A stretch of 14,166 nucleotides of DNA from a virus. Positions 1-14,166 of this stretch are shown here, piece by piece. Positions within the stretch are counted from its first letter, which is position 1. Each line of letters begins with the position of its first letter. Location of the stretch: the UHGV virus genome UHGV-1657835; one strand, written 5' to 3'. Under the pieces are notes generated by a model. That model did not search any database, was not told the origin of the DNA, and saw only the letters and a list, made by a program, of their open reading frames with translations. A program made the translations under genes and the position numbers.

Positions 1-171
1 TGGCGATTAAATACACCATTATCATGCCTTCAGCCACCACAACAAGGGAAGACCCTCATTTATACAGTATACATTAAAGAGACACCTTTGGTGCAAACGC
101 GTTACGTACATCAACCACCGCTGATGATTTTGTGCGCTTTGCTACTATTCATCACCAACGGATCAGCGTAA
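1..171 (+). CDS. Possible 3' end of a gene entering from upstream of the window (partial)
   Basis: Frame 1 is open from base 1 to a TAA at 169-171 (56 codons) and ends with a hydrophobic stretch (PLMILCALLLFITNGSA). It ends 23 nt before the RBS of the next gene. No start is visible in the window. Confidence 0.2.
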   Translation, partial: WRLNTPLSCLQPPQQGKTLIYTVYIKETPLVQTRYVHQPPLMILCALLLFITNGSA

Positions 172-381
172 CCTCGTTGCCAATCAGTTAATAAGGAATT
201 AGCTATGCCTAATCGCATTCCTCTCGATCCTGTATTGCCCAAAAATTTTGACTGCACTCCTAACGAGAAACGCTTTAAAGCTCAGCTGGACGCCTAGTGG
301 GACCATCCATATGGGGTTACACAACCTGACGGGAAAATTGTAGTTTATTGTCTGAATGGTGGGGCGTGGGACCGTCCATCC

Positions 382-789
382 GTGCTTTGTTTGGCAGATA
401 ACTATGATGAAGCCTGTGAACTTGCCGAAAGACAGCAGGCAAGCTGGGTAAAAACACGGTCTGAACCGACATTCATGTTTTCAAAAGAACCGCCATTTAT
501 ACTGGCGAGGATGTCGCAGCGACCGGATCATCAACAAGAAATTGTTGCTGAATTTTCCTCAAGGGATGAGATGAATCTCTTCTCATTAAAGCAGGAAGAA
601 AGGGATCGCGTCGAAGTGTCTCCAACTCTCGACCACAACCGGATGAACCTGGCCCAGCTCGCCTGGTACAGCAAAGAATTAGAGATGTCTATTGCCCGGC
701 TTGAAAACGAAAAAGCCGCTATCCAAGTCCAGCACGAAGTAGTTCTGAACCGGATTAGAGAAATGCAAAACGATAACAGGGGATTTTGA
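382..789 (+). CDS. Hypothetical protein with coiled-coil C-terminus; the frame continues upstream to ATG 205 but is broken by an in-frame TAG at 295-297
   Basis: ORF-track ORF with GTG start at 382. The same frame is open back to ATG 205, which has a good RBS (AAGGA, 194-198), with a single TAG at 295-297 in between. TGA 787-789 abuts the ATG of the next gene. Confidence 0.55.
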   Translation: MLCLADNYDEACELAERQQASWVKTRSEPTFMFSKEPPFILARMSQRPDHQQEIVAEFSSRDEMNLFSLKQEERDRVEVSPTLDHNRMNLAQLAWYSKELEMSIARLENEKAAIQVQHEVVLNRIREMQNDNRGF

Positions 790-1146
790 ATGGCTAAAAT
801 CGAGTACCATCGCGATCGCAGTAATTACCTGGAAATATACGATCATGAATCTCTTAACGATATCAACGATGCGTTATATGAATACTGTGAAAAAACGAGC
901 ATCACAGATGCACCTGATGCATTTGTCGAGCTGCCGGTATATCTCCGCGACATCTATGCAATACGAACACCGCCCGTATCGGTGATTCACATTGGCTATG
1001 TCCGCCTGTCCATCGAAGAAGATGAAGATCGTTATATCGTGCGCCACTATACATTGGACAGAAAAGAACTTCCTAATGAATGGAACATGAGTAATTTCTA
1101 CAACGGTGAATATGGCTTAAAATCCGCTAATAATTTACGGTCATAA
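790..1146 (+). CDS. Hypothetical protein (118 aa), translationally coupled to the upstream gene
   Basis: ATG 790 directly follows the upstream TGA (TGAATG), with an AGGGGA RBS 7 nt upstream. Acidic protein with no recognisable motif. Confidence 0.6.
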   Translation: MAKIEYHRDRSNYLEIYDHESLNDINDALYEYCEKTSITDAPDAFVELPVYLRDIYAIRTPPVSVIHIGYVRLSIEEDEDRYIVRHYTLDRKELPNEWNMSNFYNGEYGLKSANNLRS

Positions 1147-1272
1147 TCTATACAGGCATGTATAACAACAACGAGCCTATTAGCTGTCAACAACGTTATT
1201 TCCTCAAATAAGAAAAAGCAGAAAACAAATTGTTTAAGGTCACAAATTGTGGCCTTGATGGAGGAGGGAGGC

Positions 1273-1503
1273 TTATTGGCTATGGCTAAAAATCAAATTA
1301 GACACTTCATGTTGCTGTAGCTCATCAAGATCCGAGGCCACAAAACCTTTTCCGAAAAACTTCACAAGTAACTCACTAGCCGCATCATTGTCACCTATTA
1401 CACGAAAGTCATACGGCAACGTCGCAAGTTGACGATGTAATCCTGCTGAGAAAGTCGAATCTAACAGCGCCCAGAATTCCCACCGCAGGATAATACTCGC
1501 CTC
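1273..1503 (-). pseudogene. Possible gene remnant: protein-like open frame with no start codon
   Basis: Minus-strand frame of about 76 codons (EASIILRWEFWALLDSTFSAGLHRQLATLPYDFRVIGDNDAASELLVKFFGKGFVASDLDELQQHEVSNLIFSHSQ*) bounded by stops, with no ATG or GTG start. The composition looks protein-like, unlike the overlapping ORF-track ORFs in this region. Confidence 0.2.
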
Positions 1504-2008
1504 TTAATACTGTATATATGTTGTTACGATATGTTTTTCTGTCTCTAAAAAAAGATGTTAATAGAATGCTAACCATTGAAGGGGATAAAAATATACAATT
1601 CCAACAAACGTTATTTTTAACAATTTTTTTCTTTGCGTTGACTTTCCCGGACACCTTGTCTGACCGAAGGTGCGCGAAAGCCACTTTTTCCTTCCTGAGT
1701 TATCCACAAAGTTATGCACTTGCAAGAGGGCCATTTTCTACATATTGTGGTGGCTAACAGATGAAATGAATGTAGATTAATTGAAGATAAGGAGAAAATT
1801 TGAGATGCAATCATGACGTTAATAGATAGGGTCTGCATTACAGACCCCACCCGCATCAAGGAATTAGCCGTTCCCTGATGTTTTTCCGAAAACATGTGCC
1901 GTAAGCTCACGTTAACGACTTTCATTCACCGAATCCAACTATATAGGGGTTGGGTTTCTACGTCAACGTGAGCAAGTGCACCTTTACATTTGACAAGGAA
2001 CCACCTGA

Positions 2009-2146
2009 ATGAACGCTTTTTTTCAGTTCCTGAGTGCATTTTTAGATGCGCCTATTATTAGCCAGATTCTGGCTATTATCCTCATCATCGTTTTGATTTT
2101 GCTTTTAAGGTCAGTAAAAAATGGAATTATGCACTGGCTTACTTAA
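2009..2146 (+). CDS. Small hydrophobic membrane peptide (45 aa, one predicted TM helix)
   Basis: ATG 2009 with AAGGAA RBS 8-9 nt upstream. Translation is MNAFFQFLSAFLDAPIISQILAIILIIVLILLLRSVKNGIMHWLT. It is below the ORF-track length cutoff, convergent with the leftward operon, and followed by an 8-bp-stem hairpin (2145-2163). Confidence 0.45.
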   Translation: MNAFFQFLSAFLDAPIISQILAIILIIVLILLLRSVKNGIMHWLT

Positions 2147-2221
2147 TGTTTCAGTGAAACATTAAAATCTCCTTGATGTGGAAACAATCATTTTCTGTAT
2201 GTGCTGGTGGGCACCTGTAGT

Positions 2222-2584
2222 TCAGCTTTCGTTGGCATTTAACTTCGTCTTTGCTTTCTCCACCAGCAACTTCCAGATGCCTATTTCATTAGCAGCCGCC
2301 TTGATGGCGGCATAAAAAGCATCTTGCTGATCGTAACGCTGGATCTGTTTTTTCAGTTTTGCCTCCACCAATTTAATTTCATTACGTGCTTTCTGAAGCC
2401 GCATCACCGCCCGGTTACGTCTGTTCTTGTATAGCGTGTTAATCTCTGACAATTGCTTTAATTTACCAGCCTGACTGCGGATTATCGCCTCCCTGGCTTC
2501 TGCCGTGCGTCTCATCTTATCTCTTAAGAGTTCACCGTTTTCGATAATTCTTTCAAGGTGTTTGATGTGATCTGCAACTCTCAT
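2222..2584 (-). CDS. Hypothetical basic coiled-coil protein (120 aa); last gene of the leftward operon
   Basis: ATG 2584 overlaps the upstream stop as ATGA (plus 2581-2584). Lys/Arg-rich helical sequence. Confidence 0.7.
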   Translation of the reverse strand: MRVADHIKHLERIIENGELLRDKMRRTAEAREAIIRSQAGKLKQLSEINTLYKNRRNRAVMRLQKARNEIKLVEAKLKKQIQRYDQQDAFYAAIKAAANEIGIWKLLVEKAKTKLNANES

Positions 2585-3462
2585 ACTTCACCCTCGCTTG
2601 TATCACCAGCGTCCACCAACGACAATAAAGCCCTAGCCATCTTATGAACCAACAGTGCATCAATAATGCCAAGCGTATGCCCCGGCTTAATGTTTAATGC
2701 TGCCTCAAGATGACACCTTTCCAGACCGCTTTTCTCGGCTTGTTTATGATGATATGGCGTAATAACGTCGCCCAAAACACGGCTAATTCTTTCTCGTAAT
2801 TGCTGGGTGCCAGCACACTTGATCGCTGTATCGTGGAGACGGTTAACCAGTTCGCGATAAACATGCGGCTTAATGCGGATACGTTCACCGGTGACGCCCT
2901 TTCCTGGCGCAGGCACCGAACTATCCGGAATATCCGGATAGTTGCCAGCCAGTCTACGCAAAACAGCCTTAATTGCATCAATACGGTCATCATCAACTTT
3001 TTCTACAATATTGGAATTTAAATACTTCGAAGCCTTGCTATGCCAATCGCTGGTTTTAGGGTCTTGTCCATCCATCAAACGCCAAGCTTCAGCGATTAAC
3101 TCATAGCCAGTAACAGTGGCTTCCTGCGCATCACCAATCAGTTGTGTGATCTCTCTTTCAAGCATGCTTAGAGCGTTAGGCATTGGTTTTTCTTCCGGTA
3201 CTACTGGAACGGGGGGAGCGGCGTAGACCTCAATAATTCCATTATCAATAGGCCATTCTCCATCCTTGAGGTAGTCACTTGTGCCGTCAACTTGCTGTTC
3301 TGCAATGTGGAATGCACCTATTGGTTTTGCGTCCAGCGATGCCAGAGCAATTCGTGCCAGTTCTTCCGCTTCTTCTGCTGGCAGTACAACGTTGCTACCA
3401 GGTCCGTATGTTTCGCGCCACTGCTTGATTGTCAGTAGTCGCTCTTTGGTAATAGTGGTCAT
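2581..3462 (-). CDS. Hypothetical protein (293 aa)
   Basis: ATG 3462 with AAGGA RBS; ATGA overlap with the upstream gene (3459-3462) and the downstream gene (2581-2584). No motif recognised. Confidence 0.8.
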   Translation of the reverse strand: MTTITKERLLTIKQWRETYGPGSNVVLPAEEAEELARIALASLDAKPIGAFHIAEQQVDGTSDYLKDGEWPIDNGIIEVYAAPPVPVVPEEKPMPNALSMLEREITQLIGDAQEATVTGYELIAEAWRLMDGQDPKTSDWHSKASKYLNSNIVEKVDDDRIDAIKAVLRRLAGNYPDIPDSSVPAPGKGVTGERIRIKPHVYRELVNRLHDTAIKCAGTQQLRERISRVLGDVITPYHHKQAEKSGLERCHLEAALNIKPGHTLGIIDALLVHKMARALLSLVDAGDTSEGEV

Positions 3463-3974
3463 GCCGCGTTTCCTTCTTTCTTATTAACAATTACACCGTC
3501 ATATATTTCATTAAGGTGCCCTCTCAACTCCATGCGCCTTAATGCAGATAACATGTAATCGCATTCAACCTGCTTATTTCCAGTAAATGGCTTATCGTCA
3601 GGATTACCCCAACAGCAATTACCCTTGGGCCACCCATGTACTTTCCGTACTCTTCCGTTAACAACGTGAAGTAATCCCCAGCCAGGTGGTAAATCCTCAA
3701 TTGAAATAATTCCCGGCTCACTAATAAAGAATCGCCAGTCGCCCATTCCAAGAGACGGATTTTTACGAAAACGCTTTTTTCTATCTGCCAACAAGTCAGC
3801 ACGAGAACACTTCGCCTCTATCAGGCATGATGCTGAATTTCTGAATCCCATAGCATCTGGCTGTTCTCCGGTACTGGTTACAGCTATAAAGCGGTCATGA
3901 AAACAAACCTTGAACCCGTTGCGCTTAAGGAACTTGTACGCAATCTGACAGAGTTCGCGGTGTGTTAACGCCAT
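3459..3974 (-). CDS. Putative PD-(D/E)xK nuclease-fold protein (possibly MmcB-like); function uncertain
   Basis: ATG 3974, one nt after the upstream TGA. Contains a ...GEQPDAMGF...LIEAKCSRAD... pattern compatible with a PD-(D/E)xK motif. The family assignment is from memory. Confidence 0.7.
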   Translation of the reverse strand: MALTHRELCQIAYKFLKRNGFKVCFHDRFIAVTSTGEQPDAMGFRNSASCLIEAKCSRADLLADRKKRFRKNPSLGMGDWRFFISEPGIISIEDLPPGWGLLHVVNGRVRKVHGWPKGNCCWGNPDDKPFTGNKQVECDYMLSALRRMELRGHLNEIYDGVIVNKKEGNAA

Positions 3975-3975
3975 A

Positions 3976-4656
3976 TCACTCTCCTTTGATGCGAATGCCA
4001 GCGTCAGACATCATATGCAGATACTCAACTGTATCCTGAACCCATTGACCGCCAATCCCGTAATAGCGATGCGTAATGATGTCGATAGTTACTAACGCGT
4101 CTTGTTCGATTAACTTCCGCAGAAACTCTTCCAGGTCACCAGTGCAGTGCTTGATGACAGGAGTTTTCCCAGGATGGCGAACAACAAGAAACTGATTTCC
4201 GACTTCACGGACTTCGTTGCTTTCCAGTTCTGCTATGCGCTTACTTCCATCCGCGATTACTCCCTCGTAATATTCACGCTGCTCGTTGAGTTTTGATTTT
4301 GCTGTTTCAAGCTCAACGCGCAGCTTCCCTACCGTTAGCGCAATATCCTCGTTCTCCTGGTCGCGGCGTTTGATGTATTGCTGGTTTCTTTCCCGTTCAT
4401 CCAGTAGTGCCAGCACGGTAGCTGGACTGGCTGCTGCGATGAATTCAGCATTGGCCTGCTGTTCCATTTGGAAATCTTCATCGAAATCGCTTTCTGGATG
4501 CGCTCCTTCAATTCTGCAAATGGGAATATATCCAGCAACTTCACGATGAATTAGCGCATCATCACCATCAAATCGGCTCTCTCCATATTCGAGCGACCAT
4601 ACACCACACGTTGCTTTTTCTGCCTTTTCACGCAGTGCCTGATAGTCAATTTTCAT
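3976..4656 (-). CDS. Ead/Ea22-like protein
   Basis: N-terminal region (KIDYQALREKAEKATCGVW...NAEFIAAASPATVLALLDERER) matches the conserved Ead/Ea22 signature of enterobacterial phages as I recall it, followed by a coiled coil. I place the start at ATG 4656, which has an AAGGA RBS 8 nt upstream and an ATGA overlap with the upstream stop; the ORF track starts it at 4665. Confidence 0.8.
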   Translation of the reverse strand: MKIDYQALREKAEKATCGVWSLEYGESRFDGDDALIHREVAGYIPICRIEGAHPESDFDEDFQMEQQANAEFIAAASPATVLALLDERERNQQYIKRRDQENEDIALTVGKLRVELETAKSKLNEQREYYEGVIADGSKRIAELESNEVREVGNQFLVVRHPGKTPVIKHCTGDLEEFLRKLIEQDALVTIDIITHRYYGIGGQWVQDTVEYLHMMSDAGIRIKGE

Positions 4657-5297
4657 ACTCGCCATCCTTCACAGTTGTAATCACGACATCCTTCAAAATC
4701 ATATGGGCTGTACTGCCAGGTAATTTTTCCGCAATGCGGACAATTCCAGCGCACCTTACCGCTTCGCGACTTTTTTCTTCTGTTTTGTTTTTTCAACCAG
4801 TCAGGTATGACCAAACCTGCGCCCTGAACCATTGTTCTGCGGTTAAAATTATTGATATTGAACGTCCGGCGCTTTGCTACATCGGCAATGGAAAATGGCA
4901 ACCAAACTATTCCTGGCTCGTTTTTGTTAGCGACGCTAAAGATGGTTGCTTTACTGAAGTCATCTGTTGGCAATCCACCGTGTTGAAGCCAGTAAACATC
5001 GTTGCCGTTCCAGCTACCTTTTTTGTAGGCCACATACGCAGTGCAATCTGACTCAATCAGGCTTTCTGTGGGGATGTACTGGCAATCAACGTGCCACAGA
5101 GCCATTGCATCCACGCTATCAGCGCAAACAGGCTGATCGATATCTCGTCCACAATTCCAGGCTTTTTGGGCTTCTTCCAGCGTGTAAACATGAGCGCGAT
5201 CGATATCAGAACTGTAACCATTGCCGTTATGGCAATGGAATGAGGCGTTATTACCCACAGTTTCACGCAAGCACATCATGTAAAAGCGGTTATTCAC
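4653..5297 (-). CDS. Hypothetical protein with C-terminal Cys-rich zinc-binding motif
   Basis: GTG 5297 with GGAGG RBS 6 nt upstream. C-terminus has CPHCGK...CRDYNCEG. The start overlaps the end of the upstream gene by 8 nt. Confidence 0.75.
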   Translation of the reverse strand: MNNRFYMMCLRETVGNNASFHCHNGNGYSSDIDRAHVYTLEEAQKAWNCGRDIDQPVCADSVDAMALWHVDCQYIPTESLIESDCTAYVAYKKGSWNGNDVYWLQHGGLPTDDFSKATIFSVANKNEPGIVWLPFSIADVAKRRTFNINNFNRRTMVQGAGLVIPDWLKKQNRRKKSRSGKVRWNCPHCGKITWQYSPYDFEGCRDYNCEGWRV

Positions 5298-5550
5298 TGG
5301 TTGCCTCCGCTTCCCACGTTTTCAGACTTTCACCACAGAACGGGCAAAATGAAACTCGAATAGGCGATTTAGAAAATTCACCAGACCGCAGCATGATCAG
5401 GTCTTGTGAATGAATTAATTCATGGTTATAGATTTTGTATTTCAGCAGACCTTTTCGCGTCGTGTATTCAGCGTCATGCTCCAGGGATTGTGCCAACGCC
5501 GCGCACGGTTCTATCTTGTTGCCATTAATTTGGCATTTTGACTCACTCAC
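5290..5550 (-). CDS. Small zinc-ribbon protein
   Basis: Contains two Cys pairs (C..C near the N-terminus and CPFCGE). The ORF track starts it at TTG 5574, which has no RBS; GTG 5550 has an AGGGGG RBS 6 nt upstream and overlaps the upstream stop by 8 nt, so I prefer it. Confidence 0.65.
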   Translation of the reverse strand: MSESKCQINGNKIEPCAALAQSLEHDAEYTTRKGLLKYKIYNHELIHSQDLIMLRSGEFSKSPIRVSFCPFCGESLKTWEAEATSE

Positions 5551-6124
5551 TGGTTGCCCCCTGAATACGCTCAAACTCTATTACCCACACCCAAGGATTA
5601 GCGTTCCAACTATCTTCGCCATAAATTGATTTCCATAGGCTAGGGAAACCTGGGTAATGCTTATCGCCAATGAGGGTCGATTCTGTTGGTGCGCCCTCAG
5701 CCCTTGCATCGCATTCGCTGATATCGTTCAACCGCTCAACGCGAACGTTGGTAATTTCCAGAAGAATGCGCGATGCCCAGCGCGGCATGTGAATTGATGG
5801 CGTCCACTTTTCTGATACTGGTTTATTACAAACCTCGACCGGAACCCGGTGCGTTTGTTCTGTCCAGGAGTTACGCACGCTTGCGCGATAAACCAGCGTT
5901 GCGACGTCCGTCGCTTTGCCATGTACCCGGTAGGTTTCGCGAACCCAAATACGATCGCCCGGTTGACCATATGGACAATGCTTGGCAAGCAACTCTGCGG
6001 CCACTGCCCGTCCATAGAATTTTTCTTCAACAATCCTGCGAGTCTGTGTTTTATTCCCGCCAAGAATTGCCCGGACCATCTCATCGTTAAAAATCATGCC
6101 GCGCTCTTTCACTTCGCCTTTCAT
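5543..6124 (-). CDS. ASCH/PUA-like domain protein (phage-associated family)
   Basis: ATG 6124 with strong RBS AGGGGGA. N-terminal MIFNDEMVRAILGGNKTQTRR resembles the GxKxxExR-type ASCH motif common in prophage proteins. The domain call is from memory. Confidence 0.8.
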   Translation of the reverse strand: MKGEVKERGMIFNDEMVRAILGGNKTQTRRIVEEKFYGRAVAAELLAKHCPYGQPGDRIWVRETYRVHGKATDVATLVYRASVRNSWTEQTHRVPVEVCNKPVSEKWTPSIHMPRWASRILLEITNVRVERLNDISECDARAEGAPTESTLIGDKHYPGFPSLWKSIYGEDSWNANPWVWVIEFERIQGATSE

Positions 6125-6133
6125 GCATCCCCC

Positions 6134-6220
6134 TTACCCATGAGCGACGATGCCGCCAAAAGTGATAGAGAACTGCCAGAAATAGATCGCGGCCATAATG
6201 ATTTTGAATGCCGTGTTCAT
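6134..6220 (-). CDS. Small hydrophobic peptide (28 aa), leader gene of the operon
   Basis: ATG 6220 with AGGAG RBS 9 nt upstream. Translation is MNTAFKIIMAAIYFWQFSITFGGIVAHG. Its TAA stop sits inside the RBS of the next gene. Not in the ORF track because it is too short. Confidence 0.4.
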   Translation of the reverse strand: MNTAFKIIMAAIYFWQFSITFGGIVAHG

Positions 6221-6247
6221 ATTTTCAGCTCCTGTGATTGATTGGAT

Positions 6248-6270
6248 ACATGCCGCGCCTTGCGGCATGT
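6248..6270 (+). terminator. GC-rich hairpin followed by a T-run on the plus strand; lies in the 5' leader of the leftward operon
   Basis: CATGCCGC-gcctt-GCGGCATG (8-9 bp stem) followed on the plus strand by TTTTTATTTT. On the minus strand it is preceded by an A-run and has no U-tract after it, so it would only terminate plus-strand (antisense) transcription, or act as a leader structure. Confidence 0.35.
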
Positions 6271-6282
6271 TTTTATTTTCAC

Positions 6283-6319
6283 TTTCTCTGTTTTAAAAAT
6301 CAATATTTATTAGAGCAAT
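6283..6319 (-). promoter_or_regulatory. P1 C1-operator-like 17-mer plus a conserved A/T block; putative repressor-controlled promoter for the leftward operon
   Basis: Minus-strand ATTGCTCTAATAAATAT (plus 6303-6319) matches ATTGCTCTAATAAATTT at 16 of 17 positions. It is followed after 2 nt by ATTTTTAAAAC, the same arrangement as the copy at 8444-8460. TTGCTC could serve as a -35 with a -10-like hexamer 17 nt downstream. Confidence 0.55.
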
Positions 6320-6825
6320 TATTGTTGATGAAGAAGCGCGTTTTCATACTCCCTGACCATTAACGTAAGCACGCCGTGCCTCCTGAAAACACGCGCCACT
6401 TCAATCTTATCTTCCAGCGCGAACGCGATTTTACTTAGACCAATTTTCTTAAGGAGATCAATCTTTGCTGGGCCGTCATTTCTGTCATCGGTGGCAGGAC
6501 GCATAGATAGCAAAGGCTCAGCCCCATTTGTTACGTGCTTACGCAACCAAGCTCGTGTTTTATCCCTGGCTATCTCACAGCGCCCGGTTACAAACCAGAG
6601 CGTGTAAATGCTGGACAACTGGCGCACCATATCAATAACTGGAGTGATGGGAGCATCAGTGTCACAGGCAAGGTTAAACTCGTTCCAGTGCTCTGTTAAT
6701 GCACCTTTGCCAGGTGGTGGAAGTAAATGCAGCCTGTCTTCCGTTGCCTCTGATATTGTTCCATCAATATCAACTATGACGATATACGGACGTTCCTGGT
6801 GTGCGTGTTTATTGAAAATACTCAA
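6319..6825 (-). CDS. HAD-superfamily phosphatase, polynucleotide-kinase 3'-phosphatase-like
   Basis: HAD motif I in YIVIVDIDGTIS (DxDGT), motif II in WFVTGR, then a conserved Lys and an acidic motif (ALEDK). TTG start at 6825 with GAGGAGGG RBS. Confidence 0.8.
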   Translation of the reverse strand: MSIFNKHAHQERPYIVIVDIDGTISEATEDRLHLLPPPGKGALTEHWNEFNLACDTDAPITPVIDMVRQLSSIYTLWFVTGRCEIARDKTRAWLRKHVTNGAEPLLSMRPATDDRNDGPAKIDLLKKIGLSKIAFALEDKIEVARVFRRHGVLTLMVREYENALLHQQ

Positions 6826-6843
6826 ATGCCCTCCTCATTGGAC

Positions 6844-6877
6844 GAAAAAAATGCTGGTGGGCGCACTCCACCAGCAT
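6844..6877 (-). terminator. Rho-independent terminator for the upstream leftward operon; palindrome carries Chi on both strands
   Basis: ATGCTGGTGG-gcgcact-CCACCAGCAT (10-bp arms) followed on the minus strand by seven T. It lies between the stop of the 420-aa gene (6898) and the start of the HAD gene (6825). Confidence 0.6.
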
Positions 6878-6897
6878 TAAAAGTGACACTGTAACTG

Positions 6898-14166: not shown

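Follow-up and report, generated by a model that had tools for sequence, protein, structure and literature searches.

The question raised by this locus was whether a single in-frame amber codon, TAG at positions 295 to 297, marked a gene that had died or a gene that was still decoded in some way; the codon interrupted an otherwise open frame at 205 to 789 of the 14,166-nt stretch of DNA analyzed here (the window, to which all positions refer). The original prediction had left three readings side by side: a recent nonsense mutation giving a pseudogene, a suppressor-dependent amber allele as found in laboratory phage stocks, and programmed read-through. The comparisons made it very probable that the frame was a nonsense pseudogene, produced by the change G296A, of lxr/upf94.2, a dispensable accessory gene under SOS control, and that this null allele had persisted, spread among wild Escherichia coli plasmids, and gone on decaying.

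By sequence matches, positions 56 to 14111 of the window constituted a segment of a P1/P7-like phage-plasmid. Its closest match was pJIE250_3 from E. coli (99.1% identity across 56 to 14117), and further matches were found in many P1-like plasmids, Salmonella phage SJ46, and phage P7. This 14-kb P1-like stretch was bracketed by two different insertion sequences: (i) ISKox3 (ISL3 family) on the left, represented by its terminal ~56 bases (1 to 56, minus strand) and (ii) IS1 on the right, represented by a terminus with its terminal inverted repeat (14112 to 14166), which closed the segment. The sequence 1 to 58 was found in 1310 plasmid records, and in pC11-215kb and pK516_NDM1 this match was directly adjoined by the ISKox3 transposase gene; the P1/P7 relatives all parted from the window sequence to the left of ~56. 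The junction of ISKox3 with the P1-like segment, whose position was ambiguous by 1 to 2 nt, fell inside a LexA box. The full box was 20 nt long (TACTGTTCATTTATACAGTA), was annotated in P1 and P7 records at the equivalent of 50 to 69, and was common to humD and lxr in the relatives; in the window, the ISKox3 end replaced its left half-site, and the lxr side retained only the right half-site TCATTTATACAGTA (56 to 69). The humD gene, if retained, would lie beyond the window edge, and relatives with the same allele carried humD upstream.

A sigma-70 promoter scan of positions 1 to 205 gave no match upstream of the lxr homolog. In the GenBank entry for P1, the opposite strand of lxr carries a predicted sigma-70 promoter, PhumD, at a distance of several hundred bases from humD; by transfer from that entry, its equivalent would be at about 508 to 534 (minus strand) of the window, where a simple promoter scan did not recover it. 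When the 1.1-kb region 100 to 1200 was used as a query against E. coli genomes, 1018 chromosomal places matched part of it only, at high identity.

Translation of 205 to 789 bore out the predicted 195 codons with a single internal stop: the frame read MPNRIPLDPVLPKNFDCTPNEKRFKAQLDA up to the amber codon, WDHPYGVTQPDGKIVVYCLNGGAWDRPSVLCLADNY directly behind it, and NDNRGF at its very end before the terminal stop. The good ribosome binding site that had been proposed was also there, since the Shine-Dalgarno (SD) sequence AAGGA of the original gene (193 to 197, plus strand) lay 7 nt ahead of ATG205 (spacing 6 to 7 nt) and paired with the anti-SD at -6.2 kcal/mol, a value that ranked among the strongest ~5% in the window. 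The interruption divided the frame (plus strand throughout) into three parts: (i) a translatable 30-codon stub ending at the amber codon (205 to 297), evident from the ORF list and its translation and listed as a 30-aa ORF by some gene callers in related contigs; (ii) 28 codons (298 to 381) that read exactly as originally described, WDHPYGVTQPDGKIVVYCLNGGAWDRPSV, and that the alignments identified as former core codons, which would now be untranslated; and (iii) a residual ORF of 135 codons (382 to 789), confirmed to start at GTG382, which the annotation pipeline PGAP calls 'hypothetical protein' in related plasmids (WP_001354543.1 and WP_223656859.1). The open frame behind the TAG was not a product of chance: the probability of 163 open codons, calculated from the composition of the segment, was 9.2e-5, the frame stayed open in 1 of 20,000 shuffles, and the five alternative frames of the segment held 5 to 15 stops each.

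Three homologs of the frame were taken as references: lxr of P1 (190 aa; P1_gp102, YP_006568.1, 'LexA regulated function'), upf94.2 of P7 (194 aa; AAQ07574.1), and WP_181716886.1 of pJIE250_3 (194 aa). At the DNA level, 205 to 789 (plus strand) was 98 to 99% identical to upf94.2 (99%) and to the pJIE250_3 gene, while P1 lxr was colinear with it at about 90% protein identity. The P1, P7, and pJIE250_3 records each showed the gene divergent from humD across a common LexA box, and the window copy probably shared this locus and arrangement with P1 and P7. P7 additionally had the same downstream gene, upf93.6, while P1 differed in having another 3' end of lxr and hot in place of upf93.6. Compared to P1 and P7, the window displayed TAG for TGG at codon 31, Phe for Ser at codon 24, and a LexA box cut by ISKox3.

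Once the stop was repaired, the encoded protein matched PHROG 6164 (function unknown) over positions 1 to 194 of 194 (E 1.5e-133) and was 98% identical to the cluster representative P0001; no hit above threshold was obtained for the repaired protein in Pfam or NCBIfam. The intact relatives of the frame had 194 sense codons, and the window copy was interrupted once: with TAG at codon 31, it did not contain the uninterrupted frame of ~190 to 194 codons, and by sequence comparison it would be assigned as a pseudogene derived from the PHROG 6164 family instead of a functional member. PGAP calls intact homologs (e.g., WP_181716886.1) 'DNA-binding protein'; none of the Pfam and NCBIfam models scanned, and none of the structural matches found, supported this name.

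A search of 5.8 billion proteins recovered two size classes of the family: (i) ~190-aa forms in P1-like elements of Escherichia, Salmonella, and Enterobacter and (ii) ~133-aa forms in Klebsiella, Pseudomonas, Xanthomonas, Burkholderia, Bradyrhizobium, and Mesorhizobium. The ~133-aa homologs aligned to residues 1 to ~125 only and not to the C-terminal part, and the N-terminal part was therefore regarded as the core of the family. The family also included truncated or split forms of other kinds: a frameshifted form of 158 aa comprised 93 member sequences, for example, and residues 1 to 111 and 123 to 193 were matched separately by PHROGs 17145 and 10721. As for the surroundings of the short forms, Pseudomonas plasmids (L020 to L022, 5788 to 7040) carried a unit composed of a 66-aa gene, the ~133-aa lxr-like gene, and a serine resolvase gene, adjoining repA, while Klebsiella phage-plasmids (L023 to L025, 6001 to 7763) carried the ~133-aa lxr-like gene beside a HEPN-Toprim gene and replication/recombination genes.

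The lesion itself was clear from the comparison: codon 31 was TGG (Trp31) in P1, P7, pJIE250_3, and E2855 and TAG in the window, owing to G296A, and outside codon 31 the P1, P7, and pJIE250_3 genes were 97 to 100% identical to the window and colinear with it. Colinearity of homologs across the TAG had been named beforehand as the check to make, and the homologs proved to be colinear and strongly conserved there, with TGG/Trp31 at that position; homologs starting at the equivalent of 382 with no conservation of the frame ahead of it were looked for among the homologs and did not turn up. In alignments of 22 and 77 homologs, W31 and W32 were nearly invariant, as were the motifs WWDHPYG and CLNGGAWDR, and 298 to 381 encoded the nearly invariant W32, D33, P35, G43, C49 to G53, and W55 to R57. 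An intact homolog modeled by AlphaFold (pLDDT 89.5) displayed a beta-beta-beta-alpha-beta-beta-alpha core at residues ~25 to 130, with strands at 36 to 39, 45 to 50, and 58 to 64, followed by a long C-terminal helix at 149 to 192; no significant or convincing match to this model was found among the solved structures compared. Because the nearly invariant Trp31 lies inside the N-terminal core, the stop was interpreted as a nonsense mutation, G296A.

The TAG31 allele was not confined to the window. An exact 60-mer with the TAG was present in eight complete plasmid records of E. coli, which represented six strains (China, Singapore, the UK, the USA, and Japan). Another 16 complete records combined TAG31 with three additional G-to-A changes, so that the allele was carried by at least 24 of 68 copies of the P7-type gene in complete genomes. 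The exact 135-aa leftover products were recorded on 310 contigs ('B' type, see below) and 24 contigs (the type of the window); of the intact 194-aa sequences read among the members, the most frequent one was recorded on 105 contigs. All nine of the related contigs examined that encoded the window's own product had A296. The sources of TAG31 included humans, poultry, pigs, mink, deer, soil, and wastewater, as well as metagenomes, and its carriers spanned several continents and hundreds of draft contigs. The part of the original prediction that called the gene a pseudogene thus stood, while 'recent' had to be qualified, as the allele was widespread and later mutations were layered on it. The least plausible reading, in which the TAG came from faulty base calling or from the selection of an amber mutant in a laboratory stock of phage, was hardly conceivable: laboratory collections often contain amber mutants of P1 and one TAG31 carrier, MRE162, is an old laboratory strain, but the identical allele in wild isolates from many sources (humans, poultry, pigs, soil, and wastewater), in metagenomes, and in many independent complete assemblies from five countries contradicted a laboratory allele and excluded a sequencing error.

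TAG31 was confined to nearly identical P7-type alleles and was absent from the distant homologs in the alignments. Within the P7-type gene, it was present on two closely related haplotypes, 'A' (pJIE250_3-like, including the window) and 'B' (EC21Z-048-like), and intact TGG was also found on each (pJIE250_3 and E2855, respectively), so that all four combinations of A or B with TGG or TAG existed. In the full-length protein, residue 104 was Pro on the B haplotype and Ser in the window and pJIE250_3. Accordingly, WP_001354543.1 and WP_223656859.1 (135 aa, E. coli P1-like plasmids) represented the same GTG-start leftover behind the same TAG31 as in the window, but they were on the B haplotype with Pro104 instead of Ser104, and the plasmids encoding WP_223656859.1 had an additional upstream TGA at Trp55, which the window did not contain.

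As to the origin of the mutation, G296 was the fourth base of a Dcm site CCTGG (293 to 297, plus strand; now CCTAG), where it stood opposite the inner cytosine of CCAGG on the other strand. The change had the features of a Dcm-type event, namely a G:C-to-A:T transition at the inner C:G pair of CCWGG that converted CCTGG to CCTAG. Most E. coli strains carry dcm. Amber hotspots at Dcm sites were reportedly described in E. coli lacI by Coulondre, Miller, Farabaugh and Gilbert in 1978 and by Lieb in 1991. G296A shares with these hotspots the G:C-to-A:T change at the cytosine of CCWGG that Dcm would methylate and the creation of TAG; the lacI hotspots, however, were recurrent events measured experimentally, while for lxr the link would come from sequence context alone. 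In the proposed route, 5-methylcytosine on the complementary strand would be deaminated, and the resulting T:G mismatch would escape very-short-patch (Vsr) repair and be fixed as CCTAG. T:G mismatches that arise from 5-methylcytosine deamination in CCWGG are substrates of Vsr repair (PMC2715241). Given this pairing of G296 with the inner Dcm-site cytosine, deamination at this site was the most likely origin of G296A, on circumstantial grounds. The occurrence of TAG31 on two haplotypes would fit recurrence at such a hotspot, and it would fit equally well a single origin followed by recombination among the mosaic P1-like plasmids; the case for recurrence was weakened by the more divergent P1-type sequence, for which the TAG31 version had no exact match among 154 P1-type copies.

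Further damage was found in the TAG lineages. The 16 complete genomes mentioned above carried a second stop behind TAG31, Trp55 TGG to TGA (G369A), and also the missense changes V38I and E131K. In the sublineage of the window, a C-to-T change at 275 (plus strand) converted Ser24 to Phe (TCT to TTT); 275T was present only in the window and in L010, L015, and L019, all of them TAG carriers. The carriers formed a nested series, with 296A in all, 820A in a subset, and 275T in a subset of the 820A set, and Ser24Phe had therefore arisen after the TAG. TAG lineages thus accumulated further disabling mutations, with ISKox3 in the operator as an addition in this window. Among the 21 window genes compared with pJIE250_3, an internal stop was found in lxr only, and general recoding of the window, with several amber genes, was rejected. 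The HAD/PNKP-type 3'-phosphatase gene (6313 to 6825, minus strand) was three codons shorter than that of pJIE250_3, ending in LHQQ instead of LHQQKLL; it was rejected as a second lesion, as the same 168-aa form was called in related contigs and represented an allele.

Taken in order, the favored course of events would be as follows: G296A would convert Trp31 from TGG to TAG, translation from ATG205 would yield no more than 30 residues, so that the conserved N-terminal core of Lxr would not be made; the null allele would then persist, spread among wild E. coli plasmids, and decay further, by the stop at Trp55 in one sublineage, by Ser24Phe in that of the window, and by ISKox3 splitting the LexA operator in the window. 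By comparison, frame 205 to 789 was thus a pseudogene, and from this we infer that the protein is absent. Persistence would be explained by the dispensability of lxr for P1 lytic growth: when the genes of P1 were screened genome-wide by CRISPRi, lxr scored as non-essential (plating efficiencies, 0.79 and 0.77; PMC10695390). The gene lies at the edge of the variable region of P1-like plasmids (PMC9603915, PMC6906374).

The alternatives differed in what they retained of the gene. One of them accepted the loss of the full-length protein and regarded it as favored instead of neutral, Lxr being an SOS-induced protein costly to the lysogen or phage-plasmid, or else had the coiled-coil fragment from GTG382 expressed and acting alone. 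If Lxr were costly, null alleles would be driven to high frequency, and the share of TAG31 among P7-type copies and its presence on two haplotypes could be read in this way; either form of the proposal was considered unlikely.

A related reading, considered decidedly unlikely, was that of a split gene, in which translation restarted at GTG382 would give a working 135-aa protein, i.e., half of the core plus the coiled coil with a function retained or gained, or would at least feed ribosomes to upf93.6. ORF 382 to 789 was indeed open in every TAG carrier examined, identical 135-aa sequences recurred on the 310 and 24 contigs, and the later damage (S24F, V38I, and the Trp55 TGA) lay upstream of 382, with E131K alone downstream. 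This distribution, three changes in the 177 nt upstream versus one in the 408 nt downstream, had a binomial P of about 0.08 and was not significant at this low divergence (<1%), at which an intact 3' frame would be expected anyway; there may be some constraint on 382 to 789. The SD sequence of GTG382 was weak and unremarkable (-3.9 kcal/mol, equaled or bettered by ~15% of random positions). The product of this ORF did not contain the first 59 residues of the core; judged from the model, a protein starting at residue 60 would be devoid of strands 36 to 39 and 45 to 50 and of most of 58 to 64, and it would have neither WWDHPYG nor CLNGGAWDR. As for the downstream gene, the upf93.6 homolog (790 to 1146, plus strand; 118 aa) was intact, with 99% identity and no stops, and the lxr stop abutted its start as TGAATG (787 to 792). 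Because of this junction, translational coupling of lxr with upf93.6 is suggested, and the premature stop would break it, but upf93.6 possessed a strong SD of its own (AGGGGA, -6.5 kcal/mol). The 135-codon ORF was thus most likely a mere leftover open frame.

Functional read-through or suppression, in which a suppressor tRNA of host or phage or a programmed signal would decode the TAG and yield the full-length protein, was considered highly improbable. The frame was open for 163 codons past the TAG, and a suppressor may sit elsewhere, on the rest of the element or in the host, beyond the window; against this, the TAG was limited to nearly identical alleles while all other homologs had Trp, and in the 16-genome sublineage a TGA followed 24 codons on, because of which a read-through product would not be functional there. 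The 20 normal stops of window genes comprised 12 TGA, seven TAA, and one TAG, and this last gene indicated that TAG terminates here. No tRNA gene or suppressor tRNA was found within the 14,166-nt window, and RNA folding of 285 to 400 revealed no stimulatory structure after the TAG, the fold being no better than those of shuffled sequences (z = +1.4). Programmed read-through as originally put forward was contradicted on these counts; low-level read-through or weak re-initiation may occur at the TAG allele.

The TAG31 interruption of lxr was therefore a real feature with an ordinary explanation, the nonsense pseudogene being the reading kept here, and it leaves the understanding of stop-codon decoding unchanged. 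Its consequence for annotation is that the 135-aa 'hypothetical protein' (e.g., WP_001354543.1) of hundreds of E. coli P1-like plasmids would be the tail of a nonsense-mutated lxr/upf94.2, and entries of this type should be flagged as pseudogenes. The intact Lxr family is uncharacterized, and it has a confidently modeled core and a distribution over plasmids and phage-plasmids across the Proteobacteria. For the P1-like elements themselves, the spread of the null allele shows that lxr can be dispensed with in nature, which agrees with what the CRISPRi screen gave for P1.

Follow-up and report, generated by a model that had tools for sequence, protein, structure and literature searches.

An lxr pseudogene, an intact optional upf93.6 and an ISKox3-interrupted LexA operator in a P1/P7-type phage-plasmid

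Phage P1 and its relatives P7 and SJ46 carry, divergent from humD, a gene that is called lxr in P1 and upf94.2 in P7, and which the P1 record describes as a 'LexA regulated function' (YP_006568). In P7 and SJ46 it is followed by upf93.6 (gp084 in SJ46), and the two genes lie to the right of humD-phd-doc-pdcAB-lpa-pacA and to the left of the pmgV…pmgS block; in P1 the slot after lxr is filled by hot, a homologue of DNA polymerase III theta encoded on the other strand. The pmgT…hot-lxr-humD segment is one of eight hypervariable regions in P1-like phage-plasmids (PMC9603915), and lxr was non-essential in a CRISPRi screen of P1, its knock-down having no effect on phage growth (PMC10695390). No experimental function for lxr was found in the literature searched, coverage of which was limited, and none of the Upf93.6 records gives a function. 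Plasmid proteins of the PsiB type are small, acidic, SOS-linked accessory proteins from mobile-element regions with ssb, ardC, umuD-type or toxin–antitoxin genes.

The DNA analysed here, referred to as the window, is a stretch of 14,166 nucleotides from the virus genome UHGV-1657835. The window belongs to a P1/P7/SJ46-type phage-plasmid. Positions 56–2400 are 99.4–99.6% identical to SJ46, P7 and P1-like plasmids, in reverse relative to P1 coordinates, and identity of the region to P7, SJ46 and pJIE250_3 is 99.4–99.8%. An earlier note on this DNA had described two same-strand reading frames near its left end as a candidate accessory cassette; both are present (Table 1), with boundaries that match the P7 and SJ46 annotation. 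By sequence, the first corresponds to lxr of P1 and upf94.2 of P7 (585 bp) and the second, gene 2, to upf93.6 of P7 (357 bp) and SJ46 gp084, which is absent from P1. Both are therefore already known genes, annotated in a well-studied phage. The predicted Lxr of the window, with codon 31 restored (see below), is 98–99% identical in amino acids to its P7 and SJ46 counterparts, 98% identical to cluster P0001 and about 90% identical to P1 Lxr, from which its last 15 or so codons differ because of a P1/P7 recombination breakpoint inside the 3′ end of the gene. It matches PHROG 6164 over its full length (1–194 of 194, E=1.5e-133), as gene 2 does PHROG 5797 (1–118 of 118, E=3.7e-76). Between positions 56 and 1300 the window differs from pJIE250_3 at three positions, each of which alters a protein: S24F and W31stop in Lxr and G11S in gene 2, the last being the sole amino acid difference of gene 2 from its closest relative and not one of substance.

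We think it likely that the locus is an SOS-linked accessory corner of a P1/P7-type phage-plasmid that is in decay, and that it consists of the known lxr, now a pseudogene, and an intact but optional gene 2. In intact relatives, lxr would be read rightward from a divergent humD–lxr control region with a single LexA box. In the P7/SJ46 lineage upf93.6 would have been added directly behind the lxr stop codon, and it may ride on the lxr transcript because it is placed there with a ribosome-binding site of its own.

Table 1. Features at and next to the lxr–upf93.6 locus, with the basis on which each was placed
Feature	Coordinates	Strand	Basis
ISKox3 (ISL3 family), last 55 bp, an inverted-repeat end (GGGTCTTCCC... 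in the inward direction)	1–55	-	55-mer matches
Remnant of the humD/lxr LexA operator: 8-bp spacer TCATTTAT and right half-site ACAG	56–67		P1/P7 comparison
lxr / P7 upf94.2, pseudogene	205–789	+	translation; alignment to P7, SJ46 and P1; PHROG 6164 match
In-frame TAG for TGG, codon 31 (Trp31)	295–297	+	alignment
Leftover GTG-started ORF, 135 aa	382–789	+	ORF list; RefSeq WP_001354543.1 'hypothetical protein'
Junction: Shine–Dalgarno AGGGGA (778–783), lxr stop TGA (787–789), gene 2 start ATG (790–792)	778–792	+	read directly
Gene 2, upf93.6 homologue, intact, 118 aa, acidic (pI 4.8)	790–1146	+	PHROG 5797 match
Variable low-GC (38–41%) spacer	1147–2221		comparison with relatives

The first frame had been taken for an open gene, but it is interrupted at codon 31, which is TGG in P7, SJ46, P1 and pJIE250_3 and TAG in the window. 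Trp31 is invariant across 52 aligned Lxr homologues, and because an in-frame stop replaces it, lxr is a pseudogene here, the conserved N-terminal domain no longer being encoded in an intact frame. For the same reason a program listing open reading frames returns only a GTG-started ORF of 135 amino acids, which is without residues 1–59, the stretch that holds most of the invariant positions (W31, W32, D33 and C49–R57). The TAG allele is genuine and not a sequencing error, because the same TAG recurs in independent assemblies and in metagenomes. At least 24 public contigs encode exactly this leftover protein beside an intact gene 2, and each of the ten loci inspected has the TAG. The exact allele is present in 8 of 69 complete Escherichia coli plasmids with this type of lxr, three of the eight coming from substrains of a single strain, and also in 7 of 92 PLSDB plasmids. 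Many other lxr alleles in the database are truncated or carry a frameshift, and the N- and C-terminal fragments of the gene are represented by two PHROGs. Gene 2 alone can still yield a full-length product from the locus.

The junction between the two genes is as it had been read, the stop codon of lxr abutting the start codon of gene 2, which is preceded by a Shine–Dalgarno sequence. Gene 2 belongs to a small, uncharacterised family of 100–123 amino acids, acidic throughout (median pI 4.8), with the motif IGYV..L...H[YF]TLD[RK]KEL..W...FY.G.YGLK, and the exact protein of the window occurs on 14 contigs. Profile matches of gene 2 to proteins of 1,000–3,000 amino acids were spurious, these being leucine-rich-repeat proteins, and a weak match to DUF7588 (E=0.0038) fell below threshold and involved only 3 of 24 members; neither was retained. 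The earlier view that no known domain is recognisable in either protein held up: Lxr and the gene 2 product had no match in Pfam, NCBIfam, PADLOC, the PDB or a fold library, no PADLOC-DB 2.0 family was hit by either at E values up to 1, and only PHROGs of unknown function matched.

One explanation that departs from the likely reading given above is that gene 2 alone is functional, as a swappable acidic anti-defence or establishment protein of the DNA-mimic or inhibitor type, with lxr as no more than its transcriptional host. The acidity of the whole family would fit this, as would the finding that gene 2 has the pattern of a moron or of swappable cargo, being present or absent among close and otherwise syntenic relatives and alternating with hot in the same slot. 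Gene 2 is also intact on hundreds of contigs as lxr decays, it has relatives among genes for HEPN_RiboL-PSP, Mrr_cat and PLDc_2 proteins, and its 3′ half and the spacer beyond it are of lower GC than the backbone (38–41%, from 46%). On the other side, no known anti-restriction or anti-CRISPR family was matched in Pfam or PHROGs, no promoter or terminator consensus was found flanking gene 2, and the upstream amber codon may lower its expression through polarity. We consider this explanation rather unlikely. On the likely reading given above, gene 2 is optional, encodes a small acidic protein independent of Lxr and is not an obligate partner.

The N-terminal part of Lxr is an acidic alpha/beta domain of about 125 amino acids that is very strongly conserved; it is followed, in the P1 group only, by a long C-terminal helix. 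A coiled-coil C terminus had been suggested for the first gene, and a confident AlphaFold model (pLDDT 86) supports one long helix there, at residues 149–192; this helix is probably a coiled-coil dimerisation arm. The N-domain also exists alone, in proteins of 130–140 amino acids on many plasmids, ICE-like regions and phage-plasmids. Its family comprises at least 486 clusters at 90% identity, with no domain fusion in the best 120 of the 486, and is found on 890 PLSDB plasmids (about 1.2%). Identities of 50–65% are retained across Escherichia, Klebsiella, Pseudomonas, Xanthomonas, Bradyrhizobium and Burkholderia, and 26–31 positions are invariant, including the motifs LD.WWD.P and CLNGG.WDR. 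RefSeq labels Lxr a 'DNA-binding protein', a name for which no NCBIfam model was found as source and which fits poorly with an acidic family (median pI 5.05). Genes of the family neighbour a HEPN/Toprim gene in Klebsiella phage-plasmids, belong to an overlapping operon ending in a serine resolvase on Pseudomonas, Xanthomonas and Agrobacterium plasmids, lie in regions rich in toxin–antitoxin genes and ArdC in alpha-proteobacterial elements, and stand among runs of hypothetical genes on IncHI1B plasmids. Being small, acidic and borne on mobile elements, Lxr resembles the PsiB-type proteins, and could plausibly act, as a modulator, on host functions in DNA damage; the N-domain nevertheless forms a family of its own, with no sequence or fold similarity detected to PsiB-type proteins or to anything else. 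Among the protein families of plasmids and phage-plasmids that have neither a Pfam model nor a fold match, it is comparatively widespread and tightly conserved, and it merits follow-up.

Where intact, both genes evolve, by their substitution patterns, as true coding sequences under purifying selection: dN/dS was 0.22–0.24 for lxr in intact lineages, and comparison of lxr and gene 2 with a diverged pair on element L015 gave pS of 0.81–0.83 against pN of 0.24–0.28. We propose that the N-domain may be a module that binds either DNA or a conserved host partner in DNA metabolism; the long helix might make it bivalent as a dimer. In a bolder version the N-domain family would bind a conserved replication or DNA-damage factor of the host, LexA control and the dimerising helix would have been added in the P1 group and an Upf93.6-type partner in some lineages, so that together they would make a new SOS-triggered accessory or anti-defence module whose operator is a preferred landing site for ISKox3. 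We regard this as unlikely when taken as a whole.

LexA control of lxr is also part of the likely reading given above. The box upstream of lxr is kept in P1, P7, SJ46 and the P0011-type lineage, and the L015 pair has a perfect LexA box of its own, next to a divergent neighbour that is not humD. Between the box and the start of lxr there are 153 nt, as against only some 20 nt to humD; the interval towards lxr gave no sigma-70-like promoter, and neither a promoter scan nor inspection by eye gave a convincing lxr promoter or an IS-derived hybrid promoter. No LexA box was found upstream of lxr in lineages L037–L039 or in any of the short-form homologues examined, the sole exception being one poor CTG-N10-CAG site upstream of the gene in L095. 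We infer LexA control of lxr at the level of annotation only, because the box is nearer to humD, no promoter consensus was found in between and several lineages and the short forms are without a box.

Another possibility, raised in the earlier note, is that the two genes are a working module in which Lxr and Upf93.6 act together, as a toxin–antitoxin or as a two-component defence or anti-defence system. Like type II toxin–antitoxin pairs such as the neighbouring phd-doc of P1, they are small, adjacent, co-oriented genes on a plasmid prophage with abutting stop and start codons; both products are acidic, the hypervariable region adjoins the phd-doc addiction module, and relatives elsewhere adjoin HEPN, Mrr or PLD-type genes. 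A diverged element, L015, moreover retains the pair (63% and 53% identity), which leaves room for some functional link between lxr and gene 2. Against this, the two genes occur independently of one another. What lies downstream of lxr differs: P1 and the P0011-type lineage have hot, whereas P7, SJ46 and L015 have gene 2, one Salmonella lineage has an ORF of 70 amino acids and one Enterobacter lineage an H-NS gene in convergent orientation; the place of gene 2 can also be empty. Conversely, relatives of gene 2 without lxr are found behind a gene for an HTH protein in an alike abutting arrangement (L023), behind a gene for an Mrr-type nuclease (L021) and, on Salmonella plasmids, behind a gene for a 320-amino-acid winged-helix-like protein (L016). 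The proteins encoded upstream of these relatives (320 amino acids in L016, 136 in L023 and 194 in L021) were considered as possible Lxr-like proteins and rejected. As lxr and gene 2 each occur with different neighbours, a toxin–antitoxin or two-component defence module is disfavoured. There is neither obligatory co-occurrence nor a recognisable toxin or antitoxin domain, neither gene looks, from all this, like a toxin that requires the other, natural plasmids have lxr knocked out and gene 2 intact, database searches (PADLOC, Pfam and PDB) gave no match, and knock-down of lxr in P1 was without phenotype. That lxr and gene 2 form a working pair is accordingly improbable.

Another parallel for gene 2 is hot, found in this very slot after lxr in P1 and P0011-type elements; the two are alternative cargo at one recombination hotspot, although hot lies on the opposite strand, is unrelated (PF06440) and is a known analogue of DNA polymerase III theta. 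The locus is indeed accessory, as had been suggested, with a dispensable lxr (PMC10695390), a hypervariable setting (PMC9603915) and a gene 2 that is found in some lineages only. The expected presence and absence among relatives applied to gene 2, which varies across lineages, and not to lxr, which keeps its position in all P1-like lineages sampled. The two are not core genes with a known role either, lxr being fixed in position but dispensable and with no role assigned. The result for the cassette is mostly corrective: it does not deserve priority as a candidate for a novel defence or toxin system, because lxr is dead in this copy and the genes are known and dispensable.

That lxr still works here, the TAG being an error or suppressed, or a 135-amino-acid product of linker and coiled coil being made from GTG 382, is hardly credible: the leftover ORF is intact and RefSeq names it a 'hypothetical protein' in plasmids with the TAG allele, an allele that persists across several plasmid backgrounds, but its recurrence in independent assemblies and metagenomes speaks against an error, the ORF has lost most of the invariant core, no evident Shine–Dalgarno sequence precedes GTG 382, S24F has built up upstream of the stop at a residue kept in at least 90% of the family, as is expected of a dead gene, and other frameshifted or truncated lxr alleles are common.

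The decay that we favour as an explanation extends to the control region. Homology to P1 and P7 begins at base 56, and the 55 bases before it form a 55-mer that is present in 1,310 plasmid records. In two annotated copies (L005 and L006) the same end lies 67 bp past the CDS of an ISKox3-family transposase, with 8-bp duplications, and the element is about 1,316 bp long with matching inverted repeats; only one ISKox3 end falls within the window, and the transposase gene is expected to its left, on the minus strand. At the operator position P1, P7, SJ46 and pJIE250_3 have CTGTTCATTTATACAG, annotated as a LexA binding site in the P1 and P7 records. The arrangement CTGT-TCATTTAT-ACAG has become …GACCC followed directly by TCATTTATACAG in the window, the left half-site CTGT being replaced by IS DNA and TCATTTAT being the expected target-site duplication. 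No CTGT-N8-ACAG site, with up to one mismatch allowed, is left at the operator's place in the window. The annotated humD/lxr LexA operator is thus broken, and humD parted from lxr, because ISKox3 inserted inside the LexA box. The divergent humD–lxr arrangement around one LexA box is seen in P1, P7, SJ46, pJIE250_3 and the locus L024, and not in the window, beyond which humD lies. In all, the W31 amber, S24F and the cut LexA box set the window copy apart from lxr of P1, P7 and SJ46.

The order of these events follows from the TAG loci. Nine of the ten shown retain CTGT-N8-ACAG and humD, L024 is base-identical to the window from 56 to 1300 without the IS, and the IS was found in only one of the ten, a gut-metagenome contig that matches the window (L033). 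Since the TAG loci mostly keep the box and humD and L024 is identical without the IS, the amber mutation preceded the ISKox3 insertion, which came last. In the resulting scheme Trp31 would have changed to a stop codon, with loss of the Lxr N-domain, Ser24 would have changed to Phe, and latest of all ISKox3 would have entered the LexA box, destroying the operator and cutting the cassette off from humD. The idea that the IS derepressed a toxic lxr and thereby selected the amber mutation was ruled out: nine of the ten loci that have the TAG retain humD and an unbroken LexA box, and L024 equals the window base for base without the IS.

The surroundings of the cassette differ in part from their earlier description. 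The leftward block at 2222–12010 is on the other strand, as had been said of nearly everything else in the window, but the cassette is not the sole rightward unit because three rightward ORFs lie at 12157–14133. The distance from gene 2 to the first long leftward ORF is 1,075 bp, not 860 bp, and this spacer, which had been called gene-poor, is not empty. It holds on the minus strand, at about 1220–1484, the 3′ remnant of a 174-amino-acid gene of phage PhiR41_1, and from about 1670 homology to the upfN/upfM region of P1. P7 annotates four small ORFs and an IS903 in the spacer, the latter at the equivalent of window position 1410, and pEC21Z048-103K has an ISVsa5 at roughly the same place, so that the spacer is a recurrent landing zone for IS elements in relatives. 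No RNA families were found in the window with Rfam.

A separate observation concerns the target sites of ISKox3. Each of the first three copies examined had entered the 8-bp spacer of a site resembling CTGT-N8-ACAG, and the spacer was duplicated. A further 43 ISKox3 ends were taken from species-representative genomes. Among 41 unique right flanks, ACAG stood at offset +9, exactly 8 bp away from the end of the IS, in 24, and at each of the remaining offsets between 1 and 20 it occurred 0–1 times. The eight bases ahead of ACAG are AT-rich, with T/A after it, which is the E. coli LexA-box consensus; most of the left flanks end in CTGT plus 8 nt, and of the seven sites whose 8-bp duplication is intact, none departs from CTGT-N8-ACAG by more than one mismatch. 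From these flanks ISKox3 seems to insert preferentially into SOS boxes. No paper linking ISKox3 or ISL3 elements with LexA boxes was found in the literature searched, and the preference may already be on record in another source such as ISfinder. Should it be confirmed, an IS that is common on resistance plasmids would systematically uncouple umuDC-type mutagenesis and other SOS genes from LexA control, with a bearing on mutation rates and on how such plasmids evolve; the matter merits follow-up. In 4 of 11 cases examined the right-flank gene encodes a Peptidase_S24 (UmuD-like) protein and starts about 30 nt from the insertion; further targets are umuD in pK516_NDM1 and humD at the locus studied here.

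SOS/LexA boxes appear to be the target of ISKox3, an ISL3-family element. We compared the flanks of ISKox3 in the window (1-67) with those at L005, L006, L033 and L052-L094, which comprise annotated copies, a matching gut-metagenome contig and further loci. ACAG lay exactly 8 bp from the ISKox3 end in 24 of the 41 unique right flanks, any other offset being represented 0-1 times, and most left flanks terminated in CTGT followed by 8 nt. Where an intact 8-bp duplication was present (7 sites), all seven were within one mismatch of CTGT-N8-ACAG. UmuD-like (Peptidase_S24) genes begin ~30 nt downstream of several insertions. No account of ISKox3 targeting SOS/LexA boxes was found in the papers searched.

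One genome of the symbiont Candidatus Symbiopectobacterium endolongispinus (L052-L093) harbours more than 20 copies of ISKox3. Most of these have no target duplication common to the left and right flanks, yet each flank retains its own half-box, which suggests that the element entered at different SOS-box-like sites and that frequent IS–IS recombination followed.

The diverged lxr–gene 2 pair of element L015 has a LexA box of its own, CTGTATACATATACAG, set within a longer perfect palindrome, CAAACACATACTGTATACATATACAGTATGTGTTTG. A divergent gene of unknown function (84 aa), which occupies the position of humD, shares this box.

Location of the features
Feature	Element	Position	Remarks
LexA box	L015	5283-5319	Upstream of diverged lxr–gene 2 pair; consensus-perfect
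Overlapping four-gene operon	L011-L014	about 5546-7040	Order: uncalled ~82-aa ORF, 66-67-aa ORF, Lxr-N homologue (135 aa, third), serine resolvase
Region around the short-form Lxr homologue	L007-L010	6001-7763	
Counterpart of P0059	Window	~512-1146	
3' remnant of 174-aa gene	Window	~1220-1484	
IS903 site	P7	window ~1410 (equivalent)	
Recurrent IS landing zone	Window	~1380-1460	Site of IS903 in P7 and, roughly, of ISVsa5 in pEC21Z048-103K

Short-form homologues, which correspond to the Lxr N-domain alone, occur in other settings as well. In ~47-64 kb plasmids of Pseudomonas, Xanthomonas and Agrobacterium (L011-L014), the overlapping four-gene operon shared with a serine resolvase hints at a connection to site-specific recombination or multimer resolution. 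In ~110-kb Klebsiella phage-plasmids (L007-L010) the homologue is flanked on one side by a RecA/5'-3' exonuclease/gp32-like cluster and on the other by a HEPN_Toprim_N plus HEPN_RiboL-PSP gene, which in L008 is broken into two ORFs. The region adjoins a gene for DNA polymerase III alpha that the plasmid itself carries.

The spacer to the right of gene 2, described in the earlier note as gene-poor, proved to contain what is left of the 3' end of a 174-aa gene; phage PhiR41_1 has this gene intact. IS903 in P7 lies at the same spot as this remnant and ISVsa5 in pEC21Z048-103K has inserted at roughly the same place; the spot is therefore a recurrent IS landing zone.

A natural variant, protein P0059, has the lxr stop codon TGA changed to TGG, such that Upf93.6 is fused in frame behind the C-terminal part of Lxr (...NDNRGFWMAKIEY...). 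In the segment neighbouring lxr, some P1-like elements show a further cargo swap: left of phd-doc in L030, L031 and L036, the pdcB/lpa side of doc has given way to a block with genes for a dUTPase and for a protein resembling Tad2 (PF11195, anti-Thoeris family).

Follow-up and report, generated by a model that had tools for sequence, protein, structure and literature searches.

The locus and its surroundings

The window, by which we mean the whole stretch of 14,166 nucleotides from the virus genome UHGV-1657835, belongs to a P1-like phage-plasmid of the P7/SJ46 type (99.8% identity). Few model phages are as widely used or as well annotated as P1, and phage-plasmids of the P1 type are now acknowledged as vehicles of resistance genes in Enterobacteriaceae. 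The locus considered here falls in a region counted among the highly variable ones of these elements (PMC9603915). Its AT-rich, gene-poor stretch at 1147-2008 (GC 34-43%) is "empty" only in name: it is a patchwork in which a dead primase-gene fragment and a borrowed Escherichia coli nrdA promoter are followed by a conserved region of predicted sense and antisense RNAs, and this strongly folded region leads into an overlooked open reading frame (ORF) predicted to encode a membrane peptide of 45 residues. We give an even chance to the view that 1640-2146 is a single compact module for sense/antisense expression, which adjoins recombination debris at 1225-1660. The genes phd-doc and humD lie nearby, and the module is intact across three differing flanking contexts, namely pmgV, a type I R-M system, and the presence or absence of hot.

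The original prediction held that 1147-2008 contains no convincing ORF, and this stands in that the ORFs there are not conserved genes. The start-less frame, hairpins and inverted copies that it listed are all present, with the positions of two hairpins off by 2 nt. On the minus strand, stops or frameshifts interrupt the distant-clade equivalents of upfM and of upf91.4 (the position of upfN in P1), and the start differs in P1; for these reasons both of these ORFs were rejected as genes. A CRISPRi knockdown and a cited deletion survey found upfN and upfO non-essential for P1 lytic growth, upfM being outside the CRISPRi set (PMC10695390), a result that is neutral here in that it neither favours nor excludes a sense/antisense model.

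Recombination debris to the left

The frame at 1273-1503 on the minus strand has 76 codons and no start, as originally described, and the suggestion that it is a decayed gene was correct. DNA alignment to phage PhiR41_1 and BLASTP place a primase-like remnant (Toprim-type, PHROG 849), the 3' third of a gene, at 1225-1478 on the minus strand. The parent, a primase-like protein of 174 aa, is intact in PhiR41_1 and matches PHROG 849 'DNA primase' with E = 9.5e-54. The remnant frame corresponds to its C-terminal 66 residues (109-174) with 58/66 identities (88%, E = 4e-40), and the homology runs about 50 nt past the stop codon of the remnant; it stops at about 1478, where unrelated umuD-flank DNA takes over. 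The N-terminal 108 residues are absent, the head of the frame 1273-1503 lacks a start codon, and an internal TTG at 1419 (48 codons) offers the only start in frame. In P7, an IS903 insertion at about 1410 falls inside the remnant region. Judged by these alignments, the start-less frame is a decayed primase-like gene and not a complete one.

Beside the remnant, the stretch 1490-1660 aligns with the umuD/humD-upstream region of LF82/Cyrano-type phage-plasmids (alignment with the LF82 plasmid). It is a recombination scar, which also contains an AT-rich spacer, and P1 has hot and lxr in its place. Within it lies a degenerate LexA box, TACTGTATATATGTTGTTAC, at 1508-1527; the box is broken here, the LF82 counterpart being TACTGTATACACATACAGTA.

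A borrowed nrdA promoter

Between about 1640 and 1748 the window carries, on the plus strand and pointing rightwards, a near-identical copy of the promoter in the E. coli ypaB-nrdA intergenic region. The E. coli nrdAB promoter contains DnaA boxes and is cell-cycle-regulated. Positions 1685-1738 match the chromosomal site at 98-100% identity in all of the E. coli genomes (5426/5426), and their counterpart lies 124 nt upstream of nrdA in one E. coli genome. Two DnaA boxes (TTATCCACA at 1700-1708 and TTATGCACT at 1712-1720), the -35 and the upstream region are shared with the nrdAB promoter over about 100 bp of near identity; the homology breaks off just before the -10, with divergence from 1739 onward, and in the alignment the copy lacks what follows in E. 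coli, namely the nrdAB -10, the nrdA leader and the region of the NrdR boxes. The window's rightward promoter consists of the -35 TTGCAA (1720-1725), a 17-nt spacer and the -10 TATTGT (1743-1748), where E. coli has TATCTT, and it precedes a structured leader and a 45-aa ORF instead of a reductase gene. Sense transcription would start at about 1755. This promoter scored under the threshold of our promoter scan.

The P1 records M95666 and NC_005856 already annotate an 'nrdA-like promoter', and a 'dnaA box' is annotated as well; the DnaA-box/nrdA-like promoter at 1700-1748 had escaped the original prediction. The protein-binding locus proposed there does exist in the form of the two DnaA boxes, which it had not flagged, and not in the palindromes that it named. 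The minus-strand ORF at 1558-1734 (upf91.6/upfO) resembles E. coli YpaB over roughly its first 32 residues; its N-terminus mirrors YpaB because the ORF overlaps the promoter copy, and the resemblance was ruled out as a signal of its own.

A conserved non-coding block and a predicted structured leader

Downstream of the promoter copy, a non-coding block at 1785-1973 is 90% identical between clades, against 58-60% in its flanks, 76% in the neighbouring ORF and a pS of about 0.40 at the synonymous sites of that ORF; the high identity could in part stem from recent recombination and not from selection. An mRNA with the start given above would carry a predicted leader of about 254 nt (1755-2008, plus strand) ahead of the small ORF, and no plus-strand terminator was found upstream of that ORF in our scan. 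The leader contains a strong and invariant Shine-Dalgarno sequence (SD), AAGGAG, at 1789-1794, a mini-ORF at 1805-1816 that reads ATG-CAA-TCA-TGA here and ATG-TAA in the distant clade, a predicted SD-proximal helix, and a long hairpin at 1905-1973 with an outer stem of 13 bp (one mismatch) and an inner stem at 1931-1957. The inverted copies GCTCACGTTAACG and CGTCAACGTGAGC, claimed at 1905-1919 and 1960-1974, are present as 13 nt each at 1905-1917 and 1961-1973, are 92% complementary and have 43 nt between them.

The plus strand folds better than its shuffles (z -2.8 for 1756-2030; -26.0 kcal/mol and z -3.9 for 1900-1980). The cross-clade consensus fold shows a C>U change at 1906 that preserves a G-U pair on the plus strand only, and three G-U pairs in the inner stem 1931-1957 that form on this strand alone. 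The ATGTTTT-tccg-AAAACAT hairpin of the original listing is there, at 1878-1895 and not at 1876-1893, and since it is unconserved (P1 differs in the 5' arm, where the distant clade has an indel) it is not counted as a feature. Several other candidates in this part were also set aside: a 21-codon leader ORF at 1813-1878, which is open but differs at 6/21 residues in the distant clade by nearly exclusively non-synonymous changes, and two long-range pairings, 1769-1778 with 1974-1983 and, within the 45-codon ORF, 2024-2043 with 2117-2136, both of which are unconserved across clades.

A minus-strand promoter and a predicted antisense RNA

Inside the block, and pointing leftwards, lies a sigma-70-type promoter at 1938-1966 (minus strand), annotated 'PupfN' in P1, with the -35 TTGACG at 1966-1961, a 17-nt spacer and the -10 TATAGT at 1943-1938. 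It has 10/12 consensus matches and is invariant in 14/14 distinct aligned sequences, and no promoter-like site scored higher, whether in the window region, P1 or the distant clade; this strong site was missing from the original prediction. Transcription from it would start at about 1931. Together with the fold, this points to a cis-antisense RNA on the minus strand from about 1931 to about 1820, fully complementary to leader nucleotides ~70-176 and predicted to form three hairpins: A at 1918-1886, B at 1880-1854 (10 bp with a 7-nt loop) and C at 1852-1824 (13 bp). Hairpin C contains the perfect 7-bp hairpin GGGTCTG-cauua-CAGACCC that had been reported at 1831-1849, and which is found at 1829-1847; the 10-bp hairpin at 1854-1880 had gone unnoticed. 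A scan for a canonical terminator or U-tract for this RNA found none; its 3' end is approximate, conservation reaching 1785, and the RNA may read through leftwards, in P1 into hot.

The hairpin cluster at 1815-1980 goes beyond chance. From 1931 to 1815 the minus strand has a minimum free energy of -43.2 kcal/mol (z -4.9, matched by 0/200 shuffles), which is 14 kcal/mol better than the plus strand over the same positions (-29.1 kcal/mol, z -3.3), and the G-U pairs of hairpins A-C are minus-strand-specific, becoming A-C mismatches on the plus strand. Although paired positions make up 64 of the 113 compared columns, they account for only three of the 14 at which the distant clade differs (hypergeometric P = 0.005); all three retain pairing, and one compensatory pair, U-A to C-G, is among the changes. 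In hairpin B the variation between clades is confined to the loop (3/7 bases). A formal covariation test on the three clades was non-significant, the one compensatory pair being equalled by 77/500 shuffles. The structured non-coding RNA that had been proposed draws indirect support from the fold z-scores, the strand asymmetry, the conservation of the block, the stem-sparing substitutions and the compensatory pair, and fails to match Rfam: the whole window is without a match at gathering thresholds (Sok, Rdl, IstR, AgrB, SIB, OhsC and OrzO included), and the best result of a permissive search of 1100-2300, BsrG with 15 bits and E = 0.64, is at chance level.

The leftward promoter may be an ordinary mRNA promoter, the structured part being the 5' leader of a leftward message and any antisense effect incidental; the message would supply hot, a theta homologue, in P1 and the distant clade, and would be an orphan in the P7-type window, where hot is replaced. 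The P1 annotation does put PupfN here, both P1 and the 79%-identity clade have hot to the left of the module and in the same orientation, and our scan found no minus-strand terminator from the promoter to hot. Chikova and Schaaper, in 2007, reportedly found hot expressed in lysogens as well as in lytic growth, which we count on the same side. However, the ORF that would be read from the promoter (upfN in P1, upf91.4 in P7) is unconserved, the sequence between block and hot is poorly conserved while the block itself stands at 90%, block and promoter are unchanged in P7-type genomes without hot, and hot has a late promoter of its own, LPhot. On balance we regard an ordinary message as unlikely.

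Another case can be made from the plus strand, namely that no antisense RNA exists, that the hairpins are a cis-acting leader structure controlling translation or stability of the 45-aa peptide, and that the minus promoter is fortuitous or conserved for the sake of the stem. The leader does beat its shuffles (z -2.8 to -3.9), hairpin 1905-1973 has its plus-only G-U pairs and holds the -35 and -10 of the minus promoter inside its stems, and the upstream SD and mini-ORF are conserved and accompanied by the predicted SD-proximal helix. Against this, the minus strand folds 14 kcal/mol better over 1815-1931, where G-U pairs turn into A-C mismatches on the plus strand, and chance is an unlikely source for a promoter with 10/12 matches, 17-nt spacing and no variation across three clades. 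We consider a leader acting purely in cis improbable.

A predicted small hydrophobic peptide

One base past the end of the gene-poor stretch as originally reported begins a conserved ORF of 45 codons, MNAFFQFLSAFLDAPIISQILAIILIIVLILLLRSVKNGIMHWLT (2009-2146, plus strand), that had been overlooked. It is preceded by an SD, AAGGA, at 1995-1999, kept across clades as AAGGA or GAGGA. Start, stop and length are identical in three clades at 24% nucleotide divergence, the frame is the sole open one among six, and pN/pS is about 0.5; the replacements between clades are conservative and hydrophobic, and the frame and length hold while the adjacent non-coding DNA has indels. The peptide has a GRAVY of 1.56 and is predicted to form one membrane helix at residues 15-33 (mean Kyte-Doolittle hydropathy 3.1), followed by a basic C-terminal tail. 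SJ46 (J46_0085) and PGAP (WP_000123562.1) list it as a hypothetical protein; P1 and P7 annotate the opposite strand here and not this ORF.

Comparison with Pfam, NCBIfam, PHROG and PADLOC gave no toxin-family match, and none of Hok/Gef, Ldr, Fst, TisB, Ibs, ShoB, DinQ or ZorO was recovered at E <= 1 (Pfam) or E <= 10 (NCBIfam). Membership of Ldr/Fst through a 'D-A-P-I-I..I-L' motif was considered and rejected: BLASTP against LdrA returned no alignment, and a hand-typed Ldr profile gave the peptide 2.8-5.0 bits, a score inside the shuffle range (reached by 11-38/1000 shuffles). A search of 5.8 billion proteins yielded two shortened variants of the peptide, and HMMER against 1.84 billion representatives yielded four matches, all of them disrupted copies of the P1-type and distant-clade variants; GTDB genomes contained no homologues, and those in IMG/VR and metagenomes came only from the three known, closely related clades. 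The wider searches added no clades and therefore no further diversity for covariation. The disruptions (an IS1 insertion, frameshifts) are anecdotal, because the 68 loci retrieved with the peptide alignment encode the peptide over essentially its entire length.

On a further explanation, the features would be DNA-level or accidental, leftovers of mosaicism between P1-like and LF82-like elements or protein-binding palindromes without RNA function, and the ORF a minor hypothetical membrane protein or unexpressed. The left half of the region truly is recombination debris, high-identity blocks can arise by phage mosaicism, the covariation statistics are non-significant and the peptide's homologues are confined to three closely related clades. 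Yet the stems are depleted of substitutions and include a compensatory change, the G-U asymmetry indicates RNA over duplex DNA, and the ORF keeps its frame, its length and its SD at 24% divergence despite the indels next to it. We hold this explanation to be very improbable.

A possible type I toxin-antitoxin-like module

Because a rightward promoter and a small conserved hydrophobic ORF flank the hairpins, which themselves contain a leftward promoter, the likely unit is a sense/antisense pair and not an isolated RNA. Our best explanation, by analogy with known loci and with about as much to be said for it as against it, is that a cis-antisense RNA gates a DnaA-box-promoted mRNA for a small membrane peptide in the manner of a type I toxin-antitoxin system. 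The nrdAB-derived promoter with its two DnaA boxes would drive an mRNA with the structured leader of about 254 nt and the 45-aa single-helix peptide, while the invariant leftward promoter within the leader would produce a three-hairpin RNA of at least ~110 nt, perfectly complementary to it. Both RNAs would be made and would interact, the antisense RNA pairing with the leader well upstream of the peptide's ribosome-binding site, as in ldr/rdl, hok/sok and tisB/istR-1; the duplex would then trigger cleavage and decay, or block the upstream SD and mini-ORF at 1789-1816, a possible ribosome entry site. By either route the peptide, putatively toxic, would stay off while the plasmid-prophage is present, and DnaA occupancy of the promoter may link sense transcription to the replication state of the host. 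The -10 of the sense promoter, TATTGT, is unlike that of nrdA, and we count this against the model.

The type I toxin-antitoxin loci ldr/rdl and hok/sok of E. coli and its plasmids share with the window a small (<60 aa), single-helix hydrophobic peptide and a long structured 5' leader. In both, a short structured cis-antisense RNA comes from a promoter inside the leader and pairs upstream of the toxin's own ribosome-binding site and not across it, as is predicted for the window. The upstream SD and ORF in the leader are comparable to mok of hok, and the setting is again a plasmid-type replicon, here adjoined by the phd-doc addiction module. However, the peptide has no detectable sequence relationship to Hok, Ldr or Fst, the RNA has no Sok or Rdl match in Rfam, and the sense promoter differs in being a DnaA-box nrdA-promoter copy. 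The SOS-linked type I loci tisB/istR-1 and dinQ/agrB, where the antitoxin RNA occludes a ribosome standby site or leader element lying upstream, likewise have their antisense target far upstream of the start codon, as predicted here, and a further likeness is the module's setting among DNA-damage and replication functions (humD, hot, LexA boxes). They differ in their divergent, trans-acting sRNA with about 20 nt of pairing, where the window has a predicted cis-antisense RNA with >100 nt of complementarity; the window's sense promoter has no intact LexA box, and its control would rather be by DnaA.

A sister locus bears on this comparison. LF82-type phage-plasmids have, in the same position and following the same nrdA-like promoter, an AgrB-like sRNA (27.6 bits, below the Rfam gathering score) and an ORF for a 27-aa amphipathic peptide; 16 nt of the sRNA gene recur in the leader of this ORF, a layout that looks like a type I locus in the style of dinQ/agrB. 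This suggests that such modules land repeatedly at this intergenic site. In searches of the literature on P1 type I toxin-antitoxin systems, upfM/N/O, P1 transcriptomes and the peptide motif, no description of the module was found.

Implications for P1-like phage-plasmids

We speculate, tentatively and expecting that it may well prove otherwise, that the P1 family harbours an unrecognised family of type I toxin-antitoxin systems in which a captured DnaA-box nrdA promoter drives the toxin mRNA and a cis-antisense RNA gates it. Should the module not be real, the region would still be accounted for by a fragment of a primase pseudogene, a scar with a LexA box and a promoter of borrowed origin. 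Should the new family be true, the P1 annotations upfM and upfN would be wrong-strand artefacts, to be corrected in P1 and P7; killing or dormancy would be coupled both to prophage loss and to the DnaA and replication status of the host; and the SSU5/LF82-type phage-plasmids would have arrived, at this locus and behind this promoter, at a solution of their own to the same problem, an AgrB/DinQ-like pair. A real module would mean that these phage-plasmids have, in addition to phd-doc, a second module for maintenance or stress that works through RNA, and it would be a rare case in which a cell-cycle promoter (nrdA/DnaA) has been captured from the host to drive a small membrane peptide.

Genomic context and the left half of the region

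Over positions 1000-2300 the window shares 99.8% identity with phage P7 and Salmonella phage SJ46, and 99.9% with many phage-plasmids of E. coli, Salmonella and Shigella; the match to P1, whose map runs in reverse to the window, is confined to 1670 rightwards, at 96% identity. The pmgT-humD interval is one of eight regions that vary greatly among P1-like phage-plasmids (PMC9603915), and P7-type genomes carry upf93.6 and upf94.2 in place of hot (a theta homologue) and lxr. The window's upf94.2 homologue (205-789, plus strand) has a nonsense change relative to P7 at 295-297 (TGG>TAG, W31*), which makes the gene here either a pseudogene or one that restarts at GTG 382.

The interval 1147-2008 had been described as AT-rich and gene-poor, possibly with a decayed gene, and this description holds: there is no conserved long ORF, and the start-less 76-codon frame (1273-1503, minus strand) represents the 3' end of a primase-like gene, with 88% identity to residues 109-174 of the intact 174-aa parent, which adjoins the umuD homologue in phage PhiR41_1. 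The parent protein matches PHROG 849 'DNA primase' (9.5e-54) and is without a match in Pfam. DNA homology of the remnant extends from ~1225 to 1478, and from 1490 it is to the DNA directly upstream of umuD in LF82/Cyrano-type phage-plasmids. The LexA box, intact in these elements (TACTGTATACACATACAGTA), is broken in the window (TACTGTATATATGTTGTTAC, 1508-1527), having kept only its left half-site, and an AT-rich spacer follows. The remnant and the umuD-upstream homology together mark 1225-1660 as a scar left by recombination of P1-like with SSU5/LF82-like elements, and the degenerate LexA box is what remains of an LF82-type element's umuD/humD regulatory region, with no gene left to control. 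In the P7 reference genome (L002) an IS903 copy (2911-3967) sits within the primase-gene remnant, at the equivalent of window ~1410; the window and SJ46 are without IS903 and the site is uninterrupted.

A copy of the nrdA promoter

Positions 1685-1738 are 98-100% identical to one site in every complete E. coli genome searched (5426/5426), which in the chromosomal sequence L066 lies 124 nt upstream of nrdA, within the annotated ypaB. On the plus strand the copy carries DnaA boxes (1700-1708 and 1712-1720), a -35 element TTGCAA (1720-1725) and a -10 element TATTGT (1743-1748), the last outside the homology, E. coli having TATCTT. P1 records since M95666 name the site 'nrdA-like promoter' with 'dnaA box'. 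The promoter faces rightwards; hot lies behind it, and all neighbouring genes run the other way. A minus-strand ORF at 1558-1734 matches YpaB over ~32 residues, so that the nrdA-region homology reaches ~1640. This ORF, annotated upf91.6 in P7 and upfO in P1, corresponds to E. coli ypaB (L066 507-650, minus strand); about the first 32 residues are identical because in each case the frame runs along the opposite strand of an nrdA promoter region, and it may be that neither is a real gene.

A conserved block with predicted RNAs on both strands

All the hairpins of the original prediction fall inside a block, 1785-1973, that is 90% identical between clades, as against 58-60% for the 30 nt before and the 35 nt after it and 76% for the 45-aa ORF downstream; recent recombination may account for this conservation. 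The perfect 7-bp hairpin and the ATGTTTT/AAAACAT hairpin both exist, at 1829-1847 and 1878-1895, each 2 nt off the reported position, and the inverted copies are 13 nt long and located at 1905-1917 and 1961-1973.

In each of the three clades (P7-type, P1-type and a distant one ~79% identical) the top promoter-like site is a putative minus-strand promoter, TTGACG-17 nt-TATAGT (1966-1938), which is invariant across 14 distinct sequences and annotated 'PupfN' in the P1 record. A leftward transcript starting at ~1931 is predicted to fold into hairpins A (1918-1886), B (1880-1854) and C (1852-1824), all on the minus strand. Folding favours the suggested structured RNA (minimum free energy -43.2 kcal/mol, z = -4.9); folded as the plus strand, this stretch reaches only -29.1, as several G-U pairs turn into A-C mismatches. 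Between the window and the distant clade 3 of the 14 differing columns are paired, compared with 64 of 113 compared columns (hypergeometric P = 0.005), and pairing is kept at all three, with one compensatory pair, U-A to C-G, in an originally predicted hairpin and one change from G-U to A-U; the seven-base loop of hairpin B differs at three positions. The formal covariation test, which rests on three clades, no further ones having been found anywhere, is not significant, the one compensatory pair being equalled by 77 of 500 shuffles. Rfam returned no match for the RNA region.

Right of 1931 the asymmetry flips: the long hairpin 1905-1973 contains G-U pairs possible solely on the plus strand, the only strand to tolerate a C>U change in it. 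A pattern like this would be expected from plus-strand transcription through the entire block combined with minus-strand transcription confined to the part from ~1931 leftwards. The hairpins may instead act solely in cis on the plus-strand leader. Equally, the minus-strand promoter may just drive a leftward mRNA, which in P1 would reach hot; no canonical terminator was found after hairpin C, and none between this promoter and hot. Both upfN and upfO are non-essential for P1 lytic growth according to CRISPRi knockdown, in a set that excluded upfM, and a cited deletion survey (PMC10695390), which does not discriminate between the models.

A small membrane ORF downstream

The next conserved coding feature downstream of the promoter copy is a 45-codon ORF (2009-2146, plus strand) encoding MNAFFQFLSAFLDAPIISQILAIILIIVLILLLRSVKNGIMHWLT, which begins just past the end of the originally described interval. 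It is preceded by AAGGA at 1995-1999, a Shine-Dalgarno (SD) sequence retained across clades as AAGGA or GAGGA. The ORF is unannotated in P1 and P7, where the opposite strand is annotated (upfM/upf91.3), and is a hypothetical protein in SJ46 and by PGAP; the source databases hold no further name for its product. It occurs in the three clades, the ~79%-identical one lying in IncFIB-type phage-plasmids, adjoining hot but differing downstream, where a type I R-M system lies. Start, stop and 45 codons are unchanged despite 24% nucleotide divergence, and this is the sole open frame among six, with synonymous divergence of ~0.40, pN/pS of ~0.5 and exchanges among I/V/L/F. Residues 15-33 form a clear predicted membrane segment, followed by a basic tail, and the peptide is encoded over essentially its whole length at 68 loci from IMG/VR and metagenomes. 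Searches of Pfam, NCBIfam, PHROG and PADLOC gave no family match, and a resemblance to the Ldr motif scored inside the shuffle range. The minus-strand ORFs upfM and upf91.4 (at the position of P1 upfN) were rejected as genes, having stops and frameshifts in the distant clade.

Independently disrupted copies of the ORF are present in public assemblies (L062 3001-3132; L063 3001-3150; P0001-P0004): in one an adjacent IS1 transposase gene overlaps the 3' end, an apparent IS1 insertion, and three have frameshifted tails, each different. A small conserved hairpin, GTGCAT-TTTTAG-ATGCGC (2034-2051, plus strand), spans codons 9-15; the 5' part of the ORF around it is 92% conserved (whole ORF, 76%), with the sole change in the loop, and it may be a translation-control element.

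The equivalent locus in LF82/Cyrano-type phage-plasmids

LF82/Cyrano-type phage-plasmids have the nrdA-like promoter in common with the window, followed by a strong bidirectional terminator. On the E. coli LF82 plasmid NC_011917.1 (~1531-1668, plus strand) the DnaA-box promoter reads TTGCAT-17-TATCTT and the intrinsic terminator, AAAAAGCCCAGTTGACTAGGCTGGGCTTTTT, lies ~60-80 nt further on, predicting a short RNA of ~85 nt from a DnaA-controlled promoter. On the minus strand (1634-1720), next to the bidirectional terminator, lies an sRNA candidate that ends in a strong terminator; over its first hairpin loop, AGAGCC.C.AACUC, it resembles AgrB (RF02891), with 27.6 bits and E = 0.014, short of the gathering score of 40. 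Its gene begins with 16 nt, TAAGTATCTGGCGACT, that recur at 1878-1893, ~75 nt upstream of an amphipathic 27-aa ORF, MVNLLFKIVPPMFAIIKAIIEYVNQRP (1968-2051, plus strand), whose peptide has no match in Pfam or NCBIfam. AgrB is the antitoxin RNA of dinQ. The LF82 locus resembles dinQ/agrB in design, at a position equivalent to the proposed module of the window, which suggests that the site repeatedly hosts such modules.

A possible antisense-gated membrane peptide

The predicted leader of ~254 nt contains an invariant upstream SD, AAGGAG (1789-1794), and a mini-ORF with ATG at 1805, three codons long in the window and a start-stop in the distant clade. In ldr/rdl and hok/sok the antisense RNA binds the mRNA upstream of the ribosome-binding site that serves the toxin itself; tisB/istR-1 has an upstream ribosome standby site as target. 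The predicted anatomy here corresponds to that of type I toxin-antitoxin loci, ldr/rdl and hok/sok among them, and also recalls tisB/istR-1. From this likeness we therefore propose an antisense-gated membrane peptide: the order would be promoter, structured leader with an internal antisense promoter, and small hydrophobic ORF, the mRNA being made from the DnaA-responsive promoter and gated by the antisense RNA. We put the chances that 1640-2146 is such a sense/antisense module at about even, and are more doubtful that the peptide is toxic. Neither the peptide nor the RNA matches a known family.

The original finding stands and can largely be accounted for, one half being ordinary debris and a promoter already annotated. 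The other half, in which a conserved region for predicted sense and antisense RNAs accompanies a small, under-annotated membrane ORF, is plausibly a new module resembling type I toxin-antitoxin systems in a classic model phage.

What the first reader, a model, noticed from the sequence alone, without database searches (positions are those of the whole stretch)
2009..2146. Unannotated 45-aa hydrophobic peptide gene convergent with the leftward operon
The ORF has a good RBS, a single predicted transmembrane helix (ISQILAIILIIVLILLL) and a basic C-terminus. It is too short for the ORF track. Small single-TM peptides in phages act as type I toxins, lysis or holin-like modulators, superinfection-exclusion factors or cell-division inhibitors.
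Basis: seen in the sequence. Interest (0 to 1): 0.45.

Follow-up and report, generated by a model that had tools for sequence, protein, structure and literature searches.

The report
Small membrane-protein gene in phage P1/P7
The 45-codon reading frame is probably a real small membrane-protein gene of P1/P7-type phage-plasmids, next to a conserved structured antisense RNA gene, which resembles an RNA-controlled toxin module, but no experiment shows expression or toxicity.

Summary
The window is a P7/P1-type phage-plasmid. ORF 2009-2146 (+) exists exactly as described: ATG, AAGGA nine bases upstream, one hydrophobic helix (residues 15-33) and a basic tail. The P1 and P7 reference annotations omit it and place upfM on the opposite strand. 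PGAP and the SJ46 record call it a hypothetical protein.

Only three alleles exist anywhere I searched. The most distant is 76% identical in DNA and 58% in protein. It keeps the start, stop, length and Shine-Dalgarno sequence, has no indel while the flanks have three, and gives dN/dS 0.41 (p=0.025). The minus-strand upfM frame is not kept. I put the chance that it is a real gene at about 0.7.

Just upstream is the best-conserved element: an invariant minus-strand promoter (1966-1938) followed by a three-hairpin RNA that is far more stable on the minus strand. Further left is a copy of the E. coli nrdA promoter with two DnaA boxes, pointing toward the ORF. If it fires, the ORF mRNA has a leader of about 255 nt, overlapped by the antisense RNA. 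That is the layout of a type I toxin-antitoxin system.

There is no homology to any known toxin or RNA family. Expression, toxicity and regulation are untested. Interest is moderate.

The parts
1610..1738 (.). Stretch 95% identical to the E. coli chromosomal ypaB-nrdA promoter region
   Evidence: Every one of 5426 complete E. coli genomes matches it.
1700..1720 (+). Two DnaA boxes (TTATCCACA at 1700-1708, TTATGCACT at 1712-1720), invariant in all three allele lineages
   Evidence: The P1 record notes two predicted DnaA boxes here.
1720..1748 (+). nrdA-type sigma-70 promoter pointing rightward (-35 TTGCAA, 17 bp spacer, -10 TATTGT). The inferred start is near 1755, which would give the ORF a leader of about 255 nt.
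   Evidence: It is positionally homologous to E. coli TTGCAA-17-TATCTT. That promoter lies about 107-110 nt before the nrdA ATG. It scores 8 of 12, below the scan threshold, so one search did not list it. Activity is inferred.
1938..1966 (-). Minus-strand promoter TTGACG-17-TATAGT (10 of 12 matches), invariant in all alleles. The P1 record calls it the predicted 'PupfN'.
1787..1931 (-). Candidate antisense RNA of about 115-145 nt. It has three hairpins: SL1 1886-1918, SL2 1854-1880 and SL3 1824-1852. The block 1790-1972 is the best conserved here (92-96% in most of it, 82% across 1851-1900) and falls off sharply on both sides.
   Evidence: The minimum free energy is -44.1 kcal/mol (z -4.8) on the minus strand and -29.6 on the plus strand. 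The fold recurs in the diverged allele. There is 1 compensatory and 2 half-compensatory pairs. Variable columns are 7 of 26 unpaired against 6 of 70 paired, p=0.027. The 3' end is not determined.
1789..1794 (+). Strong Shine-Dalgarno-like AAGGAG in the putative plus-strand leader, followed by tiny ORFs (TTG 1800, ATG 1805, ATG 1813). It marks the left edge of the conserved block.
   Evidence: No coding signal was shown for any of the tiny ORFs.
1995..1999 (+). Shine-Dalgarno AAGGA, 9 nt before the ATG. The diverged allele has GAGGA with an 8 nt spacer.
2009..2146 (+). The 45-aa ORF: N-terminal amphipathic segment, Pro15, hydrophobic helix 16-33 and basic tail
1926..2039 (-). Minus-strand ORF annotated as upfM (P1) or upf91.3 (P7). 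Its frame is not conserved, so it is probably not a gene.
   Evidence: Searches give the annotation. Searches show no equivalent ORF in L003, a 1-nt indel inside the frame, and stops in all minus frames.
2222..2584 (-). pmgV homologue, the last conserved gene of the convergent leftward operon
   Evidence: phrog_4403, E=3e-77.

Best explanation
ORF 2009-2146 is a genuine gene for a small single-pass membrane protein, confined to P1/P7-type phage-plasmids of Escherichia, Salmonella and Shigella. Together with the element just upstream, it forms a module built like a type I toxin-antitoxin system.

Inferred mechanism:
1. A rightward promoter copied from the host nrdA promoter, with its two DnaA boxes, starts an mRNA near 1755.
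2. The leader of about 255 nt runs through a conserved 186-bp unit. On the opposite strand, that unit holds its own strong promoter (1966-1938) and encodes a three-hairpin RNA.
3. This antisense RNA would pair with the leader and keep the membrane peptide from being made, either by mRNA cleavage or by blocking translation.
4. When the RNA is lost, or promoter activity changes with DnaA or replication status, the peptide would insert into the inner membrane and damage it. That would serve plasmid-prophage addiction or a stress or abortive response.
5. During lytic growth, read-through from the convergent pmgT-V operon would also be antisense to the ORF.

Shown: the ORF and its signals, conservation of the frame, conservation and strand-specific structure of the antisense unit, and homology of the DnaA-box promoter to the nrdA promoter.

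Inferred: both transcription starts, the RNA's 3' end, translation, toxicity and regulation.
For: Gene reality:
- The diverged allele (L003 and others, 76% nt, 58% aa) keeps the ATG, the TAA, 45 codons and an AGGA core at 8-9 nt.
- There are no indels in 138 nt, against 3 indel events in 105 nt of flanks.
- Eight codons differ only synonymously. dN/dS is 0.41, Fisher p=0.025.
- The ORF stays intact in 11% of simulations that shuffle the same substitutions, and in 0.08% at flank-like rates.
- Only this frame is open, and upfM on the minus strand is broken.
- The ORF is 76% identical between alleles, against 61-65% for its immediate flanks.
- It is the only small ORF in the window that combines ATG, a Shine-Dalgarno motif and a membrane-grade helix.
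- PGAP and the SJ46 authors call it a gene. 29 of 30 plasmids with the third allele carry it full length.

Antisense unit:
- The promoter matches 10 of 12 positions and is invariant.
- The fold is -44.1 kcal/mol (z -4.8) on the minus strand against -29.6 on the plus strand, with 8 G.U pairs specific to the minus strand.
- The same fold appears in the diverged allele.
- Substitutions avoid or compensate stems, p=0.027.
- The conserved block 1787-1972 ends just outside the -35 element.

Plus-strand promoter:
- The DnaA boxes and the -35 element are invariant in all lineages and homologous to the E. coli nrdA promoter, pointing toward the ORF.
- I saw no other acceptable plus-strand promoter between 1750 and 2009 (and reading).

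Context:
- The module sits in the accessory, non-essential, variable region with phd-doc, humD, hot and, in the third lineage, a type I restriction system.
- ORF and antisense unit co-occur in every locus with enough flanking sequence.
Against: - There are effectively only two independent lineages, so every comparative statistic is weak (p about 0.03 each).
- Substitutions by codon position are 12, 8 and 13, which is not strongly periodic.
- Amino-acid conservation is no better than in shuffled substitutions.
- Two overlapping frames give similar or lower dN/dS values, although both contain stops.
- The DNA is T-rich.
- The plus-strand promoter matches only 8 of 12 positions and is unverified. 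Without it, the ORF mRNA and the antisense RNA would not overlap.
- I found no trans complementarity between the RNA and the translation start region beyond chance.
- The hairpin that sequesters the Shine-Dalgarno sequence is not conserved.
- SL3 is followed by only a weak U tract, so the minus-strand RNA could instead be a leader of the hot mRNA.
- There is no homology to any type I toxin or antitoxin family.
- No conserved terminator follows the ORF.
- No expression data were found in the literature.
Confidence: 0.4

Rival explanations
1. The ORF is a real small membrane protein but not a toxin. It could be a lysogen-expressed modulator of a host membrane protein, an exclusion or immunity factor, or a helper of the neighbouring genes. 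In the third lineage it is co-directional with hsdMSR. The adjacent minus-strand RNA would then be an unrelated sRNA or the leader of the hot mRNA.
For: - The coding evidence is the same as for the best explanation.
- Many bacterial and phage proteins of 30-50 aa with one membrane helix are non-toxic regulators (established knowledge).
- In P1 and the third lineage, hot lies downstream of the minus-strand promoter.
- SL3 has a poor U tract.
- There is no trans pairing with the start region.
- The ORF is co-directional with hsdM in the third lineage.
Against: - The P7-type lineage, which includes this window, has no hot gene downstream yet keeps the RNA unit.
- The only acceptable promoter for the ORF lies beyond the antisense unit, which forces an overlap.
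- In P1 and P7 the ORF faces pmgV rather than hsd, so it is not tied to the restriction genes.
Confidence: 0.3
2. The ORF is not translated. It would be a chance open frame in T-rich spacer DNA between convergent transcription units. Its conservation would then reflect RNA-level or DNA-level roles, such as the 3' region of read-through transcripts, predicted promoters or recombination history. The functional elements here would be only the antisense RNA and the DnaA-box region.
For: - Codon-position skew is weak (12, 8, 13), and protein-level conservation is not better than shuffled.
- The sequence is T-rich.
- The ORF is less conserved (76%) than the RNA block (92-96% in most of it).
- There are no homologues outside the three alleles among 1.84 billion representative proteins.
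- PGAP leaves the P7-type allele unannotated.
- Frameshifted and IS1-hit variants exist.
Against: - The frame, start, stop, length and Shine-Dalgarno spacing are all kept at dS of about 0.57, while indels accumulate just outside.
- The probability of that outcome under flank-like rates is 0.0008.
- dN is lower than dS, p=0.025.
- The ORF is more conserved than both immediate flanks.
Confidence: 0.25

Closest known systems
hok/sok (plasmid R1) and ldr/rdl (E. coli) type I toxin-antitoxin loci
   Same: Each has a small hydrophobic single-helix peptide with a long 5' leader. A short structured antisense RNA with its own strong promoter is encoded inside that leader on the opposite strand. hok/sok stabilises a low-copy plasmid, and P1 is also a low-copy plasmid.
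   Different: There is no sequence or RNA-family homology (Pfam, NCBIfam and Rfam searches were negative). No overlapping mok-like frame reaches the ORF. The fold-back pairing of the 3' end seen in the window is not conserved in the diverged allele. Toxicity and regulation are untested.
tisB/istR-1 and dinQ/agrB (stress-promoter-driven type I toxins)
   Same: In both, the toxin mRNA is driven by a promoter wired to DNA status: LexA there, apparently DnaA here. The leaders are long. Neighbours here include the LexA-controlled humD and lxr genes.
   Different: Those antitoxin RNAs are divergent and pair in trans through short matches. Here no trans match exists, and pairing would come from full cis overlap. 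DnaA control is inferred only from promoter homology.
E. coli nrdAB promoter with its two DnaA boxes
   Same: Window 1610-1738 is 95% identical to the host sequence. The boxes, the -35 element and the spacer are in the same order and orientation.
   Different: Downstream of the -10 region the phage sequence is unrelated to the nrdA leader, and no NrdR-box region is shared. It precedes the antisense unit and the 45-aa ORF instead of nrdA.
P1 reference annotation upfM/upfN/upfO (P7 upf91.3, upf91.4)
   Same: These ORFs occupy the same DNA. The promoter that the P1 record names 'PupfN' is the minus-strand promoter described here.
   Different: They are minus-strand protein ORFs of unknown function, and their frames are not kept in the diverged lineage. 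The evidence favours a non-coding minus-strand RNA and a plus-strand peptide gene.

Membership tests
Type I toxin-antitoxin systems (generic definition) | Toxin is a small (under about 60 aa) hydrophobic peptide with one membrane helix | tested here: met
   The protein has 45 aa. The Kyte-Doolittle 19-residue window scores 3.10 at residues 15-33, and the C-terminal side is basic. The diverged allele keeps the same profile (2.59).
Type I toxin-antitoxin systems (generic definition) | An antisense RNA gene is complementary to the toxin mRNA | tested here: inconclusive
   A conserved minus-strand promoter and a strand-specific three-hairpin RNA lie at 1787-1966. Overlap with the ORF mRNA depends on an unverified start near 1755. 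No trans pairing with the start region was found.
Type I toxin-antitoxin systems (generic definition) | The peptide is toxic when expressed, and the RNA represses its synthesis | not testable with these tools
   This needs inducible expression, membrane-potential assays and RNA complementation.
Known type I toxin and antitoxin families (Hok/Gef, Ldr, TisB, Ibs, ShoB, Fst and others; Sok, Rdl, IstR, Sib, OhsC RNAs) | Sequence or covariance-model match to the family | tested here: not met
   Pfam and NCBIfam gave only chance-level hits. Rfam at E up to 1 found nothing in 1600-2300.
Holins and lysis modulators | A small membrane protein encoded in a lysis cassette next to an endolysin or spanin | tested here: not met
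   The neighbours are pmgV, upf genes, hot or hsd, and humD. No lysis genes are present. No PHROG lysis family matches.
PHROG 1184 (unknown function) | Significant profile match shared by all alleles | tested here: not met
   The P7 and P1 alleles score E=0.06. The diverged allele does not hit the family at all. The match is probably compositional.
Known anti-phage defence proteins (PADLOC) | Profile match | tested here: not met
   One search returned no hit, or E=0.11 on a membrane segment.

The most novel reading that the evidence does not exclude
Phage P1, a model phage studied for seventy years, may carry a second, overlooked addiction or stress module beside phd-doc. It would be a new family of type I membrane toxin. 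Its mRNA would be driven by a captured host nrdA/DnaA-box promoter, so toxin production would be coupled to the host's replication-initiation status. A structured cis-antisense RNA would hold it in check. The reference annotation would have hidden it by placing ORFs on the wrong strand.
Probability: 0.25. Interest if true: 0.65.

Novelty: new member of a known kind. Interest (0 to 1): 0.45.

Why it matters
P1 and its relatives are model phages, standard genetic tools and common carriers of resistance genes as phage-plasmids. If the module is what it looks like, three things follow:
- It would add a second maintenance or stress system to P1.
- It would correct the reference annotation of the hot-pmgV interval. 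The likely reading there is a plus-strand peptide gene and a minus-strand RNA, not upfM/N/O.
- It would be an example of a mobile element borrowing a host replication-linked promoter to control a membrane peptide.

If the module is not functional, the result is still useful. The ORF is a lineage-restricted hypothetical gene with modest coding evidence.

Tried and rejected
- **More distant homologues.** I searched for them to strengthen the frame test. The searches were tblastn and blastn on phages and plasmids, IMG/VR by protein and by DNA motif, metagenomes, GTDB representative genomes by protein and by DNA motif, 5.8 billion protein clusters, and phmmer on 1.84 billion representatives. Only the same three alleles and their damaged variants came back.
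- **Family searches.** Pfam, PHROGs, NCBIfam, PADLOC and Rfam gave nothing. I rejected the PHROG 1184 hit because the diverged allele does not share it.
- **A promoter directly upstream of the ORF.** None is acceptable. TTGACA at 1991-1996 and TTTACA at 1984-1989 have no usable -10 element in any allele.
- **An intrinsic terminator after the ORF, or between it and pmgV.** Only a weak hairpin exists (2147-2161), and it is not conserved.
- **A hairpin sequestering the Shine-Dalgarno sequence (AGGAAC/GUUCCU).** It is present in the window but not in the diverged allele.
- **Trans pairing of the antisense RNA with the start region.** It is no better than shuffled controls.
- **Leader mini-ORFs at 1800-1878.** Their frames are kept, but substitutions are mostly non-synonymous, so there is no coding signal.
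- **Literature.** I found no paper on this ORF, on a P1 type I system, or with strand-resolved P1 transcript maps. The P1 genome paper is not held.

Full report
**Identity of the window.**
Bases 1700-2400 are 100% identical to phage P7, Salmonella phage SJ46 and many E. coli phage-plasmids, and 97% identical to phage P1. In P1 coordinates the finding lies between hot and pmgV. Published comparisons call this accessory 'variable region 8', and deletion and CRISPRi surveys score most of its genes as non-essential for lytic growth; upfM was not tested by CRISPRi.

**The observation.**
The ORF is exactly as described: ATG 2009, TAA 2144-2146, 45 codons. AAGGA lies at 1995-1999, nine bases before the ATG. 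The best 19-residue hydropathy window scores 3.10 at residues 15-33. The N side carries net charge -1 and the C side +2.

ORFs of this size are common: the six frames hold 84 of 35-70 aa. Only two have both ATG and a Shine-Dalgarno motif, and only this one also has a membrane-grade segment. The DNA is T-rich (41% T), which by itself favours hydrophobic frames.

The pmgV homologue (2222-2584, minus strand) ends 75 nt downstream, so 'convergent' is right.

'Unannotated' is half right:
- The P1 and P7 reference records instead annotate upfM/upf91.3 on the minus strand (1926-2039), plus predicted promoters.
- The RefSeq plasmid pE2855-2, which matched 1700-2400 at 100% identity, has nothing annotated here.
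- PGAP calls the P1-type allele WP_000123562.1, and SJ46 calls it J46_0085.

**Is it a gene?**
Every collection I could search returns the same three alleles:
- the P7 type, which is this window;
- the P1 type, with two amino-acid differences;
- a third type, MIVFFQFLSAFLNAPVLSQVLAIVFIVVLIWFFKSVINRGVRWLI, which is 58% identical in protein and 76% in DNA.

In the third type, pmgT-V are replaced by a type I restriction system, hsdMSR. No relatives were found in GTDB representative genomes, among 5.8 billion protein clusters or among 1.84 billion representative proteins.

Against the third allele, the ORF shows the following:
- The ATG, TAA, length and an AGGA core at 8-9 nt are all kept.
- There are 33 substitutions and no indel in 138 nt.
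- The immediate flanks (1973-2008 and 2147-2215) are only 61% and 65% identical and carry three indel events.
- Eight codons differ only synonymously.
- dN/dS is 0.41, with Fisher p=0.025.
- Shuffling the same substitutions keeps the ORF intact in 11% of trials. At flank-like substitution and indel rates the figure is 0.08%.
- All other frames have stops. The 1-nt indel at about 1999 breaks upfM, and the third lineage has no equivalent minus-strand ORF.

The weaknesses are real:
- There are effectively two independent lineages.
- Codon-position counts are 12, 8 and 13.
- Protein-level conservation is no better than in shuffles.
- Two overlapping frames give similar or lower dN/dS values.

I put the probability of a real gene near 0.7.

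Damaged variants exist:
- a T7-to-T6 frameshift in one phage record;
- frameshifts in P0001, P0004 and H187;
- IS1 insertions in the last 6-9 codons, in two different allele types.

They are too few to interpret, and some may be homopolymer sequencing errors.

**What lies upstream.**
Between the window and the third allele, the best-conserved DNA is not the ORF. It is a block from about 1787 to 1972, with these identities:
- 92% for 1790-1850;
- 82% for 1851-1900;
- 96% for 1901-1972.

Conservation falls to 45% on the left and 61% on the right.

The right end of the block is a minus-strand promoter, TTGACG-17-TATAGT (1966-1938, 10 of 12 matches). It is the best promoter match in the interval, is invariant in all alleles, and is the promoter the P1 record lists as the predicted 'PupfN'.

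The RNA it would make, starting near 1931, folds into three hairpins:

| Hairpin | Coordinates |
|---|---|
| SL1 | 1886-1918 |
| SL2 | 1854-1880 |
| SL3 | 1824-1852 |

The fold energy is -44.1 kcal/mol (z -4.8). The complementary plus-strand sequence reaches only -29.6 kcal/mol, because eight pairs are G.U on the minus strand. The diverged allele folds the same way.

One stem pair changes on both sides (U-A to C-G), and two change from G.U to A-U. Three of the seven SL2 loop bases differ while nine of its ten stem pairs are invariant; only the outermost pair is broken in the diverged allele. Variable columns are 7 of 26 unpaired against 6 of 70 paired, p=0.027.

The minus-strand ORFs annotated here (upfN, upf91.4) are not kept in the third lineage. 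The simplest reading is a non-coding structured RNA.

Its 3' end is unknown. SL3 is followed by only a weak U tract. In P1 and the third lineage, hot lies further downstream, so the RNA could also be a leader of the hot mRNA. The P7 lineage, however, has no hot gene and still keeps the unit.

**How the ORF could be transcribed.**
I found no acceptable plus-strand promoter between 1750 and 2009 (and inspection). Further left, 1610-1738 is 95% identical to the E. coli chromosomal ypaB-nrdA promoter region, and every one of 5426 complete E. coli genomes matches it.

The two DnaA boxes (1700-1720) and the -35 TTGCAA (1720-1725) are invariant in all three lineages, although their surroundings diverge. 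With a 17 bp spacer, TATTGT follows at 1743-1748. This is positionally homologous to the E. coli TTGCAA-17-TATCTT promoter, which lies about 107-110 nt before the nrdA ATG.

The promoter points rightward. If it is active, the ORF mRNA starts near 1755 and has a leader of about 255 nt that runs antisense through the whole minus-strand RNA gene.

**Mechanism proposed.**
The parts are a small hydrophobic peptide, a long leader and a strong-promoter structured cis-antisense RNA inside that leader. The setting is a low-copy plasmid, in an accessory island with phd-doc, humD, hot or hsd. This is the architecture of type I toxin-antitoxin loci such as hok/sok and ldr/rdl.

I therefore propose an antisense-controlled membrane peptide, most likely toxic. 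It would possibly be coupled to DnaA status through the borrowed promoter, and it would be silenced during lytic growth by read-through from pmgT-V.

Only the anatomy and its conservation are shown. Both transcription starts, translation, toxicity and control by the RNA are all inferred.

Several points count against the proposal:
- The plus-strand promoter is weak on paper (8 of 12 matches).
- The RNA has no trans match to the start region.
- The hairpin masking the Shine-Dalgarno sequence is not conserved.
- There is no homology to any toxin or antitoxin family.

**Other context.**
The third allele with its upstream unit also sits in E. coli chromosomes beside metG and apbC, within a humD-hot-ORF-hsdMSR block. 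There the ORF is co-directional with hsdM.

**Verdict.**
The type I toxin option is the only one with specific structural backing, and it remains a hypothesis (about 0.4 for the whole mechanism). The rivals are a real but non-toxic small membrane protein (0.3) and a conserved but untranslated frame (0.25). This is a new, lineage-restricted member of a known kind of system. Interest is moderate.

Noticed in passing
window 1610-1738: This stretch is 95% identical to the E. coli chromosomal ypaB-nrdA promoter region, including two DnaA boxes and the -35 element. The P7-type lineage shares about 129 bp with the host. P1 and the hsd-type lineage share mainly the invariant core of about 47 bp, which suggests repeated exchange with the host chromosome.
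   Followed up: partly
window 1787-1966 (minus strand): A conserved promoter plus a three-hairpin RNA lies here, with no Rfam match. It is better conserved than any neighbouring ORF. The reference annotations cover it with the protein ORFs upfN and upf91.4, whose frames are not conserved.
   Followed up: yes
window 1926-2039 (minus strand): upfM (P1) or upf91.3 (P7, phrog_31823) overlaps the 5' end of the finding on the other strand. A 1-nt indel breaks it in the diverged lineage, so it is probably an annotation artefact.
   Followed up: yes
L003 2501-4733; L135-L142: In the third lineage an EcoR124-type hsdMSR restriction system replaces pmgT-V, directly downstream of the ORF and co-directional with it. 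The same humD-hot-ORF-hsdMSR block also occurs in E. coli chromosomes next to metG and apbC.
   Followed up: partly
L005 2620-3329; L133; P0003: IS1 has inserted independently into the last 6-9 codons of the ORF in two different allele types. Both events leave the membrane helix intact and add the same IS1-encoded tail (VMTPTY). This could reflect an AT-rich hot spot or selection; I could not tell which.
   Followed up: no
window 773-1600: This lineage lacks the hot gene (the Pol III theta homologue) that P1 and the hsd-type carry between lxr/upf93.6 and the DnaA boxes. About 450 bp with no annotated gene in the matching records sit in its place. P7 itself has IS903 inserted nearby.
   Followed up: no
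window 1789-1830 (plus strand): A strong Shine-Dalgarno-like sequence, TAAGGAG, is followed by tiny frames (TTG 1800, 9 codons; ATG 1805, 3 codons) at the left edge of the conserved block. It could be a leader peptide, or simply the complement of the antisense RNA's 3' region.
   Followed up: partly
window 2168-2175 versus 1787-1795: In the window, the 3' flank of the ORF (UCUCCUUG) can pair with the leader's AAGGAGA in the full-length fold. This resembles the fold-back pairing of hok mRNA. It is not conserved in the diverged allele.
   Followed up: partly
window 6193-6276: There is a weak Rfam match to GcvB (20 bits against a gathering score of 42, E=0.72). It is almost certainly chance.
   Followed up: no
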